IMG/VR virus record: IMGVR_UViG_2778261499_000013
Coordinates: 1 to 26,747 of that record
Length of the DNA stretch: 26,747 nucleotides
From: a virus
Taxonomy: Duplodnaviria > Heunggongvirae > Uroviricota > Caudoviricetes
Reading direction: 5' to 3' (one strand)
Of the stretch, positions 1 to 26,747 are shown one piece after another. The notes under the pieces are model-generated. The model ran no database searches and had not been told where the DNA came from. It saw only the letters and a program-made list of their open reading frames with translations. Positions within the stretch are counted from its first letter, which is position 1. The number at the start of each line of letters is the position of its first letter. Made by a program: the position numbers and the translations under genes.

Positions 1-1158
1 ATGCTCACCGTTAAGCAGATTGAAGCAGCAAAGCCGAAAGAAAAACCATACCGCCTTCTCGATGGTAATGGCCTGTACCTTTATGTTCCTGTATCCGGGA
101 AAAAGGTATGGCAGCTTCGCTACAAGATTGACGGTAAGGAGAAAATCCTGACCGTCGGAAAATATCCGCTTATGACTTTGCAGGAAGCAAGGGATAAGGC
201 ATGGACTGCGAGGAAAGACATCTCGGTTGGCATCGATCCGGTAAAGGCGAAAAAGGCTTCGTCTAACAACAATTCATTTAGTGCGATTTACAAGGAGTGG
301 TACGAGCACAAGAAGCAAGTCTGGTCAGTAGGCTATGCAACTGAACTTGCCAAAATGTTTGATGACGACATTTTACCCATCATCGGCGGCCTTGAAATTC
401 AGGATATTGAGCCGATGCAACTGCTGGAAGTAATCCGCAGATTTGAAGATCGCGGCGCAATGGAGAGAGCCAACAAAGCCCGCAGAAGATGCGGCGAGGT
501 TTTCCGTTACGCTATTGTTACTGGTAGGGCTAAATATAACCCGGCACCTGACCTTGCTGACGCCATGAAGGGATACCGCAAGAAGAACTTCCCGTTTCTT
601 CCTGCCGACCAGATCCCGGCATTCAACAAAGCACTGGCAACATTTTCAGGAAGTATTGTATCGCTCATTGCGACCAAAGTTTTACGCTACACAGCCCTAA
701 GAACGAAAGAGCTTCGTTCCATGCAATGGAAGAACGTCGATTTTGAAAACAGGATTATCACTATCGACGCCAGTGTGATGAAGGGCCGCAAGATTCATGT
801 TGTTCCTATGTCAGACCAGGTGGTTGAACTTCTCACTACGCTAAGCTCAATCACCAAACCAGTCTCAGAGTTTGTTTTTGCCGGGCGCAACGATAAGAAG
901 AAGCCAATCTGCGAGAACGCGGTATTGCTTGTGATCAAACAAATTGGCTATGAAGGGCTGGAAAGCGGTCACGGATTCAGGCATGAATTCAGCACGATTA
1001 TGAACGAGCACGAATGGCCTGCTGATGCTATTGAAGTGCAACTGGCACATGCCAACGGCGGATCTGTGCGCGGTATTTACAACCATGCGCAGTATCTCGA
1101 TAAGCGCAGAGAAATGATGCAGTGGTGGGCGGACTGGCTTGATGAAAAGGTGGAGTGA
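1..1158 (+). CDS. int: Tyrosine site-specific integrase, P4/Sf6-type
   Basis: 385-aa ORF starting at base 1; N-terminus MLTVKQIEAAKPKEKPYRLLDGNGLYL and C-terminal region GHGFRHEF...HANGGSVRGIYNHAQY resemble P4-family phage integrases (catalytic R/H/Y region). Confidence 0.9.
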   Translation: MLTVKQIEAAKPKEKPYRLLDGNGLYLYVPVSGKKVWQLRYKIDGKEKILTVGKYPLMTLQEARDKAWTARKDISVGIDPVKAKKASSNNNSFSAIYKEWYEHKKQVWSVGYATELAKMFDDDILPIIGGLEIQDIEPMQLLEVIRRFEDRGAMERANKARRRCGEVFRYAIVTGRAKYNPAPDLADAMKGYRKKNFPFLPADQIPAFNKALATFSGSIVSLIATKVLRYTALRTKELRSMQWKNVDFENRIITIDASVMKGRKIHVVPMSDQVVELLTTLSSITKPVSEFVFAGRNDKKKPICENAVLLVIKQIGYEGLESGHGFRHEFSTIMNEHEWPADAIEVQLAHANGGSVRGIYNHAQYLDKRREMMQWWADWLDEKVE

Positions 1159-1236
1159 TCCACCTTAACCATTATCGAAGAGCACAAAGCCTTGCAATCA
1201 AGTACAAGGATTTGCAATTCACTTCATTTACAAAGT
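1159..1236. other. Candidate attP-containing gap between convergent int and tailspike genes
   Basis: Only 78 bp separate the int stop (1156-1158) from the tailspike stop (1237-1239); in P22-like phages attP lies between the tailspike region and int. No tRNA-like 3' end seen. Confidence 0.3.
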
Positions 1237-3399
1237 TTATTCACATAAAGATATTGATGCCAATATAAACATTGCAAGTTCGTCATATCTTATACCATAA
1301 CTTTCACAAAAGATATCTATATTTCCAGTCATGTGTTCGCGATGCGTTTTATCGTGACACCAAAACCCATACTTACTAGGATCAAGTCCGTGCTTCCTCA
1401 TTATATTACCAACAGTTTGAGCTCCAACACCAAAATGCCACCTAGCACCATCAAATCCCTTTACCTCAACAGAATCCAGCATCTTAAACTTTTTAATATT
1501 ATCTTTTATTTCTAGTGCAGCTTTTTTTTCAGCAACATCAATGTCTGTTAGTTTTGTTTTCAACATTTCATTTGATGTATTTATCATTCCTGTAGTTGCA
1601 TATATTGTTTTATATCTCGCATCCGGCCCACCAATATCAAAAGCATTATCAATTTGTGGTGTAATTTTCCCATAATGAAAGAATAATTCATGCTCACTAT
1701 TACCTATAGCTACAGTATTCTGAGCGGCAATTACCCCACTACCGATAGCTACTGCGTTACTTCCGGTTGATTTTGTATTATCTCCGAGAAGGACGCAGTT
1801 TGTCACATCTGTAGCCTGCTCTGACACGTTACCAGAATTAGAACCTAAAAATACATTGAAAGATCCAGCCGTTACTTTAAACCCTGCATCGAATCCAATA
1901 CCAACATTATCAGATCCTGATGCAGAATATAGCGCCTCGTAACCTATAGCTGTATTATTATTACCTAACGCGTTGAAACCCGACTTAGCCCCTACCGCAA
2001 CACAATACTGGATAGACACCCCCGTAGGAAAACTGGAATTACCGCCACGTAACGCATATTCACCAAAAGCGGTGTTCTCATTACCAGCACTGTTGTGATA
2101 CAAGGCCTGCACACCTGCCGCAGTATTCCCAAATCCTGTTTTGTTATACCTGTTAGTATCATTACCAATACCAGTATTACCGTAGCCTGTTGTGTTTGCA
2201 CATAACGCAAAAACCCCAACCGCTACGTTATCAGAACCAGATACGTTAGCTCTTAGAGAATCAGCACCGTATGCACAATTGTTTTTACCAGTCTTATTGT
2301 TTTCCATAGACTGAATCCCAGACGCGGTATTTGCGTATCCTGTAGTGTTTGAGTGCAAACTCTTCCACCCATATGCGGTATTGTTAGCTCCTACGTTTCC
2401 ACCGCCTAATGAGTCTTTTCCAGCGGAAGTATTAGTATCATTGTTTCCGCTAACATTAAAAATAACGCTTCCTGATTTAACGATGCTGCCACTTCCTGTG
2501 TTTATTACTGATGGATTGGAAGGAATGAAAAATGACCATGAGTCATTTACTGTATGTCCAGTGGTTGAAGAAAAGTTTATCTTCAATCCACTTACGAAAA
2601 AATCCACCCCACCTGCAAGTATTACGATTGGTTGCTGAGATACACTGTCATCGATTGGGTTGTACACGTCTATCGTGTCACGCCATGTAACTCCATTATC
2701 TGTACTGAATTCAAGCTTATCAGGATTTGAAGCTTCTTTTATTCTTACAATTGCATTTAGATCTTGCTGTCCATTGTATATTCCTGACACGGTCATGTCG
2801 TTAACACCAGAGCCAGAATATTTAGTCTGGTAATTAATCACTACTATGCCAGGCCCCCAATATCTCTTATTTAAGTTAATATTATTTACATTATAAATAC
2901 CATCAGGAATGTATATGTCATTGAATTCTGATATCTCTGCATCGTTAAATGCCTGCGTATTGTTTGTTAATCCATCACCAATAGCACCAAAAAAAGTAAT
3001 AGGCTTCGAAACACCACCTATCAATCCTGCTCCACCAGATGATTCAAGCTCCAACCTTAATTGATCCGGCTCATACTTCAACACATTAGGAAAATAGAAC
3101 TGCTGTGCACCATATACATCATAAACAGCCATAGAATGGCCTTGCACAGTTACGAATTTGGCAATCTGTCCGTTATATACAGGGTAACCAGCGGCGTTAA
3201 TGATGATTGGTTGCGAAACAGGAACGTGAGAACCGTCTTCGTTCTCTACATAAACCTGAATCTGGTTTTCAGGATTTACCGGGTCAGTGTCAATTTTACC
3301 GATATAAATTTTTCCATTAGCTACGGCTTTAAAAGAACGAGCCATAGTGAAGAGTTGCGAAGGCATACTCACTACAACATTGGCTGTAATGTCTGTCAT
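1237..3399 (-). CDS. Tailspike/tail fiber: P22 gp9-like head-binding N-domain, Gly/Asn/Thr-rich repeat domain, C-terminal chaperone-like domain
   Basis: 720-aa ORF; N-terminus [46 protein letters not shown] closely matches my recollection of the P22 tailspike head-binding domain; central GNTxxG/NTAxG repeats; C-terminal ~100 aa ([26 protein letters not shown]...) resembles intramolecular chaperone domains of endosialidase-type fibers. Confidence 0.85.
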
Positions 3400-3457
3400 T
3401 TAATTTGCTCCAGATACAAGGAATCGCCGCAGCATGGCTACGGTGAATTTTGGGCAT

Positions 3458-3481
3458 AAAAAAACCCAGCCGAAGCTGGGT
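3458..3481 (-). terminator. Intrinsic terminator between antirepressor and tailspike
   Basis: Minus-strand RNA ACCCAGC-UUCG-GCUGGGU followed by U7; perfect 7-bp stem with UUCG tetraloop. Confidence 0.7.
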
Positions 3482-3499
3482 CGTTGCGTTGGTTATCTG

Positions 3500-4390
3500 T
3501 CAGTAGTTATGTACTGAAGGAGGTAATTCTTTATTCTTAAGTCTCATCCATGCGGAAAGATTCGTTGGTCCGTCTGGCTCATTAATATCAACATCTCGTG
3601 TGTGGTTTATTAAAACGTCTCTCGCCATTCCGATAACATACGAGAACTCATGACCGTAGTCGTAGCATCTGCCGGAATAGTTCGATTGAATTTGTTTTAA
3701 TGCCGGATACAGTTCGCGGAATAATGCCTGTGAGCGGTTGGCATAATCCCATAACCATACAAGGCTGTTTGCTTCTTTTGCAGAAAGCTCGTTTGCTTTC
3801 TTCTCTTGTTTGCCGATTAACTCGCCTTCAAGCACTACCCTGTGGATGTACTCTACGGCCAGCGGGATTTGTTCAATTGAAAGTTCATCAATGCTGTCAA
3901 TACCAAAACGCTGATGAACCATATTGTATGCATCGTCATAGCGAAGTCCTTTCTTTCCTACCAGCATGTTTACTGCATCGCGTAGCGGTGTGCGTTCAGC
4001 TACTGAAGTTTTACCTCCAATAGCCTTCCTCTCTTGTGTGGCAGTAACCATTGCGTCATATGCACGGATAACCTTCAGCGCAAAGGCTGCGCTAATCCAC
4101 ATAGCGTAGGAGTAAACAAGCTCCTTGCACACGTAGGTTCCACCATATCGACCTTTCTTAGAAAGGACGGGATTCTTATTCTGCATATCCGCAGAATTAA
4201 AAATTTCATTAATCAATTCAATAGTTTCATTTCTACGCATGAAGAAAGCTGGCTGATGTTTTTCCTCCTTCCCAGACGCTACATGAAGGTCATTAAGCGA
4301 GTAACGCCCCTCTGAATCCATATGAATCTTGACGTCAGAAATGATGATGCTATTAGTGCAATTTACAGTTGACTTTGCTAAGCTTGACAT
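3500..4390 (-). CDS. ant: Antirepressor-like protein with KilA-N domain
   Basis: ORF with KilA-N-like N-terminal region ([36 protein letters not shown]); sits where P22 ant sits (downstream of arc, upstream of tailspike). Start uncertain: ATG at 4390 (AGGT 10 nt upstream) versus TTG at 4456 overlapping the upstream stop. Confidence 0.65.
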
Positions 4391-4452
4391 ATCAATAATA
4401 CCTCGTAAGTTTTGTTGATACCGAAGCCCTGACTGTTCCAGCAGTTGGGGCT

Positions 4453-4722
4453 TCAACGTTTTTCCACTTCATTTTGAATTTGCTTAAGTAGCATATTTGT
4501 CTCGTCAAGCCTCTTGTTAATACGGTCAAGGCTTTCTACTAAATCGTTATGTGCATGTGATACTTCGTAATTTGAGACTGATTTTTTTTCCTCTATCGTC
4601 TTTGTCAATCGTTCCCCTGATTGATACATATTGATTAACGATGTAAAAATCACGAGCAAGCAAACTACAATGATTGCGCCAGACAAAAATTGTAAAGAAC
4701 GATCAAGCAATGACACCTTCAT
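4453..4722 (-). CDS. Small membrane-anchored coiled-coil protein inserted between arc and ant
   Basis: 89-aa ORF; its ATG overlaps the arc stop (ATGA); hydrophobic segment [21 protein letters not shown] followed by a charged, heptad-like C-terminal region; no family recognised. Confidence 0.6.
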
Positions 4723-4877
4723 ACCGTAATCCCCTCTCTCTTCAGGCTGTCCATCACTCGCTTGTAAATCTCAGAGTTAACAGATCGCCCGTTCTCTTCA
4801 GCTACCTTGCGTACCAAATCCAATACTTCTTTAGGCCACCGCAAATTGAACTGCGGCATTTTGCTCATTCCTTTCAT
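4719..4877 (-). CDS. arc: Arc repressor (ribbon-helix-helix)
   Basis: Below the 60-aa ORF track cutoff; translated by hand: [52 protein letters not shown] (52 aa), near-identical to P22 Arc as I recall it; GAGG Shine-Dalgarno upstream. Confidence 0.9.
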   Translation of the reverse strand: MKGMSKMPQFNLRWPKEVLDLVRKVAEENGRSVNSEIYKRVMDSLKREGITV

Positions 4878-4891
4878 GTTCACCTCACATT

Positions 4892-4912
4892 ATAGGTCCA
4901 CCGTGGACCTAT
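4892..4912. promoter_or_regulatory. Mnt operator (perfect 21-bp palindrome)
   Basis: ATAGGTCCACCGTGGACCTAT is a perfect palindrome containing the P22 Omnt core AGGTCCACCGTGGACCT. Confidence 0.85.
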
Positions 4913-4940
4913 TGAGAATATAGTAGAGTGCTTCTATCAT
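4912..4940 (+). promoter_or_regulatory. Pmnt-like promoter
   Basis: Plus strand TTGAGA (4912-4917), 17-bp spacer, TATCAT (4935-4940); overlaps Pant divergently; GGAG Shine-Dalgarno 7 nt before the mnt ATG. Confidence 0.55.
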
Positions 4941-4945
4941 GTCAA
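4917..4945 (-). promoter_or_regulatory. Pant-like promoter driving arc-orf89-ant
   Basis: Minus strand TTGACA (4945-4940), 17-bp spacer, TATATT (4922-4917); the Arc operator fills the spacer and the Mnt operator covers the predicted start site. Confidence 0.7.
4920..4940. promoter_or_regulatory. Arc operator
   Basis: ATAGTAGAGTGCTTCTATCAT is the reverse complement of the 21-bp P22 arc operator ATGATAGAAGCACTCTACTAT as I recall it. Confidence 0.85.
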
Positions 4946-4967
4946 TACACTAACTTGGAGTGATGGC

Positions 4968-5225
4968 ATGGCTAGAGATGATCCGCACTTTAACTTCCGT
5001 ATGCCTTTGGAAGTAAGAGAAAAATTGAAATTAAGAGCCGAGGCTAACGGAAGGTCAATGAACTCTGAGTTATTACAAATCGTTCAGGATGCTCTCTCAA
5101 AGCCATCACCGATTGCAGGCTATCGCAACGAAGCTGAACGCTTGGCTGATGAACATTCGGATATCGTAAAAAATATGGTATTCGAAACTTTAAAAAAACT
5201 TTATGGAAAAGAAAAGAATGAGTAA
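4968..5225 (+). CDS. mnt: Mnt maintenance repressor (ribbon-helix-helix)
   Basis: 85-aa ORF MARDDPHFNFRMPLEVREKLKLRAEANGRSMNSELLQIVQDALSK... matches my recollection of P22 Mnt almost residue for residue. Confidence 0.92.
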   Translation: MARDDPHFNFRMPLEVREKLKLRAEANGRSMNSELLQIVQDALSKPSPIAGYRNEAERLADEHSDIVKNMVFETLKKLYGKEKNE

Positions 5226-5487
5226 TAAAGAGCTTGTTAAAAAATCAAATAACTGTGTCGATGCATATGCTGACTCATTTGGATACTCTTCGTTTGGTGA
5301 CGGTTCCCAGCGATTAGGTTCAATTTCTTTTTTTCATAATGTAACTGAATGGCCTGTTGATGAAAGCGGTGATGTTGAAAACATAAAGTACAATATTGCC
5401 ACCATTAGAATGCCTGAAGAATTGATGCTTAAATTGGCGGACTTCATTCGCGACCAACATTATAAGGCTAAAACAAACGAGTCGTAA
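5218..5487 (+). CDS. Hypothetical small protein with Arc/Mnt-like RMPEEL segment
   Basis: ORF overlapping the mnt 3' end (ATG at 5218 preferred over 5203 by purine-rich upstream context); C-terminal NIATIRMPEELMLKLADFIRDQ resembles the beta-strand and first helix of Arc/Mnt. Confidence 0.5.
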   Translation: MSNKELVKKSNNCVDAYADSFGYSSFGDGSQRLGSISFFHNVTEWPVDESGDVENIKYNIATIRMPEELMLKLADFIRDQHYKAKTNES

Positions 5488-5490
5488 TCA

Positions 5491-5940
5491 ATGATGAAAC
5501 ACGATTATTACGAAGCTCCAAATCTAACTGAAAAGCTTGAACAAGCGGAAAAATCATCATCTTTGTACACAAATCCAATTTCTCAGTCATCAGGAATGTC
5601 TGGCATGAATATGGGCATGCTACAATCAAGTGGTGGTGGAGCTGGGAGTAACAACATGCTTGAGGCTAGGGTTGCACGGTTAGAGGCAGATGTTGAAAAC
5701 ATTAAGACCAATCTATCTGAGGCAAGGTCTGACATCTCTCGTTTGCGTGATATCTCAGCTGATACATCCAGAGATGTTGCGGTGGTCCTGCAAAAAATAG
5801 TAGATGTAGACGAAAAATTATCAAAAAAACCGAGTAAGAGCGAAGTCCAGACATTGATATCTTCTGCAGTAAACAAGCAAATACTATGGACCATAGGGAC
5901 TGGATTTGCTCTTTTAGGGATAGCTAAATATATATTTTAG
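5491..5940 (+). CDS. Hypothetical tail-anchored coiled-coil membrane protein
   Basis: 149 aa; Ser/Gly/Met-rich low-complexity N-terminus, heptad-like central region (LEARVARLEADVENIKTNLSEARSDISRLRDI), single C-terminal hydrophobic helix ILWTIGTGFALLGIAKYIF; starts 3 nt after the previous stop. Confidence 0.6.
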   Translation: MMKHDYYEAPNLTEKLEQAEKSSSLYTNPISQSSGMSGMNMGMLQSSGGGAGSNNMLEARVARLEADVENIKTNLSEARSDISRLRDISADTSRDVAVVLQKIVDVDEKLSKKPSKSEVQTLISSAVNKQILWTIGTGFALLGIAKYIF

Positions 5941-6009
5941 CTCACCTCATCAGCTATCTTCTTGTTCCATTCACTCAGTGCCACTGCAAGGAAAACTAAG
6001 GAGGTTAGT

Positions 6010-6399
6010 GTGAAGCGATTTCTTGCTGGTATGTTTTTATTCATATCTTTTGGGGCTACAGCAGAATGCTGGGTTGTTGGAGATATGCGCGGAATAAGCT
6101 ATTCAGAACGAAATAATTTCCAACCGGAAGAAGATGGTTTTAGTGGAACATTTATCATTAAGACAAGCGGTGAAGATGCCAGCATCACATATTCTGGGAC
6201 GGATGCTGGCGGCATGGCTTACAAAGCATTGTCTAAAAACTCCATCATAGGAATCGGCGCGAATGGCGAAACTCAACGAGTTATCGACTCATGGGTAATA
6301 CATCCTAATGGAACAGTTTTAATGTCGAAAACCATTTCTGGTTATGGAAACATGGATTCAACCAAAGCTTTTGTTGGAAAAGTAAAAAGAAAATGTTAA
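6010..6399 (+). CDS. Hypothetical secreted (periplasmic) protein
   Basis: GTG start 5 nt after a strong Shine-Dalgarno TAAGGAGGT (5997-6005); predicted signal peptide KRFLAGMFLFISFGATA with AxA cleavage site; mature protein about 110 aa with Cys near both ends. The ORF-track ATG at 5962 lacks a Shine-Dalgarno. Confidence 0.6.
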   Translation: MKRFLAGMFLFISFGATAECWVVGDMRGISYSERNNFQPEEDGFSGTFIIKTSGEDASITYSGTDAGGMAYKALSKNSIIGIGANGETQRVIDSWVIHPNGTVLMSKTISGYGNMDSTKAFVGKVKRKC

Positions 6400-6423
6400 C
6401 GATTGAATCCAATTTCCCATACG

Positions 6424-8265
6424 TTACTGCTGTGTTGCCTCAGTGGCAAGCAGCGGTCTGATGGCATTTGCAGCGTTACTTAATGCTCTTTCATAGGCTG
6501 GCGTTCCAGCTTTAGTGTTTGCCAGACGTAAGAGAGCATTCCTTGCTGCTTTGGACTCATACAAGCGCATCATTGCACCGAAACCAGCCTCAAGCCCCAT
6601 TGATACGCCAAGAGTCGCAGTTGCGCCAATCGTCCTTATCCTATTGGCTTGCGATTGCCCCGTCTGAGTTACTACATTTGCGGTGTCTGACCTTGCTGTT
6701 TGCTGTAGAACTTCATGAAGAGCATCAAGCTCTTTCATGTGCTTTCCAGAAAAAATAGTGTTGTAAATTTCACCGCCTGACTGAGATTTCAGCTTATTAA
6801 CTTCAGTGATGAACTTGGCTGGAGAGTCACCGGCCTTTTCCGCTATTTTGCTGACGTAAGCTGCACGCATAGCATCTTTCCCTTTATCATCCAATGCGCT
6901 CCAGATTCGTTTCACGTCAGATGGTTTTCTGCTTAATACAACGGTATTTATAAGTTCAGGACTGGCTTCACTGCTTGCCTTGTTGAGCTTGTTAGCAATG
7001 TTTTTATTAAGCACCTTATTATAAACGTTTGCATAATCGGAATTTGCTTTAAGGTATTTTGCTGCGTCTGATGCACCGAGGTTTTTTGCAACTGCGTTAC
7101 GAAGATCTTTTGACATTGCATTCTCTACCATATTGGTAGCTGCTTTTGCCTGGTTGGGGAAGACCATAGCATCTCCCTGAACATTAGATCTAAATGCTGT
7201 TCTGTGCTGACGCAAGAGATCAAACGTAACATCCAAATCAGTTGCAGGGTTTGCTAATTCTTCACGTAGGTTACGCAAGGATGTAAGCAGGCTTTGATTG
7301 GCAGACGTCCCAAGCCGTTCCTGTCTTGCGATCGCTGTATTCAGAGCATTCATGGTATTTGTGGTATCAACTGCGGCATTACCCATTTTATTGGTGACGT
7401 CATTGATAACAGCGCCAGCGGCATCCTTCCGCCCCCTTAACGTGGTGGTCAGAGATTTCACCACATCATCAGGGTTGTACTCACCAAAACGGTCAAAATA
7501 ATTGCTTACCAGCTTACTACGCGTTGCATATTGCTCCGCACGCTTTGAACCTGTCCCTAGCAAAGCCCCCTCAGCATCCTGAGTAAGGCCACGAGTGAAA
7601 GCATTTTTCGGCGTGATTACATCAGATGTCATAGGTGTCACGCCCATCGATTCTGATGTGGCAATTTTTTTCGCTACTTCTGGCGCAATATCGCCTTTTA
7701 TAGCCGTTATTCCACGACCTATTCCCTTTGCTGCTGCGGAAAGAACACCCTGAGCAGCAAGGTTAACTCCGGCATTTTTAGCTGCATTTTGTGCGAAATC
7801 GCCTTTCTGATTTGCGGCCTCTGCCAGTGATCCAATAGCCATGCTTCCTGCCGTTCCAACTCCTGGAACTAAATACCCGCCAATTGTTTCTCCAGCTTGC
7901 GCATAAGGGTCTGTTGGTCGATCTACTGGACGATAGACATCGTCCAAAACCTTGGGGCCACCAAGCCCCTGGCTGATTGCATTAATCAGACTTGCGCCAC
8001 CCTGCAATACGTCAAATGGTATGTTTACCAGACCACGACCAGCCTGCTCTGCAATTTGCCCTGCACTTTGACCACCTGTGAGCCAATCGCCAGCTTGTTG
8101 CATCAATGATGGTTCTTCACGTGCTGGTTCATTATTGGCCTGATTAACTGTTTGTTGCTGAACAGCCTGACCAGCAAAATACTCATCAATGGCGGTGCCA
8201 ATATCTTCCGTGCTCGTACCATCAGGGAAGGTAAATGTCTTACCGTTTGCAGTTACTTTCATCAT
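6424..8265 (-). CDS. Ejection/internal virion protein, P22 gp16-like
   Basis: 613-aa ORF at the position and size of P22 gene 16 (609 aa), last gene of the late operon; start overlaps the upstream stop. Confidence 0.8.
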
Positions 8266-9677
8266 TCCACCGTAAATTGAATGCCTGATTTTGAGGTATA
8301 TGATCCAACCTGATTCCGTGGTTCTCCTGAAGGTGTCGAATCTTGTGCTGGCGCTGCGTCAGTATTCATTGACATATACCGCTTAACGGCACTCCCCAAT
8401 GATTCACCTTTTTTAACATCCAACCCCAATATCTGACCGCCATTACGCGATTGTCCAGGGTTGCCATTCGCGCTCATCCACTCGGCTTTAAACTCATTAA
8501 ACTGCGCGTTTCGTCGCTCAAGGTTTGCCATAGCATCAAGCCATCTTGCGACCGTCTCAGGGTTATCCATGTCAGTTGGCGCACCCTGTCGAACGATCTC
8601 AACGTCTTTATCCGTTGCTGGGCCGGGAGGTAGGAATTTAAGAACCTGACTGTTAACAAGGGCATTTTGGCGAATGCGCAAATCACGCAATGTCGTATCG
8701 CTTCCGGTAAGTTTTGCGAACATGTTCTGTGCGTTACCGAACAAACCTGTCGTTGGTTTTTCTGCTCTGAACTGTTGAGCAAGCGCACTCATGGAATTGG
8801 CTGAGTTTGATGATGCTGTGGCATTGTTTACAGCCGTCTCGATGCCTTTTTCCATGTTTACTGACAGCTTAGGTGCTTCGCTAATCAACTGCTGAGCCTT
8901 TTCCTGCGCTTGCTGCATCTTAAACCCGAACTCTTGCTGATCCAGAGCCAAGCGTTGTGCTGCGATATTGTGCCCAGTCATTGCTGACTGATAGGAAAGG
9001 TTTTGCCCTCTCGCCTGAAGTGCTTCACCAGCCTGATTGCTGCGGATTGTCTCTGCCAGCCTGCCTCGGTCAATTTCACGACCAGCCATCTTATCCTGAA
9101 CAGCAAACGCCTTTTCTGGTCCAAGCGCACCGAGAGACATAGTAGTCAGCATGTGTGATAGCTGCTCTGGATTCTGGATACCTGTCTGAATCATCCAGTC
9201 AGCATTAGCACCAACGCGATTTAACCTGTCCTTGTTGTCAGTAATGAATTTACTGTAGGCTTCCGGTCCCTGAGAAAGAGCGACGTTAGCCCTCATGGCT
9301 AAATCGCCCATATCGTTGCGTTGCTGCTCATTAAGACCGGAAAACGCCTGTTGTGCCTGTGCAACAAACGCTGGATTTTCCTGGGCAAACTTAAATAGTC
9401 CCGATGGATCACCAGAAGCCCATGCATCAGCGTGAACCTTATTGAACGCACTAATAGCTTTCTGTTGCTGTTCCTGATTGTAAATATCAGCAACTCCAGC
9501 CAGACCACGTAACGCGGTCAGGCCAACGTTATTTGCACCTGAGCGAGCCAGTTCATTGTTTTCGCGGATCAGACCAAGCGTTGCGTTAATATCGCTTGCC
9601 TTTGGTGCATTCTCATTTTGCGTACCGATGCCTGCCAGAAAACCACCAGAATTAATACCCTGTTGCCACGTAGCCAT
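8262..9677 (-). CDS. Ejection protein, P22 gp20-like
   Basis: 471 aa, same length and order as P22 gp20. Confidence 0.8.
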
Positions 9678-9686
9678 GATTACCCC

Positions 9687-10379
9687 TTAAAACAACGAGC
9701 TAAGCAATCCGATACCAGCACCAATGCCAGCGCCCCAAGGTGTTGATGTTCCCAAAAGGCCGGCAAGACCTGCACCGGCAATCGCACCAGACGCACCTCC
9801 GCCAATAGCAGATTGCATTGCTGACGGTCTGTTGGCATTTGCCGCTGCAAGAGCCGCACTTTGCTGCGAAATCTGACTCATGTTGTTGGCATATGTCTGC
9901 CCGGCGTTTGCCTGACCTTGCAGTGCGCCAAGACCAACATTTGCCAGGTTCTGGTAGTTGTTCATCTGACCAGATAGCCATTGCTGACCAAGCGTTGGTG
10001 CGATTGTTGCTAACTGATTACTGGTTGCGGTGGAACCCAATCCACCTGTTGCTTCCGCTGCCGCCAGACTCTGATAGCGAGCCTGACCTGCAAGGTCTTT
10101 ATACTGCTGAGAGTTGTAATACTGGTTAAGCGCCTGACCTTGCCCCTCCAGAGACGATAAGTTCTCGAGGCTGCCGACATACTTATCAGCCAGAGGAGTA
10201 AACGGCTTCAGGTTGTTCATGATGGTGTTGAACTGCTGATTTTGCAGGTCTGCGGCATACTTCTGAGCTTCTGCGGCATACTTTGCACTTTTATCAGAGC
10301 TGCCACCTTTCCCGCCTTTTTCAGGGCAATAAGGTTCCTCGCCGCGCAGTTTTCTGCCCAGCTTAAATGCATATAACAT
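9687..10379 (-). CDS. Ejection protein, P22 gp7-like
   Basis: 230 aa; N-terminus MLYAFKLGRKLRGEEPYCPEKGGKGGSS and Gly/Ala/Gln-rich body typical of P22 gp7 (229 aa). Confidence 0.8.
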   Translation of the reverse strand: MLYAFKLGRKLRGEEPYCPEKGGKGGSSDKSAKYAAEAQKYAADLQNQQFNTIMNNLKPFTPLADKYVGSLENLSSLEGQGQALNQYYNSQQYKDLAGQARYQSLAAAEATGGLGSTATSNQLATIAPTLGQQWLSGQMNNYQNLANVGLGALQGQANAGQTYANNMSQISQQSAALAAANANRPSAMQSAIGGGASGAIAGAGLAGLLGTSTPWGAGIGAGIGLLSSLF

Positions 10380-10381
10380 GG

Positions 10382-10837
10382 CTATCTCCCGTGATTCAGG
10401 AAGTCGATTAGTTCTTCGCGTGTGGCGCTGTAAAAAGTCACGTCATCCACGCCTTTGAAGTATTTCTTGATGGTTCCTACACGATTAAGGCCAATCATTG
10501 CGCAATACATCTGACCGTGGCGGAATTTGCGTGCAGCGAACGATGTGACGCACTGAACGGTGGTGTTAGTCAGAATGTATCGCCAGAACGCCAGCCCGAT
10601 TTCCTTGCTGAATCCACGAACCTCTGGCAGGTACATGGCGTGGCAATCGAATGTCAGCGGCTGAATCTCCTGATAGTAAACAATGCCGCCGAACTGCCCG
10701 TGCACGTTCACCTCAAAGTAACGGCAATCAGGTTTGTAGTCGTATCCATCACCGTTGTTGCTCCCGGCAATAATGTCAGGGTGATTTCCGACTGCTTCTA
10801 TCAGGTCGATGTTTCGCGTTGGTTTGAATGTAATCAT
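10382..10837 (-). CDS. Tail-associated protein, P22 gp14-like
   Basis: 151-aa ORF between gp26 and gp7 homologs, as in P22 gene order 26-14-7-20-16. Confidence 0.7.
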   Translation of the reverse strand: MITFKPTRNIDLIEAVGNHPDIIAGSNNGDGYDYKPDCRYFEVNVHGQFGGIVYYQEIQPLTFDCHAMYLPEVRGFSKEIGLAFWRYILTNTTVQCVTSFAARKFRHGQMYCAMIGLNRVGTIKKYFKGVDDVTFYSATREELIDFLNHGR

Positions 10838-11538
10838 CAGTCAATCAGCCCATGTAATCTAAGTGCTGTTTCAAGCGCCAGAATACGCTGCCGCGCCTGC
10901 TGCAAACCTGTAGCGAGAGCTGCGACTTCGGATTGTGTGTACGTAGTGCCGACCGTGTATGCCTGGTTAGCGTTGAATGCGCCGAGGAGTGCCGTTCCGG
11001 TTGCCGCTGTCCATCCTGTCTGACGAGCACCGATAACCTTGGTTCCGCCGACTGAATAGGATGTTGTTACGTTGAGGGGGGATGCCAGCGATTGTGTTGC
11101 TGTTGCTGTTTTCGATACGTAATCGTCCTGCAATGCAGAAATATTTCCTTCAGCCTCCGTCACTCTACCATCGAGAGCACTGACATCAGCCTGCAAGGTG
11201 ACTATTTCACCTTCAGCCGTGGTTAGTCTGACATCCAGCGACGCGATTGCATTGGTATTTGCAGTAATACGGATTTCATGGTCGTCTACGTCGATGCGGA
11301 GCTGACGAATTCTTTCTTCGTGATCGACCAGAATCACATCCTGCTCATCGTTCCTGACTTGTGCATCATAAGCACCCTGTCCGGCCTCGTTGGCCTTGTT
11401 AGCTACGTTACCAACATCAGTGCCCTGTGCAATAACGTAAAGCAGATACGACTGCGAGAAGATATTGCGTGGAAGTATTGATGTATCGAGCCGCGTCGCC
11501 TGAACAATAACAGGTGTATTGAGATTCGAATCCGCCAT
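10837..11538 (-). CDS. Tail needle protein, P22 gp26-like
   Basis: 233 aa; [43 protein letters not shown]... and C-terminal ...ALRLHGLID closely match P22 gp26 as I recall it. Confidence 0.9.
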
Positions 11539-12956
11539 TACTCAATCCTTATCTGAGCACCAGACAGAGTGACAGGTGACTTCGTGATAACGCGCAATTT
11601 GAAGCCAATGTTTTTCCTGATGCGCCCTACTTTCTTCCACAAAACGCGTTTGTCGTAAACGAACGGTTCATTCTGCTCAATCATCTGCTCACGCCCGTAA
11701 TTGATGCCGTCAGTTGTAGCAGAGAGGAACAGGCGGTCAGCATACTGAGCAACACCCGTCGATGATTCCACCTCCAGATCAAAGCATCTGGCGTTATCTG
11801 CTTTGAAGAGTGGAGTAAACAGCAGGTGTTCTTGCTGTAGCCCATACTGGCTGCTGATATCGAACTGCAATTTCCCGGTCACGGACTCCAGTTTATCGCC
11901 GCACGTTATCTGATTGCCTTCGTAAATGAAGTCGATAGCGCGGTACACATCGTCATACAGGCCTGTTTTCAGTACACACCATTGCGGACCATTGGAGCTT
12001 GAAGATGCGTCGTATACGAGGACATGGCGCGGAAGATGGATAATCAGCAACTCATGCGCATCAAACCGCAACGATTCCATCACGCCATCAGCCAGTTCAT
12101 CAGCAGTGTAGGAGCGGAGGATTTTCTCAATGCTCGCGCTGGCGATTGGTGATACCTGACCGGAGCCGATGATGTATACAGACGGCGCACCAGTTGCCGG
12201 ATTGCTGATGAACGCATAAGAATCAGCGAATGGTGTTTTGCAGTAAGTCCCGGCAATACCTTTCTGCACCATCAGTGATGGCTGTGCGACATACAAAGCG
12301 GCACCAACGGTGGTTGCCCCAGTCAGGGAAAAATATTCAATCGTCGATGAACCAAAGCAGACGATGAAGTCTCGCCATGTTCCGATGCCGATGATACCGT
12401 CAGGCTGCGACTCGGCACGATATTGTGCGCTGTATCGGTCAGGATGTGATTCGTCTTCAAGGTCAGTGATGAACCATGAATCAGTTCCGTCTTTTGACCA
12501 CGCATAACGCCCACGTAAGCGCGTAATGTCGCGGACTGAGCCTAACTCATACTGCGTGAATCCGCTGTCTGTAGGCCAGTTTGAGACTGTTTTAACCGTG
12601 CCATCATAACGATACTCGACCAGTTGACCATTAACGCCTACCGCCTGTGATGTCCGACCATGCGCCATTGATACGCGACCACTTCCGGCAACATCACCGA
12701 CTTCACTTTCGCCCTTATACAGCTTGCCACCACACACGCGATAAACAGCATTCTGCGCCATGTTGTACTCGACGCCTCGCGATACGCCGTTCACATCAGA
12801 ACGTTTGGCAATGCCCGGGAATGAGCGAAGATATCCGCTGCTGTTGAGGATTTCTTTGGGTGTAGCCAACATATTCACTGGCAGATAGTCGATATAGTCG
12901 GCGTTTCGAAAGTCTTTGCCGACACCTTTCATGAGCGGAAGTTGCTGAATCGGCAT
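11538..12956 (-). CDS. Tail hub/head completion protein, P22 gp10-like
   Basis: 472 aa; [49 protein letters not shown]... near-identical to P22 gp10 as I recall it. Confidence 0.92.
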
Positions 12957-12965
12957 TTATTCACC

Positions 12966-13427
12966 TCACGTACTCGGATCATCTTTCTCGATGTAAAACC
13001 GATTCCACGTAAACGCGCTTTTGTTACCACTACCGCGAGGCATATCATTTCGCCGCTCAAGTGGTGGTATTTTGGTTAAAGCGATACAGATTGTTTGATA
13101 TGCACTGTCAGCAGCGGTAAGGAGAGCGTCTGACGGCTGAATGACGTTATCCATGCACACTTGCACAGCGAGTTTCAAAGCGACGCCATCATTTGCCCAT
13201 GCAGGGATACCTGAATCATCGTCAGGTAACGGCATGATGCCGTTTTCTGTATCAGCAAACTGATACCCAAGCTCGATACCTTTCGCCTGCCATGCTGCCA
13301 TCATGTCTTCGAGGTCATTAATGGCATCTTCAATTGCCTGAGGGTCAGCATCTGTCAACGTGGCATTGGAATACAGCCCGGCTTTTCGTAAAGCCTTTAG
13401 AACTAGATCACCCTTCGTTTTCGCCAT
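12966..13427 (-). CDS. Tail accessory/head completion protein, P22 gp4-like
   Basis: 153 aa; MAKTKGDLVLKALRKAGLYSNATLTDADPQAIEDAINDLEDMMAAW resembles the P22 gp4 N-terminus. Confidence 0.85.
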   Translation of the reverse strand: MAKTKGDLVLKALRKAGLYSNATLTDADPQAIEDAINDLEDMMAAWQAKGIELGYQFADTENGIMPLPDDDSGIPAWANDGVALKLAVQVCMDNVIQPSDALLTAADSAYQTICIALTKIPPLERRNDMPRGSGNKSAFTWNRFYIEKDDPST

Positions 13428-13596
13428 CTTCTTCCGCCTTAGCCACTTTTTGCTTCGTTGCGGTTTCTTCAGGAGTTTTTACCCAACCTTTTTTCAGGTG
13501 AGATTTAACTTCTTCGTCATCAACAATGATGTAATCGACAGCAAACTGACCACAGGTGATCATGTTGCCAGGCTTATAGAGCATTGTTCGTGCCAT
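13408..13596 (-). CDS. Small hypothetical protein between coat and gp4
   Basis: 62 aa from the ATG at 13596, preceded by GGGAGAAG; MARTMLYKPGNMITCGQFAVDYIIVDDEEV...; overlaps the gp4 start by 20 nt. Confidence 0.45.
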   Translation of the reverse strand: MARTMLYKPGNMITCGQFAVDYIIVDDEEVKSHLKKGWVKTPEETATKQKVAKAEEDGENEG

Positions 13597-13637
13597 TGTC
13601 TTCTCCCAATAAAAATGGGGCCGAAGCCCCACCAAAA

Positions 13638-14891
13638 TTACTGCCCGGCAATAACGATGCCCGTATATTCAGGAACCAGTACAGAGCAACCGTACAGAGT
13701 GGTGAAACGCGCAGTGGTTACGCCTTTGATGTGGTCGAAGGCGTAAGACATGATCAGCGTGGCGCCCTGCTCGGTGGTTGCCGTCATTACCTGTGGACCC
13801 TGACCAGTTGGGAACGCCAGTTTGCCGTACATCAGTTCAACAGAACCATCAGCCCAGAACAGGTTAGCCGGTGCGGCATTTTTGTTGAGAATGGTGATTG
13901 CTGCGCTACTTGCCGCATTAGCATCAACGTTTGCATATGGACGGCTGGCGACATCCGCGTTGTCAGGCGGCAGAATTTTCGGGGAGATAGTTACTGTCGT
14001 TCCGCTAACTGCCAGAACGCGGAATACCTGCGGCTGCCCGGTGGTATCTTTGGTGATCTGGTGTACGGAATTCACCCCTGCGATGGTAAACGCATCGCCA
14101 ACCTGCAAACCTTCAGCAGATACCGTAATGGTCCCCTGTCGGTTATCCACTGGCATATCGTTAGCATCTTTCGCTTCAACCTTGTGCGCAGGTGCTGCTG
14201 CCAGCGTAATGGAAGTTGCTGTACCCTTCGGAACACGACCAGAAATATCGGTCTTGTAGCTATCAAAGGAAGCAACCGGAGGGATCTGCGCTTTTTCGTA
14301 TGCTGTCAGGGTTGCGCCCTGAGCATAGGCACGGTGACCAAGCTCGCCAGCAAGGTCTTTATAGTTGAAGGGGTTCCAGAAAGAGCGGCGGTTGATACCC
14401 TGTGGTACACCAATCGCCGTCATGGTGGCATCAATACCTGCCGCACAGTTCCACAAATCACGGCCCTGTGAACCAGTGGTTGAGTCAGCCATTGTGATCA
14501 CGTTAGTAGCACGCTGCGTGACCATGGAAATCAGGTCAGAGTCAATCTGTGCAGCAAGGCGCATACCTGCGGCGCGACCAGCTTCAGTTTTATGTTCAGG
14601 GTCACGCATTTCACGCGCATCCAGAGTGTACAGAATGTTTTTCGGCTCCTTGAACACAGAAGGAACAAGGCGCTGAACCAGTGCTGTTGGCGTTTTGCTG
14701 CTGAGATCGAGGCCTTCTTCAATGTTCATGTGGTAATGCTGCGGACGATACAGAACATCACCTGCTCGCTGCATTGCAGTATCACCGGGACGGAATTTTT
14801 TAGCGTTACGGGAAACTACGCAGGCGGCCTCAAAGCCTTCAACGTAGTTTTCGAACATGATTTCAAGGTCTTTTGCTAATTGGTTAGCCAT
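13638..14891 (-). CDS. Major capsid (coat) protein, P22 gp5-like
   Basis: 417 aa; local similarity to P22 coat (NAKKFRPGDTAMQRAG versus AKKYTPPAASMQRSS; FWADGSVEL versus FWADDAIRI); position after scaffold. Confidence 0.85.
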   Translation of the reverse strand: MANQLAKDLEIMFENYVEGFEAACVVSRNAKKFRPGDTAMQRAGDVLYRPQHYHMNIEEGLDLSSKTPTALVQRLVPSVFKEPKNILYTLDAREMRDPEHKTEAGRAAGMRLAAQIDSDLISMVTQRATNVITMADSTTGSQGRDLWNCAAGIDATMTAIGVPQGINRRSFWNPFNYKDLAGELGHRAYAQGATLTAYEKAQIPPVASFDSYKTDISGRVPKGTATSITLAAAPAHKVEAKDANDMPVDNRQGTITVSAEGLQVGDAFTIAGVNSVHQITKDTTGQPQVFRVLAVSGTTVTISPKILPPDNADVASRPYANVDANAASSAAITILNKNAAPANLFWADGSVELMYGKLAFPTGQGPQVMTATTEQGATLIMSYAFDHIKGVTTARFTTLYGCSVLVPEYTGIVIAGQ

Positions 14892-14909
14892 GCTTAATGC
14901 TCCGATAGG

Positions 14910-15803
14910 TTATTTTTTTGCCTTTTTAGCGGCGAAATACGGCGTCCAGTCACCAGTTTCCAGCGCCTTGGCTTTCAGTTTGTCGAGGTTGTTGATTACT
15001 GCGCCGTTGCTCCCCTTAACTGTCGGGGTTGTGGCTGCCGTGGTTTTTGCTTTTGGCATGATTCTGGCCTTCGATTCGATACGTTCCAGCAGACGACCAA
15101 TTGCTACGGGGTTGGTAGCTTCTGCCAGTTGCTTGCGCAGTTCAGCGTTGCGACCAAGCGCCAGAACAACGATTTCCGGCTTCTCTGACTCAAACAGGAT
15201 CGCGTTTTGTGTCTCGATGGGGATTTCCTCGAGTACGGCCTGTTCTGCTTCCTGATAGCCAGGAACCTTGAGAGCCTTAACACGTTGCTGATATTTGGAT
15301 AATCGCTCTTGATAGGCAGCCTGAAGCTCCTGCTCCTTCTGCTTGCGAGCCATCTCCTGTTGCTGGTACTTGCCGTTATCCTCTGCCCACTTAGCCATGC
15401 GTTGCTGGTAGATTTCTTCATCGAAACCGATGTCCTCATCGTCCAGTTTTGGCATTCGCGGTGGTTGAGTGATTACCGGCTGCTGCTCGACGGGTTTCTG
15501 AGACTGACGCATCAGCTCTTTCAGCTCGCGGTCTTTCTCTTTAATCGTCTTGCGCAGGTGTTTTACCAGTCCATGCTCTGCGCCATCTTCGCTGGTTGGC
15601 GAATCCAGCTTTTCGTCACCAAAGTAGAATTCCTGTTCTGATTCGTCGTCATCAGTTTCAGTAGCTTCCTCTGCATCATTGCCGGAGGACTCACTGCCAT
15701 CTTCTGTTTCGACTTCTTCAGCCAGTTCGACATCATCAGGAATCTGCTCTGACGCGTCGGTTTCGATTTCAACTTCTGGTGTGTTTTCTGCCATCTGGTC
15801 CAT
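14910..15803 (-). CDS. Scaffolding protein
   Basis: 297 aa, highly acidic N-terminus (EVEIETDASEQIPDDVELAEEVETEDGSE), helical charged body, basic C-terminus; lies between portal and coat as P22 gp8 does. Confidence 0.75.
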   Translation of the reverse strand: MDQMAENTPEVEIETDASEQIPDDVELAEEVETEDGSESSGNDAEEATETDDDESEQEFYFGDEKLDSPTSEDGAEHGLVKHLRKTIKEKDRELKELMRQSQKPVEQQPVITQPPRMPKLDDEDIGFDEEIYQQRMAKWAEDNGKYQQQEMARKQKEQELQAAYQERLSKYQQRVKALKVPGYQEAEQAVLEEIPIETQNAILFESEKPEIVVLALGRNAELRKQLAEATNPVAIGRLLERIESKARIMPKAKTTAATTPTVKGSNGAVINNLDKLKAKALETGDWTPYFAAKKAKK

Positions 15804-15893
15804 TTGTTACCCCTGTTTACTCGATGTTCAGCCCATCGGAAGGCAATATGGTGCCAGGCCTCATAAAGACAGCCATTGCACGTTATGGGTTAA

Positions 15894-18092
15894 TTACTGC
15901 TGTGGTTGTTGCTGAGTTGATTTTTGCAGGTTGCTGCTGATGTCCATGCGCTGCGCATGACCCTGTGCCTGACTTTTCAGGACAAGCTCTGCATCAGCAC
16001 GGGCATTGTCTCCTTGCTGTTGCTGGAACTGTCCGAGCAGTTTCAGAGCCTCGCGGATATCAGATTTCTGCTGGCTATCGGCAGATGCGAGGATTTTCAC
16101 AACGTTTGCCGCTGCAACCTGAGCATCAGTCTGTGCCTGGAATGCTTTAACCTGAATGGCTGCCTGTTCGTTCTGCGCTTTCTGCAATTCAGCCTGACCT
16201 GCAAGAAGCTGACCTTGCGCAGCAACCATAGCCGGATCCGGCTGACTGGCCTGTTGTTGTTTCGCCTGCTCAACCATTTGCTGCTCTTCTGGCGTTCTCG
16301 GCTTTATAACTCCAGACAGAAGCAACTGATTGCGGTTGTATTCTTTAAGGTCGTCCATCCCTTCGCCGTCCATATTGTCGAGAATCATCGACGATACAAG
16401 GTCGTGCTTCGGCGTTCCTGGTGGGATAAGTGCCAGCATGGAAAGTAACGACTTAACCGTTGCATCACGGCGAGTAGCGAACGACTGACCGACATCGACA
16501 GTCACTTCATAGTTGCCCTGCGAAAGGTCATTAAGCGCGATAACCTGCCCTGTCTGACGGTCAACCACTTCACCAGTCATCAGCGCCACGTCATCGCTGC
16601 CGTCCTCATTAACGATACGCATCGGCGTATCACTGCCATAGACCTCACGCGCCATAGAAAGCCACACAACGCCAGCGCGACGCATGGATTTAGCCATGTT
16701 GTCCATGTAGATATAGGACTGCGTATCCATCCGGTTAAAGATGCTATCAACGGTATCGGTGGCGACGTTGCTCGGCATGTTCTCAAGCTGCGACGCACCT
16801 GTAATTTGCTGAATAGCCGTTCCGGTGTACTGCAATAGCCCGGCAAGAGCTGGAGGCATTTGTGTTGGAGGAGTCCAGCCAGCAACCTGAGCCTCTGAAA
16901 TGACCGTTCCGTTTTTGTCCTTCTTGCTGGTCATGGGAAGAACTGCTGGTCTTTTCTTATTCCTCTCTGCCCAGTGATTCATTAATGGACCGGGAATGAA
17001 ATCAACATCCACGATAGGAATGCCATCACCGCCAGCCTGAGTAGCGTTATCTGCAATCATGGAAACCATCAGGTTCTCAAGACGCTGTGCATCCATCGCT
17101 TTTGCTGCGTGGCCTTCGATTCGCTCCTGATTATCAACAAATGAACGACGCCCATATACCGGGATGAGAGGAATATGTTCGCCCGGAATACGCTTAGGTT
17201 CTTCCAGCCATTCAGCGCCAGACAGAAGACCGCAATAAACTCTGCGTTTCTTCACCGTCCGCTCACCGATCAGTTCGAATGCACCATCGGTCAGTTCGTC
17301 GACAATATCTTTGATTTGCTCTTCATCATAGATTGCCGTTTCTCCGCTAACAGGGTTGCGCCACGCCGTGAGCTTCACCTTCTCTATGCGAACTTCGTAG
17401 TAGCGTCCAACATAGATGGCATCGGGCGTTGACCAGTCATACTGAGTGCCAGTGCCATCACGAGAAAGGCTTGCCGCGATGGAATCAGGGTATTCAGCCT
17501 CGAACGCTTTAGGCGTCATGGAGAACATTTCCATAGCCCACATAGCATCAGAGCGGTCATATTGCTTGCTGTCCTGATCGAAGAAAACGCATGTCGCTGG
17601 GTCGTAAACAGGAAGAAGGCTGATGCGGCGCTGCTCGTTACTCGGATCCATTTCATCTTCGTAATCGGCACACATGCGGAAACAACCGAATCCGCCCGTT
17701 ACAGCATCATCAAATGCGTTATCACACGCTTCACCACCGGATGTTTCCTGATAGTCAGCGCGGAATTTGCCGTTCATCTTTTCGGCTAACGCTTCCGATG
17801 CCTTGTCATCCTTCGGCCTGAATTTAACGCTGATGCGATTCTGTCGATACTCGCCAATGATGCGATCACATTCACGGGCAATCTTATTCAGTTCAAAACG
17901 CGGGTAATGCTCAAACCTGCCCTCATCAAACGAGTAACCAGCGTTTGTGCTACCTTCCCACTGTGCGCCGGACACCCTGACGAAACGTTGAGCCTCAATA
18001 ATCTGCTCACGCATATCCTGCGTTGCTGACCAGGCATTATCAAAGTTGCACAGCACCTTGCGATGCCAGTCAGCCATCTTTTTTTCTGCCAT
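15894..18092 (-). CDS. Portal protein, P22 gp1-like
   Basis: 732 aa immediately downstream of large terminase; Gln-rich helical C-terminal tail as in the P22 portal barrel. Confidence 0.9.
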   Translation of the reverse strand: MAEKKMADWHRKVLCNFDNAWSATQDMREQIIEAQRFVRVSGAQWEGSTNAGYSFDEGRFEHYPRFELNKIARECDRIIGEYRQNRISVKFRPKDDKASEALAEKMNGKFRADYQETSGGEACDNAFDDAVTGGFGCFRMCADYEDEMDPSNEQRRISLLPVYDPATCVFFDQDSKQYDRSDAMWAMEMFSMTPKAFEAEYPDSIAASLSRDGTGTQYDWSTPDAIYVGRYYEVRIEKVKLTAWRNPVSGETAIYDEEQIKDIVDELTDGAFELIGERTVKKRRVYCGLLSGAEWLEEPKRIPGEHIPLIPVYGRRSFVDNQERIEGHAAKAMDAQRLENLMVSMIADNATQAGGDGIPIVDVDFIPGPLMNHWAERNKKRPAVLPMTSKKDKNGTVISEAQVAGWTPPTQMPPALAGLLQYTGTAIQQITGASQLENMPSNVATDTVDSIFNRMDTQSYIYMDNMAKSMRRAGVVWLSMAREVYGSDTPMRIVNEDGSDDVALMTGEVVDRQTGQVIALNDLSQGNYEVTVDVGQSFATRRDATVKSLLSMLALIPPGTPKHDLVSSMILDNMDGEGMDDLKEYNRNQLLLSGVIKPRTPEEQQMVEQAKQQQASQPDPAMVAAQGQLLAGQAELQKAQNEQAAIQVKAFQAQTDAQVAAANVVKILASADSQQKSDIREALKLLGQFQQQQGDNARADAELVLKSQAQGHAQRMDISSNLQKSTQQQPQQ

Positions 18093-18093
18093 A

Positions 18094-19509
18094 TCAACCT
18101 ACACCACAAGGAATTGAGTAACTGGAATAGTCGGGTTGCGCAGCCGACTCCGGGCAATGCATACACATCATCAGCGCATCAGCCAGGTTAGGAGATGGAA
18201 TACCGAGCTTCTGCTTCATTTCGACCTTAGTCATTAGCTCCAGCTTCCCGTTGTTATTGAATTTGCGCTGAATCTGCGTCAGTTCTGCAAACAGCTTCTC
18301 CAGCATCTTCTCGCCTATCGCTTCTTTGTCGAAACTCAGCATGTCGTCTGGGTCTGCATACTCACCGTAGACAACCGCCCGATATGTCAGATACAGCCTG
18401 TCAGCCAGCGCGTAATAGAATTGCGCTCGCTTATTGCGGAACACATCGCCAATAGTGCGAACGTTGTCACCCTGTACGACTTCATCAGCCCATGCTCCGG
18501 CCTGATACGGTGCATCTTCATCGAATGGCGATTCGCTGCCCTTGAACATCGTGGCGGTTATTTTCTTGCCGGAGAACGCTTCCGTTGTCTGTCTGCGTAG
18601 CCCGGCACCAACACCATCACCATCCCACAGGTAGTGGTCAGCGCCGTCTTCAATCGCCAGAGAAGTAGCCCAGTCAGCGCCCTCGTTGATGTCCATCAGC
18701 AGACCTTCGGCAATGCGCTTAACTACCGAACCGTGACGCGATGCATAACCTTTGGCATCCGGCCCTGTATCTGATGGGTCATGCGCAGAAACAACCGCGC
18801 CTTTCGCTTTCCATCCGAGTTTCTTGTGCGCATCGGTTGCAGCTTCAAGCCATTCACGTTTGATGATTGCCATATCACTTGCGCTTACCGGCTCACCCAG
18901 CCAGATGTGACGATACAGTGTCGGATTTCTGCGTTTACACTCTTCCATCTCCAGACGGAGAACTTCAGGAAAGTGCGGGTTGTCGGTGTAGTTCACCGTC
19001 AGCAGGCAAATATCATCGGGAGGATTTACAACGAATCGCTGATAGGTATCGTCGAGGATGTTTTTCGGGTTAAAGCTCACCCATATTTCAGAGAACGGCT
19101 TACGGATGGTTGGTATCAGGATATCCCATGATTCCTTCGTTACCGCTTCCGCTTCCTCCACCCAGCAGATATCAATACCTTCTAGCGATTTAATCTTCGT
19201 CGGGTTGTTTTTTATGCCGTAGAACATGAATTCAGCATTCGTTCCGAGATGACGAATCATTGAACGCTGAATTTCAAACTCAGCCGAATATCCTTCACGC
19301 TCGATGGTGTCTTCAAGCAGCCGGATCACCGAATCGCTGATACTGTTTTGCAGTTCACGAGCGCAGAGAATACGCACTGGCTGCCGACGCGCCGCTTCAA
19401 CAAGCAGCCTCGCAATTGCCCATGACTTACCGCTACCTCGACCGCCTTTGGCGACTTTGTAGCGATGCGCCTCAATGAACGGTTCAAAGATAGGATTAAT
19501 CGAGGTCAT
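18094..19509 (-). CDS. Terminase large subunit
   Basis: 471 aa; Walker A GGRGSGKSWA near the N-terminus; size matches Sf6 gp2 (470 aa). Confidence 0.9.
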   Translation of the reverse strand: MTSINPIFEPFIEAHRYKVAKGGRGSGKSWAIARLLVEAARRQPVRILCARELQNSISDSVIRLLEDTIEREGYSAEFEIQRSMIRHLGTNAEFMFYGIKNNPTKIKSLEGIDICWVEEAEAVTKESWDILIPTIRKPFSEIWVSFNPKNILDDTYQRFVVNPPDDICLLTVNYTDNPHFPEVLRLEMEECKRRNPTLYRHIWLGEPVSASDMAIIKREWLEAATDAHKKLGWKAKGAVVSAHDPSDTGPDAKGYASRHGSVVKRIAEGLLMDINEGADWATSLAIEDGADHYLWDGDGVGAGLRRQTTEAFSGKKITATMFKGSESPFDEDAPYQAGAWADEVVQGDNVRTIGDVFRNKRAQFYYALADRLYLTYRAVVYGEYADPDDMLSFDKEAIGEKMLEKLFAELTQIQRKFNNNGKLELMTKVEMKQKLGIPSPNLADALMMCMHCPESAAQPDYSSYSIPCGVG

Positions 19510-19928
19510 TTTCCGAATAGAGTGCTCATCGGTGATGTTTCAATCTGGATTGCGCCGCCGTCTTTGCCGACAAGCTCATTAGTTACCTTGTCGCCATACT
19601 TACGTGGATTCATTCGGGCCAGCGCCCATTTGCGTGTATCAACGCGAAGTCTTGCCTTTGCCACTTCAGCAGCATCTGGAATCGCATTGTCAGCAATTTC
19701 GAATATCTCTTCGAAAATAGAATCAGCTCGTGCCTCAGTTGCCTTCGCGTACTTGTCGCGAAAATCCTCATGCTTTGCCAACCAGCGGAAAACAGTGGAC
19801 TTATCCGGCATACCAGGACGCTTACATACTTTCAGCAAACTTTCGCCAGAAGAAAGCAACGAGCAGATATCGTCAGCCACCTCCGGCATATAATCAGAGG
19901 GGCGACCAGCTTTTGGTTCAGTCGCCAT
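19506..19928 (-). CDS. Terminase small subunit, Sf6 gp1-like
   Basis: From the second ATG the product is 140 aa starting MATEPKAGRPSDYMPEVADDICSLLSSGESLLKVCKRPGMPDKSTVFRWL, matching my recollection of Sf6 gp1; overlaps the terminase large subunit start. Confidence 0.85.
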   Translation of the reverse strand: MATEPKAGRPSDYMPEVADDICSLLSSGESLLKVCKRPGMPDKSTVFRWLAKHEDFRDKYAKATEARADSIFEEIFEIADNAIPDAAEVAKARLRVDTRKWALARMNPRKYGDKVTNELVGKDGGAIQIETSPMSTLFGK

Positions 19929-19951
19929 ATTCATCTCACTTAATTGTCATT

Positions 19952-20131
19952 TCAGGCTGAGGACTCTTTCGCGCTTTCAATCAATGACTGCTTTAGCAAT
20001 TCGAGTGTGCCAATCGCCTCACATAAACTGATTTCACCATCGTAATCATGAATGACGCTTTCCAGCCGATCGTATAGCTCTTGAGTAATTGGGAATTTCT
20101 TCTCCTTACCCAAATTGATTACGCGGCTCAC
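19952..20131 (-). CDS. Possible small ORF (GTG start) immediately upstream of terS
   Basis: 59-codon frame found by hand, GGAG 6 nt before the GTG, starts just after the stop of the 80-aa ORF; no homology recognised. Confidence 0.25.
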   Translation of the reverse strand: MSRVINLGKEKKFPITQELYDRLESVIHDYDGEISLCEAIGTLELLKQSLIESAKESSA

Positions 20132-20132
20132 A

Positions 20133-20375
20133 TCATGCTCCGGTAGTGAACAGGTCTAACGCTTCCTTCGATTTACGCACCGCTTCGAATGTGCGGATCG
20201 TGATATCTGAATTAGCGCCGCCTGACTGGAAGTGAATTTTGAATAGCTCAAGCTTCAGTTCGTCAGTGCCAATGAATTGAAATGCTTCCTCTGCGGCTGC
20301 GTTCTGGTTCATGACCAGTTTGTAAATCTCTAACTGGAACTTCTGTTCTTCAGTCATGGGAATAATCTCTGCCAT
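20133..20375 (-). CDS. Hypothetical protein
   Basis: 80 aa, ATG preceded by GGAG at 8-nt spacing; MAEIIPMTEEQKFQLEIYKLVMNQ... Confidence 0.55.
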   Translation of the reverse strand: MAEIIPMTEEQKFQLEIYKLVMNQNAAAEEAFQFIGTDELKLELFKIHFQSGGANSDITIRTFEAVRKSKEALDLFTTGA

Positions 20376-20478
20376 TGTTGGCTCCGTTTATCCGTTAAAA
20401 GGGATATCAGTTAAGTTATCCCGTGTATGGTATAAGCCATTGTCAAAGCCACTCTGTAGGGAATGGCTTTTGTAATAA

Positions 20479-20859
20479 CTACTGTTCGCTTAGCTTCTGC
20501 TTCAGCAAGTAACCTTCGAGCATCCAGATTTTGTTTACAGCATTCTGCCGGGCAATCTTCCGACCAATTTCTGCATCAAAGTTTTCCGGGCTTGCACAGG
20601 CACTCTCTCCGGTGACGGTGAAGCCATTCTTCAGCACCAGTACGCAGAAAGTGAGCAACTTCAATGGTGATAAATCACGATCGCCTTCTTCTGGTTTTTC
20701 CCTGCCACAATATTCGTTGCTGGAAATGGCACCATTTCGTCCATCATAAGCAGTAAAGTAATGCTCGCTTTTAATCACGTCTTCGATGTGCTGCGGGGTG
20801 ATTCGCGGTGCCGTTTTGCCTTTCTCAACGATTTCTTTTTCGATTTGCTGGTCGTTCAT
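20479..20859 (-). CDS. Conserved phage protein, possibly N4 gp49 / Sf6 gene 66 family
   Basis: 126 aa; segment LLTFCVLVLKNGFTVTGESACASPENFDAEIGRKIARQNAVNKIWMLEGYLL resembles that family from memory, not confirmed. Confidence 0.55.
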   Translation of the reverse strand: MNDQQIEKEIVEKGKTAPRITPQHIEDVIKSEHYFTAYDGRNGAISSNEYCGREKPEEGDRDLSPLKLLTFCVLVLKNGFTVTGESACASPENFDAEIGRKIARQNAVNKIWMLEGYLLKQKLSEQ

Positions 20860-21142
20860 AATTATGACCCTGTGGAGTGGTTGCTTGATTAGGATGTCTT
20901 TCCATCAGTCCGCCACCACAAAGAATCTTTTTTGCCATAAGGCAGGAGGTTCATCTTTCAGTGGCTGCCAGTGTTATTTCCCCACTTACTGGCTTGGGTT
21001 GTTTCGTGGTACTGCCGCAACTGGTGGTGCACAGATTTAGTTAAATCTGTTCTCGCCTGAACTATCTTTTACATACCCGGATTGTGGGGATGTAAATCAC
21101 GGTTTCATTATCAAGCCCACCCGTAGATGGGCTTTGGAATGG

Positions 21143-21661
21143 TCACTTTGGCAGTCCGGGGATCGATATTTGCGCCTGCTGCTCAAGCCTTTCGATTCTT
21201 GCTATGAGTTGCGGTTTTTTGATCCTGCCCCAGCGGTTCAGCAAGCGTCCTGACATACTGGCAACATCCTTTTCCTTCATGAACTCCAGCATTAACTCGT
21301 TGTGCTCTCTTTGGTATGAGTGAGCCATCTCCATCATCCTGTCACGCATCCAATTAAATGCTTTGATAAACGCCTCTTTGATGGCGGCAGCTTTTTTGCC
21401 GGTAAACGACATGATGATGTACATCGCGCCGTCTTTGGAAATTTCATATTCAACATACTGATTACCCTTGTGTTCATAGGTAACCCGCGAAAAGTTGCTG
21501 GTTAGAAATTCATCCGAACAGTCTAGCTTTTCGATTTTCTGAATGATGTGGTGATGCTGCTTGTCGAAGTAAGCTGCTACCTTGCGGGAGGTTGTGATCA
21601 CGCGATCACCAGAAACAACCACCATGTCCCGGAAATCGAGATTAGCCAATTGATGATTCAT
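21143..21661 (-). CDS. rha: Phage regulatory protein Rha
   Basis: 172 aa from the internal ATG; MNHQLANLDFRDMVVVSGDRVITTSRKVAAYFDKQHHHIIQKIEKL matches the Rha N-terminal domain; the 81-codon upstream extension in the ORF track starts at TTG and contains a terminator hairpin. Confidence 0.8.
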   Translation of the reverse strand: MNHQLANLDFRDMVVVSGDRVITTSRKVAAYFDKQHHHIIQKIEKLDCSDEFLTSNFSRVTYEHKGNQYVEYEISKDGAMYIIMSFTGKKAAAIKEAFIKAFNWMRDRMMEMAHSYQREHNELMLEFMKEKDVASMSGRLLNRWGRIKKPQLIARIERLEQQAQISIPGLPK

Positions 21662-21802
21662 AGCGTCTTTACCTTTTAGAAAGTGAGCCTGTCTCACAGA
21701 AAAGCCGCCCGAGAGAGGTCGCCACCTATAACGGCATTTCTCAGGCTCGCTTACTGAAAGGCTCTCGTTAATATGCGCGTGAGATGCGCTGTGAAATTCA
21801 GA

Positions 21803-21825
21803 TATAAAAAGCCCCGCGAATGCGA
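21803..21825 (-). terminator. Candidate intrinsic terminator between Rz and rha
   Basis: Minus-strand RNA GCCUCGC-AUUC-GCGGGGC (7-bp stem with one G-U pair) followed by UUUUUAUA. Confidence 0.5.
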
Positions 21826-22006
21826 GGCTAAATCCTGGTATTTGTAATGAACTGGCTCTTATCTCAACGCAGCCCCTTACTGCGCGCCAGATGCTCAATA
21901 TCAAGCATCAGCAATGAGATGTTTAATCTGGATTCACTCCAGAAGTGATCACCACCCTGTCTACAGAGCCAGATGTGAAGGATGATGAGTAAAATTATCG
22001 CTATCA

Positions 22007-22471
22007 TCAAAGGCATTGCGTCCTGATGTATTCCTGAAGCGTTCTCAGTGCTGTTTGGTCGCGGATAATTCCGTCCCGGATATCGAGAACGTTTCGTCCA
22101 GCAACTGAAGAGAGTTCGACGGTGGCCTCATTGCCCATGCCGGAGGAGCTGGAGGTTTTGGCTGAGGCTGGCACAGGGCATTTTCCTTTGACGAGCACCC
22201 GACCACCATTATCAAGCTTGCGCCGAAGAGCATCATTTTCAGCTTTCGCATCAGCTAACTCCTTCGTGTATTTAGCATCGAGTGCATCAGCATCACGCTG
22301 GCGCTGTTGCATGTCAGTAATGGTGGCGTTCGCCAGCTTCAGCTCACTGACTTTTTTATCGCGCTGCTCTTTGTAGGTAATGGCGTTATCACGGTAATGA
22401 TTAACAGCCCATGACAGGCAGACGATGATGCAGATAATCAGAGCGGAGATAATCGCGGTTACTCTGCTCAT
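22007..22471 (-). CDS. Rz: Spanin inner-membrane subunit Rz
   Basis: 154 aa; N-terminal 90 aa ([34 protein letters not shown]...) near-identical to lambda Rz as I recall it; C-terminal half diverges. Confidence 0.9.
22045..22251 (-). CDS. Rz1: Spanin outer-membrane lipoprotein Rz1
   Basis: 68-aa ORF embedded in the +1 frame of Rz; [21 protein letters not shown] has a lipobox (VVGC), followed by a Pro-rich segment [11 protein letters not shown] as in lambda Rz1. Confidence 0.8.
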
Positions 22472-22944
22472 ACCTCAATCTCTCTGACCGTTCCGCCTGC
22501 TTCTTTGAATTTTGCAATCAGGCTGTCAGCCTTATGCTCGAACTGACCATAACCAGCGCCCGGCAGTGAAGCCCAGATATTGCTGCAACGGTCGATTGCC
22601 TGACGAATATCACCGCGATCAATCATAGGTAAAGCGCCACGCTCTTTAATCTGTTGCAGTGCCACAGCGTCCTGGCTTTTAGGAGAGAAGTCTTTCAGGC
22701 CAAGCTGCTTACGGTAGGCATCCCACCAACGGGAAAGAAGCTGGTAGCGCCCGGCGGCTGTTGATTTGAGTTTGGGGTTTAGCGTGACAAGTTTGCGAGG
22801 GTGATCGGAGTAATCAGTGAATAGCTCTCCGCCAACAATGACGTCATAACCATGATTTCTGGTTTTCTGACGTCCGTTATCAGTTCCCTCTGACCACGCC
22901 AGCATATCGAGGAACGCCTTACGTTGATTATTGATTTCCACCAT
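22468..22944 (-). CDS. R: Endolysin, lambda R-type lytic transglycosylase
   Basis: 158 aa, [51 protein letters not shown]... essentially identical to lambda R as I recall it. Confidence 0.95.
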
Positions 22945-23251
22945 CTTCTACTCCGGCTTTTTTAGCAGCGAAGCGTTTGATAAGCGAACCAATCGAGTCA
23001 GTACCGATGTAGCCGATGAACACGCTCGTTATATAAGCGAGATTGCTACTTAGTCCGGCGAAGTCGAGAAGGTCACGAATGAACCAGGCGATAATGGCGC
23101 ACATCGTTGCGTCGATTACTGTTTTTGTAAACGCACCGCCATTATATCTGCCGCGAAGGTACGCCATTGCAAACGCAAGGATTGCCCCGATGCCTTGTTC
23201 CTTTGCCGCGAGAATGGCGGCTAACAGGTCATGTTTTTCTGGCATCTTCAT
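22928..23251 (-). CDS. S: Holin/antiholin, lambda S-type with dual start
   Basis: 107 aa [43 protein letters not shown]...; Met1-Lys2-Met3 dual-start motif (ATG at 23251 and 23245); upstream CCCC-UUAUU-GGGG hairpin (23259-23271) like the lambda sdi structure; 3' end overlaps R. Confidence 0.95.
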
Positions 23252-23367
23252 GTCTTAGCCCCAATAAGGGGATTTGCTCTATTTAATTAGGAATAAGGTC
23301 GATTACTGATAGAACAAATCCAGGCTACTGCGTTTAGTAATCAGATTTGTTCGTGACCGATATGCAC

Positions 23368-23406
23368 GGGCAAAACGGCATGAGGTTGTTAGCGCAACCT
23401 CCTGCC
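23368..23406 (-). other. Conserved leader hairpin upstream of S (possible secondary terminator)
   Basis: Minus-strand GGCAGGAGGUUG-CGCUA-CAACCUCAUGCC followed by GUUUUGCC; matches a lambda late-leader element I recall; one stem mismatch. Confidence 0.35.
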
Positions 23407-23782
23407 ACCCGCTTTCACGAAGGTCATGTGTAGAAGGCCGCAGCGTAACTATCACTGATGAATTCAGGATAGCCAGTGGCTACGGCTCAGTTTGGGTTGT
23501 GGCGGTCGGTGCTGAACTCCGACTTAATGACGATAGGCGTGTACCGACGCCTCGTTTTACTTCCTCCGCTTTCACGGCTTCACCCTAGACCAGCTTTACG
23601 AAATCCTCGTAAACCTAACCGCGGCAGATATGACCGGCACGGTGTGCCATATCACGGACCGGCGGGTATCTCGTTCACCTGATTAACGCATCAGCCTGCG
23701 TATTCACCACAACGATAAGAGCACTCGGTGCATTTAAGCCAAGCCCCATAAGGGAGAATGCTCTTACCTGTTGTGCAAACGC

Positions 23783-23813
23783 AAAAAGCCCCGAGCTATT
23801 AACTCAGGGCTTT
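23783..23813 (-). terminator. tR'-like intrinsic terminator of the late leader RNA
   Basis: Minus-strand GCCCUGAG-UUAAUAG-CUCGGGGC (8-bp stem, one G-U) followed by UUUUU, about 30-60 nt downstream of the PR'-like promoter; flanking TGCACAACAGGTAAGAGCATT matches lambda sequence just after tR'. Confidence 0.65.
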
Positions 23814-23846
23814 ATTTAACGAGTGCATTTATCCATCGTTGAGTCA

Positions 23847-23875
23847 AATTTACCCAAAGTTATTCAAAAAGTCAA
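23847..23875 (-). promoter_or_regulatory. Late promoter PR' with overlapping Q-utilisation (qut) region
   Basis: Minus strand TTGACT (23875-23870), 17-bp spacer, TAAATT (23852-23847), then TTGACTCAACGATGG as in lambda PR'; 42 bp downstream of the Q stop. Confidence 0.75.
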
Positions 23876-23917
23876 TATTATGCCGTTAATATGTTGCCAT
23901 CCGTGGCAATCATGCTG

Positions 23918-24541
23918 CTAACGTGTGACCGCATTCAAAATATTGTCTGCGATTGACTCTTCCTTGTGGCATTGCACCACCAGAGCGTCATACAGCGGCT
24001 TAACAGTGCGTGACCAGGTGGGTTGAGTAAGGTTTGGGATTAGCATCGTTACAGCGCGATATGCGGCGCTTGCTGGCATTCTTGAATAGCCGACACCTTT
24101 GCATCTTCCGCACTCTTTCTCAACAACTCTCCCCCACTGCTCCGTTTTGGCTATATCAACCGCACGGCCTGTACCGTGGCAATCTCTGCATCTTGCGCCC
24201 GGCGTCGCGGCACTACGGCAATAATCCGCATAAGCGAATGTTGCGAGCACTTGCAGTACCTTTGCCTTAGTATTTCCTTCAAGCTTTGCCACACCACGGT
24301 ATTTCCCCGATACCTTGTGTGCAAATTGCATCAGATAGTTGATAGCCTTTTGTTTGTCGTTCTGGCTGAGTTCATGCTTACCGCAGAATGCAGCCATTCC
24401 GAATCCGGCTTGTGATTGCGCCATCCCCATAGCAGCCATCACATCAGTACCGGAAAGAGAGTCAGAAGCCGTAGCCCGTGGTGAGTCGCTCATCATCGGG
24501 CTTTTTGGCGAATGAAATTTAGCTACGCTTTCGAGTCTCAT
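23918..24541 (-). CDS. Q: Late gene antiterminator Q (lambda type)
   Basis: 207 aa MRLESVAKFHSPKSPMMSDSPRATASDSLSGTDVMAAMGMAQSQAGFG... essentially identical to lambda Q as I recall it, including the Cys-rich zinc-binding region CRDCHG...CGRCKG. Confidence 0.95.
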   Translation of the reverse strand: MRLESVAKFHSPKSPMMSDSPRATASDSLSGTDVMAAMGMAQSQAGFGMAAFCGKHELSQNDKQKAINYLMQFAHKVSGKYRGVAKLEGNTKAKVLQVLATFAYADYCRSAATPGARCRDCHGTGRAVDIAKTEQWGRVVEKECGRCKGVGYSRMPASAAYRAVTMLIPNLTQPTWSRTVKPLYDALVVQCHKEESIADNILNAVTR

Positions 24542-24726
24542 GGCCTTCCCCTTTTGCCCTGTTTGACCATCAGGACGCCGTTAACTATTACGTGACGCTC
24601 GCCTTTGCTGTCTCGGTTGTACTTGAGCACTGTTCCTCTTGCGCAGGAAAGCATCCTTGCCACTTCGGTCTGATTGCCTCGTGTCTGGATAAGAAGCTCT
24701 GGTATCGTTTGAATTGTGGCGTTCAT
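24538..24726 (-). CDS. ninH: NinH-like small DNA-binding protein
   Basis: 62 aa; IPELLIQTRGNQTEVARMLSCARGTVLKY resembles lambda NinH (helix-turn-helix); start overlaps the rusA stop. Confidence 0.8.
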   Translation of the reverse strand: MNATIQTIPELLIQTRGNQTEVARMLSCARGTVLKYNRDSKGERHVIVNGVLMVKQGKRGRP

Positions 24727-25085
24727 GCGTTCTCCAGTTCGGTGATTTTTATTCCAAGCCTTCCACCTGGTACTTTCACACCACGAATTACGCGAATGTC
24801 ATCGAATTGCTCGTCGTCTTCCGCAAATCCGGCGTGGATAAGGGAGTCGAGTAAACCTTTCAGGATGTTGTCGAGGTCGCGGCGGCGGGAGTCCGGAACG
24901 TCTGCGATTACTTTGATGCGGAGTCGTGATTTGGTGAAAATGTCTAACTTAAGTTGGCGGATGATTTGCTGAACGTCTTTTCGGTATTTCTGGCCTTTAT
25001 CGCTGATGTAGTATTGGCTTCCCCGTCTTCGCCAGTAGGTATTCACCGACGGCGGGTATGGAAGCACAAACTGATATTCGTTCAT
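24723..25085 (-). CDS. rusA: Holliday junction resolvase RusA
   Basis: 120 aa; MNEYQFVLPYPPSVNTYWRRRG...DSRRRDLDNILKGLLDSL...GGRLGIKITELENA matches RusA family motifs (PPSxNxYxR, RRRDLDN). Confidence 0.85.
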   Translation of the reverse strand: MNEYQFVLPYPPSVNTYWRRRGSQYYISDKGQKYRKDVQQIIRQLKLDIFTKSRLRIKVIADVPDSRRRDLDNILKGLLDSLIHAGFAEDDEQFDDIRVIRGVKVPGGRLGIKITELENA

Positions 25086-25372
25086 GGCTTAATCTTCCCC
25101 TCCTTCAGTAGTATCGCCTGCGTCCTGATCACGCCTTCGAGGTGGTAAAGTCTGGCGTCTTTGTTGTCGAGAATCATTGTGCGTCGGTCGATCTCCGCGT
25201 GGCAGTCACTACAAGCCCATGCACCGATCAGGTCGTCAGGCTTCATTCCCGTTCCGCAAATTCCAGCCATCCGGTAATGTGCCAGAACTGTAGTTTCAGG
25301 GTTGCCATTGCATACGCCGTAAATACGTACCTGGCATTCTCTGCCGCGTGCTTCTTTGCGTAGGTTAGCCAT
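25082..25372 (-). CDS. YbcO-like (DUF1364) Cys-rich nin-region protein
   Basis: 96 aa MANLRKEARGRECQVRIYGVCNGNPETTVLAHYR...CSDCHAEIDRR resembles DLP12 YbcO, which also precedes rusA. Confidence 0.7.
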   Translation of the reverse strand: MANLRKEARGRECQVRIYGVCNGNPETTVLAHYRMAGICGTGMKPDDLIGAWACSDCHAEIDRRTMILDNKDARLYHLEGVIRTQAILLKEGKIKP

Positions 25373-25641
25373 TATGGTTCACTCCAGTAATTCTCAATTG
25401 CAGCAGCCATCCTCTGCATCCACTCAGCCAGCTTTAACGCGGCTTCTCTTTCAGAACCACATTTAGGGAAATCCTTCATTTCCATGCTGGCCTTATATGT
25501 TCTGAATGCCAGGTCTCCGGTAATAACCAGCTCCTGATCAAGCACAGAGCGTTTATTCCGGTGTTGAACGTAATAGACAGATTCAGTCCGCATTTCTTCT
25601 CTGTCTTTTTTGAAGGAAATAAGCTCAGAGAAATCACTCAT
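25372..25641 (-). CDS. Hypothetical nin-region protein
   Basis: 89-aa ORF in operon context between ninF and the ybcO-like gene; no family recognised. Confidence 0.5.
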   Translation of the reverse strand: MSDFSELISFKKDREEMRTESVYYVQHRNKRSVLDQELVITGDLAFRTYKASMEMKDFPKCGSEREAALKLAEWMQRMAAAIENYWSEP

Positions 25642-25810
25642 CGTCTTCTTCCTCGTACATTGAGCTATTCGGATCGCTCATCAGCTCTGCGCAGCAGTGC
25701 TCACACACGTGAACTTCCAGCACATGCAGCTTCTGACCGCAGTTAGCGCACGTTAAAGCCCGCTCGACGCTTTCTTTCTGGTATTGGAGGGATTGGGATG
25801 GGCTAAGCAT
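25634..25810 (-). CDS. ninF: NinF-like small Cys-rich protein
   Basis: 58 aa from the ATG at 25810: MLSPSQSLQYQKESVERALTCANCGQKLHVLEVHVCEHCCAELMSDPNSS matches lambda NinF as I recall it; the ORF-track start is a TTG two codons upstream; start overlaps the methyltransferase stop. Confidence 0.8.
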   Translation of the reverse strand: MLSPSQSLQYQKESVERALTCANCGQKLHVLEVHVCEHCCAELMSDPNSSMYEEEDDE

Positions 25811-26747
25811 TAACAACCTCCATACAAACTTTCACGAATGCCGTTGCTACTTCTGCATTGATTGCGTTTCCATATCCAATAATTCGCTGATCTTGATTGC
25901 GCTTTGCCATTCCTCCCAGTGTGGACTTGCCTCGTCCCAAGCTTTTGGCAATGCCATTAACCATCGGGAATGAGCCGGGTCTAACTGGACGATATTTTTC
26001 ATCTCTACAGTAAAGCCAGTCTGCATCTCTCCAGAAGCCGTTAACCGGTAATGAGTACATAGCTTCACCGTCCCTGGAAGTTTCAAGCAGATTCTTGGGG
26101 TTCCGCTCTTGTCTTTTCCGCTGTAGCAATGCGTTGAACCTGTTGCATCGTTCGCTAAAGGAGTTTGCCATCCCGCTAGTCTCACGCATCCAGATAGGTT
26201 CTGAATTCCCCTGCGCGTTTCTGGCTGAAAGTTGATATTTGTCGTTGGAGTAGGCCACCCAATACAATCGCTGCCTGATGTGCGGAGAACCGAAGCCCGC
26301 AGCGCAAATATCGGTACCTGCAGAGGTGTAGTTCGCACCTTCCAAGTCAGTTTGTACAAGGTCGAGCCAAGCGAGGCCGTCTGCGCTTGCAACCTGTTCG
26401 CCAATAACGATGCCAGGATTGCATTTTTCAATAAGCCAGAAGAATGCCGGCCATAAGTGCCGCTCGTCATCAACCCCTTTTCCTTTGCCTGCCGAGCTGA
26501 AAGGTTGGCATGGGCAACTTCCTGTCCAGATACTCTTGTTGTCTGGCCATCCTGCTTTTCTAAGTGCATAGCTCCAAACTCCGATTCCTGCAAAAAAGTG
26601 GTGCTGGGTAAACCCTCGCAAATCACCTGGTGTGACATCTTCAATACTCCTTTCATCTACATAACCGGGGGCAATTTCTCCAGCGTCAATTAAGTTACGC
26701 AGCCATTGCGCTGCATACGGATCTATTTCGTTGTAATACGCAGTCAT
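25803..26747 (-). CDS. DNA (cytosine-5)-methyltransferase, phage nin-region type
   Basis: 314-aa frame with C5-methyltransferase hallmarks in order: FFAGIGVWS, GSCPCQPFS (catalytic Pro-Cys), GEQV (ENV-like), PHIRQRLYWVAY (QxRxR), GYGNAINAEVATAF (GNAV-like). The ATG is the last three bases of the window, so the true start could lie beyond it. Confidence 0.7.
   Translation of the reverse strand: MTAYYNEIDPYAAQWLRNLIDAGEIAPGYVDERSIEDVTPGDLRGFTQHHFFAGIGVWSYALRKAGWPDNKSIWTGSCPCQPFSSAGKGKGVDDERHLWPAFFWLIEKCNPGIVIGEQVASADGLAWLDLVQTDLEGANYTSAGTDICAAGFGSPHIRQRLYWVAYSNDKYQLSARNAQGNSEPIWMRETSGMANSFSERCNRFNALLQRKRQERNPKNLLETSRDGEAMYSLPVNGFWRDADWLYCRDEKYRPVRPGSFPMVNGIAKSLGRGKSTLGGMAKRNQDQRIIGYGNAINAEVATAFVKVCMEVVNA

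What the first reader, a model, noticed from the sequence alone, without database searches (positions are those of the whole stretch)
1237..3399. Chimeric tailspike: P22 head-binding domain fused to a repeat-rich fiber with a C-terminal chaperone-like domain
The first ~115 aa are P22 gp9-like, but the body is a Gly/Asn/Thr-rich repeat domain followed by a C-terminal segment resembling self-cleaving intramolecular chaperone (peptidase S74-like) domains. This implies a host receptor specificity different from P22, Sf6 or HK620 and a mature protein shorter than the ORF. The central part is visibly AT-rich relative to the virion genes, consistent with horizontal acquisition.
Basis: partly seen in the sequence, partly recalled or inferred. 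Interest (0 to 1): 0.5.

Follow-up and report, generated by a model that had tools for sequence, protein, structure and literature searches.

The report
Mosaic P22-type tailspike with self-cleaving chaperone
This is the host-recognition protein of a P22-like prophage of chicken-pathogenic E. coli: a standard virion anchor joined to a borrowed, uncharacterised repeat-built binding domain and a self-removing folding domain, so it is a new example of a known modular design and not a new kind of system.

Summary
Window 1237-3399 (minus strand) is one intact 720-aa ORF.

- **aa 1-113:** P22 Head_binding domain (E=4e-66).
- **aa ~134-570:** a Gly/Asn/Ser/Thr-rich body. It has a short pectate-lyase-like cap, a ~100-aa Asp-box beta-sandwich and a beta-solenoid of 17-residue repeats (autocorrelation z=7.6).
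- **aa 538-608:** an endosialidase-type stalk.
- **aa 609-720:** a Peptidase_S74 intramolecular chaperone. The Ser609/Lys614 dyad is conserved and aligns with the catalytic residues of K1F endoNF and T5 pb1.

The window is 100% identical to the argW prophage of E. coli APEC O2-211, which carries a complete P22-like virion module.

The gene is a fine-scale mosaic. The anchor is P22/CUS-3-like. The body is 85% nt identical to lytic phages ST4 (G7C-like) and P817 (Nouzillyvirus), and 100% identical in blocks to a metagenomic siphovirus. Similarity to that contig ends at aa 614, just past the cleavage site.

The anchor-plus-chaperone architecture already exists in phage CUS-3. What is new is the binding domain, which one published survey left as an unassigned singleton type (X49). 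Its receptor and any enzymatic activity remain unknown. The AT-richness claim is only partly right. Verdict: a new member of a known kind, of modest interest.

The parts
1237..3399 (-). Tailspike/fibre precursor ORF, 720 aa, 76.6 kDa (stop codon 1237-1239)
   Evidence: It is 100% identical to WP_050437765.1 'phage tailspike protein' of E. coli APEC O2-211.
3061..3399 (-). aa 1-113: P22-type head-binding (virion anchor) domain
   Evidence: PF09008, E=3.7e-66. Sf6 gp14 E=1e-63 and P22 gp9 head-binding chains E~1e-50. 109/113 identical to CUS-3.
3001..3060 (-). aa 114-133: linker ([17 protein letters not shown]...), the recombination junction between anchor and body
   Evidence: nt identity to P22-like tailspikes ends at aa ~112-123. 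Identity to ST4, P817 and L004 starts at aa 122. The GAGLIGG motif is shared with Tail_spike_N-anchored homologues.
2830..3000 (-). aa 134-190: short pectate-lyase-like beta-helix cap (FGAIGDG...)
   Evidence: PF12708 hits on the aligned stretch of homologues P0010, P0013 and P0015. Weak profile match to the start of the Sf6 beta-helix. It is found as a separate module in the representative search (query 16-72).
2476..2829 (-). aa 191-308: ~100-aa beta-sandwich with an Asp-box-like S-x-D-x-G-x-T-W (aa 232-239)
   Evidence: AF2 gives 8 strands at pLDDT ~80-92. S232, G236 and T238 are conserved. The domain occurs alone or in arrays of up to 12 copies in other proteins. No Pfam family covers it.
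1789..2475 (-). aa 309-537: beta-solenoid of 17-residue repeats N-x-A-x-G-x-x-[AS]-L-x-x-N-x-x-G-x-x (exact register aa 340-458, degenerate after)
1576..1788 (-). aa 538-608: endosialidase-type trimeric stalk preceding the cleavage site
   Evidence: PF12219 profile 91-160, E=3.9e-7. Aligns to the endoNF stalk (1v0e, 3gvj), phi92 4hiz and T5 pb1. YadA_head hits at this position in homologues.
1558..1575 (-). aa 609-614 SNEMLK: predicted autoproteolysis motif (Ser609 nucleophile and cleavage site, Lys614 base)
   Evidence: T608, S609 and K614 are invariant in 21 homologues. They align with the Ser(Ala)/Lys positions of 3gw6, 4uw8 and 7y5s.
1240..1575 (-). aa 609-720: C-terminal intramolecular chaperone domain (Peptidase S74), predicted to be released as 12.7 kDa, leaving a 64.0 kDa mature protein
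   Evidence: PF13884 23.4 bits > 22. Profile E values of 1e-32 to 1e-43 to solved chaperone-bearing fibres. Foldseek to 3gw6, 4uw8, 3gud (TM 0.69-0.71) and MyRF ICA. Masses.
3463..3482 (-). Strong intrinsic-terminator-like hairpin between ant and the tailspike gene, followed by GGAG (3408-3411) and ATG
1190..1209 (-). Weak terminator-like hairpin in the 78-bp spacer between the tailspike stop and the convergent integrase stop

Best explanation
The ORF encodes the receptor-binding tail protein of a P22-like (CUS-3-type, argW-integrated) temperate podovirus.

**Shown**
- aa 1-113 are the conserved anchor that docks tailspike trimers onto the gp4/gp10 tail hub. The same prophage encodes a full P22-type virion module.
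- The rest of the protein is a module imported by recombination at a conserved linker. Closely related copies sit on other anchors in G7C-like, Nouzillyvirus and other siphovirus genomes.

**Inferred**
- The polypeptide trimerises from the C-terminus. The S74 intramolecular chaperone (aa 609-720) nucleates folding of the adjacent stalk (aa 538-608) and the 17-residue-repeat solenoid.
- The chaperone then removes itself by Ser609/Lys614-catalysed cleavage. This leaves a 609-aa (64 kDa) mature protein, with six trimers per virion.
- The mature body (cap, Asp-box sandwich and solenoid) recognises a cell-surface glycan of avian E. coli and sets host range.

I lean (about 55:45) towards an adhesin-like binder without a classical depolymerase fold. 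No catalytic domain is detectable, and the solenoid's clearest sequence resemblance is to bacterial trimeric-autotransporter head repeats.
For: - **Domains:**
- **Catalytic dyad and chaperone invariants** (T608, S609, K614, H655, G657, A660, Q661, G702).
- **Chaperone fold:**. Profile matches to solved chaperone-bearing fibres.
- **P22-type virion genes** (ejection proteins, needle, gp10- and gp4-like, coat, scaffold, portal).
- **Prophage context** (argW-intS-tailspike-ant-arc-mnt), identical in layout to CUS-3.
- **Mosaic origin:** 85% nt identity to ST4 and P817 over aa 122-568. 100% nt blocks to metagenome contig L004 at aa 202-382 and 482-614, ending just past the cleavage site. Homologues use Tail_spike_N, head-binding-like or no recognised anchor.
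- **Solenoid and adhesin resemblance:**, plus YadA_head hits in homologues.
- **No enzyme family found** in Pfam, NCBIfam or PDB sequence searches of the body.
Against: - Cleavage, trimerisation and virion incorporation are not shown.
- The S74 Pfam score is only just above threshold.
- The structure models are monomers of an obligate trimer, with mean pLDDT 65-69, so the solenoid geometry and its handedness are uncertain.
- Every characterised P22-like tailspike is an enzyme. Invariant polar residues (D414, Q431, R451) line up on successive coils and could be a catalytic site rather than a binding or packing patch.
- The receptor is unknown. The two lysogens carry different O-antigen clusters (O2/O50 and O119), and phage ST4 was propagated on O157.
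Confidence: 0.75

Rival explanations
1. The body is an enzymatically active depolymerase (glycosidase, lyase or esterase) of a so far undescribed fold. It cleaves O-antigen or capsule as P22, Sf6, HK620 and CUS-3 tailspikes do. The anchor and chaperone work as in the best explanation.
For: - All characterised P22-like tailspikes are enzymes (established knowledge).
- The body starts with a pectate-lyase-like cap.
- D414, Q431 and R451 are invariant and Y418 and Y434 nearly invariant, at the same positions of consecutive 17-residue coils.
- An Asp-box motif is typical of glycan-processing proteins.
- The same module replaces serogroup-specific tailspikes in Nouzilly- and Gamaleyaviruses.
Against: - No catalytic family was detected by Pfam, NCBIfam, PHROG annotation or PDB sequence searches.
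- Coils of 17 residues are too short for the classical three-sided right-handed beta-helix of depolymerases.
- The highest sequence identities among structural matches are to adhesin heads and an ice-binding protein.
Confidence: 0.4
2. The C-terminal domain is not removed. It stays on the mature protein as a distal knob or receptor-binding tip.
For: The S74 Pfam score is marginal (23.4 against 22). The domain is short (111 aa) compared with several homologues that carry an insertion.
Against: Ser609, Lys614 and the other family invariants are intact. The +1 Asn also occurs in endoNF. The fold matches the released chaperones 3gud and 3gw6. The natural recombination breakpoint just past the cleavage site suggests the domain is an exchangeable, disposable module.
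Confidence: 0.1
3. The gene is a decaying remnant of a cryptic prophage and makes no functional protein.
For: It occurs in only 2 of 5,426 complete E. coli genomes. The neighbouring prophage regions of those two genomes have diverged.
Against: The 720-aa ORF is uninterrupted, with an RBS. All family-invariant residues are kept. A complete virion module lies alongside. Blocks of 100% nt identity to a phage contig imply recent exchange among active phages. A 97%-identical cluster has 47 member sequences.
Confidence: 0.05

Closest known systems
Phage CUS-3 endosialidase tailspike (siaK1, ABQ88383.1)
   Same: - A P22-type head-binding anchor, 109/113 identical.
- The same prophage site and gene order (argW attL-int-tailspike-ant-mnt).
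- An endosialidase-type stalk plus a C-terminal S74 chaperone (28% identity over aa 492-683).

Sources.
   Different: CUS-3 carries the GH58 beta-propeller endosialidase and a neuO conversion gene. Here the centre is a cap + Asp-box sandwich + 17-residue solenoid, with no endosialidase catalytic-domain hit and no conversion gene in the 78-bp spacer.
Peptidase S74 intramolecular chaperone domains of K1F endoNF (3GW6), T5 pb1 (4UW8), GA-1 gp12 (3GUD) and Klebsiella phage Kp7 fibre (7Y5S)
   Same: C-terminal position after a trimeric stalk, the Ser...Lys (i, i+5) motif, the fold, and the conserved HFG..AQ and YG.RY motifs.
   Different: It is among the shorter examples (111 aa). Sequence identity is only about 25-27% to 3gw6, 4uw8 and 3gud in the structural alignments, and at most 52% to any sequenced phage. 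Cleavage has not been tested here.
Receptor-binding proteins of Escherichia phage P817 (UAV84693.1, Nouzillyvirus), phage ST4 (UUB18130.1, G7C-like) and metagenome protein P0004
   Same: The same receptor-binding body. It is 85% nt identical over aa 122-568 to P817 and ST4, and 95-100% aa identical over aa 201-609 to P0004.
   Different: They carry other virion anchors (Tail_spike_N and others) and another chaperone allele (about 50% identity after aa 609). P817's protein was left as singleton subtype X49 without a serogroup in PMC10408124.
Head repeats of trimeric autotransporter adhesins (YadA_head PF05658; UspA1, BpaC, EibD)
   Different: The period is 17 residues here, not 14. The window protein itself gives no YadA_head hit. 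It is a virion protein with a self-cleaving chaperone, not an autotransporter with a membrane anchor.
P22 gp9, Sf6 gp14 and HK620 gp9 tailspikes
   Same: The anchor domain (73% identity to P22 and 88% to Sf6) and the gene's position at the end of the late region.
   Different: Their bodies are long right-handed beta-helix glycosidases with their own C-terminal trimerisation domains and no S74 domain. Only a ~60-aa cap is weakly similar.

Membership tests
P22-like tailspike (Head_binding anchor) | N-terminal ~110-aa domain homologous to the P22 gp9 head-binding domain | tested here: met
   PF09008 aa 1-113, E=3.7e-66. P22, Sf6 and CUS-3 alignments.
P22-like tailspike (Head_binding anchor) | Encoded in a genome with the cognate P22-type tail hub (gp4, gp10 and gp26 homologues), downstream of the ejection-protein and immI genes | tested here: met
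   PHROG hits for Ad3 (gp4-like), Hc3 (gp10-like), tail needle and ejection proteins. ant, arc and mnt lie next to the gene.
P22-like tailspike (Head_binding anchor) | Right-handed parallel beta-helix glycosidase body | tested here: not met
   Only a ~60-aa cap resembles it. The body has 17-residue coils and no glycosidase family hit.
Peptidase S74 / C-terminal intramolecular chaperone | Profile match above the curated threshold at the C-terminus, after a trimeric stalk | tested here: met
   PF13884 23.4 bits against a cut-off of 22, aa 609-672, directly after the PF12219 stalk match at aa 538-608. Profile E values of 1e-32 to 1e-43 to solved examples.
Peptidase S74 / C-terminal intramolecular chaperone | Catalytic Ser at the cleavage site and Lys five residues downstream | tested here: met
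   S609 and K614 are invariant in 21 homologues and align with the corresponding positions of 3gw6, 4uw8 and 7y5s.
Peptidase S74 / C-terminal intramolecular chaperone | Chaperone fold | tested here: met
   The AF2 model has pLDDT 85-91 over aa 620-680. Foldseek to 3gw6, 4uw8 and 3gud (TM 0.69-0.71, probability 1.0).
Peptidase S74 / C-terminal intramolecular chaperone | Autoproteolytic release after trimer folding | not testable with these tools
   Needs protein expression and mass spectrometry.
Endosialidase (GH58) tailspike, as in CUS-3 and K1F | Beta-propeller catalytic domain and endosialidase N-terminal and beta-barrel domains | tested here: not met
   Only profile positions 91-160 of PF12219 (the stalk) match. 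No PF12217, PF12218 or PF12195 hit at E<=1.
YadA-like head repeat (trimeric autotransporter adhesins) | Pfam YadA_head repeat match | tested here: inconclusive
   No hit in the window protein at E<=1. Homologues hit at the aligned C-terminal coils, two of them above the cut-off (P0013 28.9 bits, P0015 29.2 bits).
YadA-like head repeat (trimeric autotransporter adhesins) | Left-handed beta-roll of ~14-residue coils | tested here: inconclusive
O-antigen-serogroup-specific RBP subtypes (PMC10408124) | The same RBD subtype is always associated with one host serogroup | tested here: inconclusive
   P817's RBP is the unassigned singleton X49. The two lysogens carry O2/O50 and O119 clusters but share identical Gnd and Ugd, so the O-antigen may have been replaced after lysogeny.

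The most novel reading that the evidence does not exclude
The six tail appendages of this P22-like podovirus would be non-enzymatic, adhesin-like fibres: a solenoid related to trimeric-autotransporter heads and giant-virus fibre repeats, plus an undescribed Asp-box sandwich. They would bind a receptor that is not serogroup-specific. In support, nearly the same domain sits in lysogens with O2/O50 and O119 clusters and in lytic phages grown on O157. That would mean a P22-type virion can reach the outer membrane without digesting the O-antigen layer.
Probability: 0.2. Interest if true: 0.55.

Novelty: new member of a known kind. Interest (0 to 1): 0.3.

Why it matters
- **Modular exchange.** This is a very clean natural example of receptor-binding protein exchange across four unrelated phage types. 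Breakpoints sit at the anchor linker and just past the chaperone cleavage site, which supports the idea that both are interchangeable cassettes useful for engineering host range.
- **The unassigned 'X49' type.** The finding links this binding-domain type to a temperate phage and to poultry-associated E. coli. That gives a route to finding its receptor.
- **Limits.** The architecture is already known from CUS-3, and the protein is already annotated as a tailspike in RefSeq, so it does not open a new question by itself.

Tried and rejected
- NCBIfam gave no hit.
- Tandem Repeats Finder found no DNA repeats, so the periodicity is only at protein level.
- phmmer of the repeat region alone against PDB sequences found nothing.
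- A word-index search with the anchor, meant to estimate how often Head_binding and S74 co-occur, returned only short partial fragments and was uninformative.
- The afdb50 fold library was unavailable.
- Receptor inference from host serogroup failed. The lysogens are O2/O50 and O119 but share flanking gnd and ugd. ST4's hosts are O157, O103 and O145, but ST4 has a second fibre. The published O2 subtype (phage 611R6) matches only our anchor.
- Names for the Asp-box sandwich domain were sought in Pfam and among cluster members. None were found.
- The PHROG label 'colanic acid degradation' (phrog_8280) was rejected as irrelevant because it matches only aa 1-132, the anchor.

Full report
**1. What is there**

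Window 1237-3399 on the minus strand is a single uninterrupted ORF of 720 aa. A GGAG sits 8 nt before the ATG. A strong terminator-like hairpin lies just upstream (3463-3482) and a weak one downstream.

The window is 100% identical to the chromosome of avian-pathogenic E. coli APEC O2-211. There the gene is already annotated 'phage tailspike protein' (WP_050437765.1). It lies in the order tRNA-Arg, intS, tailspike, antirepressor, arc, mnt, ejection proteins. That is the layout of the K1 prophage CUS-3.

The adjacent genes are a complete P22-type virion module: three ejection proteins, gp14-like, tail needle, gp10- and gp4-like connectors, coat, scaffold and portal.

**2. Domain anatomy**

- **Anchor, stalk and chaperone by Pfam.** Head_binding covers aa 1-113 (E=3.7e-66). 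The C-terminal stalk portion of End_tail_spike covers aa 538-608 (E=3.9e-7). Peptidase_S74 covers aa 609-672 (23.4 bits, cut-off 22).
- **Anchor identity.** It is 109/113 identical to CUS-3, 88% to Sf6 and 73% to P22.
- **Composition.** The body is rich in Gly, Asn, Ser and Thr.
- **Repeat.** It contains a true protein-level repeat. Autocorrelation over aa 330-570 peaks only at lags 17 and 34 (z=7.6 and 7.9 against shuffles). Seven units N-x-A-x-G-x-x-[AS]-L-x-x-N-x-x-G-x-x are in exact register from aa 340, followed by degenerate coils. There is no DNA-level tandem repeat.
- **Two further modules.** An exhaustive phmmer search with aa 119-340 shows that this stretch holds two separable modules:
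  - a ~60-aa pectate-lyase-like cap (aa 134-190);
  - a ~100-aa beta-sandwich (aa ~191-308) with an Asp-box-like S-x-D-x-G-x-T-W at aa 232-239.
- **The sandwich elsewhere.** The sandwich also occurs alone or in arrays of up to 12 copies in unnamed metagenome proteins. It has no Pfam family.

**3. Structure predictions**

Both AlphaFold2 models were monomers and of only moderate confidence (mean pLDDT 64.9 and 68.7). They predict the following:
- a well-ordered sandwich (pLDDT 80-92);
- a regular solenoid (70-80);
- a confident C-terminal domain (85-91).

Foldseek places the C-terminal domain with the intramolecular chaperones of K1F endoNF (3GW6), T5 pb1 (4UW8), GA-1 gp12 (3GUD, TM 0.69-0.71) and the MyRF ICA domain.

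BFVD hits include a 'FhaB-like adhesion protein' of Bodo saltans virus and S74-bearing proteins of phages and Tupanvirus. Homologues, but not the window protein itself, hit Pfam YadA_head at the last coils.

No catalytic family is detected anywhere in the body.

**4. The chaperone**

In an alignment of 21 homologues at 32-77% identity, these residues are invariant: T608, S609, K614, H655, G657, A660, Q661, G671, L672 and G702.

Pairwise HMMER alignments place Ser609 on the residue that is Ala in the non-cleaving mutant crystal chains of endoNF and T5 pb1, and Ser in the Kp7 fibre. They place Lys614 on their conserved Lys. That those two Ala residues are engineered S911A and S1264A mutations is from my own knowledge of those studies. 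The Asn at +1 also occurs in endoNF.

Cleavage after Ser609 would give a 64.0-kDa mature chain and a 12.7-kDa released fragment from a 76.6-kDa precursor. Cleavage itself is inferred, not shown.

**5. Origin: a fine-scale mosaic**

- **Anchor boundary.** Nucleotide identity to P22-like tailspikes (HK620, CUS-3, Sf6 and about 1,135 E. coli genomes) stops at aa ~112-123.
- **Body.** From aa 122 to 568 the gene is 85% identical to a gene of phage ST4 (G7C-like podovirus, at the gp63.1 position) and to the 'tail fibers protein' of P817 (Drexlerviridae, Nouzillyvirus, from poultry sewage).
- **Metagenomic siphovirus contig L004 (protein P0004, Tail_spike_N anchor).** Identity runs as follows:
  - aa 122-202: 63-77%;
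  - aa 202-382: 100%;
  - aa 382-482: about 80%;
  - aa 482-614: 100%;
  - beyond aa 614, just past the cleavage serine, the alignment ends.
- **Chaperone allele.** Its nearest relative is a different protein (P0007, 75%). No sequenced phage exceeds 52%.
- **Junctions.** The gene is assembled from at least five segments. The junctions fall at the conserved linker (LR..L....GAGLIGG), inside the body, and at the S74 motif. This fits the published picture of anchor/RBD swapping across these genera (PMC10408124). It is also a natural instance of chaperone exchange.
- **Distant relatives.** At 38% identity, some have the same whole architecture, including a weak head-binding-like N-terminus (P0012, P0014, P0016, P0017).
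- **Composition.** The whole gene is AT-rich (0.393 against 0.501 for the virion genes). The repeat centre is the least AT-rich segment.

**6. Distribution and receptor**

The body plus chaperone occurs in only 2 of 5,426 complete E. coli genomes, both from US chickens. In GPEC60-33-648 it is 99.7% identical, while the anchor and the neighbouring immI and ejection genes are more diverged.

P817's protein was left as an unassigned singleton subtype, 'X49', in the published serogroup survey. That survey's O2 subtype (phage 611R6) matches only our anchor.

The two lysogens carry different O-antigen clusters: O2/O50 wzx/wzy and O119. They share identical Gnd and Ugd proteins, and APEC O2-211 has IS remnants next to gnd. 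So O-antigen replacement after lysogeny is plausible, and the comparison does not decide the receptor. ST4 grows on O157, O103 and O145 but has a second fibre.

The receptor, and whether the protein cleaves it, stay open.

**7. Comparison with what is known, and verdict**

The design 'P22 anchor + foreign binding domain + endosialidase-type stalk + S74 chaperone' is that of the CUS-3 tailspike. CUS-3 has a GH58 endosialidase where this protein has the cap, sandwich and solenoid.

The solenoid-plus-S74 fibre module is itself very widespread. There were 3,229 hits at E<=1e-5, many of them 'tail fiber domain-containing proteins' of Bacteroidota, some with a type IX secretion signal.

I rate it a new member of a known kind and of modest interest.

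The part that could turn out unusual is a non-enzymatic, adhesin-like receptor binder on a P22-type virion. I put that at about 20%.

Noticed in passing
window 2476-2829 (-), aa ~191-308: A ~100-aa beta-sandwich with an Asp-box-like S-x-D-x-G-x-T-W motif behaves as an independent domain. It recurs singly or in arrays of up to 12 copies in unnamed metagenome proteins. It has no Pfam family and no source name.
   Followed up: partly
window 1558-1575 (-), and locus L004 6423-7901: Nucleotide identity to a metagenomic siphovirus tail-fibre gene is 100% up to aa 614 and then vanishes. The S74 chaperone was therefore swapped just past its own cleavage site. Inside the body, an ~80% patch (aa 382-482) sits between 100% blocks.
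   Followed up: yes
window 1159-1236: Only 78 bp separate the convergent stops of the integrase and tailspike genes. There is no surface-modification gene here (P22 gtrABC, Sf6 oac, CUS-3 neuO), so this prophage seems not to alter its own receptor from this locus.
   Followed up: partly
L007 36192-46961 (APEC O2-211) and L008/L009 (GPEC60-33-648): The two lysogens have O2/O50 and O119 O-antigen clusters but identical GndA and Ugd proteins. APEC O2-211 has ISAs1 fragments beside gnd and a fragmented acetyltransferase gene in the cluster, which hints at O-antigen replacement and perhaps an altered O2 unit.
   Followed up: partly
L005 1-5922 (GPEC60-33-648): In the second lysogen, intS is preceded by phage early genes (torI/xis-like, ead/Ea22-like, DUF550) and not by tRNA-Arg. 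This suggests tandem or rearranged prophages at this site.
   Followed up: no
proteins P0055, P0072, P0080, P0111, P0115: Bacteroidota homologues of the repeat + S74 part carry a type IX secretion sorting domain (Por_Secre_tail). In P0055 it lies after the S74 domain, which suggests cell-surface fibres that use the phage-type chaperone. Giant-virus 'adhesion' proteins share the solenoid.
   Followed up: no
window 5203-6399 (+): Three plus-strand ORFs (94, 149 and 145 aa) lie between the immI region and the ejection genes. They match only PHROGs of unknown function (4231, 3556, 2651). One has a C-terminal hydrophobic segment and one an N-terminal signal-like segment (read from the translations, not tested). 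The position is that of P22 sieA, so they may be lysogen-expressed exclusion genes.
   Followed up: partly
window 3463-3482 (-): A strong GC-rich hairpin plus T-run sits between ant and the tailspike start, so tailspike expression probably depends on antiterminated late transcription, as in P22.
   Followed up: no

Follow-up and report, generated by a model that had tools for sequence, protein, structure and literature searches.

A predicted membrane protein gene in an exchangeable cassette slot between arc and sar in the immI region of a P22-like Escherichia coli prophage

Organisation of the immI region

The window analysed here, a stretch of 26,747 nucleotides (IMG/VR record IMGVR_UViG_2778261499_000013), is a P22-like E. 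coli prophage with a P22-type immI region. Reading from the promoter, the order of this region is Pant, arc, orf89, sar (antisense) and ant. Its features, together with two lysis genes of the window, are as follows.

3463..3482, minus strand: terminator-like hairpin 3' of ant (terminator scan), at the position of the annotated terminators of phages Emek and P22
3500..4390, minus strand: ant, 296 aa, KilA-N N-terminal domain and P22_AR_C C-terminal domain
4356..4384, plus strand: candidate Psar, GTGCAA-17-TAAGCT, by positional homology to P22 Psar (GTGTTA-17-TATACT)
4392..4458, plus strand: sar antisense RNA, full-length Rfam RF00262 match (62.5 bits, gathering score 43, E=2e-12)
4423-4454: sar terminator hairpin (terminator scan), overlapping the orf89 stop codon
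4453..4722, minus strand: orf89, 89 aa, overlapping the arc stop as ATGA; its stop TGA opens the sar hairpin
4582..4589: A8/T8 homopolymer in orf89, a -1 frameshift site, from alignment of three loci (L007-L009)
4719..4877, minus strand: arc, 52 aa (Pfam Arc, E=1.9e-27)
4894..4916: Mnt operator (Omnt), placed by transfer of P22 feature coordinates
4912-4940: Pmnt (promoter scan), driving mnt, divergent from the arc operon
4917..4945, minus strand: Pant, TTGACA-17-TATATT, promoter-scan score 11/12, same position as the annotated P22 Pant
4920-4940: Arc operator (Oarc), overlapping Pant, by positional identity with the annotated P22 Oarc
4968..5225, plus strand: mnt, maintenance repressor (Pfam Arc, E=1.4e-27; Repressor_Mnt, E=3e-16)
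22007-22471: Rz (PF03245)
22928-23251: holin (PF05106)

We compared this region with immI of P22. As in P22, the mnt and arc-ant operons are divergent, Pmnt and Pant overlap, Arc and Mnt operators are present, and sar is complementary to the ant leader and ribosome-binding site. The likeness extends to gene order, orientation, the hairpin-to-ant spacing and the P22_AR_C domain of Ant, and in the operator/promoter block (4870-4975) 103 of 106 aligned positions are the same. The regulatory elements Pant, Oarc, Omnt, sar and the ant leader are all fully kept. In P22, sar and ant come immediately behind arc, at an interval of 70 nt, whereas here a 258-bp cassette holding orf89 precedes the sar terminator. 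P22 Arc ends in GRIGA while Arc of this prophage ends in GITV (cassette-type end ...KREGITV in the junction alignment), the last four Arc codons having been replaced. A sequence-only reading of this DNA had described the 52-aa arc, its ATGA overlap with the next gene and an extra gene relative to P22, and this description is borne out by the comparison.

The same reading had assigned Ant a KilA-N domain not found in P22, which also proved correct. The KilA-N match (PF04383) has E=4.5e-19 and scores 68.7 bits against a gathering score of 23.8, P22_AR_C matches with E=3.9e-29 (Pfam), and P22 Ant carries P22_AR_N in place of KilA-N. From its domain content Ant is a putative antirepressor. P1 and P7 KilA are among the KilA-N relatives, at 39% identity. 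The 3' half of ant (3431-4012) has 84% DNA identity to P22 ant, and the 5' half is evidently a foreign module. In sister loci this C-terminal domain is joined to Bro-N or P22_AR_N, as expected of domain-shuffled antirepressors; the swap follows a known shuffling pattern and is nothing unusual.

Two starts for ant, ATG 4390 and TTG 4456, had been put forward for comparison. The distance from the first base of the sar hairpin to ATG 4390 is 66 nt, identical to the P22 spacing, and this ATG is preceded by the Shine-Dalgarno (SD) sequence ACGAGGT; the resulting 296-aa form is also called by PGAP and in the Emek record. TTG 4456 falls within the sar hairpin and was rejected. The fold of sar has a z-score of -6.9. 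Psar was not called by the consensus promoter scan, and its -10 hexamer is weaker than that of P22 (TAAGCT versus TATACT). Codons 2-5 of ant (xS[IL]A) are kept across all three types of N-domain because the candidate Psar is encoded there.

orf89 and its predicted product

The start of orf89 shares the tetranucleotide ATGA with the arc stop codon, and its SD, GAGAGGGG, sits 8-9 nt upstream within the last codons of arc. At the local base composition the probability of 89 codons without a stop is about 6e-4. These features indicate that orf89 is a real gene, with a layout typical of translational coupling to arc. Downstream of Pant the promoter scan called nothing ahead of the orf89 start, and the terminator scan gave no sense-strand terminator after orf89. 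This architecture, with a P22-identical Pant under Arc and Mnt operators, supports transcription of arc, orf89 and ant from Pant, in agreement with the co-regulation that had been proposed for the extra gene and ant. A candidate internal promoter that might serve orf89 in lysogens (TTGACA-16-AAAAAT within orf89, 4608-4581, minus strand) is at chance level; the scan returned 7 promoter-like sites versus 4.7 +/- 2.2 by chance.

The protein is deposited as hypothetical protein WP_001555392.1 and falls in phrog_27312, which has no function assigned. Its family is tiny (11 clusters at 90% identity among 5.8 billion proteins). The gene is likewise rare, occurring in 14 of 5426 complete E. coli genomes and, among 50,697 phage records, in just two: those of Escherichia phage EC.P3 and Salmonella phage S.Kent 1-2-1. 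The insert is AT-rich, with a GC content of 36-39% versus ~46% in arc and the 3' half of ant. Alleles with a -1 frameshift at the homopolymer give a 60-aa truncated product (proteins P0005, P0007 and P0008) and persist in several prophages. Since such alleles exist and the position is empty in P22, epsilon34 and many others, orf89 is probably dispensable.

The sequence-only reading had described the product as a membrane and coiled-coil protein, and the predictions agree. Hydropathy over 19 residues peaks at residues 12-30 (mean Kyte-Doolittle 2.79), a membrane-spanning segment is predicted at about residues 12-32, and the AlphaFold2 model is a single unbroken helix over residues 3-88 (pLDDT 88). 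A 3-4 hydrophobic repeat covers residues 61-86, so that the C-terminal coiled coil comprises four heptads, and a juxtamembrane motif, YxSGERLTxTIE, is conserved. These features predict a protein that crosses the membrane once and oligomerises through its coiled coil. Its positive-inside signal is weak, with 2 K/R in the 11-aa N-tail versus 2 K/R and 3 D/E in the next 15 residues.

We searched for relatives with exhaustive phmmer (1.84 billion representatives) and a profile search. All phmmer matches come from the same genomic position. The only distant relatives were proteins of 83 aa with 40-49% identity, encoded by diverged P22-like prophages, among them those of Serratia, whose gp16 is 47% identical, and they are always arranged as arc-ATGA-orf-ant. 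Reading frame, start coupling and stop position are thus kept across genera at this level of protein identity. The coiled coil of the 83-aa relatives differs from that of orf89 by exactly 7 residues, a one-heptad indel. Members of the family (phrog_27312 and the 83-aa relatives) have the motif LSGAIIV...FT...SGxRL..IE, one N-terminal membrane helix and C-terminal heptads, and orf89 has all of these together with the arc-coupled start and the stop in the sar hairpin. Against a 91%-identical allele, dN/dS is 0.29 in the N-terminal half (N-tail, membrane segment and juxtamembrane motif) and ~1 to 1.2 in the coiled-coil half, where counts are small. This shows a signature of purifying selection on the membrane-proximal half. 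The coiled-coil value is compatible with fast adaptive change and equally with weak constraint.

Searches for a function of orf89 returned nothing significant. In Pfam only helical DUFs matched, all below threshold (DUF948 with 15.9 bits against a gathering score of 37.2, DUF1664 with 16.5 against 34.6), and these matches look compositional. PADLOC gave no match; no known defence or superinfection-exclusion profile in PADLOC, PHROGs or Pfam, and no toxin family in Pfam or PADLOC, matched the protein. NCBI-style names gave nothing significant, and the best PDB sequence match had E 0.26. A match to the S6-plus-coiled-coil part of NavMs (E=0.78) was set aside as compositional. Foldseek of the AlphaFold2 model against the PDB returned 0 matches, as a single helix would give.

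A cassette slot between arc and sar

Across the IMG/VR loci, the junctions show that cassettes are exchanged at precise boundaries in the arc-sar gap, a slot with six or more unrelated occupants. Of about 159 arc loci, about 71 are filled, either with one of six unrelated small ORFs or with decayed forms. The intact ORFs and the decayed forms in IMG/VR were counted as follows.

orf89: 10 loci
orf73 (phrog_11805): 14 loci
orf74: 7 loci
orf67: 11 loci, and 11 frameshifted
orf57: 5 loci, and 10 deletion scars
orf80: 3 loci

The 71 loci have a common 5' junction, and the ORF starts overlap arc as A/GTGA. For all occupants the stop codon is the TGA that opens the invariant hairpin of the sar terminator, and in every case three times the ORF length equals the distance to this TGA. 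The arc 3' end brings an SD and the overlapping start, and the stop codon is formed by the opening three bases of the hairpin. We found no pairwise similarity among the occupants; possible kinship of orf73 with orf80, and of orf74 with orf67, was discarded when BLASTP showed no similarity. One occupant is a predicted membrane protein, two are CxxC proteins, two others have FlbD-like matches below threshold, and one is none of these. On inspection of their sequences, the five occupants other than orf89 have no membrane-length hydrophobic stretch. The conserved feature is the slot and not an envelope function. The sequence-only reading had held a membrane protein co-regulated with the antirepressor to be unusual. 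A gene in the slot is nothing unusual, although orf89 itself is rare (10 of the 71 filled slots).

Cross-tabulation of these loci shows that slot content and Ant N-domain assort independently. orf89 is found with P22_AR_N (two subtypes), KilA-N and Bro-N Ants. Conversely, KilA-N Ant occurs without orf89, with an empty slot in two loci (L043 and L085) and with orf73 in Salmonella phage vB_SemP_Emek (NC_018275). Emek resembles the window in its KilA-N/P22_AR_C Ant (96% DNA identity), in its cassette-type arc end and in having a small ORF in the same slot, but this ORF, orf73, is unrelated to orf89. EC.P3 has orf89 as here, but the Ant N-domain differs. The Emek record marks its ant copy "Defective?".

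Classical morons have their own promoter and terminator and are expressed from the prophage. The slot resembles a moron in the Hendrix/Juhala sense, as it is found present, absent or with alternative content between conserved neighbours and its GC content deviates. It differs in that the cassettes have nucleotide-precise common boundaries and lack a promoter or terminator of their own, and by their position would be coupled to arc in an operon silenced by Mnt. The ant moron region between gene 16 and gene 9 is known to be in rapid flux, with 10 types in 16 genomes (Villafane et al. 2008, PMC2629481). The slot lies in this region and shares its properties of being AT-richer than the flanks and non-essential (PMC2629481). 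The P22 immI region is a textbook regulatory circuit in changeable surroundings. To this picture the present comparison adds a site for cassettes within the arc-ant operon; the junctions of this site are exact to the nucleotide and common to at least six unrelated small genes. In the papers searched on the ant moron and P22-like immI regions we found no description of an arc-sar sub-slot, and none of genes between arc and ant there or under WP_001555392.

Possible roles of orf89

We consider it probable that orf89 is a real, dispensable accessory gene in an exchangeable immI cassette slot, and that its product acts at the inner membrane during infection and not through Ant. In P22-like phages arc and ant are transcribed from Pant and from PLATE, and sar acts on the late transcript (PMC12111858). 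orf89 would be translated from the Pant transcript by coupling to arc, in a burst right after DNA entry that ends with shut-off by Arc, and would be silent in lysogens under Mnt. Late in infection it would be translated again from PLATE read-through transcript, and it may escape sar, since sar covers the ant ribosome-binding site only. The protein would insert into the inner membrane, and charge slightly favours an N-in orientation with a periplasmic coiled coil. Its most likely role would be to alter an envelope process for the benefit of the phage during infection and not in lysogeny, for example by excluding a co-infecting or superinfecting phage or by counteracting a host or prophage defence associated with the membrane. 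Because orf89 would be repressed in lysogens, it could not provide exclusion of the classical prophage-encoded kind.

The small phage membrane proteins T4 Imm, HK97 gp15, P22 SieA and SPO1 gp56 act on the envelope while infection is under way. By analogy orf89 may be compared to these four, being small, accessory, dispensable and predicted to lie in the inner membrane, but they have no sequence or profile similarity to it. HK97 gp15 and P22 SieA are expressed from the prophage, whereas orf89 is expected to be repressed in lysogens.

The sequence-only reading had suggested that orf89 couples antirepression to an envelope function, for instance by tethering or timing Ant at the envelope. The two genes are adjacent and, by architecture, co-transcribed from Pant. 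Three different Ant N-domains pair with orf89, the same KilA-N Ant elsewhere has an empty slot or orf73, five unrelated small proteins take the same place, and sar controls ant separately from orf89. Because orf89 and Ant N-domains pair freely, nothing ties orf89 to antirepression, and we regard a partnership with Ant as very improbable. On this point the practical outcome is negative, with no evidence for an antirepression-envelope link. That orf89 is a remnant, decaying or never expressed, would fit its very small family, its frameshift alleles and the dN/dS of ~1 in its C-terminal half. We think this scarcely credible given the frame, start coupling and stop position kept across genera, the dN/dS of 0.29 in the N-terminal half, an indel of a whole heptad and the low probability of an open frame of this length.

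A different possibility is that orf89 is a toxin-like or addiction module, a membrane-damaging, viroporin-like protein that is released when Pant is derepressed. Derepression by loss of Mnt or by infection would then bring faster host shut-off or the killing of cells that lose immI control. The layout of a small ribbon-helix-helix gene followed by a small ORF with a 4-nt overlap, under an autoregulated promoter, is that of type II toxin-antitoxin operons, and a predicted membrane helix with an oligomerising coiled coil is consistent with such an activity. Frequent inactivation, as for costly genes, is also seen (the A8 frameshift of orf89, half of the orf67 copies frameshifted, two thirds of orf57 deleted). 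But orf89 matches no toxin family and has no PADLOC match, five of the six occupants are unrelated and have no hydrophobic membrane segment, and intact orf89 is stably carried in the 14 complete E. coli genomes. Arc is established as a DNA-binding repressor, and we know of no role for it in neutralising proteins. We judge a toxin unlikely. Still less probable is a part in lysis, as an i-spanin-like or antiholin-like regulator made late from PLATE read-through. An N-terminal membrane segment followed by a coiled coil is the i-spanin layout, and late transcription runs through orf89 on its way to the tailspike (PMC2629481, PMC12111858). The PHROG match to an Rz-like spanin is not significant (E=0.048), and orf89 has no Pfam match to Rz (PF03245) or other lysis proteins. 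The window already has a complete lysis cassette with separate holin and Rz genes, no lipobox ORF is embedded in or lies beside orf89, and the protein has no periplasmic cysteines and 89 aa versus ~150 for Rz. The spanin reading was rejected.

A broader reading, which we offer tentatively and think has perhaps a modest chance of being right, is that immediate-early proteins have a dedicated payload site in the arc-sar gap, whose six or more occupants are counter-defence or exclusion factors with orf89 as a new membrane-acting member. The boundaries would provide ribosome-binding site, start overlap, stop codon and the sar terminator tail, and any small ORF dropped in would be expressed with Arc in the first minutes of infection. 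orf89 might then block, for example, a membrane-embedded defence or the DNA entry of a second phage. Expression of the slot genes would be expected early in infection, not in lysogeny. If the cassettes have no effect, the slot is still a tidy case of mosaic exchange at conserved boundary sequences. If they serve in counter-defence or exclusion, more of them could be harvested with the arc 3' end and the sar hairpin as a simple sequence handle. At least one culturable carrier of orf89, phage EC.P3, is available for tests.

Gene order and control elements of the immI region

In addition to head and terminase genes, the window, a P22-like (Lederbergvirus-type) E. coli prophage, contains the following features.

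1-1158: integrase
1237-3399 (-): tailspike with P22 head-binding domain
about 3460-5230: immI region
3500-4390 (-): ant, KilA-N (68.7 bits) plus P22_AR_C (101 bits)
4392-4458 (+): sar, full-length match to the Rfam sar model (62.5 bits, gathering score 43)
4453-4722 (-): orf89, 89 codons, its ATG overlapping the arc TGA as ATGA
4719-4877 (-): arc, 52 aa, Pfam Arc E=1.9e-27
6424-8265 (-): gp16 homologue
22007-23251: holin and Rz

In P22 the antirepressor gene ant lies 70 nt after arc with the antisense RNA sar between them, whereas in the window orf89 lies in between as well. P22 Ant consists of P22_AR_N and P22_AR_C, while the window Ant consists of KilA-N and P22_AR_C. Thus the elements described in the sequence-only reading, namely arc, an ATGA-overlapping 89-aa ORF, a KilA-N-type antirepressor and the contrast with P22, were all present. 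That reading had left the ant start between ATG 4390 and TTG 4456. We found that ATG 4390 is the start; it is preceded by a Shine-Dalgarno sequence and lies 66 nt past the first base of the sar hairpin, the identical spacing to that in P22. TTG 4456 falls within the sar hairpin and was ruled out.

When the window was aligned to P22, homology was observed in three places: the 3' half of ant (3431-4012), a 41-nt block (4420-4460) which is the P22 sar terminator, and arc-mnt (4731-5188). Of 106 positions in the operator and promoter block, 103 are identical, and sar folds as two hairpins (z=-6.9). The operator/promoter identity together with the full-length sar match indicates that the whole P22 control circuit is intact, with an extra 258 bp separating arc from the sar terminator.

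Codons 2-5 of Ant (xS[IL]A) are kept in three unrelated N-domain types, P22_AR_N, KilA-N and Bro-N (window 4356-4390 (+); loci L002, L024 and L010), because the same DNA on the other strand is the -10 region of the sar promoter. In the KilA-N type this hexamer is TAAGCT, as against TATACT, and from this sar output may be altered or less efficient. A promoter-like TTGACA-16-AAAAAT (10/12) directed at ant lies within orf89 (4581-4608 (-)), the number of such matches in the region being within chance expectation; if real, it would make ant transcription independent of Arc and Mnt. In two IMG/VR loci (L040, L041) the arc homologue ends ...REGIALT, and in place of ant there follow a terminator-like region and a 109-aa protein whose N-terminus resembles a signal peptide. 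This is a further immI rearrangement lacking the antirepressor.

An exchangeable slot between arc and sar

Salmonella phage vB_SemP_Emek shares this KilA-N Ant (at 96% DNA identity) but has an unrelated 73-codon ORF at the place of orf89, which prompted us to survey this slot. Among 80 arc loci fetched from IMG/VR, out of 159 confirmed, an Arc ending in ...EGRIGA goes with the P22 arrangement, ant lying 70 nt downstream, and an Arc ending in ...REGITV with an extra ORF. We then scanned IMG/VR for the cassette-type arc end AGAGAGGGGATWACGGTRTGA and obtained 71 loci, with six unrelated ORFs among them.

ORFs occurring in the arc-sar slot (cassette; number intact; number decayed)
orf89; 10; -
orf73; 14; -
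orf74; 7; -
orf67; 11; 11 frameshifted
orf57 (GTG start); 5; 10 cut to a 12-codon scar
orf80; 3; -

In all cassette loci the start codon and the arc stop codon overlap, as ATGA or GTGA, and in all cases the cassette stop is the TGA that opens an invariant hairpin TGAAGCCCCAACTG. The A-rich run just 5' of this TGA is the sar terminator U-tail on the opposite strand. Pairwise comparison found no similarity among the cassettes and, by eye, only orf89 of the six has a hydrophobic stretch of membrane-spanning length.

Among loci L092-L162 (e.g. L094, L093, L095, L098), orf67 (MSKECCFCG..., CxxC...CxxC) is frameshifted in half of its copies, and orf74 (CDFC...CNKC) gives a weak match to the ClpX zinc finger. 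The GTG-started orf57 belongs to phrog_17642, and two thirds of its copies are the 12-codon in-frame scar VIRLDAAKKSKQ. Both Emek orf73 (L001:4054-4275) and orf80 (L098), soluble cassettes without BLASTP similarity to each other, gave matches to Pfam FlbD (PF06289), a flagellar/swarming motor-associated protein, below the 24.7-bit cutoff (14.6 and 21.5 bits).

Swapping of N-domains (KilA-N, Bro-N and others) is a familiar pattern in antirepressor-like proteins, and here the same P22_AR_C domain carries three kinds: P22_AR_N (two or three subtypes), KilA-N and Bro-N. We found orf89 with KilA-N (4), high-identity P22_AR_N (3), low-identity P22_AR_N (1) and Bro-N (2), and KilA-N Ants with orf89, orf73, orf67 or an empty slot. 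P22_AR_N Ants follow all 83-aa relatives of orf89 and its 91%-identical allele. These mixed pairings indicate that the extra gene and the KilA-N Ant, grouped as one novelty in the earlier reading, are real but are separate mosaic modules. The proposed link to antirepression was not supported, since slot content and Ant N-domain assort independently; nothing in these loci ties orf89 to antirepression.

The interval between gene 16 and gene 9 has been named the "ant moron" and shown to change rapidly, ten types being distinguished among sixteen genomes (Villafane et al. 2008, PMC2629481). The cassettes fall short of the moron definition on one point, as they lack their own promoter and terminator and the operon would be silent in lysogens. 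Emek orf73 (2012) and orf89 (phrog_27312) were already deposited. In the literature searched we found no description of a sub-slot within the arc-ant operon, of the exact junctions common to its occupants, of the translational coupling of cassettes to arc, or of a six-occupant census, and the slot is somewhat more noteworthy than orf89 itself.

orf89 as a gene and predicted membrane protein

A Shine-Dalgarno sequence, GAGAGGGG, lies 8-9 nt 5' of the orf89 ATG, inside arc, and the probability of 89 stop-free codons at its base composition is about 6e-4. Over the 296 nt that surround orf89, the APEC O2-211 chromosome and six other complete E. coli genomes match the window at 100% identity; in them PGAP calls the hypothetical protein WP_001555392.1. 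The family is very small: among 5.8 billion proteins a word-indexed search returned only proteins at least 84% identical, an exhaustive phmmer search (1.84 billion representatives) added one 83-aa relative, and two more, one of them from Serratia marcescens, came from a profile search. The three distant relatives (40-49% identity) belong to diverged P22-like prophages (gp16 47%, Arc 88% identical), in which they take exactly this place, in the order arc, ATGA, orf, ant. In common with orf89 they have a conserved N-terminal tail, hydrophobic helix (LSGAIIV...FT) and juxtamembrane motif (SGxRL..IE). For the first 51 codons of the alignment dN/dS is 0.29, while the C-terminal part is far more diverged (about 1.2, from small counts) and differs by a seven-residue indel, exactly one heptad. 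Comparison with the 91%-identical allele also gave a dN/dS of 0.29.

AlphaFold2 predicted a single continuous helix over residues 3-88 (pLDDT 88). The most hydrophobic 19-mer is residues 12-30 (KD 2.79), and over residues 61-86 hydrophobic positions recur with a regular 3-4 spacing. We conclude that orf89 is a predicted single-pass membrane protein with a short coiled coil; the charge distribution only weakly favours an N-in orientation.

Within orf89 is an A8/T8 homopolymer (4582-4589). A7 alleles, which encode a 60-aa protein with the membrane helix and a new tail, occur in at least three different prophages with P22-type Ant (L007-L009; P0005, P0007, P0008). In the Escherichia phage EC.P3 and the 91% allele, substitutions interrupt the run and leave the frame unaffected.

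Candidate roles of orf89

arc and orf89 are arranged like a type II toxin-antitoxin operon, and a membrane lesion could be formed by a single helix with a coiled coil; however, orf89 matches no toxin family and the other cassettes are unrelated and without a membrane segment, so we regard such a pair as unlikely. It is still harder to credit orf89 as a spanin or antiholin, since its sole match, to a spanin PHROG, has E=0.048, no o-spanin partner is present and the prophage already has its own holin and Rz. Equally improbable are a functional coupling to Ant, given the independent assortment, and a dead ORF, given conservation across genera. On balance we favour the account of orf89 as a membrane protein encoded in an exchangeable slot, its specific role set aside.

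The ant promoter is active immediately on infection until shut off by Arc, and is kept off in lysogens by Mnt; the late PLATE transcript traverses the immI region as far as the tailspike gene, and ant translation is blocked by sar (PMC12111858, PMC2629481). On this scheme orf89 would be produced together with Arc, early and then again late, and not in lysogens. It would escape sar control, as sar spans the ant leader and, of orf89, only the final codons. The protein would insert in the inner membrane and oligomerise via its coiled coil. The many alternative occupants, frequent empty slots and decayed copies (including the orf89 A8-run frameshifts) and AT-rich composition are those of accessory genes of phage-phage or phage-host conflict. 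Our best guess is a putative envelope-directed role during infection, in phage exclusion or in interference with membrane-associated defence.

The tailspike (1237-3399 (-)) combines the P22 head-binding domain with glycine/asparagine-rich repeats in its middle part, an endosialidase-type stalk and a C-end Peptidase_S74 intramolecular chaperone; no catalytic domain was found in Pfam. At 5203-6399 (+), 3' of mnt, where P22 has orf59a and sieA, are three ORFs annotated without function: orf94 (phrog_4231), orf149 (coiled coil and C-terminal membrane helix, phrog_3556, with a weak match to an XhlA-like hemolysin PHROG) and orf145 (N-terminal hydrophobic segment, phrog_2651). Unlike orf89, these three are positioned for expression together with mnt from the prophage.

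Follow-up and report, generated by a model that had tools for sequence, protein, structure and literature searches.

A Hex-family gene and an unrelated two-gene coiled-coil module lie side by side behind mnt in a P22-like prophage of Escherichia coli

The window, by which the whole analyzed stretch of 26,747 nt is meant, corresponds to a P22-like prophage of E. coli APEC O2-211 (100% match) that adjoins tRNA-Arg/yfdC. Its mnt/arc DNA was 87% identical to P22 in megablast, and the divergent layout of the Pmnt-like and Pant-like sites agrees with the annotated Pmnt/Pant of P22. Three open reading frames (ORF1, ORF2, and ORF3) fill the interval from mnt to gene 16, which is the position of orf59a and sieA in P22 (Table 1). 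The first-pass annotation had described three tightly packed plus-strand genes, co-oriented with mnt, at the sieA position; their coordinates were confirmed, and the interval agrees with the P22 map. The AT-richness noted for the region was likewise recovered, with a GC content of 0.36-0.42 over positions 5000-6400 vs. 0.44-0.52 in the structural genes.

Table 1. Features of the mnt-gene 16 interval and its flanks, in window coordinates.
Feature	Position	Strand	Description
Pmnt-like promoter	4912-4940	+	Sigma-70 type, TTGAGA-17-TATCAT; P22-type consensus site
Pant-like site	4945-4917	-	Divergent from the Pmnt-like promoter; P22-type consensus site
mnt	4968-5225	+	85 aa; repressor gene heading the probable transcription unit; Pfam Arc 1.4e-27, Repressor_Mnt 3e-16
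ORF1	5218-5487	+	89 aa; predicted cytoplasmic partner protein; PHROG 4231
ORF2	5491-5940	+	149 aa; starts 3 nt past the ORF1 stop
ORF2 residues 1-55	5491-5655	+	Variable N-terminal region with a Ser/Gly/Met/Asn-rich linker at its end (alignment)
ORF2 residues 56-73	5656-5709	+	MLEARVARLEADVENIKT; conserved family head motif, observed recombination joint
ORF2 coiled coil, residues 56-116	5656-5838	+	Heptad register continuous throughout; 82% of a/d positions hydrophobic
ORF2 C-terminal membrane anchor, residues 131-149	5881-5937	+	ILWTIGTGFALLGIAKYIF; hydrophobic last 19 residues
Junction of the two modules	5989-6015		Megablast coordinates
ORF3 Shine-Dalgarno	5998-6004	+	AAGGAGG, 5 nt 5' of GTG 6010
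ORF3	6010-6399	+	129 aa; Hex-family predicted secreted protein; PHROG 2651; GTG start
ORF3 signal peptide, residues 1-18	6010-6063	+	Predicted cleavage between ATA and ECW
Gene 16 homologue	6424-8265	-	Ejection protein; convergent neighbour marking the sieA slot

The ATG of ORF1 at 5218 overlaps the mnt stop (ATGAGTAA), and both this overlap and the short gap before ORF2 had been read correctly in the earlier annotation. Folding revealed no terminator-like structure from mnt to ORF3, the ORF2-ORF3 spacer included, and a promoter scan of that spacer found no sigma-70-like site. Since the genes overlap or abut and a terminator was not found, the co-transcription from Pmnt proposed at first pass is likely, and mnt, ORF1, ORF2, and ORF3 probably form one lysogenic transcription unit.

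ORF1 encodes 89 residues rather than the 90 first reported. An alternative start at ATG 5203 would give 94 aa, while the 5218-type start is used by homologues and by one RefSeq annotation. The AF2 model places three long beta strands before a C-terminal helix (beta-beta-beta-alpha), and no Pfam match was obtained at E ≤ 1. An Arc/Mnt-like segment had been seen in this protein; the likeness amounts to an 11-residue resemblance (RMPxE..KL), for which hhalign against Mnt gave 1.4%, and an assignment of ORF1 to the Arc/Mnt ribbon-helix-helix proteins was rejected on this value and on the predicted fold.

The description of ORF2 as a tail-anchored coiled coil of 149 aa was upheld by prediction, with a heptad register and a hydrophobic end as listed in Table 1. 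The 19-residue Kyte-Doolittle maximum of 1.57, a moderate hydrophobicity, lies at the extreme C-terminus with no residue after it, so that the protein is predicted to be tail-anchored. Pfam returned weak matches of the coiled-coil type, none above threshold, and the ORF2 profile retrieved only generic coiled coils among PDB sequences. The “hemolysin” family PHROG 937 matched weakly at 0.0019. XhlA (PF10779) of Bacillus PBSX resembles ORF2 in being prophage-encoded and in its layout, with a short coiled coil ahead of a membrane anchor at the C-terminus, while its context is a lysis cassette and that of ORF2 a repressor operon. An identification of ORF2 as XhlA, which had been put forward for checking, was rejected: PF10779 was not among the ORF2 matches at E ≤ 1, against a Pfam gathering threshold of 34.7 bits. 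Among relatives of ORF2, 9 of 100 matched XhlA at E ≤ 1e-3 (best 3.4e-5), with 15.6 bits in one relative.

ORF1 and ORF2 belong to a recurrent two-gene module, which was defined by a variable N-terminus, a Gly-rich linker, an MLEARVAKLE-DVE-IK head, a coiled coil, and a C-terminal TM in one protein, and by a partner gene immediately upstream that overlaps or abuts it. All elements of this “GGG-MLEARVAKLE” coil module are present in ORF2, and ORF1 is the abutting upstream partner gene. Among 1.84 billion representatives (50% identity clusters), the ORF2 family comprised 1,294 clusters when E ≤ 1e-3 was required and 97 with a cutoff of E ≤ 1e-10, with 57 close clusters across Enterobacterales. 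A small partner gene preceded the ORF2 relative in all 24 tabulated pairs, i.e., the window and 23 further loci. The module corresponds to PHROGs 3556/12602 for the coil and 4231/5893/4293/12039 for the partners. At least four mutually unrelated partner families were distinguished; the partner types are beta-beta-beta-alpha, Zn-ribbon, “EKIAFIFP”, and HK544 gp41, and homology between ORF1 and HK544 gp41 was not detectable.

Relatives of ORF2 lie directly 3' of cI-type repressors in Brenneria, Klebsiella, Enterobacter, Yersinia, Pectobacterium, Xenorhabdus, and Kluyvera, and 3' of mnt in E. coli, Salmonella phage UPF_BP1, and Serratia. In HK544 and in VT1-Sakai, the Stx1 prophage of O157:H7 Sakai, such pairs occupy the rexAB slot (PRM-cI-pair-terminator), and the annotated PRM terminator of VT1-Sakai follows right behind the ORF2 relative. 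Some pairs are found within tail/baseplate gene clusters (Photorhabdus, Salmonella phage 29485), so the association with repressors is frequent and not universal. With that scope, these gene placements show that the ORF1-ORF2 module is associated with repressor genes.

The similarity of ORF2 N-termini was 0.284 within and 0.124 between partner types (permutation test, p about 0.0005), whereas the coil and anchor showed 0.249 within and 0.253 between types (p about 0.53). On these alignments, the N-terminus tracks the partner type while the coil and membrane anchor do not. At loci L064-L067, the same ORF1 and the same ORF2 N-terminus are joined to a different coil and anchor, and the family as a whole uses five or more anchor types that are interchangeable. 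ORF1 and the first ~57 codons of ORF2 are shared with 151 E. coli genomes, which then diverge at the motif with a megablast breakpoint at window position ~5663. Together, the alignments show modular recombination at the MLEARVAKLE motif. A 151-aa multi-TM neighbour at L067 was considered as a SieA candidate and dismissed, as similarity to P22 SieA was not seen. The covariation of N-terminus and partner could also arise simply because neighbouring stretches of DNA are physically linked, and not from contact between the proteins.

ORF2-family pairs resemble RexA/RexB in consisting of two genes for a soluble and a membrane protein and, in HK544 and VT1-Sakai, in sharing their position. They differ in that RexB is polytopic while ORF2 has a single C-terminal anchor and a long coiled coil, and in that the partners are much smaller than RexA and fall into unrelated families; homology to RexAB was not found. 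NCBIfam gave nothing above threshold for ORF1, ORF2, or ORF3. PADLOC-DB 2.0 (systems to 2023) contained no match for ORF1 or ORF3 and only PDC-S66 at E 0.042 for ORF2. A literature search for prior functional study of the module, including ECs2991/2992, H0053, WP accessions, and tail-anchored defence, found none. A somewhat unlikely reading is to be weighed at this point, in which ORF1-ORF2 would be a toxin-antidote or addiction pair, or a modulator of host membrane physiology or of prophage lysis or induction timing. Small overlapping or abutting genes with one membrane protein are a typical toxin-antitoxin layout, XhlA is the nearest curated architecture by the weak matches given above, some of the pairs map to late or tail regions, and a PADLOC match is absent. 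Against this, the recurrent slot behind cI or mnt is that of rexAB, bstA, hex, and sieA, and a swappable partner and N-terminus combined with a conserved membrane part typify sensor-effector defence modules, although neither point is decisive.

ORF3 carries the hydrophobic signal-like segment and the strong Shine-Dalgarno predicted for it at first pass. Its database homologues are mostly 129 aa as well, with an identical start. The mature part of 111 aa is predicted to be an all-beta barrel (AF2 pLDDT 86) and has two conserved Cys residues, Cys20 close to its start and Cys129 at its C-terminus, which may form a disulfide. While no recognizable family had been assigned to any of the three proteins, all of them fall into PHROG families, and ORF3 into that of Hex. 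In tblastn, ORF3 gave full-length matches (100% coverage) of 28% identity at E 1e-6 to 9e-5 to the genes just 3' of cI in 434, HK446, HK633, Sf6, and Sf101. Against 434 Hex, hhalign yielded 98.1% (E 6e-14, 128 aligned columns) and BLASTP 28% identity at E 3e-13, and phrog_2651 was matched by both ORF3 (7.7e-61) and 434 Hex (1.4e-58). Both proteins open with a signal-like segment, carry ECW(V/I)V where the mature chain would begin, and have a Cys close to the C-terminal end. By sequence comparison, ORF3 is thus shown to be a full-length homologue of 434 Hex and Sf6 gp38, the specificity of which may differ from that of Hex because identity is only 28%. Matches above threshold to ORF3 were absent from Pfam, and Foldseek against BFVD was uninformative.

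ORF3 agrees with Hex in size and in being co-oriented behind a repressor gene, in addition to the PHROG and sequence features above. The ORF3 subfamily is divergent and lies in the immI/sieA slot by gene 16, while hex follows cI directly. The exclusion of P22 by 434 Hex is defined genetically as “heterologous exclusion” (genetics cited in PMC3564112); hex and cI are transcribed together from PRM, and P22 exclusion is lost in a hex mutant (PMC3564112). When hex was deleted, spontaneous induction became about 30-fold more frequent, an effect confined to recA+ cells, and in vitro a Hex fragment prevented RecA from stimulating cleavage of the 434 and P22 repressors (PMC3564112). In this sole biochemical study of Hex, a cytoplasmic role was assigned to the protein, i.e., blocking of RecA-stimulated repressor autocleavage, and a signal peptide is not mentioned (PMC3564112). 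The conserved signal peptide of the family puts this location in question.

These deletion and in vitro cleavage data, together with the placement of ORF3 in a P22-like prophage, would suit a role of ORF3 mainly in keeping the lysogen stable, through reduced RecA-dependent cleavage of the repressor and reduced spontaneous induction, with no part in exclusion. This role is considered decidedly unlikely. A signal-like N-terminal segment and a Cys just past the predicted cleavage site occur in all aligned Hex-family members, which suggests that these proteins leave the compartment of RecA and the repressor. In the 158-aa reading of Hex, the active fragment that was published spans E43-N103; its start coincides exactly with the signal-peptidase site predicted for the 134-aa form, and it covers only about half of the predicted barrel. 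Moreover, ORF3-type genes mostly adjoin gene 16 and not c2/cI, and the original hex phenotype was P22 exclusion.

SieA, which shares the mnt-gene 16 slot and the orientation of the window genes, is expressed from the prophage and blocks P22-like phages, with escape mutations in the ejection-protein genes 16 and 20 (PMC10883804). P22 sieA has its own annotated promoter. SieA (PHROG 7745) is a polytopic membrane protein, whereas ORF3 is a predicted soluble secreted barrel and ORF2 a single-pass tail-anchored coil. The kinship with SieA that the earlier annotation had suggested checking was not borne out for any of the three proteins: phrog_7745 matched P22 SieA (9e-109) and none of ORF1, ORF2, and ORF3, which were rejected as SieA, and the SieA motif FxRYPxEAxxFNK is absent from all three.

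Carriage of the two parts was compared across 5,426 complete E. coli genomes, where ORF3 occurred in 147 (about 3%) and the ORF1 module in 155. Both were present together in about 4 genomes vs. 4.2 expected at random, and a contiguous ORF1-ORF2-ORF3 was found in one genome only, APEC O2-211. About 143 E. coli genomes, as well as the phages Emek and ST-35, have ORF3 but lack ORF1-ORF2, and the genes next to ORF3 there vary and are in part on the opposite strand. Conversely, ORF1-ORF2 without ORF3 was found in UPF_BP1, three E. coli genomes, the 151 variant-carrying genomes, and every cI-linked context examined. Likeness to prophages with ORF1-ORF2 only stops at ~6015, and likeness to prophages with ORF3 only starts at ~5989-5992. 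Genome comparison thus shows ORF1-ORF2 and ORF3 to be two unrelated, independently inherited modules side by side in the hypervariable orf59a/sieA slot.

The idea that the three proteins form one envelope-spanning system of cytoplasm, inner membrane, and periplasm, which blocks DNA entry or triggers abortive infection, is consistent with the tight, co-oriented packing of the genes without a terminator between them and with the predicted compartments, which match those first proposed. A Serratia locus also has an ORF1 homologue and an analogous coil-TM protein followed by an unrelated signal-peptide protein. As co-occurrence was at the random level, each module is found alone, the contiguous trio is confined to one genome, and sequence likeness breaks at the junction, such a single machine is highly improbable. 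A role of the cassette in exclusion or defence in the lysogen nevertheless remains reasonable because ORF3 is homologous to Hex and relatives of ORF1-ORF2 lie directly behind prophage repressors; what fell was the notion of a single module. The region is mosaic, and truncated or fused variants exist, such as P0034, in which ORF1 and ORF2 are fused, and P0012, in which the C-terminus of ORF3 is frameshifted; this would fit ORFs that are decaying or have no function and just fill a recombination hotspot. Such a reading is barely credible because intact, full-length homologues with invariant motifs are conserved in different genera (40-90% identity), the fold of ORF3 is predicted with confidence, and ribosome-binding sites and coupling geometry are good.

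Genes riding on repressor transcripts (rexAB, sieA, bstA, and hex) are a classic and poorly understood source of phage resistance. The explanation favored for the locus as a whole, which is held to be reasonably probable, is a Pmnt unit that would carry a Hex-family periplasmic blocker and a separate, Rex-like ORF1-ORF2 membrane module, both drawn from a pool of accessory genes behind prophage repressors. ORF3 would be exported to the periplasm upon cleavage of its signal peptide, fold into a small beta-barrel, and, by analogy with Hex, hinder P22-like phages that superinfect the cell; the envelope would be the site of this action and DNA delivery the most plausible step. ORF2 would be tail-anchored in the inner membrane with a conserved, probably multimeric, cytoplasmic coiled-coil stalk bearing a flexible Gly/Ser linker and a variable N-terminal peptide, for which ORF1 may be the cognate small cytoplasmic partner. 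In a Rex-like logic, the variable partner and N-terminus would provide specificity or sensing and the conserved stalk and anchor would act at the membrane, with abortive infection or exclusion as the putative outcome. For the locus we infer expression in the lysogen, interaction of ORF1 with ORF2, the localization of the proteins, and an anti-phage phenotype.

Beyond the locus, it is possible, though proposed tentatively, that ORF1-ORF2 represents a large unrecognized class of prophage immunity and at the same time that the Hex family consists of periplasmic blockers of P22-type DNA delivery. The N-terminal peptide on a stalk of variable length would then dock one of several interchangeable small sensors, and the pairs would be expressed from repressor operons, that of the Sakai Stx1 prophage included, with superinfecting phages aborted or excluded at the inner membrane. 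A periplasmic Hex, if true, would revise the published cytoplasmic model; since the family looks exported, a periplasmic mechanism is directly testable and the sole biochemical model is challenged. A previously anonymous gene of about 3% of complete E. coli genomes is now tied to the old Hex phenotype. ORF1-ORF2 is a modular unit of two genes that is widespread (about 1,300 clusters), occupies the rexAB slot of well-known phages and Stx prophages, and is, lacking a curated Pfam family or PADLOC model, a candidate new membrane-acting defence or addiction system.

The interval between cI and N is a recognized hotspot with rexAB and bstA (PMC8585504). The mnt-proximal slot of P22-like phages and the cI-proximal slot of lambdoid phages share one pool of accessory modules. 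ORF3 is preceded by opposite-strand genes in O111:H8 and Emek, and in E. coli A10 it lies directly behind an HTH+S24 repressor gene.

The window matches the E. coli APEC O2-211 chromosome at 100% identity and covers a P22-like prophage, which is integrated beside tRNA-Arg/yfdC and keeps the P22 layout in its immI region. The packing of three small co-oriented genes (ORF1, ORF2, and ORF3) behind mnt, observed in the first-pass annotation, was confirmed by coordinates, ribosome binding sites, and GC content. The start of ORF1 overlaps the mnt stop codon (ATGAGTAA), 3 nt separate the ORF1 stop from the ORF2 start, and the ORF3 ribosome binding site AAGGAGG lies 5 nt upstream of its GTG. GC content was 0.36–0.42 over the ORF1–3 region compared to 0.44–0.52 in the structural genes. 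As no terminator-like element was found between mnt and ORF3, read-through from Pmnt across all three genes appears plausible; the folding of the ORF2–ORF3 spacer did not exceed that of shuffled sequence (z = -1.0). P22, as annotated, has Pmnt-mnt-orf59a-terminator in the same interval, followed by PsieA-sieA adjoining gene 16, so that ORF1-2 occupy the orf59a slot and ORF3 the sieA slot.

Features of the immI region and the adjoining interval (window positions)
Feature	Position	Strand	Remarks
ant	3500-4456	-	
sar antisense RNA	4392-4458	+	Rfam RF00262, 62.5 bits, E 1e-11
Extra 89-aa ORF	4453-4722	-	between arc and ant, within Pant operon
arc	4719-4883	-	
Pant-like and Pmnt-like promoter sites	between arc and mnt	divergent	
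mnt	4968-5225	+	Arc and Repressor_Mnt domains
ORF1	5218-5487	+	89 aa
ORF2	5491-5940	+	149 aa
ORF3	6010-6399	+	129 aa, GTG start
Gene 16 homologue	6424-8265		convergent with ORF3

The contiguous trio occurred only in APEC O2-211 in the E. coli genome collection. Among 5,426 complete E. coli genomes, the full ORF1-2 pair was present in 4, ORF1 with the first ~57 ORF2 codons (85% identity) followed by divergent sequence in 151 further genomes, and ORF3 in 147. Either module was found in 298 genomes, from which it follows that about 4 carry both, compared to 4.2 expected under independent assortment. The Salmonella phage UPF_BP1 has ORF1-2 without ORF3, while Emek and ST-35 phages have ORF3 without ORF1-2. 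In E. coli A10, ORF3 follows a LexA-type repressor gene, and the genes ahead of it in Emek and an O111:H8 strain lie on the opposite strand. Similarity switches between relatives of ORF1-2 and of ORF3 at 5989-6015, at the ORF3 ribosome binding site. ORF1-2 and ORF3 are two modules and not a single cassette. The position, the likely operon, and an exclusion-type role proposed in the first-pass annotation were retained, whereas its reading of the three genes as one system, a single three-part machine, is contradicted by this distribution.

Close homologues of ORF3 were nearly all 129-aa prophage proteins of Enterobacteriaceae. Searching sequenced phages with tblastn gave full-length matches of 28% identity in 434, lambda imm434, HK446, HK633, Sf6 (gene 38), and Sf101, with the matched gene immediately downstream of cI in each; the 434 record labels it “repressor protection protein”, which is the heterologous exclusion protein Hex. 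Profile-to-sequence comparison of ORF3 with Hex reached 98.1% probability (E 6e-14, 128 columns) and BLASTP an E value of 3e-13, while PHROG 2651 was matched by both ORF3 (7.7e-61) and Hex (1.4e-58). In both proteins, the N-terminus is hydrophobic and leads into (A/S)-E-C-W-(V/I)-V, and a Cys lies no more than three residues from the C-terminus. Judged by these similarities, ORF3 is newly placed as a member of the known and barely understood Hex family.

The name of Hex derives from the exclusion of P22 by an S. Typhimurium lambda imm434 lysogen, which is lost in a hex mutant, and cI and hex share a transcript from PRM (PMC3564112). Deletion of hex increases RecA-dependent spontaneous induction, and a 6-kDa fragment, “sHex” (E43-N103), protects the 434 and P22 repressors in vitro against RecA-stimulated cleavage (PMC3564112). 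A Hex-type stabilisation of lysogeny is a rival explanation for ORF3. Over-produced full-length Hex is toxic, and the protein was read as a 158-aa ORF overlapping cI (PMC3564112). E43 of that reading is E19 of the 134-aa reading (phage 434 hex, L069:2429-2905), the first residue past the predicted signal-peptidase site between ANS and ECW; sHex equals E19-N79 of the 134-aa form and covers only about half of the predicted barrel. The conserved signal peptide and Cys pair argue for export of Hex-family proteins. Export would sit more easily with exclusion of P22 at the envelope than with an action on RecA and repressor in the cytoplasm. Escape mutations from the P22 superinfection exclusion protein SieA map to 16 and 20, two of the ejection-protein genes (PMC10883804), and the placement of a Hex homologue at the sieA position, beside the ejection-protein genes of P22-like prophages, gives a coherent picture. 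ORF3 would be an exported Hex-family barrel that acts at the envelope against superinfecting P22-like phages.

ORF2 consists of a variable 55-residue N-terminus ending in a Ser/Gly/Met/Asn-rich linker, a conserved head MLEARVA(K/R)LE(A/S)DVE(N/H)IK, an unbroken heptad coil (residues 56–116), and a hydrophobic stretch formed by the last 19 residues with nothing beyond. Close relatives are spread across Enterobacterales. When 1.84 billion representatives were searched with a profile, 1,294 clusters were retrieved at E<=1e-3, of which 97 reached E<=1e-10, with proteins mostly of 90–180 aa. No curated Pfam family covered them, XhlA was weakly matched by 9 out of 100 members, and only generic coiled coils were retrieved from PDB sequences. 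The shortest coils have about 40 residues and the longest more than 200, at least five anchor types occur, and stalk length is evolutionarily plastic. A 295-aa member in Photorhabdus caribbeanensis (L023:3890-4777) has eight 22-residue tandem repeats (ARLTKSENRFDSKLTEVEGKFD) in its coil. The family to which ORF1-2 belong is widespread, uncharacterised, and distinctive in its modular architecture, and no description of the module was found in the literature searched.

Prophages of Brenneria, Klebsiella, Enterobacter, Yersinia, Pectobacterium, Xenorhabdus khoisanae, Kluyvera, and an Enterobacteriaceae MAG carry an ORF2-type pair directly downstream of, and co-oriented with, a cI-type repressor (HTH, in some cases with Peptidase_S24), as do the Stx1 prophage VT1-Sakai (ECs2991/ECs2992) and coliphage HK544. 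The HK544 record annotates PRM, and that of VT1-Sakai lists PRM, cI, a 183-aa ORF2-family gene, and a PRM terminator; in both, the pair is in the rexAB slot. The cI-N interval is an acknowledged hotspot containing rexAB and bstA (PMC8585504). Pairs downstream of mnt were found in this window, three other E. coli genomes, UPF_BP1, the 151 variant E. coli genomes, and Serratia marcescens, while other copies are morons within tail/baseplate clusters (Photorhabdus, Xenorhabdus stockiae, Salmonella phage 29485). The 93-aa partner upstream of VT1-Sakai H0053/ECs2992 (L072:2282-2833) was left unannotated in the original record; this ORF (L072:1994-2275) is intact and identical to HK544 gp41. Unrelated small signal-peptide proteins also lie next to pairs, one of 101 aa in the ORF3 slot of S. 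marcescens (L015:5957-6262) and others of 115–119 aa just upstream in Photorhabdus (L021/L033/L037/L040, about 2115-3386); this may reflect chance proximity of morons or an association that recurs.

A small partner gene precedes the ORF2 relative in 24 out of 24 tabulated pairs, usually overlapping or abutting its start; at the Enterobacter locus L012, no partner was called. The partner families are mutually unrelated and comprise the ORF1 type (PHROG 4231), a CxxC zinc-ribbon-like type (PHROG 4293), the HK544 gp41 type (PHROG 12039), and an “EKIAFIFP” type of 140–165 aa (PHROG 5893), which was assigned by eye and is divided by BLAST into three clusters (0, 3, and 4). Across 23 pairs with a locatable conserved motif (the Serratia L015 protein lacks it and was left out), similarity of the effector (ORF2-family) N-termini was 0.284 within and 0.124 between partner types (permutation p about 0.0005), while that of coil and anchor was 0.249 and 0.253, respectively (p about 0.53). 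In the E. coli variant prophages L064–L067, ORF1 differs from that of the window at just 4 of its 89 residues, counted by eye, and the first 55 ORF2 residues are almost the same, followed by a different coil and anchor after the MLEARVAKLE head. By these results, the units of exchange are “partner plus N-terminal peptide” and “stalk plus anchor”. Docking of the partner onto the N-terminal peptide would predict this pattern; it could also come from simple linkage, since partner and N-terminus are neighbours on the DNA.

ORF1-2 would form a Rex-like two-part module at the cytoplasmic face of the inner membrane, in which a swappable recognition part is coupled to a conserved membrane-anchored stalk. 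Alternatively, the pair may be a toxin-antidote system or serve a physiological role, and ORF1–3 may be non-functional filler. None of the three matched SieA, Rex, or PADLOC defence models. An exported Hex-family ORF3 with a Rex-like ORF1-2 module is the favoured overall picture and is considered somewhat probable, with each functional detail less so. ORF1–3, with functions that are predicted only, are a moderate-to-good experimental lead.

The Arc/Mnt-like segment proposed for ORF1 in the first-pass annotation was reduced to an 11-residue resemblance, with an hhalign probability of 1.4% against Mnt and no Pfam match. ORF1 and ORF2 have a VENIKxN motif in common, and the 14-nt string GATGTTGAAAACAT, encoding DVENI(K), occurs at both 5371-5384 in ORF1 and 5689-5702 in ORF2. 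In the E. coli protein SND98_22765 (P0034, 134 aa), ORF1(1-57) is fused in frame to ORF2(73-149), the product that a deletion between these repeats would give.

As in P22, the sar RNA overlaps the ant start, with a strong terminator-like hairpin at 4423-4454. The extra ORF between arc and ant, where P22 has no gene, encodes a PHROG 27312 protein (unknown function) with a TM segment at its N-terminus (KD 2.79) and a coiled coil; shorter genes occur at this place in Emek (orf73) and L064 (68 aa). The mnt-to-gene-16 interval is hypervariable and carries other cargo in other P22-like prophages, including a 217-aa DUF1902-containing protein with an 85-aa protein (L064:4483-5630, minus strand) and a DUF4065 protein with orf161 in Emek (L074:2277-3150, minus strand), which may be toxin-antitoxin or Abi-like pairs.

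Follow-up and report, generated by a model that had tools for sequence, protein, structure and literature searches.

Does the immI region of P22-like prophages encode, beside Arc and Mnt, a third protein of the RHH type? Such a protein, if real, would alter the textbook circuit of this region, and the question is raised by a small gene, termed here orfX, that begins within the end of mnt and whose product carries near its C-terminus a peptide reminiscent of the first half of Arc and Mnt. The preliminary description of this locus offered three readings of that peptide, namely that it marks a degenerate third RHH paralog, that it belongs to a partner heterodimerising with Mnt or Arc, or that the similarity is due to chance. 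The evidence assembled here speaks against a third RHH protein and draws attention to the pair that orfX forms with the gene directly downstream.

The stretch of DNA analysed (26,747 nt in length and termed here the window) is a P22-like (Lederbergvirus-type) prophage. Its immI neighbourhood comprises, on the minus strand, ant (about 3500-4390/4456; KilA-N and P22_AR_C), an additional 89-aa ORF (4453-4722) and arc (4719-4883; PF03869, 1.9e-27) and, beyond a pair of divergent Pant/Pmnt-like promoters (4889-4945), mnt on the plus strand (4968-5225). Matches to PF03869 (Arc, 1.4e-27) and to PF11423 (Repressor_Mnt, 3e-16) show the mnt product to be a genuine RHH repressor equipped with the tetramerisation tail of Mnt. 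On the same strand there follow orfX (5218-5487, with an alternative ATG at 5203; phrog_4231) and a gene termed here orf149 or, as the partner of orfX, 'B' (5491-5940; phrog_3556, E = 8.6e-59); next come a 145-aa ORF (5962-6399) and, convergent with these genes on the minus strand, the gene 16 homologue, which encodes an ejection protein (6424-8265). A consensus scan yielded a Pmnt-like promoter (TTGAGA-17-TATCAT; 4912-4940, plus strand) as the sole promoter-like site on the plus strand from arc to orf149, and detected no promoter-like or terminator-like site between mnt and orf149 in the window; mnt is the upstream gene of the presumed transcription unit that contains orfX. The closest sequenced phage, the Salmonella phage UPF_BP1, is 97% identical over window positions 4739-6015, and its annotation calls both of the ORFs that follow mnt hypothetical proteins. 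The late and lysis region of the window lies apart, elsewhere.

Translation of orfX from the ATG at 5218, which overlaps the final 8 nt of mnt, gives a product of 89 aa; the start was assigned to this position rather than to 5203 because MSNKEL is where the PHROG profile and the homologues alike have their start. The product aligns over its full length with phrog_4231, a family of unknown function (E = 2.9e-52; residues 6-92 of the 94-aa version of the ORF against profile positions 1-87 of 88), and it matches no Pfam (E ≤ 1), NCBIfam or PADLOC model. Its homologues, which are 30-76% identical to it, come from Enterobacterales where a source is named, and constitute a small family: 11 clusters at 90% identity in a search of 5.8 billion proteins, 8 true representatives in an exhaustive HMM search of 1.84 billion proteins and, among 50,697 phage records, UPF_BP1 as the only carrier. 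The database name of every one of these homologues is 'hypothetical protein'. Substitutions between orfX and its relative at locus L021 are distributed over codon positions 1, 2 and 3 as 16/8/38, and those relative to another of the four homologues compared as 4/2/18; this third-position excess implies purifying selection on the protein, and orfX is to be regarded as a real gene. Within a 17-sequence alignment, conserved residues occur along the full length of the protein (D19, F21, Y23, S24, G27, S35, F38, F39 and W45, followed by A61, M65, E67, L73, A74, I77 and Q80), and inspection of orfX found neither a hydrophobic segment nor a signal peptide.

The peptide that prompted the comparison with repressors, NIATIRMPEELMLKLADFIRDQ, occupies orfX residues 59-80 (N59-Q80; window 5392-5457) and, just as had been reported, is followed by nine further residues (HYKAKTNES) and a stop codon (5485-5487). 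What orfX shares with the RHH domain of Arc and Mnt (PF03869) is a strand ending in R-[M/W]-P that leads into an amphipathic helix capped by Pro/Glu. The strings compared, taken from the window's own genes, were FNFRMPLEVREKLKLRA of Mnt and FNLRWPKEVLDLVRKVA of Arc, to which the proposed 22-column register shows 6 and 3 identities, respectively. BLASTP of orfX found nothing in Arc and, in Mnt, a match (E = 1.3) to a segment of orfX other than N59-Q80. The best ungapped 10-mer against Mnt (RMPEELMLKL aligned with RMPLEVREKL, score 25) was equalled or exceeded in 119 of 2000 shuffles (6%) and the best against Arc in 632 of 2000 (32%), these figures applying to a peptide that had originally been selected after a scan of the whole window. 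Measured in this way, the pairwise likeness of orfX to Arc and Mnt is at chance level. Within the orfX family, moreover, the 'RMP' triplet is variable, with K in place of R in 3 of the 17 members and S, T or D in place of P in 5.

Profile comparison detects somewhat more. When 17 orfX relatives were compared by hhalign with nine Arc/Mnt RHH domains, one local match was obtained, in the same register and spanning 16 columns (probability 22%, P = 0.00095). Its score of 21.9 was reached by none of 300 column-shuffled alignments (9.7 ± 2.2, maximum 19.5), a null that is lenient inasmuch as shuffling destroys the periodicity of secondary structure, and the reversed-alignment control scored 9.8. RHH Pfam models matched none of 11 orfX family members, even at E ≤ 10, whereas the same tool gave ~1e-27 to PF03869 for the window's Mnt and Arc. 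At the sequence level, then, the resemblance is borderline: short, above a simple null and far below homology grade. The likeness to Arc and Mnt survives as a short profile match that exceeds its shuffle null, and fails as a pairwise similarity and as an RHH profile.

A match of this sort could reflect ancestry at the level of a fragment, whereby the C-terminal strand and helix of orfX would descend from the first half of an RHH gene such as mnt, grafted onto another N-terminal part and serving in a different fold with no repressor role. This would fit both a profile score above that of the reversed control and of every one of the 300 column shuffles, and the physical position of orfX beside mnt in several P22-like lineages. 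It is, however, a very unlikely account, given that only 14-16 columns match, with a probability of 22% and against a lenient null, that orfX has no similarity to mnt at the DNA level, and that the same orfX segment is matched by an unrelated 1964-aa repeat protein (N-L-D-T-I-R-L..., 11 repeats), which argues for convergence. This repeat protein (P0020) was retrieved by the exhaustive search (E = 4e-4) through 11 copies of NLDTIRLNRQAIIDTA that match orfX positions 54-83; as a relative of orfX it was dropped, the match being to a convergent repeated motif with a summed score. The RMP-x-E junction is more likely a convergent local motif, in which Arg and a hydrophobic residue close a strand and a Pro-capped amphipathic helix follows. 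Among the three readings first offered, chance similarity thus comes closest, with the qualification that the match is slightly better than the shuffle null, so that a convergent motif describes it better.

The predicted fold of orfX differs from that of Arc and Mnt. Based on shallow alignments, AlphaFold2 gave a mean pLDDT of 76.5 with 11 sequences and of 82.4 with 17 (blocks within residues 21-80 at 78-96), and both models have the same topology: strands at residues 20-26, 33-46 and 54-66, and a single helix at residues 67-86. The region of beta1 and beta2 (window 5275-5355, plus strand), delineated from the models and the alignment, carries the first nine of the conserved residues listed above, which are invariant or nearly so. 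The hhalign match to Arc and Mnt falls in the region of beta3 (residues 54-66, ENIKYNIATIRMP; window 5377-5415, plus strand; block pLDDT 84-95), and the C-terminal helix (residues 67-86, EELMLKLADFIRDQHYKAKT; window 5416-5475, plus strand), again placed by AlphaFold and the alignment, starts at P66/E67 in both models. The strand and helix originally read from the sequence are hence predicted by both models as well. In these monomer models, though, the Arc-like strand comes third in an antiparallel meander formed within one chain, and the helix packs upon this sheet; this helix is the only one, and no further element is predicted after it. The lack of a helix B, likewise noted at the outset, extends to the entire family: neither a G-x-S/T turn nor a second helix occurs in any of the 17 members, and in all 17 the C-terminus lies no more than 13 residues past the helix.

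In several respects, therefore, orfX is unlike Arc and Mnt: it lacks helix B and the G-x-S/T turn and matches no RHH profile; its motif is C-terminal, coming after ~55 other residues; and its strand is predicted to pair within its own chain. A circular permutation, in which N-terminal residues would stand in for 'helix B' (the BLASTP match at E = 1.3 aligns NKELVKKSNNCVDAYADSFGY with NSELLQIVQDALSKPSPIAGY of Mnt), was considered and dropped, inasmuch as residues 1-19 are low-confidence and non-helical, and residues 20-26 form a strand, in both AlphaFold models. In the PDB, Foldseek returned no match to the orfX model at E < 0.06, and proteins of the Arc, MetJ or CopG type are missing from the 60 matches listed for either run; a sequence search with the family profile returned nothing related (best E = 0.33). 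Considering jointly the missing profile match, the missing helix B and turn, and the predicted fold, orfX is very probably not an RHH protein. Modelled alone, it yields a meander plus one helix and no RHH-like fold.

Among known structures, the COMM domain of COMMD and COMMD-like proteins (8f2r_G, 8esd_S, 9q6a_A) has in common with orfX a three-stranded antiparallel sheet and an extended C-terminal helix. This is a likeness of shape only, the identity to these hits being 3-12% and a Pfam COMM match being absent; nor does orfX have the helical N-terminal (HN) domain of the COMMD proteins, only ~19 low-confidence residues preceding its sheet. Alternatively, orfX might use its sheet to bind single-stranded DNA or RNA in the manner of PC4, PUR-alpha or Whirly. 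It would then sense or regulate, and B would be either a bystander or an effector; this reading is here considered quite improbable.

Whether orfX works with Mnt or Arc can also be judged from the company that it keeps. The genes that neighbour orfX in the window were mapped by tblastn onto 39 further loci with orfX relatives; though these loci are not phylogenetically independent, an adjacent mnt is absent from 29 of the 39 and lies upstream in 10 (L003-L007, L031-L034 and, with one ORF between, L040). At L008-L030, L036 and L002, orfX is located 60-80 nt after a cI-type repressor gene (HTH_3 plus Peptidase_S24) and faces recombination genes, which is the rexAB position of lambdoid prophages, and at L035 and L037 it occupies a moron slot next to the tape-measure gene. 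Of 5426 complete E. coli genomes, 205 (~4%) carry an orfX 95% identical to that of the window (the L008 type), O26/STEC-type strains being among the carriers of the cassette. One such gene, also 95% identical, resides in a lambdoid prophage of strain E2865 that, from integrase to portal, has no annotated Arc-family gene. The 29 loci without an adjacent mnt, together with the E2865 prophage, make an obligate partnership with Mnt or Arc untenable and leave the partner reading first put forward unsupported; unlike Arc and Mnt, the family mostly occurs where neither is present.

There is still a case to be made for orfX as a third RHH paralog that has degenerated, or as a half-RHH protein that would pair its strand and helix with Mnt or Arc to modulate immI control. 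The profile match lies exactly in the register of the strand and helix A (16 columns, P ~ 1e-3), and orfX overlaps mnt here and follows it in about 10 of the 39 loci. Set against this are the failure of every RHH Pfam model, the absent helix B and turn and a different predicted fold, which count against a degenerate paralog, and both variants are accorded next to no probability.

The constant companion of orfX is instead the gene downstream of it. In the window, orf149 starts 3 nt past the orfX stop codon; in most loci, tblastn finds a relative of orf149 directly downstream of orfX; and inspection of ORFs at representative orfX loci revealed a downstream partner gene in 14 of 14, with gaps of -41 to +12 nt. 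The product of orf149 begins with an N-terminal MMKHDYYEAPNL motif and a Ser/Gly-rich linker, continues from about residue 56 (MLEARVARLEADVENIK...) as a helical, coiled-coil-like region, and ends in a hydrophobic C-terminal anchor (residues 131-149), whose Kyte-Doolittle maximum of 1.57 at residue 131 is borderline for a membrane span. The same build recurs in all 14 loci, where a low-complexity N-terminal half rich in Ser, Gly and Gln is followed by a helical, heptad-like region and by a C-terminal hydrophobic segment (Kyte-Doolittle maxima 1.57-3.06). Searches with orf149 gave only sub-threshold matches to coiled-coil families in Pfam, only PDC-S66 (E = 0.042) in PADLOC, and nothing above cutoff in NCBIfam or Pfam. 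The protein is predicted to be tail-anchored in the inner membrane, with its N-terminal half disordered and its bulk in the cytoplasm. Together, orfX and orf149 almost certainly constitute an obligate cassette of two components, A and B.

The two genes also share a direct repeat, one copy of which encodes, in frame, DVENIKYN in orfX (5371-5394, plus strand) and the other DVENIKTN in orf149 (5689-5712, plus strand); the copies are identical at 21 of 24 nt and are spaced 318 nt apart. A natural 134-aa fusion protein (P0005) is explained by a deletion between these copies.

How A and B may be related functionally is suggested by the way in which B is assembled. A search with orf149 produced 57 clusters, most of which cover only residues 56-149, that is, the Gly-rich linker, the MLEARVAKLEADVENIK... 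region and the anchor. These shorter relatives of B also directly follow cI-type repressor genes, and the small ORFs that abut them upstream bear no relation to orfX, one encoding a Cys-rich protein of 112 aa (phrog_4293) and another a protein of 140 aa (phrog_5893). A profile search for B in viral sequences located an abutting upstream small ORF at 79 of 80 loci; these upstream ORFs fall into 6 sequence clusters, that of orfX accounting for 8 loci, and 53 of the 79 loci come after a lysogeny repressor gene (44 after a cI-like gene and 9 after mnt).

Sister cassettes of this kind, likewise uncharacterised, include gp41/gp40 of HK544, ECs2991/ECs2992 (H0053) of VT1-Sakai, and PHROGs 12039 and 12602. 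In HK544 (genes 41/40) and in VT1-Sakai H0053 (ECs2991/2992) alike, the cassette is flanked by cI on one side and by the annotated PRM terminator or PL on the other. As with the orfX cassette, a small upstream gene abuts B in the rexAB slot, and the sister B has in common with orf149 a linker rich in Gly, a coiled coil and an anchor at the C-terminus (35% identity over residues 52-149); its N-terminal part, by contrast, is a different and longer module, and the sister A (93 aa) has no detectable similarity to orfX. HK544_041 had been entertained as a remote orfX homologue on account of its similar size and was rejected at an hhalign probability of 0.8%.

The first dozen residues of B follow the type of A, and an N-terminal [D/N]-Y-Y-E-x-P-x-L motif is seen in B only where A is orfX. 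Among the viral loci, a [Y/H/F]-Y-[E/A/S]-x-[P/A/S/T] motif (MMKHDYYEAPNL in the window) is found in 4 of 4 distinct B N-termini linked to orfX and in none of 46 linked to other A types, a count that replaced blastp-short clustering of the N-termini, which had merged nearly everything via Gly runs; the YYE-like motif is also seen at the majority of the orfX loci collected first. At L008, for example, where orfX is 95% identical to that of the window, B is only 34% identical overall and yet has the same MKHDYYEAPNL start; and protein P0040 joins an N-terminal half of the window type to a C-terminal half of the L008 type at a KLE[A/S]DV junction. The coiled-coil and anchor part of B is, as these sequences indicate, exchangeable between cassettes. 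Because the N-terminal motif tracks the type of A while the effector part is swapped, orfX and the N-terminal part of B presumably function as one unit, for which a direct complex is the simplest form, coupled to an exchangeable membrane effector.

These observations are best explained by regarding orfX as the soluble A half of a two-gene cassette expressed by the prophage rather than as an RHH protein, an explanation whose chance of being right falls slightly short of even. According to this explanation, orfX would be a small cytoplasmic protein consisting of a three-stranded antiparallel sheet and a C-terminal helix; the cassette would be made in the lysogen from Pmnt or PRM; and orfX would bind the N-terminal peptide of its own B partner, thereby acting as an adaptor, a sensor, or a specificity or regulatory subunit of B. 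That A binds the N-terminus of B, for which co-occurrence is the basis, may be put at an even chance. The pair could then work at the inner membrane, either in superinfection exclusion, by acting on DNA entry, or in abortive infection. On the evidence of position and architecture, an exclusion or abortive-infection function is conceivable, though the balance is somewhat against it.

The positional part of this argument turns on comparison with RexA and RexB of lambda. The cassette is directly downstream of, and co-oriented with, a lysogeny repressor gene, as is RexAB, the repressor being Mnt here and of the cI type elsewhere; the lambdoid relatives of orfX occupy the very slot of rexAB, directly after cI and inside the PRM unit; and the layout is the same, a soluble plus a membrane protein made in the lysogen, where for the cassette such expression is presumed. 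The components themselves are different. Neither orfX nor orf149 was found to resemble RexA, RexB or catalogued defence models in sequence; RexB is polytopic, whereas B of the cassette has one C-terminal anchor and a coiled coil; and RexA is about 280 aa long as compared with 89 aa for A. Both slots are known to vary. In the cI-N interval, a mosaic hotspot that shares the highly active repressor promoter, the abortive-infection systems rexAB and bstA are found (PMC8585504), and the 'ant moron' region differs from one P22-like phage to another (PMC2629481). The interval between mnt and gene 16 contains sieA in just 22 of 66 P22-like phages, SieA of P22 being a single inner-membrane exclusion protein of ~19 kDa (PMC10883804). 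Like sieA, the cassette sits in this interval, runs in the direction of mnt and is convergent with gene 16; unlike it, the cassette consists of two genes, has no similarity to SieA and is also found in prophages that are not P22-like.

Two other roles for such a pair deserve consideration. In the first, orf149 would be a membrane toxin or holin-like protein and orfX its antidote or timer, the pair serving in addiction or in the timing of lysis. The tight coupling of the genes, with a small soluble gene upstream, is in keeping with this, as are weak XhlA/'hemolysin'- and holin-like matches of B (phrog_937, E = 0.0019; PF10779, E = 0.002; and phrog_10340, sub-threshold). None of these matches, however, reaches a curated threshold, and all are of a kind usual with coiled coils; moreover, the cassette occupies slots expressed in the lysogen rather than lysis cassettes, the lysis region of the window being separate; a toxin with its neutraliser is for these reasons an unlikely identity for the pair. 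In the second, the cassette would be directed at the host and would effect lysogenic conversion, altering a trait connected with the envelope, stress or virulence. The evidence from position holds equally for this role, since morons expressed from prophages include genes of the bor, lom and iss type, and the presence of the cassette in those 205 E. coli genomes, O26/STEC-type strains included, would also be accommodated. Yet neither protein has a signal peptide or a part exposed at the surface, both being predicted to face the cytoplasm, and the interchangeable A modules suggest a specificity that varies toward a changing target; lysogenic conversion, too, is improbable.

Returning to exclusion or abortive infection, the sister cassettes allow a broader formulation, which must be regarded as more tentative still. 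The orfX pair would belong to an undescribed, modular family of cassettes in Enterobacterales, in which a tail-anchored B combines, via a swappable N-terminal peptide, with one of at least five unrelated A proteins, is cotranscribed with cI or mnt, and provides exclusion or abortive infection whose specificity is set by A. In the papers searched, no study of function turned up on the cassette, on ECs2991/ECs2992 or on comparable two-gene systems, and no experiment on a member of the family.

What began as a possible addition to the immI circuit is, in sum, a reasonable and modestly interesting candidate for an exclusion or abortive-infection module expressed in lysogens. A widespread, unnamed two-gene cassette fills two classic slots from which lysogens express genes, that behind cI (the place of rexAB) and that behind mnt (the place of sieA). 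The N-terminal motif of B offers a specific candidate interaction, and interchangeable small subunits on a common, membrane-anchored partner would make the cassette a cheap and clear target in the search for a new mechanism of prophage exclusion.

The soluble protein encoded by orfX (5218-5487, + strand) and the membrane-anchored protein encoded by orf149 (5491-5940, + strand) share a direct repeat, whose copies lie in frame within the two genes at 5371-5394 (+) and 5689-5712 (+), respectively; these copies are identical at 21 of 24 nucleotides, are spaced 318 nt apart and both encode DVENIK(Y/T)N. A 134-residue E. coli database protein (P0005) consists of orfX residues 1-57 fused to orf149 residues 73-149, and its junction corresponds to an exact deletion fusion across this repeat. 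The VENIK-x-N motif is retained independently in the orfX and orf149 families. An exhaustive protein search also found a giant repeat-containing protein of 1964 residues (P0020) with eleven stretches (...KRNLDTIRLNRQAIIDTAEHIRTDIKKLD...) that each align with orfX positions 54-83, which shows that the motif of N-x-x-T-I-R-[L/M] followed by a helix recurs among unrelated proteins.

The third ORF after this cassette (5962-6399, + strand; 145 aa) belongs to phrog_2651, a family of unknown function. Its start is likely the GTG at 6011, because the profile match begins at residue 30; from that codon a Sec-type signal peptide is predicted (KRFLAGMFLFISFGATA/E). The ORF is common to phages Emek and ST-35, where it lies beside an injection-protein gene, and in UPF_BP1 it is shortened to 19 codons; it may represent an independent moron with a periplasmic product. 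At its convergent junction with gene 16 there is a 19-nt inverted repeat (84% complementary, with 41 nt between the arms), one arm of which (6343-6361) lies within the 3' end of the ORF and the other (6403-6421) immediately upstream of the gene 16 stop. This repeat may form a bidirectional terminator; it was missed by the scan for consensus terminators.

On the other side of the cassette, arc and ant, which are adjacent in P22, are separated from each other in the window by an inserted 89-aa ORF (4453-4722, - strand; phrog_27312, unknown function) with a hydrophobic segment at its N-terminus, which lies between arc and sar/ant. The sar antisense RNA (4392-4458, + strand; Rfam RF00262, 62.5 bits, E=6e-12) is directly upstream of the probable start of ant, the ATG at about 4390; in the ORF that starts at TTG 4456, the first residue covered by the PHROG match is 23.

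The family to which orf149 belongs (the B family) consists of tail-anchored coiled-coil proteins in which a Gly-rich linker is followed by M-L-E-A-R-V-A-K-L-E.... Its cassettes include HK544 genes 41/40 (locus L048, 1994-2833) and VT1-Sakai H0053 (L049, 2282-2833), with further loci at L041-L047 and L051-L130, and are annotated in none of these loci. Members are preceded by at least five unrelated small partner proteins (phrog_4231, 12039, 4293, 5893 and others), and they mostly occupy the rexAB slot in lambdoid prophages from Escherichia, Salmonella, Klebsiella, Enterobacter and others.

Follow-up and report, generated by a model that had tools for sequence, protein, structure and literature searches.

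A mobile two-gene prophage cassette encoding a tail-anchored coiled-coil protein is a candidate anti-phage module of enterobacterial lysogens

INTRODUCTION

One of the described systems close to the gene pair analyzed here is the prophage abortive-infection pair RexA/RexB of lambda, in which one gene for a soluble and one for a membrane protein lie co-oriented directly behind the prophage repressor, and in which RexB is a polytopic protein. Three prophage-expressed gene pairs of mycobacteriophages and Gordonia prophages (Sbash gp30/31, CarolAnn gp43/44, and Butters gp30/31) reportedly also join a cytoplasmic to a membrane component, protect against heterotypic phages, and have been called Rex-like. 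Their membrane components are polytopic. The interval between cI and N is a mosaic hotspot holding rexAB and bstA (PMC8585504), and the gene 16-gene 9 interval of P22-like phages holds sieA, whose product, a superinfection-exclusion protein of 164 amino acids in the inner membrane, has several membrane helices and acts alone (PMC10883804). Two further families are of interest for their architecture, namely XhlA (PF10779; PHROG 937, "hemolysin"), known from Bacillus prophage PBSX as a small holin-associated protein whose coiled coil at the N terminus is followed by a membrane helix at the C terminus, and the DUF1640/CCDC90-like family (PF07798), whose trimeric coiled-coil proteins reside in membranes of prokaryotes and mitochondria and have a stalk, a β-layer-type motif, and again a C-terminal membrane helix.

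The DNA studied here (the window, 26,747 nucleotides) is a P22-like prophage of Escherichia coli APEC O2-211. Within it a small, probably soluble protein, Orf94, and a membrane protein, Orf149, are encoded by two co-oriented genes directly behind a prophage repressor, as in RexA/RexB. The two systems have no sequence relation, however, and the first gene product of the present cassette is small (about 90–170 amino acids across the loci) and belongs to several unrelated families, while Orf149 combines a long coiled coil with one C-terminal helix. The mycobacteriophage/Gordonia pairs come from unrelated hosts and resemble the cassette by their description. With P22 SieA the cassette shares the interval from ejection gene 16 to mnt/tailspike and a membrane product from a lysogen-expressed region, yet Orf149 has one helix and a coiled coil, and its gene comes with a partner that looks obligate. 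The coiled coil and the C-terminal membrane helix of XhlA and DUF1640 recur in Orf149, in which a β-layer-type motif may also be present. It differs from XhlA in its additional N-terminal segment, the proposed adaptor, and linker, its pairing with a partner gene, and its position outside the lysis cassette.

RESULTS

Genomic Context

The open reading frame of orf149 is present as the initial annotation had described it, on the plus strand and with an ATG start (Table 1). It is a genuine conserved gene: a word-indexed search found homologues in 57 clusters at 90% identity, and an exhaustive profile search extended the family to 1208 representatives at E ≤ 0.001. Comparison with diverged copies gave dN/dS values of 0.14–0.38, indicating purifying selection, which extends to the N-terminal 56 codons with their low-complexity part (0.17); orf94 gave 0.11, so that the genes of the cassette span 0.11–0.38. 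Conservation and dN/dS together rule out a chance open reading frame. An antisense open reading frame at 5583–5894 was read as the shadow of the conserved plus-strand gene.

The gene order in the immI region is mnt, orf94, orf149, all in the same orientation. The mnt product carries an Arc-like RHH domain and an Mnt C-terminal domain, its gene is 85.5% identical to P22 mnt at the nucleotide level, and the mnt and arc operators upstream are intact; the palindrome of the mnt operator is, we assume, identical to the P22 Omnt sequence. The mnt and orf94 genes overlap by 23 nucleotides, the stop codon of orf94 lies 3 nucleotides before the start of orf149, and no terminator was predicted inside the mnt-orf94-orf149 unit. 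This anatomy and context suggest that Pmnt drives expression of the cassette in lysogenic cells. The initial annotation had likewise placed orf149 in a lysogen-expressed operon away from the late operon, and this predicted context is borne out by the adjacent repressor and by a complete holin-endolysin-Rz cassette at 22007–23251, on the other strand and 16 kb distant. The open reading frame that follows orf149 is a separate moron outside the cassette, since similarity to UPF_BP1 stops at about position 6015 and similarity to phage Emek starts at about 5992, and it may be co-transcribed with the cassette.

TABLE 1. Features of the cassette and its surroundings in the window
Feature	Position	Strand	Basis or remark
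mnt operator (ATAGGTCCAC-c-GTGGACCTAT, perfect palindrome of 10+10 bp)	4892–4912		sequence
Pmnt-like σ70 promoter, TTGAGA-17-TATCAT	4912–4940	+	predicted
Divergent Pant-like promoter, overlapped by the Pmnt-like promoter	4945–4917	-	predicted
arc operator-like palindrome, overlapped by the Pmnt-like promoter	4919–4939		sequence
mnt repressor gene, first of the unit	4968–5225	+	PF03869, E = 1.4e-27; PF11423, E = 3e-16
orf94, partner gene, PHROG 4231 (unknown function)	5203–5487	+	94 amino acids
24-nucleotide direct repeat, first copy	5371–5394	+	21/24 identical to 5689–5712
orf149, tail-anchored coiled-coil protein, PHROG 3556 (unknown function)	5491–5940	+	ATG start, 149 amino acids
N-terminal segment, residues 1–30, partner-type-specific, proposed partner-binding adaptor	5491–5580	+	co-varies with partner family
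S/G/M/N-rich disordered linker, residues 31–55	5581–5655	+	equivalent to poly-Gly linker of relatives
Heptad coiled coil, residues 56–111	5656–5823	+	alignment, register, AlphaFold2
R60-V61-A62-R63-L64-E65, candidate trimerization motif	5668–5685	+	conservation and heptad register
KKPSKSEV helix break, residues 112–119	5824–5847	+	invariant K113
C-terminal membrane anchor, residues 131–149, ILWTIGTGFALLGIAKYIF, Gly/Thr-rich	5881–5937	+	protein ends with the anchor
Neighboring open reading frame, PHROG 2651, separate moron	6010–6399	+	GTG start after AAGGAGG; signal-peptide-like N terminus

Architecture of Orf149

A disordered region, a coiled coil, and a single C-terminal membrane helix had been proposed for Orf149 at the outset, and the heptad register and AlphaFold2 both agree with this order of parts. 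The Ser/Gly/Met-rich low-complexity stretch also exists but had been placed at the N terminus, whereas it forms a linker behind a conserved N-terminal segment of 30 residues. The stretch from residue 33 to 56 (SSGMSGMNMGMLQSSGGGAGSNNM) contains the invariant Gly-52, and a poly-Gly linker is found in most relatives. The AlphaFold2 model, computed from a 37-sequence alignment, is a long helix of low confidence (pLDDT 63, pTM 0.24) in which a helix is predicted at residues 12–25 inside the N-terminal segment, pLDDT falls below 50 for residues 26–51, and a helix at 54–111 is separated by a break at 112–115 from a last helix at 116–148.

The most conserved part of the family is formed by the first 30 residues of the coiled coil, MLEARVA followed by LEADVENIKTNLSEAR, and hydrophobic residues fill 14 of the 21 a/d positions of the heptad register between residues 61 and 110. 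Residues 60–65 fit the trimerization motif defined as R(g)-h(a)-x-x-h(d)-E(e) (PMC3653964); in the family alignment A62 never varies, and conservation is 90% or higher at R60, V61, L64, and E65. At the position of the helix break, KKPSKSEV, relatives have ATKDD or ATKAD, and the break appears to resemble the β-layer motif [aliphatic]-A-T-K-x-[DE] of trimeric α/β coiled coils (PMC4786415). The coiled coil is parallel and probably trimeric, the oligomeric state and the topology both being read from such motifs. The sole hydrophobic segment of the protein is the C-terminal one, in which W133 is nearly invariant and which is borderline hydrophobic, with a Kyte-Doolittle mean of 1.57 compared with 1.8–2.4 for the equivalent segments of relatives.

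Homology Searches

The PHROG 3556 profile matches Orf149 over residues 1–149 (E = 8.6e-59), and all 23 of the 23 aligned relatives match PHROGs 3556, 12602, and 6136, three families without functional annotation. The Pfam-type search that the initial annotation had proposed matched no Pfam family, and no PDB family was matched either. Scans of Orf149, its neighbors in the window, and eight partner representatives with Pfam, NCBIfam, and PADLOC returned coiled-coil noise only, and the family profile, when run against PDB sequences, found generic coiled coils only (best E = 0.011). In PADLOC-DB 2.0.0 (2023) neither Orf149 nor the partner families gave a defense match, the noise consisting of PDC-S66 (E = 0.042) and coiled-coil segments of GajA/LmuB, and the RexA/RexB models of PADLOC matched neither Orf149 nor the partners. 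SieA type A found nothing better than E = 2.6 in the window by tblastn and had no match at all in the cassette loci. Orf149 has a single helix, whereas SieA is polytopic. A literature search on ECs2991/2992, H0053, HK544_040/041, ECO26_0580, and PHROG 3556 found no paper, and DefensePredictor and SNIPE, in the main texts of their reports, are unrelated to the family. Phage HK544 figures in the Tai paper as a test phage only, and the Tai genes lie elsewhere.

Two families to which Orf149 had been likened were examined as possible homologues. For DUF1640 (PF07798) Orf149 gave no match by hmmscan, distant relatives scored 16–18 bits against a cut-off of 33.5, and a profile-profile comparison by hhalign (A2 with a 23-sequence DUF1640 alignment) returned a probability of 1.4%. 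The DUF1640 head (FDT..Y...L...G) is absent from Orf149, and its fuller motif FDT..Y..KL..AG, with invariant F7, D8, L16, and G20, has no counterpart in the family alignment. At one locus, L080, a distant relative of Orf149 adjoins two DUF1640 genes and an integrase gene.

The link to XhlA fails as homology in the same way, as only a few relatives produced scores and these were below threshold: the gathering score of PF10779 is 34.7 bits, P0039 reached 14.7 bits, Orf149 itself gave no match at E ≤ 1, and a single one of 23 relatives matched Pfam XhlA with E = 0.008. PHROG 937 was matched by Orf149 with E = 0.0019 and by two relatives with 3e-4. In a variant comprising L011/P0021 and P0039, of which the L011 locus alone was examined, the C-terminal half weakly matches XhlA-type families annotated as "hemolysin" or as of unknown function. 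The weak PHROG 937 and Pfam matches and the XhlA-type build, a small coiled coil with a C-terminal membrane helix, would suit a holin-associated accessory of lysis that aids or times membrane disruption late in the lytic cycle. We regard such a role as very improbable, given scores far below the curated cut-off, a prophage that already has a complete lysis cassette on its other strand, and a gene that lies outside a lysis cassette at all loci examined and has a co-oriented repressor at most of them.

Distribution and Position Next to Repressors

Orf149 or a homologue is encoded by the second gene of a two-gene cassette at 52 distinct loci, which are nearly all Enterobacterales prophages and are not phylogenetically independent; scans of viral contigs supplied the productive set, and genome contigs yielded five loci only. 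A co-oriented repressor-like open reading frame ends at most 187 nucleotides upstream in 41 of these 52 cassettes (22 HTH+S24, 16 HTH-only, and 3 Mnt), and the other 11 have no adjacent repressor by a crude detection, L003 and L019 lying among tail genes and L017 in an immI-like island. All of the examined loci are in prophages, and none of 155 places in E. coli is on a plasmid.

As with RexA/RexB, homologues of Orf149 fill the cI-N slot, in phages HK544 and VT1-Sakai and in prophages of Klebsiella, Enterobacter, Pectobacterium, and Yersinia. VT1-Sakai, which is an Stx1 prophage, and HK544 carry the cassette between cI and PL/N, the position of lambda rexAB, and the depositors of VT1-Sakai annotated a pRM transcript terminator directly after the homologue H0053; relatives in phage types other than that of the window have a cI-type repressor directly upstream. 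The pair ECs2991/ECs2992 of the O157:H7 Sakai Stx1 prophage occurs on at least 1000 contigs. P22-like prophages of APEC, O26 STEC, and Salmonella also carry the cassette, and in the window orf149 lies between gene 16 and gene 9, which is the sieA slot on the P22 map. Adjacency to a repressor can at most indicate that a gene is expressed in the lysogen and does not reveal its function.

Such a position could also mean that the cassette is an accessory of the lysogeny switch itself, in which a small regulator (either the partner or an Ant/Arc-type protein) would be tethered to the membrane, held there or set free, and the state of the envelope thereby linked to immunity or induction. Three kinds of repressor adjoin the cassette, the copy in the window lies inside immI beside mnt, arc, and ant, a KilA-N (antirepressor-like) gene precedes the cassette in Salmonella phage 29485, and membrane tethering of regulators is a known principle. 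We nevertheless give this regulatory role a low probability: none of the partner families has a recognizable DNA-binding or repressor-binding domain, many P22-like and lambdoid phages work without the cassette and have other genes in its slot, and the same core is found behind repressors that are unrelated to one another (Mnt, cI with S24, and HTH-only cI), which argues against a repressor-specific partner.

Modularity of the Cassette

The genes orf94 and orf149 form, in this order, a mobile two-gene prophage cassette of which orf149 is the second gene, a pairing that had escaped the initial annotation. Orf94 is predicted to be soluble, with a sheet of three to four strands and a C-terminal helix, and at other loci its place may be taken by unrelated proteins: at least four partner families (a PHROG 4293 zinc ribbon, PHROG 5893, PHROG 4231, to which Orf94 itself belongs, and the HK544_041 type) have no detectable mutual homology, and neither BLASTP nor hhalign related Orf94 to the HK544_041 type. 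The spacing between the partner gene and the membrane gene ranges from −56 to +43 nucleotides. The N terminus of Orf149 co-varies with the partner family, and the coiled-coil and membrane types are shuffled independently among these families. This co-variation suggests that the partner protein is bound by the N-terminal segment.

A mosaic joint at residues 56/57 of Orf149 marks one such exchange. Relative to L011 the partner is 95.5% identical, the N terminus of Orf149 89%, and the C-terminal part 36%, and in 151 complete E. coli genomes the match extends no further than query base 461. The 24-nucleotide repeat encodes DVENIK.N in both orf94 and orf149 with a spacing of 318 nucleotides, which is in frame, and a natural in-frame deletion fusion, P0012, was found in one E. 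coli. Co-varying adaptors, several partner families, and domain shuffling amount to a modularity that is typical of sensor-effector systems.

Parts of the same evidence would suit a toxin-antitoxin-like addiction module, or a moron for host fitness, that has no anti-phage role and stabilizes the prophage or alters envelope physiology, its small membrane-active protein being restrained by the upstream partner. The small soluble gene comes first and the membrane gene second with translational coupling, the membrane part is conserved and the putative neutralizing part variable, and expression would come from a constitutive lysogenic promoter. Multiple partner families with co-varying adaptors and shuffled domains are, however, more typical of conflict systems, and the confinement to prophages, mostly next to repressors and off plasmids, also speaks against addiction or fitness, which we hold to be improbable. 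The idea overlaps with the explanation that we prefer, because many toxin-antitoxin modules are themselves defense systems.

DISCUSSION

The position and the anatomy of the cassette point above all to a role in exclusion or abortive infection, and make it a credible candidate for a new anti-phage module. Our leading explanation, which we put forward tentatively, is that the pair protects the lysogen against phages as a module in which a variable partner is joined to a conserved membrane effector, and that it acts in a Rex-like manner. Specificity would come from the variable partner, which would sense or bind some part of the superinfecting phage, and the conserved coiled-coil and membrane part would be the effector. 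Upon triggering, the bundled membrane helices would permeabilize or depolarize the inner membrane, and the infection would be aborted. Before that, the effector would be held inactive by the product of the upstream gene, in an arrangement reminiscent of toxin-antitoxin pairs.

The cassette might instead bring about true superinfection exclusion, in which phage entry is blocked and the cell survives. The membrane coiled coil would then hold the partner against the inner membrane on its cytoplasmic side, where the partner would interfere with the ejection/tape-measure conduit or with the incoming DNA, in functional analogy to SieA, HK97 gp15, and the membrane-bound nuclease SNIPE. Some copies of the cassette are morons adjoining tape-measure/tail genes, as HK97 gp15 presumably is, and the sieA slot is occupied here in a prophage that lacks sieA. 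Membrane localization is common to entry blockers (PMC10883804; PMC13190303), and the zinc-ribbon and PC4-like folds of partners are compatible, if weakly, with nucleic-acid binding. Yet almost nothing of Orf149 is predicted to be periplasmic, its one membrane helix contrasts with the polytopic SieA, and no nuclease or other enzymatic domain was detectable in any partner. The same coiled-coil core moreover occurs in P22-like phages, which are podoviruses, and in lambdoid siphoviruses, so that a generic effector fits better than a blocker specific for one conduit. We regard a block of entry as an unlikely alternative.

If the abortive reading of the cassette is extended to the family as a whole, its more than 1000 clusters at 50% identity, so far uncharacterized, would be trimeric tail-anchored effectors armed by small interchangeable sensors through an N-terminal adaptor that can be swapped. 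They might then form a new class of prophage abortive-infection or exclusion systems that has taken the place of RexAB in lambdoid prophages, the Stx1 prophage of O157:H7 among them, and of SieA in P22-like prophages across the Enterobacterales, a generalization that we consider possible but somewhat more doubtful than the reading of the pair itself.

Should the cassette serve defense, the occupants of the rexAB and sieA slots would be accounted for in many prophages of enterobacteria, and its design of adaptor peptide, linker, trimeric coiled coil, and one helix would be unusually simple and modular. Natural domain swaps already map the roles of the parts, so that the sensor-effector logic is testable with chimeras. 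Modules of this kind shape phage host range and thereby bear on phage therapy and on the spread of Stx phages. Even without a defensive role, Orf149 would exemplify a membrane protein that is expressed in lysogens and very common in pathogens.

The Membrane Protein and Its Conserved Core

The ORF under study (the target), which encodes a 149-residue predicted coiled-coil membrane protein, is a real gene, as judged from its homologues and dN/dS. A word-indexed search returned homologues in 57 clusters at 90% identity, and an exhaustive profile search found 1208 family representatives at E <= 0.001 and 93 at E <= 1e-10. Against diverged copies dN/dS was 0.14–0.38, and the value of 0.17 over codons 1–56 argues that the N-terminal part, including its low-complexity stretch, is translated and constrained. 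The layout proposed in the initial annotation (disordered region, coiled coil, C-terminal hydrophobic helix) is borne out by AlphaFold2, heptad register and hydropathy. The AlphaFold2 model, built for an isolated chain from a 37-sequence alignment, has a short helix (12–25), a disordered stretch (26–51, pLDDT < 50), a single long helix (54–111), a break (112–115) and a further helix (116–148), with a mean pLDDT of 63, as expected for a lone chain of an oligomeric coiled coil. From V61 to L110, 14 of the 21 a/d positions are hydrophobic in one heptad register, and the C-terminal end, ILWTIGTGFALLGIAKYIF, has a borderline Kyte-Doolittle mean of 1.57, compared with 1.8–2.4 for the same segments of relatives. 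The low-complexity string described earlier does exist (residues 33–56), although not as the N-terminus; it is a Ser/Gly/Met-rich linker that joins a conserved N-terminal segment of 30 residues to the coiled coil and that in most relatives is poly-Gly.

Conservation in the family peaks not in the membrane helix but at the end of the linker and in the first 30 coiled-coil residues, GGGGGD-MLEARVAKLEADVENIKTNLSEAR. Residues G52, A62, V68, I71, D81 and K113 are invariant in the family alignment, and M56, L57, R60, V61, L64, E65, E69, K72, E77, D95, V96, L100, Q101, K102, D107 and W133 are at least 90% conserved. The segment R60-V61-x-x-L64-E65, at heptad positions g-a-x-x-d-e, fits the published trimerisation motif R-hxxhE (PMC3653964), which predicts parallel trimers strongly, if not absolutely. 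The helix break KKPSKSEV, with its invariant K113, and the versions found at its place in relatives (KATKDDL, FATKADV, KAGKDFV or KPTADSL) resemble in sequence the beta-layer motif of trimeric alpha/beta coiled coils, [aliphatic]-A-T-K-x-[DE] (PMC4786415). In a parallel trimer, three membrane helices rich in Gly and Thr would lie together as a bundle. With no signal peptide on the partner and a membrane helix that closes the protein, the simplest topology is tail-anchored, and we infer from these sequence features a trimeric, tail-anchored protein with a cytoplasmic N-terminus.

Database Comparisons

Pfam, which the initial annotation had named for a check, placed the target in no family; scans of Pfam, NCBIfam and PADLOC and a sequence search of the PDB gave sub-threshold coiled-coil noise only. 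The target, its 5' neighbour orf94 and the downstream ORF belong to PHROGs 3556, 4231 and 2651, all of "unknown function", and every source name in large protein collections is "hypothetical protein" or "membrane protein". No functional mention of the O157 Sakai homologues ECs2991/ECs2992, or of other locus tags, was found in the literature. The two families suggested at first did not hold up. The target resembles XhlA in architecture, and all matches to it are sub-threshold; homology to DUF1640 was rejected, as family-versus-family profile-profile comparison gave a probability of 1.4% and the target family lacks the DUF1640 head domain, leaving only a shared design of coiled-coil stalk, beta-layer-like motif and C-terminal anchor. 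A distant relative does adjoin two genuine DUF1640 genes: on a small metagenomic contig (L080, 96–1309), two DUF1640/CCDC90-like paralogues and an integrase come after family member P0140. At another locus, L079, a coiled-coil and membrane-helix paralogue serves as the upstream partner, and such proteins may form arrays outside Enterobacterales.

Prophage and immI Setting

The window has a 100% match in an E. coli APEC O2-211 prophage and is P22-like by gene content, with the target inside immI (the mnt/arc/ant region).

Features of the window prophage and its immI region
Feature	Position	Strand	Remark
Integrase	1-1158		
Tailspike	1237-3399	-	P22 head-binding domain
ant		-	immI; KilA-N + P22_AR_C
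89-aa ORF	4453-4722	-	immI; between arc and ant; PHROG 27312 (unknown function)
arc		-	immI
Perfect palindrome	4892-4912		immI intergenic region; ATAGGTCCAC-c-GTGGACCTAT
arc-operator-like palindrome			immI intergenic region
Promoter-like sites	4912-4940 (Pmnt-like site)		immI intergenic region; divergent, overlapping
mnt	4968-5225	+	
orf94	5203-5487	+	
24-nt direct repeat	5371-5394 and 5689-5712		in orf94 and in target
Target	5491-5940	+	ATG start, 149 codons
ORF downstream of target	6010-6399	+	GTG start
Ejection proteins gp7, gp20 and gp16 position	6424-8265 (gp16 position)		
gp10 and portal genes			
Holin-endolysin-Rz cassette	22007-23251		complete

The tailspike also has a weak match to an endosialidase catalytic-domain family (E=3.9e-7), which suggests a capsule-specific spike (K1-type, CUS-3-like) in this APEC prophage.

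mnt and orf94 overlap by 23 nt, the orf94 stop lies 3 nt from the target ATG, and no terminator-like site was predicted on the plus strand from 5225 to 6400. In P22 the lysogen produces Mnt from immI, so the genes placed behind mnt, the target among them, should be lysogen-expressed as well. On the P22 map, orf59 and sieA fill the interval that carries the cassette (partner gene plus target homologue) in the window, where no sieA homologue was found. In complete E. coli genomes this interval keeps its arc/mnt and gene 16 ends but carries different genes in the middle (P63C-domain, ClpP-like, transthyretin-like and others); it is a variable slot.

Two neighbours deserve comment. The 89-aa ORF, whose start overlaps the arc stop (ATGA) and whose stop overlaps the first possible ant start, has a predicted hydrophobic N-terminal helix followed by a coiled coil, and by sequence is a second small membrane coiled-coil protein of immI, in the Pant operon; the P22 map, unlike the window, has nothing between arc and ant. 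The downstream ORF starts after a strong AAGGAGG, has a signal-peptide-like N-terminus (MKRFLAGMFLFISFGATA/EC) and shares 96% nucleotide identity with copies in Salmonella phages Emek and ST-35 that also abut gene 16, without the cassette. It is probably an independent secreted moron.

A Coupled Cassette behind Repressors

Distant target homologues were first seen in phage HK544 and the Stx1 prophage VT1-Sakai, where the stretch from cI to PL/N, the lambda rexAB position, holds a 93-aa ORF and a 183-aa homologue; in VT1-Sakai the depositors annotated a pRM-transcript terminator directly after the homologue. The order repressor, small ORF, homologue recurs in lambdoid prophages of Klebsiella, Enterobacter, Pectobacterium and Yersinia, and arc / mnt, partner, homologue in other P22-like prophages. 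In each of 80 collected loci, ORFs were called and an HMM picked out the family member; its partner was taken to be the ORF whose end adjoins the member's start, and two phmmer rounds from previously annotated seeds served to flag repressor-like ORFs. Removal of identical pairs left 52 distinct cassettes. Of these 52, which are not phylogenetically independent, 41 have a co-oriented repressor-like ORF whose end is at most 187 nt upstream of the partner (22 HTH + S24 peptidase, 16 HTH-only cI-like and 3 Mnt). The distance from partner stop to target start ranges from -56 to +43 nt, about half of the pairs overlapping or abutting; start codons were set mechanically, so single distances are approximate. 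The cassette is a conserved, translationally coupled two-gene unit, mobile among unrelated temperate phages and preferentially placed behind a lysogeny repressor.

Cassettes lacking an adjacent repressor are informative rather than contradictory. In Salmonella siphoviruses 29485/S107 the cassette follows a KilA-N gene between the major tail protein and tape-measure region, in Yersinia pekkanenii it is flanked by two tail genes, and in Entomohabitans it sits in a tail-region island with Arc, a Mnt-like protein and an antirepressor. Two loci have a repressor 0.6–1.3 kb away, and one exceptional contig ends prematurely. None of the places occupied in 155 E. coli genomes is on a plasmid. Two siphovirus cassettes (L003, 2408–3797; L017, 2479–5447) lie in moron islands inside the tail-gene region that also hold KilA-N or antirepressor genes and Arc/Mnt-like genes; from this gene content, an immI-like block seems to travel with the cassette in some siphoviruses.

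Modularity of the Membrane Protein

Among the upstream partners, at least four families can be told apart that show no detectable mutual similarity, and the pre-linker part of the membrane protein co-varies with them.

Partner families and the matching N-terminal part of the membrane protein
Partner family	Description	Pre-linker part
1	zinc-ribbon, two CxxC pairs, PHROG 4293	short DNV[IV]PF-like peptides
2	138-172 aa, PHROG 5893	xVTxLRPG or NNVFxLPNG peptides
3	orf94 family, PHROG 4231	MKHDYYE..LTEKLEQA..SGMSGM
4	HK544_041 type	60-residue GKLVVAYSD..EFSS domain

Three C-terminal end types, KQILWTIGTGFALLGIAKYIF, VWMLGILLLSIAMPVITFLLNLYLKKP and AILLGVPAIIAIGTGLY, are spread across partner families. 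Relative to locus L011, the partner is 95.5% identical, the N-terminal 56 residues of the target 89% and the remainder 36%. The whole cassette occurs at >= 99% identity in 4 complete E. coli genomes; in 151 more, only query bases 3–461 match (~85%), that is, orf94 and target codons 1–57, ending at the start of the coiled coil. The joint of this variant (window 5491–5663 kept) falls at the linker/coiled-coil boundary. In both alignments the recombination joint is directly visible. The membrane protein is modular: its N-terminal segment would act as an adaptor binding the upstream gene's product, the linker as a tether, and the coiled coil with the membrane helix as the common functional core. 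In the 151-genome variant (e.g. O26 RM10386, H19) a different coiled-coil and membrane half follows codon 57, and this replacement half is the one with weak XhlA-type matches.

The two copies of the 24-nt direct repeat (21/24 identical, 318-nt in-frame spacing) give DVENIK.N, one in orf94 and one in the target. The likeness between the two peptides runs on to V-E-N-I-K-x-N-[LIM]-[AS]-[TE]-[IA]-R and is conserved in orf94 relatives, and P0012, a 134-aa E. coli protein, is an exact in-frame deletion fusion between the repeats. Common origin, mimicry of a coiled-coil start or chance could each account for the shared motif. The N-terminal peptides DNVIPF, DNVVPF and NNVVPF of family members with zinc-ribbon partners (L008, L014, L022, L031) are similar to DDDIPF, the tail that ends E. 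coli SSB, but are internal; the likeness may be coincidence.

Proposed Function

Prophage defence genes are published for both slots: rexAB and bstA lie between cI and N (PMC8585504), and sieA between genes 16 and 9 (PMC10883804). For the cassette, the closest parallel in position and two-part logic is RexAB, and in slot SieA. Membership in either was rejected: PADLOC scans of the target and partners give only noise, and the window is without sieA.

Unrelated partners, co-varying adaptors and domain shuffling are what would be expected of a conflict system that pairs a constant effector with a specificity subunit that varies, and together with the published defence slots they favour an anti-phage module. 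We tentatively propose a Rex-like version, our leading reading though short of an even bet, in which the partner would sense or bind a phage component, otherwise restraining the effector, and the trimeric membrane part would then permeabilise or depolarise the inner membrane. Chief among the alternatives, though unlikely, is that this module instead blocks phage entry at the membrane's cytoplasmic face; the protein is predicted to have almost no periplasmic part and one conserved core serves both podovirus- and siphovirus-type prophages, which leans slightly toward a generic effector. Still less probable are, in descending order, a toxin-antitoxin-like addiction or fitness moron and a regulatory membrane tether of the lysogeny switch. 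Weakest, and very improbable, is an XhlA-like lysis accessory, since the gene lies outside a lysis cassette in all loci examined and this prophage has a complete lysis cassette of its own, well apart from immI. An exclusion or abortive-infection role, preferred over lysis in the initial annotation, is still the best reading of position and anatomy.

The kind of system, a lysogen-expressed soluble and membrane pair at a repressor locus, is already known. New to the libraries searched are the proteins themselves and their modular tail-anchored coiled-coil design: none of these libraries annotates the cassette, the partners or the target family, and PADLOC-DB 2.0.0 (2023) lacks all three. The cassette is common in important pathogens, and its comparative pattern is clean.

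What the first reader, a model, noticed from the sequence alone, without database searches (positions are those of the whole stretch)
6010..6399. Secreted small protein at the cassette end, annotated from a GTG start that an ATG-only gene call would miss
The ORF-track ATG at 5962 has no ribosome-binding site, whereas the GTG at 6010 follows TAAGGAGGT at ideal spacing and opens straight into a canonical signal peptide (KRFLAGMFLFISFGATA, cleavage before ECWVV). Mature Cys residues near both ends could form a disulfide. Periplasmic phage-encoded proteins are known to block receptor function or DNA translocation.
Basis: partly seen in the sequence, partly recalled or inferred. Interest (0 to 1): 0.45.

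Follow-up and report, generated by a model that had tools for sequence, protein, structure and literature searches.

The report
Exported Hex-like prophage protein, sieA slot
This is a real gene in a P22-like E. coli prophage for a small exported beta-barrel protein, a distant relative of phage 434 Hex, and it sits where phage P22 keeps its superinfection-exclusion gene sieA, so it most likely keeps rival phages out from the periplasm.

Summary
A perfect Shine-Dalgarno sequence, TAAGGAGGT (5997-6005), precedes GTG 6010, and the 129-aa product opens with a canonical Sec/signal-peptidase-I leader (MKRFLAGMFLFISFGATA|ECW). Position 5962 is TTG, not ATG. The first in-frame ATG is 6031, which is what RefSeq annotates (122 aa, truncated leader).

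The window is a P22-like prophage of E. coli APEC O2-211. The gene is 28% identical over its full length to phage 434 Hex / Sf6 gp38, and both match phrog_2651. The family has 209 clusters at 50% identity and no Pfam model. Nearly all members have a signal-like N-terminus and an even number of Cys. Cys+2 is present in all 50 closer and all 96 remote members aligned; the C-terminal Cys is invariant in the closer set and at least 90% in the remote one. AlphaFold gives a confident 9-strand beta-barrel with no close structural relative.

All 80 close relatives lie in the P22 sieA slot, convergent with ejection gene 16. All 80 Hex relatives overlap the cI stop codon.

The gene is independent of the two upstream genes, which accompany it in only 2 of 80 loci.

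Best reading: a prophage-expressed periplasmic exclusion factor. Export is well supported; the exclusion function is inferred. The published cytoplasmic RecA role for Hex fits poorly with an exported protein.

The parts
5997..6005 (+). Shine-Dalgarno sequence TAAGGAGGT, 5 nt between GGAGG and the start codon
   Evidence: Only perfect copy in the window (0.14 expected). Conserved upstream of the start in 70 of 87 related loci.
6010..6399 (+). Coding sequence of the 129-aa Hex-family precursor (GTG start, TAA stop 6397-6399)
   Evidence: Homologues. phrog_2651 E 7.7e-61. pN/pS 0.145 in the mature part.
6010..6063 (+). Signal peptide, codons 1-18 (MKRFLAGMFLFISFGATA), predicted signal-peptidase-I cut after Ala18
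   Evidence: The charged, hydrophobic and cleavage-site features, with small residues at -3 and -1, occur in 50 of 50 family members, while the leader sequence itself is not conserved. An alternative leader allele is seen. No lipobox.
6064..6396 (+). Mature 111-aa protein (ECWVV...KRKC), predicted 9-strand up-and-down beta-barrel. Cys20 is encoded at 6067-6069 and Cys129 at 6394-6396.
5992..6015 (+). Left mosaic joint. Similarity to UPF_BP1 (mnt-orf94-orf149 module) ends at 6015, and similarity to Emek/ST-35 (this gene plus the end of gene 16) begins at 5992.
   Evidence: The alignment shows that UPF_BP1 uses the same Shine-Dalgarno sequence and GTGAAG to start a different 62-aa membrane ORF.
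4912..4940 (+). Pmnt-like sigma-70 promoter (TTGAGA-17-TATCAT), the only plus-strand promoter match upstream. It is the likely source of a mnt-orf94-orf149-target transcript.
   Evidence: No plus-strand terminator-like site between 4968 and 6399. That the transcript reads through is inferred.
4968..5225 (+). mnt (Arc/Mnt-family repressor), first gene of the plus-strand unit
   Evidence: Pfam Arc 1.4e-27 and Repressor_Mnt 3e-16.
5203..5940 (+). orf94 (5203-5487) and orf149 (5491-5940; coiled coil with a C-terminal hydrophobic segment). This is a separate two-gene module, not functionally tied to the target.
   Evidence: phrog_4231 and phrog_3556, both of unknown function. Present with the target in only 2 of 80 loci. 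Present without it in UPF_BP1.
6424..8265 (-). Gene 16 (DNA ejection protein), convergent, 24 nt beyond the target's stop. This is the right border of the slot.
   Evidence: Same geometry as sieA and gene 16 in P22, where the gap is 22 nt. In 72 of 80 loci the gene 16 match starts at the same 30-nt distance from the end of the target match.

Best explanation
The ORF at 6010-6399 is a real gene of a P22-like prophage of E. coli APEC O2-211.

It is translated from GTG 6010 into a 129-aa precursor. The Sec pathway exports the precursor and signal peptidase I cuts it after Ala18. The 111-aa mature protein folds in the periplasm into a small soluble beta-barrel closed by a Cys20-Cys129 disulfide.

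It is a divergent member of the phage 434 Hex / Sf6 gp38 family (phrog_2651). It is made in the lysogen, here most likely by read-through from Pmnt.

It acts from the periplasm to exclude superinfecting phages. The most probable targets are P22-like phages, and the most probable mechanism is interference with the envelope-crossing DNA-delivery step (the ejection-protein conduit of gp7, gp20 and gp16, or the associated cell-wall breaching). In this reading it is a soluble counterpart of the inner-membrane protein SieA, whose slot it occupies.

Shown in silico: the gene, the start codon, the signal-peptide features, the conserved Cys pair, the barrel fold, family membership and the fixed genomic slot. 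Inferred: export itself, expression in the lysogen, the exclusion function and its target.
For: Start and export. A perfect Shine-Dalgarno sequence precedes the start. Signal-peptide features occur in 50 of 50 members, and a signal-like N-terminus occurs in about 94 of 96 remote members (76 pass a strict fixed-site test and 18 more read as signal-like on inspection). The leader sequences themselves are unrelated. Mature proteins have 2 or 4 Cys in 91 of 94 remote members. None of the 94 remote members scored ends in Phe or Trp (2 end in Tyr), and only one has a lipobox-like motif.

Fold. AlphaFold2 pLDDT is 90.5.

Family. BLASTP to 434 Hex gives 28% identity over the full length, E 3e-13, and tblastn gives E 1e-6. 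The target and Hex both hit phrog_2651 end to end, at 7.7e-61 and 1.4e-58.

Genetic precedent. A lambda-imm434 lysogen of Salmonella excludes P22 and the hex- derivative does not (PMC3564112 citing Susskind and Botstein).

Independent hint of processing. The stable Hex fragment in that paper starts at Glu43 of the 158-aa ORF. That residue is exactly the predicted signal-peptidase site ANS|ECW. Full-length Hex was toxic when over-expressed.

Slot. All 80 close relatives lie between the immI region and gene 16 in P22-like (pro)phages, in the orientation and spacing of sieA. None of these loci also has a P22-type (type A) SieA; the divergent types B and C (~25% identical) were not queried. Only 22 of 66 P22-like phages carry sieA at all (PMC10883804).

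Wiring to lysogenic repressors. All 80 Hex loci overlap the cI stop codon (ATGA). The 53%-identical relative P0036 overlaps the mnt stop codon (ATGA). In the window there is no terminator-like site between Pmnt and the gene.
Against: There is no experimental localisation or phage-challenge data for this protein.

The only biochemical paper on the family assigns Hex a cytoplasmic role, inhibition of RecA-stimulated cleavage of the 434 and P22 repressors, with partial complementation in vivo.

Whether Hex excludes P22 at DNA entry or later is not stated in what I could read.

The fold is a generic small barrel with no informative structural relative. There is no hit in PADLOC, Pfam, NCBIfam or PDB sequences.

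No consensus promoter was found immediately upstream in Emek, where the neighbouring genes are on the other strand.

Two phage contigs carry both Hex and this paralogue, so the two are not simply interchangeable.

The same slot also carries cargo unrelated to phage entry, such as Rap1a immunity and a Panacea-domain gene pair.
Confidence: 0.5

Rival explanations
1. The protein is a periplasmic protective or fitness factor unrelated to phage entry. It could inhibit a peptidoglycan hydrolase or lysozyme, act as an orphan immunity protein against a type VI secretion effector or a bacteriocin, or bind a ligand. In this reading it is ordinary lysogenic-conversion cargo of a hot spot.
Against: No sequence match to MliC/PliC, Ivy, Rap1a or any Pfam family. 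The structural similarity is no better than to any 8-stranded barrel. The only genetics on the family is phage exclusion. The family sits in two classic exclusion slots, the rex/hex slot and the sieA slot.
Confidence: 0.25
2. The protein works as published for 434 Hex. It stays in the cytoplasm, binds the prophage repressor and damps RecA-stimulated autocleavage, which stabilises lysogeny.
For: PMC3564112 reports 30-fold more spontaneous induction in hex-, no difference in a recA- host, 7-fold complementation by sHex, and inhibition of 434 and P22 repressor cleavage in vitro. The resident prophage here has a LexA-family repressor just outside the window.
Against: A cleavable signal peptide and paired Cys are conserved across the whole family. 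sHex (Glu43-Asn103) corresponds to strands 1-5 of a 9-strand barrel and lacks the C-terminal Cys. It was insoluble and was refolded from guanidine. The hex- allele is a cat cassette with its own promoter and terminator placed directly after cI, so effects in cis on cI expression were not excluded (my inference). The target is not linked to cI but to mnt and gene 16.
Confidence: 0.07
3. The protein is the third component of a three-gene cassette (orf94, orf149 and this gene) that only works as a unit.
For: The three genes are adjacent, on the same strand and tightly spaced in the window. The same arrangement occurs in 2 IMG/VR contigs.
Against: 78 of 80 loci lack orf94 and orf149. UPF_BP1 has them without this gene. 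Only 1 of 5426 complete E. coli genomes has the full arrangement, while 147 have the gene.
Confidence: 0.05
4. The protein is an outer-membrane 8-stranded barrel of the Lom/Ail/OmpX/NspA type, inserted by the BAM complex.
Against: The mature protein is only 111 aa, and six of its nine strands are 5-9 residues long. None of the 94 remote members scored ends in Phe or Trp (2 end in Tyr), and the closer set ends at or a few residues after the C-terminal Cys, so the usual C-terminal aromatic signal is absent. There is a conserved disulfide. Soluble barrels score equally well (NHBA 8.9, Cap15 8.8).
Confidence: 0.03

Closest known systems
Phage 434 Hex (heterologous exclusion; identical or nearly so in Sf6 gp38, HK446 gp39 and HK633; annotated 'repressor protection protein' in OL657227)
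   Same: Homologous over the full length (28% identity, E 3e-13) and in the same PHROG (2651). Both have an 18-aa signal peptide ending A/S-x-A/S followed by ECW. The same invariant Cys pair, Trp21, Asp42, Trp95 and Gly123 are shared. Both are about 130 aa, prophage-borne, and placed for expression in the lysogen.
   Different: Hex follows cI with an ATGA overlap on the PRM transcript in 80 of 80 loci. This gene lies next to gene 16, downstream of mnt, in 80 of 80 loci. The sequences have diverged to 28% identity, and two phage contigs carry both. Hex has a published cytoplasmic mechanism that an exported protein cannot easily perform.
Phage P22 SieA (superinfection exclusion A)
   Same: Identical genomic slot, orientation and spacing: downstream of mnt and convergent with gene 16, with 22 nt versus 24 nt to the gene 16 stop. 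Both are prophage-expressed and both are expected to act in the cell envelope. SieA blocks DNA delivery by P22-like phages, and escape mutations map to the C-termini of gp16 and gp20 (PMC10883804).
   Different: No sequence similarity. SieA is a 162-164-aa inner-membrane protein with three transmembrane helices and no signal sequence. This protein is a soluble barrel with a cleavable leader.
Other small envelope-located exclusion proteins (T4 Sp and Imm, T5 Llp, phi80/N15 Cor); this comparison rests on my own knowledge
   Same: Small phage-encoded proteins exported to the envelope that stop a later phage at the receptor, cell-wall or DNA-entry step.
   Different: Llp and Cor are lipoproteins, whereas no lipobox is present here. 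There is no sequence relationship, and I found no matches to them in the PDB or viral structure searches.
PliC/MliC periplasmic lysozyme inhibitors
   Different: No Pfam MliC hit. The structural score is lower than for many unrelated barrels. No evidence of the family's motifs.

Membership tests
434 Hex / Sf6 gp38 family (phrog_2651) | Significant full-length sequence similarity to Hex | tested here: met
   BLASTP 28% identity over 129 of 134 aa, E 3e-13. tblastn against all phage records, E 1e-6 to 9e-6 at 100% coverage. The target and Hex both match phrog_2651 end to end, at 7.7e-61 and 1.4e-58.
434 Hex / Sf6 gp38 family (phrog_2651) | Shared architecture: N-terminal signal peptide, Cys at mature position +2 followed by Trp, and Cys at or near the C-terminus | tested here: met
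   Cys20, Trp21 and Cys129 are invariant in 50 sequences. Signal features occur in 50 of 50.
434 Hex / Sf6 gp38 family (phrog_2651) | Location directly downstream of cI on the PRM transcript | tested here: not met
   The target lies next to gene 16 in 80 of 80 loci. Hex follows cI in 80 of 80 loci. This is a feature of the Hex subgroup, not of homology.
434 Hex / Sf6 gp38 family (phrog_2651) | Excludes phage P22 when expressed from a prophage | not testable with these tools
   Known only for Hex, through PMC3564112 citing Susskind and Botstein 1980.
434 Hex / Sf6 gp38 family (phrog_2651) | Inhibits RecA-stimulated repressor autocleavage | not testable with these tools
   Reported for a refolded 61-residue fragment. 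Hard to reconcile with the conserved export signal.
Sec-exported, signal-peptidase-I-processed protein | Positively charged start, hydrophobic core, small residues at -3 and -1, and no lipobox | tested here: met
   Heuristic scoring: charge +2, Kyte-Doolittle maximum 2.64, A-T-A|E. SignalP was not available. Actual export is not testable here.
P22 SieA | Homology to SieA, multi-pass inner-membrane topology, and the FxRYPxEAxxFNK motif | tested here: not met
   tblastn with P22 SieA (type A) finds only P22 itself among all the loci and the window; SieA types B and C, only ~25% identical to P22 SieA, were not used as queries and would probably escape this search. The model is an all-beta barrel. 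Topology and motif are as described in PMC10883804.
P22 SieA | Genomic slot between mnt and gene 16, convergent with gene 16 | tested here: met
Outer-membrane 8-stranded barrels (OmpX/Ail/Lom/NspA) | At least about 150 aa mature length, membrane-spanning strands, and a C-terminal aromatic signal for the BAM complex | tested here: not met
   The mature protein is 111 aa with mostly 5-9-residue strands. No Phe or Trp and only 2 Tyr at the C-terminus among the 94 remote members scored.
Exclusion lipoproteins (Cor, Llp type) | Lipobox [LVI][ASTVI][GAS]C | tested here: not met
   The residue before Cys is E, D, N, Q, S, A, G or K in the 50 closer members. Only 1 of 96 remote members has a lipobox-like motif.
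MliC/PliC lysozyme inhibitors | Match to Pfam MliC and specific structural similarity | tested here: not met

The most novel reading that the evidence does not exclude
The whole Hex family (209 clusters at 50% identity, in Enterobacterales and Aeromonas prophages and mobile elements) may be an unrecognised class of soluble periplasmic superinfection-exclusion proteins. In this reading they bind a component of the P22-type DNA-delivery apparatus as it crosses the periplasm. The family was recruited independently to the two classic exclusion slots, after cI and after mnt/before gene 16. The published cytoplasmic RecA-antagonist role of Hex would then be an artefact of working with a mis-started ORF and a half-barrel fragment.
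Probability: 0.3. Interest if true: 0.7.

Novelty: new member of a known kind. Interest (0 to 1): 0.45.

Why it matters
Two thirds of sequenced P22-like phages lack sieA (PMC10883804), and what fills that slot has not been described. This gene fills it in 147 of 5426 complete E. coli genomes and in Salmonella phages such as Emek.

Linking it to Hex gives a testable function to a family that databases label 'hypothetical'. Databases also often truncate it: the 122-, 104- and 103-aa forms lose part or all of the leader.

The link also gives a simple explanation for the puzzling observations in the only Hex paper. The lethality of full-length Hex and the fragment starting at Glu43 both follow if the protein carries a signal peptide. 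That in turn questions the RecA mechanism proposed there.

If a soluble periplasmic protein can block the gp7/gp20/gp16 conduit, it would be a convenient probe for how short-tailed phages build their channel across the envelope.

Tried and rejected
Sequence and structure libraries gave nothing.
- Pfam, NCBIfam, PADLOC and PDB sequence searches returned no hits for the protein or for 96 remote relatives.
- Foldseek against PDB and against BFVD found nothing below E 1e-3.
- The afdb50 library was not available.

Some locus searches failed.
- A genome-contig scan with Hex confirmed nothing.

Promoter scans were not informative. No sigma-70 consensus was found upstream of the gene in Emek or between mnt and the gene in the window, so the gene's own promoter, if any, is unresolved.

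Literature searches found little. Searches for Hex with periplasm or signal peptide, 'repressor protection protein', 'heteroimmune exclusion', and P22-like with signal peptide returned only the 2013 Hex paper. The SieA paper and a 2024 exclusion review do not mention this gene or Hex.

Readings I rejected: the TTG 5962 start (no Shine-Dalgarno sequence, outside the conserved block), a lipoprotein, an outer-membrane barrel, and a three-gene cassette.

Full report
**Where the window comes from.** The window is 100% identical to E. coli APEC O2-211 (NZ_CP006834.2). It covers a P22-like prophage integrated beside tRNA-Arg and intS.

The gene order around the finding is:
- tailspike, 1237-3399, minus strand
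- ant, 3500-4456, minus strand
- an 89-aa ORF
- arc, 4719-4883, minus strand
- mnt, 4968-5225, plus strand
- orf94, 5203-5487, plus strand
- orf149, 5491-5940, plus strand
- the target, 6010-6399, plus strand
- ejection genes 16 (6424-8265) and 20 (8262-9677), minus strand

In phage P22 the order is mnt, ORF59a, sieA, then convergent gene 16, with 22 nt between the sieA and gene 16 stop codons. Here the gap is 24 nt. The target therefore sits exactly where P22 has sieA.

**Checking the observation.** TAAGGAGGT lies at 5997-6005 and is the only perfect copy in the window (0.14 expected by chance). GTG 6010 follows five bases after GGAGG.

The product begins MKRFLAGMFLFISFGATA|ECWVV. It has a positively charged start, a hydrophobic core and Ala at -3 and -1.

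The '5962 ATG' is in fact TTG. It has no Shine-Dalgarno sequence and lies outside the sequence block shared with other phages.

The first in-frame ATG is 6031. RefSeq's PGAP pipeline annotates that start in this genome (122 aa) and an even later Met in strain SJC33 (104 aa). Phage Emek's annotators chose the 129-aa start. Both the 122- and 129-aa forms are common in databases, on 205 and 204 contigs, and all are labelled 'hypothetical'.

**Comparative support for the start and the leader.**
- Across 87 loci, 70 use GTG behind the same Shine-Dalgarno sequence.
- The other 17 use ATG. Fourteen of these are close relatives with a different 18-aa leader (MKLIIAMAF.FSFSVSA) that rejoins the common sequence at AECWVV; three are the phage 434, Sf6 and HK446 Hex loci.
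- In an alignment of 50 family members every protein has a 17-27-aa leader. Position -3 is A, S, V, G or T and position -1 is A or S.
- Each mature protein has exactly two Cys, one at +2 and one within 0-9 residues of the C-terminus.
- The residue before the first Cys is E, D, N, Q, S, A, G or K, which is not a lipobox.
- Among 39 unique close alleles plus the window's, pN/pS is 0.145 for the mature part and 0.54 for the leader. This is the expected pattern for a real exported protein.

**What the protein is.** Pfam, NCBIfam, PADLOC and PDB sequence searches find nothing. The protein matches phrog_2651, a family of unknown function, at E 7.7e-61.

A tblastn search of phage records finds close copies in Salmonella phages Emek and ST-35. 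It also finds full-length 28%-identical matches just downstream of the repressor gene in phages 434, lambda-imm434, Sf6 (gp38), HK446 and HK633. That gene is 434 hex, annotated 'repressor protection protein' in OL657227. Pairwise BLASTP gives E 3e-13, and Hex matches the same PHROG at 1.4e-58.

Hex begins MIRIAALLSILLTTSANS|ECWIV and ends ..GTCNQ. It has the same leader, Cys-Trp and C-terminal Cys architecture.

An exhaustive profile search finds 209 clusters at 50% identity. Nearly all are stand-alone proteins of 120-140 aa.
- 76 of 96 remote members pass a strict test that assumes a fixed cleavage position. Another 18 read as signal-like on inspection, with the cleavage site shifted by a few residues. 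Two are truncated at the N-terminus.
- 91 of the 94 scored have 2 or 4 Cys.
- None of the 94 ends in Phe or Trp (2 end in Tyr), which outer-membrane barrels normally do.
- None has a Pfam domain.

**Structure.** AlphaFold2 on the 50-sequence alignment gives a mean pLDDT of 90.5. The 10-residue block means of the mature part are mostly 94-98, with one block at 82. The model has nine strands.

The first strand (18-32) and the last (117-128) are long, matching, terminal strands. Cys20 and Cys129 could therefore be in register; this is inferred, because I had no coordinates.

Foldseek against PDB and BFVD finds nothing significant. The fold therefore says 'soluble barrel' and little more.

**Genomic logic.** All 80 close relatives in IMG/VR lie in the same slot of P22-like (pro)phages, immediately before and convergent with gene 16. 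In 72 of them the gene 16 match begins at the same 30-nt distance from the end of the target match.

The upstream neighbour varies:
- mnt or arc genes
- a divergent P63C-domain gene
- a SocA/Panacea-domain gene pair
- a Rap1a-domain immunity gene 18 nt upstream (13 loci)
- orf94+orf149 (2 loci)

The gene is a separate mosaic module. UPF_BP1 matches window 4900-6015 but then uses the same Shine-Dalgarno sequence and GTGAAG for a different 62-aa membrane ORF. Emek and ST-35 match from 5992 onward.

None of the loci also has a P22-type (type A) SieA; the divergent SieA types B and C, about 25% identical to P22 SieA, were not used as queries.

A 53%-identical relative (P0036) overlaps the mnt stop codon (ATGA) in another P22-like phage. 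All 80 Hex loci overlap the stop codon of a 434-type cI in the same way. A 51%-identical relative sits convergent with cI in an Enterobacter lambdoid prophage.

The family has therefore been wired repeatedly to repressor genes that are expressed in the lysogen. In the window the only upstream plus-strand promoter match is Pmnt (4912-4940), and no terminator-like site intervenes.

**What is known about Hex, and how it fits.** PMC3564112 states that a lambda-imm434 lysogen of Salmonella excludes P22 and that the hex- derivative does not; hence the name 'heterologous exclusion'.

The paper then argues for a second, cytoplasmic role:
- hex- lysogens induce 30-fold more often.
- The difference disappears in a recA- host.
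- A fragment called sHex inhibits RecA-stimulated cleavage of the 434 and P22 repressors in vitro.

The authors worked from a 158-aa ORF that starts inside cI. I translated that ORF. Their sHex N-terminus, Glu43, is exactly the residue after the predicted signal-peptidase site ANS|E. They also report the following:
- Full-length Hex killed cells on over-expression.
- The fragment's ends were not Factor Xa sites.
- sHex was insoluble and was refolded from guanidine.
- The hex- allele is a cat cassette with its own promoter and terminator placed next to cI.

By alignment, sHex covers strands 1-5 of the nine-strand barrel and lacks the C-terminal Cys.

My reading is an inference, not a demonstration. 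A signal peptide explains the toxicity and the Glu43 end, and the cytoplasmic mechanism needs re-testing. No paper in the held library mentions export of Hex.

**Most likely mechanism.** The protein is exported and made in the lysogen. It belongs to a family with a genetic record of excluding P22. It occupies the slot of SieA, which blocks DNA delivery by P22-like phages, with escape mutations in the C-termini of gp16 and gp20 (PMC10883804).

I therefore favour a periplasmic block of DNA delivery by superinfecting P22-like phages. My confidence is about 0.5 for the function and about 0.9 for export.

The main rival (0.25) is a periplasmic protective role unrelated to phage entry. It is suggested by the Rap1a neighbour and by the PliC-like size and fold. 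The published cytoplasmic role (0.07), a three-gene cassette (0.05) and an outer-membrane barrel (0.03) are each contradicted by tests made here.

**Novelty.** The gene is a new, divergent member of a named but poorly understood family, in a new genomic position. The by-product may be of more interest: the family, including Hex itself, carries a conserved export signal that database start-codon choices have largely hidden. For example, a 103-aa Hex form lacking the leader is recorded on 759 contigs.

Noticed in passing
L001 (Salmonella phage UPF_BP1) 4111-4299, aligned to window 6010 onward: An unannotated 62-aa ORF with two hydrophobic segments (VKKKFLNVAKCAIFIFFMTFYGFSAGEG...VVIIVWVELK...) starts at the very same Shine-Dalgarno sequence and GTGAAG as the target. 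The ribosome-binding site and start codon act as a recombination joint where different exported or membrane cargo is swapped.
   Followed up: partly
L007 (E. coli SJC33) 2817-3152; L076 and 12 other IMG/VR loci: A Rap1a-domain protein (Pfam PF18602, E 9.7e-15; a family of type VI secretion amidase immunity proteins) lies between mnt and the ATG-leader allele of the target, 18 nt upstream. That places two apparently periplasmic proteins in one mnt operon of a P22-like prophage.
   Followed up: partly
L074/L149 (IMGVR_UViG_648276644_000012) and L021/L182 (IMGVR_UViG_3300045988_105086): Two phage contigs carry both paralogues: Hex after cI and the target next to gene 16. The two are therefore not simply redundant.
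   Followed up: no
Hex cluster P0024; L004 2501-2905: The commonest database form of Hex is 103 aa (one such sequence is on 759 contigs). It starts at an internal Met and lacks the signal peptide and the first Cys. The published study used a 158-aa ORF starting inside cI. The 134-aa form overlapping the cI stop codon (ATGA) is the one supported by family comparison.
   Followed up: yes
L002 (phage Emek) 2277-3150: In Emek the slot also holds an opposite-strand pair: ORF149, with a SocA/Panacea antitoxin domain (Pfam 8.1e-25), and the overlapping ORF161. This looks like a toxin-antitoxin or defence module.
   Followed up: no
L099/L100/L101, gene at 4719-7229 in L099: In the phage carrying relative P0036, the gene 16 ejection protein is 836 aa and carries an SLT lytic-transglycosylase domain in addition to the gp16 domain. 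A further 76-105-aa ORF lies between the target homologue and gene 16.
   Followed up: no
window 5203-5940: orf94 and orf149 form their own module. orf149 has a Gly/Ser/Met-rich stretch, a coiled coil and a C-terminal hydrophobic segment (phrog_3556, with weak matches to XhlA-like 'hemolysin' phrog_937). The module is 99.6% identical in UPF_BP1, and part of it (orf94 plus the start of orf149) is about 84% identical in many E. coli genomes, largely from human and bovine sources.
   Followed up: partly
window 13638-14892: RefSeq marks the P22-type major capsid gene as a frameshifted pseudogene, yet an intact 417-aa ORF spans 13638-14891. The prophage may or may not be defective.
   Followed up: partly
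window 4453-4722 (minus strand): An 89-aa ORF with an N-terminal hydrophobic segment and a coiled-coil tail is inserted between arc and ant, where P22 has nothing. Emek has a different 73-aa ORF at the same place.
   Followed up: no
Alignment A3 (96 remote family members): About half of the remote relatives have four Cys. The extra pair lies in the middle of the barrel and is absent from both the Hex subgroup and the target subgroup.
   Followed up: no
L093-L095 (Aeromonas): A 141-aa family member (P0096) lies at the edge of integrative elements, next to an integrase, resolvase or transposase, rather than in a recognisable lambdoid prophage. The family is therefore not confined to P22-like or lambda-like phages.
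   Followed up: no

Follow-up and report, generated by a model that had tools for sequence, protein, structure and literature searches.

A phage C5 cytosine methyltransferase gene with a second, nested reading frame under purifying selection that probably encodes its recognition subunit

Results

A complete methyltransferase gene encloses a second long open frame

The window, by which we mean the whole 26,747-nucleotide stretch of Caudoviricetes DNA that was analysed (record IMGVR_UViG_2778261499_000013), ends in a minus-strand gene whose two long frames, alpha and beta, are set out with their features in Table 1. The alpha frame is real and is a complete C5 methyltransferase gene, which bears out the judgement of the first-pass annotation. 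It passes the Pfam gathering score for PF00145 (53 bits with a cut-off of 22, residues 73–217), matches phrog_363 of the PHROGs collection over its full length (E 5e-91) and has colinear homologues with the start at 26747, while its score against the NCBIfam profile TIGR00675 is 42.6, under the cut-off of 100.65. It had been suspected that the gene might extend beyond the window. The same 945-nt CDS, with its ATG at 26747, is annotated by PGAP in the prophages of 11 E. coli chromosomes, and alpha is therefore complete and does not run off the window edge.

Upstream of the alpha ATG, the NinE stop lies at 2 nt and a GAGGA at 8 nt. An alternative ATG is found 6 nt farther upstream, which would give a 316-aa form and is poorly spaced to GAGGA. 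In the identical E. coli prophage, the neighbours are NinB, an N6-adenine methyltransferase, NinE, NinF, a DUF1364 protein, RusA, NinH and Q, and there is no restriction endonuclease partner among them.

The longest +1 open reading frame spans 25847..26656 on the minus strand (269 aa, ATG start), exactly as the first-pass annotation had reported it. The beta CDS within it lies entirely inside alpha, with an overlap of 792 nt that covers 84% of alpha's span. Its Shine-Dalgarno sequence is formed by the alpha codons GAA-AGG-AGT (E-R-S), and both start signals are conserved: AGGAG or CGGAG plus GATGT is kept across loci, alpha Asp37 is encoded by GAT in 66 of 70 loci, GC-rich hosts included, a +1-frame ATG is present in all 74 of 74 loci, and a Shine-Dalgarno core is located 5–16 nt upstream in 60 of these 74.

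We found 2,784 database homologues of beta, and 14,276 clusters at 50% identity. Thus, of the condition under which the second frame would have been dismissed, the colinear 314-aa homologues starting at 26747 were found, but the 314-aa frame is not the only one that has homologues. The exact beta sequence is already in GenBank as a hypothetical protein (EYZ97033.1), and the records of phage K1ind2 and phage PhiXhv-28 list both CDSs, called independently by their annotators; PGAP lists the alpha CDS only in the E. coli records that we inspected. Relatives of beta contain between one and six GWxTP modules.

Table 1. Coordinates of the two nested frames, their motifs and the segments of differing selection
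Feature	Position	Strand	Details
Alpha CDS, C5 cytosine methyltransferase large-domain chain	25803..26747	-	Frame 1, 314 aa, ATG, stop included
Beta CDS, +1 frame, MSHQVICEG...METQSMQK	25847..26638	-	263 aa plus stop; frame open from 26656
Internal Shine-Dalgarno sequence AAGGAG	26647..26652	-	8 nt upstream of beta ATG (26638..26636)
FFAGIG, motif I-like glycine loop of alpha, residues 51–56	26580..26597	-	Translation; strand 46–51 then helix 55–65 in model
PCQ, motif IV, catalytic cysteine Cys80 of alpha	26505..26513	-	Aligned to M.HhaI PCQ; invariant in alignment A2
Alpha codons 1–79, frame 1 only constrained	26511..26747	-	dN/dS 0.07 in frame 1 vs 2.65 in +1; dS 0.59
Dual-coding segment I, alpha codons 80–165 (motifs IV–VIII) over beta residues ~44–129	26253..26510	-	
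Variable region, beta frame only selected; alpha an open unconstrained linker, codons 166–234	26046..26252	-	
First GWPTP module of beta	26246..26260	-	Overlaps alpha motif VIII tail YWVAY; W128, P129, T130, P131 nearly invariant in A1
Second GWxTP module of beta (GWQTP)	26159..26173	-	Translation
Dual-coding segment II, alpha codons 235–270 (VNGFWRDADWLYCRDEKYRPV...) over beta RLTASGEM...QLDPAHSRWLMALPKAW	25938..26045	-	
Beta LDPAHSRWLMALPKAW, motif IX-like segment by eye only	25937..25984	-	Translation; +1 coding signature present
Alpha C-terminus, GYGNAI (motif X-like) and terminal helix	25806..25892	-	Frame-1-only constraint resumes; helix 298–313, pLDDT up to 86

Alpha carries the catalytic motifs on a partly predicted fold

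The alpha segments PCQPFS (motif IV), GEQV (motif VI) and IRQRLYWV (motif VIII) align with the M.HhaI motifs and are invariant in A2. GYGNAI is likewise invariant in A2, and the profile alignments, both with Pfam and with PDB, stop short of it. The first-pass annotation had remarked on an unusually short spacing between FFAGIG and PCQ, and this spacing is real: F51 to Q81 is 31 codons, with motif I about 23 residues ahead of PCQ. In M.HhaI the same distance is ~40 residues greater, and the M.HhaI motif I region aligns weakly with FFAGIG (−2.4 bits).

Alpha does not show the canonical order of motifs I, II, III and then IV. The TIGR00675 alignment opens at alpha residue 6, which is profile position 27, and strand-helix-strand elements precede FFAGIG in the AlphaFold model. 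Together, these observations suggest that motif II/III-like elements (YYNEID..., VDERSIEDV) are N-terminal to motif I, so that the order looks permuted.

The confidence of the alpha model varies along the chain (pLDDT 70–89 at residues 1–169 and below 50 at residues 170–294, with residues 295–314 again confident), and a Foldseek search with it matched ~170 columns to M.HhaI and other C5 methyltransferases. By itself, the alpha chain is modelled as a large domain only. A target-recognition domain (TRD) and motif IX were not found between motifs VIII and X of the alpha chain, where dN/dS is 1.36, pLDDT is below 50 and the A2 alignment is poor.

The two-frame layout is kept across relatives

Of 240 related loci drawn from across Proteobacteria, about 226 keep the +1 frame open over 85–95% of the gene. 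Among 80 genome loci with GC contents of 0.49–0.69 and identities of 39–88%, the open +1 run measures 210–505 codons in 75, while the +2 frame of the same genes has 9–30 stops. Two viral sets were picked by the N-terminal domain alone; the layout recurs in practically every classifiable locus of the first and in 73 of 80 loci of the second. When the window gene was shuffled 500 times among synonymous codons, preserving its own codon usage, the longest +1 run averaged 103 codons and reached at most 219, compared to the 269 observed. The observed run exceeded those of all 500 shuffles in 14 of the 19 genes tested.

Neither error nor chance explains the second open frame. The frameshift or assembly error that the first-pass annotation had wanted excluded is indeed excluded, both by the layout in these roughly 226 loci and by its identical form in complete E. 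coli genomes; 11 such genomes and 23 viral contigs carry the window gene unchanged or with no less than 99.2% identity.

Insertions and rearranged alleles also occur among the relatives. One relative (P0383) carries an HNH domain (PF01844, E 5e-5) in frame with beta, and in another (L071) alpha reads through an HNH insertion as far as motif X. A search with a composite query for a canonical single-frame ancestor retrieved many proteins in which the N-terminal part of alpha is fused in frame to the C-terminal part of beta. The fused allele L086, the one that we traced in detail, differs by a 1-nt deletion from normal relatives that are 99% identical, and such fusions numbered 0 in unbiased surveys of ~150 classifiable loci; therefore, we rejected the fused alleles as the ancestral, single-frame form. 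Besides L086, sporadic frameshifted alleles are seen in L070 and L079, and L003 has an in-frame TGA.

Purifying selection passes between the frames

We calculated dN/dS by the NG86 method, pooled over 12 independent pairs, and followed it along the gene together with the variability of synonymous sites. Across alpha codons 1–79, four-fold sites are saturated (H 1.5–2.0 bits), and the beta leader that is read here evolves freely. On entering dual-coding segment I, dS drops from 0.59 to 0.19 and the divergence rate is halved. Beta reads ANLSARQAKE..., GSTLYKLTWK... and ALRASVLRTS in this segment, where alpha's synonymous sites are nearly invariant (P82 is CCT in 65 of 71 loci, V119 is GTT in 69 of 70 and A141 is GCC in 58 of 58).

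In the variable region (codons 166–234), dN/dS over the 12 pairs is 0.21 in beta and 1.36 in alpha, and 270 of 502 middle-region substitutions fall at beta third codon positions. The 25 differences that separate the window from one relative (L004) in this region are 21 synonymous and 4 nonsynonymous when read in beta, compared to 3 synonymous and 22 nonsynonymous when read in alpha. Dual-coding segment II then has a dS of ~0.14–0.15 in both frames, invariant residues in both A1 and A2, and fixed codons (V255 GTT in 66/66, P257 CCC in 66/67 and L262 xxG in 66/66). Overall, dS is 3- to 4-fold lower in codons 80–165 and 235–270, and four-fold sites of the same sequences are nearly invariant within codons 80–165 and 234–265 and saturated elsewhere. 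At the end of the gene (codons 286–314), dN/dS is 0.24 in frame 1 versus 1.07 in the +1 frame.

A frame also remains open over the stretches in which it is not constrained. Across 74 loci, alpha has 0 stops in its middle region compared to 148 expected. The beta leader has 9 stops compared to 27 expected, and all nine directly follow the first ATG, upstream of the second ATG. Beta leucines at positions i, i+4 and i+8 are invariant and are kept by a fixed T at alpha third positions. The data shows that two frames are under purifying selection, that their start signals are conserved and that both are held open. An overprinted gene, which the first-pass annotation had rightly named among the things to be excluded, is supported by selection, start signals and conserved +1 openness.

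Beta compared with known domains

The beta profile had 0 matches to PDB sequences at E values up to 10, and beta had no matches in Pfam or NCBIfam. An hhalign comparison of beta with M.HhaI was insignificant, with a probability of 0.5%, and its alignment left out the proposed motif IX segment. We also built five composites that place the beta middle between alpha's ends; against Pfam, their PF00145 match was neither higher nor longer than that of alpha alone, and one composite compared with PHROGs showed no gain over alpha. The AlphaFold2 model of beta, made from a 36-sequence alignment, was poor (mean pLDDT 39) and unusable for a fold search. By eye, LDPAHSRWLMALPKAW resembles L-x-P-R-E-x-A-R-L-x-G-F-P-D, and within this segment L219, P221, A222, H223, W226, L227, L230, P231 and W234 are invariant in A1.

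Discussion

We propose, with a probability of roughly 0.7, that the gene yields two polypeptides from one mRNA and that beta most likely docks on alpha as its target-recognition small domain. Under the proposed mechanism, a single mRNA from the 945-bp gene would provide both chains. Alpha would be the AdoMet-binding, catalytic large domain, with FFAGIG (I-like), PCQ (IV), GEQV (VI), RQR (VIII) and GYGNAI (X-like), and would have a 70-residue non-conserved linker at the canonical position of the TRD. Translation of beta would start in the +1 frame at the internal AAGGAG-N8-ATG (26638). Its chain would run from a freely evolving leader of ~43 residues, through the conserved segment over alpha motifs IV–VIII and the GWxTP modules, which are the sole selected reading of the variable region, to an end (RLTASGEM...QLDPAHSRWLMALPKAWD) that looks like motif IX. 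As a separate chain, beta would then bind alpha and set its DNA specificity, and would contribute the target-recognising small domain, after the manner of heterodimeric M.EcoHK31I. The phage would express the resulting enzyme, an orphan methyltransferase, from its nin region. Based on its position, its pattern of selection, the motif resemblance seen by eye and the analogy with this enzyme, we infer that beta is a putative TRD with a candidate motif IX, and it is probably alpha's missing DNA-recognition subunit. The poor AlphaFold2 model of beta and the negative profile comparisons count against this assignment.

Beta could instead be translated and yet be unrelated to methyl transfer, acting as a regulator, an anti-defence factor or a DNA-binding accessory, with alpha working alone or with degenerate specificity. 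Such a role would fit the absence of detectable similarity between beta and characterised domains (Pfam, NCBIfam, the PDB profile, and hhalign versus M.HhaI), the largely disordered model that is typical of overprinted proteins, and the HNH nuclease insertion in the beta of some lineages. We nevertheless consider it unlikely, as alpha has no conserved variable region (dN/dS 1.36, low model confidence), the stretch between motifs VIII and X has beta's reading as its only selected one, and the one studied enzyme of the same gene layout requires both chains (PMC2836561). The other way to unite the two frames is a single polypeptide made through two programmed frameshifts, a +1 shift following motif VIII and a −1 shift ahead of motif X, which would yield motifs I–VIII, the TRD, IX and X in succession. 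The composite order of frame-1 motifs IV–VIII, the +1 variable region with its IX-like segment and frame-1 GYGNAI mimics a canonical C5 methyltransferase, and a middle of alpha free of amino-acid selection agrees with it. However, beta is under constraint ~85 codons upstream of any such shift site (alpha codons 80–165), beta's own conserved Shine-Dalgarno sequence and ATG speak against shifting, and alpha is held open through its middle, with 0 stops versus 148 expected, and has constraint of its own at codons 236–255, within the supposedly shifted stretch. A −1 slippery heptamer lies near the return point in only 2 of 70 loci, there is no conserved shift motif after motif VIII, and frame-spliced composites did not improve the PF00145 match. 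The slippery-site scan and the selection pattern led us to reject the double-frameshift model, which we hold to be very improbable.

That the +1 frame is untranslated, its openness being a by-product of alpha's constraint, of codon bias or of an RNA- or DNA-level signal, is in our estimate extremely improbable, even though the poor structure prediction for beta is compatible with it. Middle-region substitutions change amino acids of alpha and are silent in beta, with 270 of 502 at beta third positions; the leucines spaced by four residues are invariant by virtue of the fixed T at alpha third positions; and the HNH domain of some relatives is in frame with beta. Moreover, shuffles that preserve codon usage fail to reproduce the open frame, and an Rfam scan returned no matches. 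Finally, the two open frames might come from an error of assembly, a frameshift or the decay of a pseudogene confined to this one sequence, and frameshifted alleles do arise sporadically among relatives (L086, L070, L079, and L003 with its in-frame TGA). This reading is effectively refuted by the identical or near-identical gene in 11 complete E. coli genomes and 23 viral contigs, with both frames intact in the layout that is the norm of the family.

It is somewhat more probable than its opposite that a very large phage and prophage family of C5 methyltransferases across Proteobacteria, whose members form at least 8,000 clusters of alpha (90% identity) and ~14,000 of beta (50% identity), is obligately dual-coded, with the TRD as a nested +1 subunit and with the number of GWxTP modules (1–6) setting or multiplying specificity. 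If so, the two frames would be among the longest and most widely conserved same-strand nested pairs in bacteria and viruses, standard annotation of the PGAP type would omit half of the enzyme, and M.EcoHK31I would turn from a single curiosity of 1995 into a widespread design.

Bacteria and phages have few long genes that overlap on the same strand, and such cases are often contested. The present gene offers an unusually clean comparative case, in which selection passes between frames and back along one gene, and it lends itself as a natural model of how frameshifts can re-partition a two-domain enzyme. Should beta indeed be the recognition subunit, thousands of entries under the name 'DNA cytosine methyltransferase' would cover only half an enzyme, thousands of 'hypothetical proteins' would be its other half, and predicting the specificity of such phage methyltransferases would require the +1 frame. 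That specificity matters for restriction evasion and for the epigenetic marking of phage DNA.

M.EcoHK31I comes from E. coli HK31, recognises YGGCCR and dates from 1995. Literature searches on a nested open reading frame in this methyltransferase family returned the M.EcoHK31I papers and, apart from these, just an annotation label, 'Mte8-like', that came without explanation, and on our best reading this enzyme is the only described precedent for the nested-subunit layout. In this heterodimer, motif IX lies on beta, activity requires the two chains together and the N-terminus of beta brings about their association (PMC2836561, PMC3404938). The window gene has in common with it that the beta frame lies wholly within the alpha frame in a different reading frame, that alpha has motifs I–VIII and X, the last being here an X-like segment, and that beta has motif IX, or here a IX-like segment recognised by eye. 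The N-terminal part of M.EcoHK31I beta binds alpha (PMC2836561, PMC3404938), and the window beta has a conserved N-proximal segment. The two also differ. The window beta is 263 aa long compared to 176 in M.EcoHK31I; the TRD is assigned to alpha in M.EcoHK31I, whereas the whole variable region is under beta-frame selection here; and, unlike M.EcoHK31I, the window enzyme has no restriction partner, being an orphan of a phage nin region, and has an alpha motif order that looks permuted, with II/III-like elements before I.

M.AquI and the artificial fragment complementation of M.HhaI, M.SssI, M.BspRI and M.BsuRI show that two chains, divided within or close to the variable region, can together form a C5 methyltransferase (PMC3404938). 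The subunits of M.AquI are consecutive, with motifs I–VIII followed by IX–X, whereas the window alpha has both ends (I–VIII and the X-like segment) and beta would supply the middle. With the canonical monomeric enzymes (M.HhaI, M.HaeIII and Dcm), alpha has in common motifs IV, VI and VIII and the large-domain fold; it differs from them in having no conserved TRD or motif IX and in having motif I close to PCQ. Overprinted genes of viruses resemble beta in having a long +1 nested frame, alternating constraint, a poorly predicted product and an internal start. Compared to these, the overlap described here stands out by its length (792 nt) and by how widely it is conserved (14,276 clusters at 50% identity), and the nested beta probably complements the enzyme of its host gene rather than serving an unrelated function.

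The methyltransferase gene is complete and lies in a nin region

We found that the 314-aa frame (alpha) is a real C5 methyltransferase, as the first-pass annotation had judged: it passes PF00145 (53 bits, cut-off 22; Pfam), matches phrog_363 (PHROG) end to end, and is the CDS that PGAP calls, exactly, as 'DNA cytosine methyltransferase' in E. coli chromosomes. Eleven complete E. coli chromosomes carry the 945-nt gene at 99.2–100% identity. In the E. coli prophage (locus L001), 2 nt separate the upstream NinE stop from the methyltransferase ATG and NinF overlaps the gene's 3′ end, so that the nin genes seem closely packed, with coupled translation; the alpha ATG is preceded, at 8 nt, by a GAGGA. 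The order of this lambdoid nin region is NinB, an N6-adenine methyltransferase, NinE, the methyltransferase gene, NinF, a DUF1364 protein, RusA, NinH and Q. Based on the identical CDS, its borders and its neighbours, the whole gene lies within the window and is an orphan methyltransferase, and the earlier suggestion that it may run past the window edge can be dropped. The N6-adenine methyltransferase, two genes upstream of it in the same prophage (L001 3298–3825, just outside the window), is Dam-like, giving a phage nin region with two orphan methyltransferases. The remainder of the window is a P22-like prophage, with ~66% covered by phage phiv205-1 at 95.7% identity.

The second frame had no Pfam match. 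It did match phrog_1008 (E 3e-23) and phrog_31772 (E 2e-18), both labelled 'DNA methyltransferase' in PHROG, a first hint that it is not noise.

Features of the methyltransferase gene in window coordinates
Feature	Position	Strand	Description
Alpha ORF	26747..25803	minus	ATG-initiated, 314 aa
Second ORF, containing beta	26656..25847	minus	269 codons, +1 frame
Internal Shine-Dalgarno (SD), AAGGAG	26652..26647	minus	8-nt spacer, then ATG 26638 in the +1 frame
NinF start, PGAP	25810		ATG; last 8 nt of the methyltransferase gene overlapped (..GTT AAT GCT TAG; 25803-25816)
NinF start, mechanical ORF list	25816		TTG
Alpha N-terminal segment with permuted-looking motif order	26505-26747		alpha residues 1-81: YYNEID and VDERSIEDV, then FFAGIG, then PCQ

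Substitution patterns in the two frames

Between the window gene and a Pluralibacter relative, 92 of the 945 positions differ, without indels. The 36 differences in gene nt 1–237 are 30 synonymous and 6 nonsynonymous in the methyltransferase frame (4 and 32 in the +1 frame), while the 25 differences in nt 496–702 are 3 and 22 (21 and 4 in the +1 frame). Divergence is down to ~5% in nt 238–495 and 703–897. The same regional pattern was observed in 12 independent pairs, from which pooled Nei-Gojobori estimates were calculated.

Pooled dN/dS along the gene for 12 independent pairs
Alpha codons	dN/dS, frame 1	dN/dS, +1 frame	dS, frame 1	dS, +1 frame
1-79	0.07	2.65	0.59	
80-165	0.20	0.89	0.19	
166-234	1.36	0.21	0.20	0.67
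235-270	0.62	0.54	0.14	
286-end	0.24	1.07	0.55	

In 74 deeply diverged genes, we compared the methyltransferase frame at its four-fold degenerate sites. These are saturated (1.5–2.0 bits) in codons 1–79 and 285–314, stretches that serve within the same sequences as an internal control against shared ancestry, and almost invariant in codons 80–165 and 234–265. Frozen codons include Pro82 CCT (65/71), Pro111 CCT (71/74), Val119 GTT (69/70), Ala141 GCC (58/58), Val255 GTT (66/66) and Pro257 CCC (66/67). The T's fixed at third positions specify leucines that are invariant in the +1 protein and spaced i, i+4 and i+8, which is a protein-level pattern. We regard the dual coding of this gene as very secure.

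Conservation of the dual-frame layout

The 269-aa translation matched 2,784 proteins. A typical match is ~295 aa long, has no Pfam domain and aligns to 94% of the query at 50% identity. A profile search covering 1.84 billion representatives returned 14,276 clusters at E ≤ 1e-3 (6,808 at E ≤ 1e-30), and nearly all alignments begin at profile position 1. These matches dispose of the idea that only the 314-aa frame has homologues. In 80 genome loci with relatives of the 314-aa protein (39–88% identity, Enterobacterales to Rhizobiales, GC 0.49–0.69), the methyltransferase frame is intact in 75; there, the +1 frame is open for 210–505 codons, or 85–95% of the gene, and the +2 frame contains 9–30 stops. 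The dual-frame layout was also seen in two more sets of 80 viral contigs, picked on the N-terminal catalytic domain alone: in essentially all classifiable loci of the first set and in 73 of 80 of the second. When 19 genes were each shuffled 500 times, preserving protein and codon usage, the observed +1 open run was never attained in 14; in the rest, no more than 15 of the 500 shuffles attained it.

Start signals and maintained openness

The internal SD, its spacer and the +1-frame ATG are all formed by the alpha codons for D-E-R-S-I-E-D-V (GAT GAA AGG AGT ATT GAA GAT GTC). AGGAG or CGGAG recurs widely in the family, and GAT encodes Asp37 at 66 of 70 loci, hosts with 65% GC included. A +1-frame ATG precedes the constrained part in 74/74 loci, with an SD core in 60. 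Where the first ATG is directly followed by TAA, a second ATG lies 12 nt downstream with GAGGA upstream of it, and would take over as the start. Across the gene middle of 74 genes we found 0 alpha stops (~148 expected); an intact alpha is expected in ~17% of genes under the null, compared to 75/80 observed. The beta leader contains 9 stops (27 expected), all nine being ATG-TAA cases. Each frame is kept open exactly where its own amino-acid sequence varies freely.

Some relatives carry an HNH domain (PF01844, E 5e-5) as an insertion that is in frame with beta. It follows the WLMGLP segment (L071 1501–3117; proteins P0383 and P0284), and alpha stays open through the ~170-codon insertion, still ending in GYGNAV. 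As a mirror image, beta reads through a zinc-ribbon-like insertion in alpha (CPSCGG...CLDCG, CxxC...CxxC; residues ~90–120, just past motif IV; L071 and L062).

Fused and variant alleles

A composite query recovered many PF00145 proteins in which the N-terminal half of alpha runs in frame into the C-terminal half of beta, including RefSeq MULTISPECIES Pseudomonas P0434 (L086 1501–2520) and P. aeruginosa P0415 (L087). A small indel beside GWPTP makes the fusion at both loci; the two blocks left out of it, N-terminal in beta and C-terminal in alpha (motif X), are still present intact in the two remaining frames. Compared to 99%-identical normal relatives, P0434 arose by a single-base deletion just past GWPTP, and the two unbiased sets of 80 viral contigs contained no alpha-beta fusions. 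The fused alleles are therefore sporadic derivatives rather than the ancestral form. L086 also carries a 96-nt deletion in addition to the 1-nt deletion (versus L169 and L171), and L087 has a separate gene with a weak HNH match downstream of its fused ORF.

Other variants were observed. An Enterobacter locus (L003 2892–3947), whose gene record spans both frames, has a TGA within motif I (FFA*IG) of the methyltransferase frame and an intact +1 ORF of 301 codons; alpha is probably a nonsense pseudogene there. In E. coli STEC1588 (L002 1501–2493), 2 nt are deleted close to the gene's 3′ end, past the beta stop, so that alpha is extended to 330 aa with altered last residues; a 330-codon form also occurs in viral contig L088. 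A short subfamily (alpha ~262 aa; L111, L125, L132, L133, L136, L137, L143 and L040) lacks the GFWRDADW block, has the beta C-terminal motif LTLARYLMTLPVEW and is still fully dual-coded.

Predicted architecture of alpha and beta

The alpha profile aligned to M.HhaI residues 74–173 (motifs IV–VIII). Its AlphaFold2 model is confident at residues 1–169 and in the C-terminal helix past GYGNAI, with pLDDT below 50 at residues 170–294, and Foldseek aligned only ~170 columns, the large domain, to M.HhaI, M.HaeIII, DNMT1 and DNMT2. On these results, alpha has the catalytic large domain, without a conserved or modelled small domain. The unusually short spacing between FFAGIG and PCQ that was first noticed (~23 residues) is explained by an N-terminal motif order that looks permuted throughout the family: the segments preceding the motif I-like FFAGIG resemble motifs II and III.

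Beta (263 aa, pI 9.05) begins with a freely evolving Ser/Thr/Pro-rich leader, followed by a conserved block (ANLSARQAKE-GL-TSGTYG, a predicted amphipathic helix, then GSTLYKLTWK...ALRAS-RRTS) and GWxTP modules, of which the window has two and relatives up to six. It ends in RLTASGEM-TG...QL(N/D)PAHSRWLMxLPxAWD, with nine invariant positions, which by eye resembles motif IX (LTPRExARLQGFPD). Alignment of beta to M.HhaI by hhalign was insignificant, composite alpha/beta sequences gave no gain against PF00145, the AlphaFold2 model of beta was poor (mean pLDDT 39), and searches of PDB, Pfam and NCBIfam with beta gave no matches.

A proposed two-subunit enzyme

Most likely, the gene makes a heterodimeric C5 methyltransferase, in which alpha would bind AdoMet and carry out catalysis and the nested beta would supply the variable, target-recognition part. 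The proposed role of beta as recognition subunit is well motivated; a real beta with a function unrelated to the methyltransferase is unlikely. A double programmed frameshift, producing a canonical-looking single chain, is highly improbable: conserved slippery sites are absent, and it leaves unexplained why beta is already constrained 85 codons before the shift, why it has an SD and ATG of its own, why alpha stays open through the middle and why alpha codons 236–255 are themselves constrained.

That the +1 frame is not translated is contradicted by the third-position substitution patterns, the in-frame HNH domain and the shuffle controls. A frameshift or assembly error, which the first-pass annotation had asked to have excluded, is excluded by the 11 identical E. 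coli genomes and the family-wide layout.

Annotation status and comparison with known systems

PGAP calls alpha only, and the exact beta sequence is in GenBank as a 'hypothetical protein'. A beta-like frame occurs in 242 phage records, mostly beneath a single methylase CDS. A few annotate both nested CDSs: K1ind2 (L084 1086–2015; 'C-specific methylase' and an inner 'putative Mte8-like protein', +1 offset 88 nt) and PhiXhv-28 (L085 1044–2036; two 'DNA methyltransferase' CDSs, +1 offset 82 nt). Our literature search traced the 'Mte8-like' label to no functional study and found no paper describing or explaining a nested gene in this methyltransferase family. Therefore, while a nested-gene C5 methyltransferase is already known in M.EcoHK31I, the nested gene of this phage family appears undescribed.

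M.EcoHK31I is the published precedent: its activity requires the two chains to associate, mediated by the N-terminal part of beta (PMC2836561; PMC3404938). Also documented are M.AquI and several C5 methyltransferases in which fragments complement one another (PMC3404938). Compared to the published description of M.EcoHK31I, beta is longer here, covering 84% of alpha, and the selection pattern puts the entire variable region into beta; the target-recognition domain of M.EcoHK31I, by contrast, is assigned to alpha. Also unlike M.EcoHK31I, the enzyme here is a phage orphan and its alpha has a permuted-looking N-terminal motif order.
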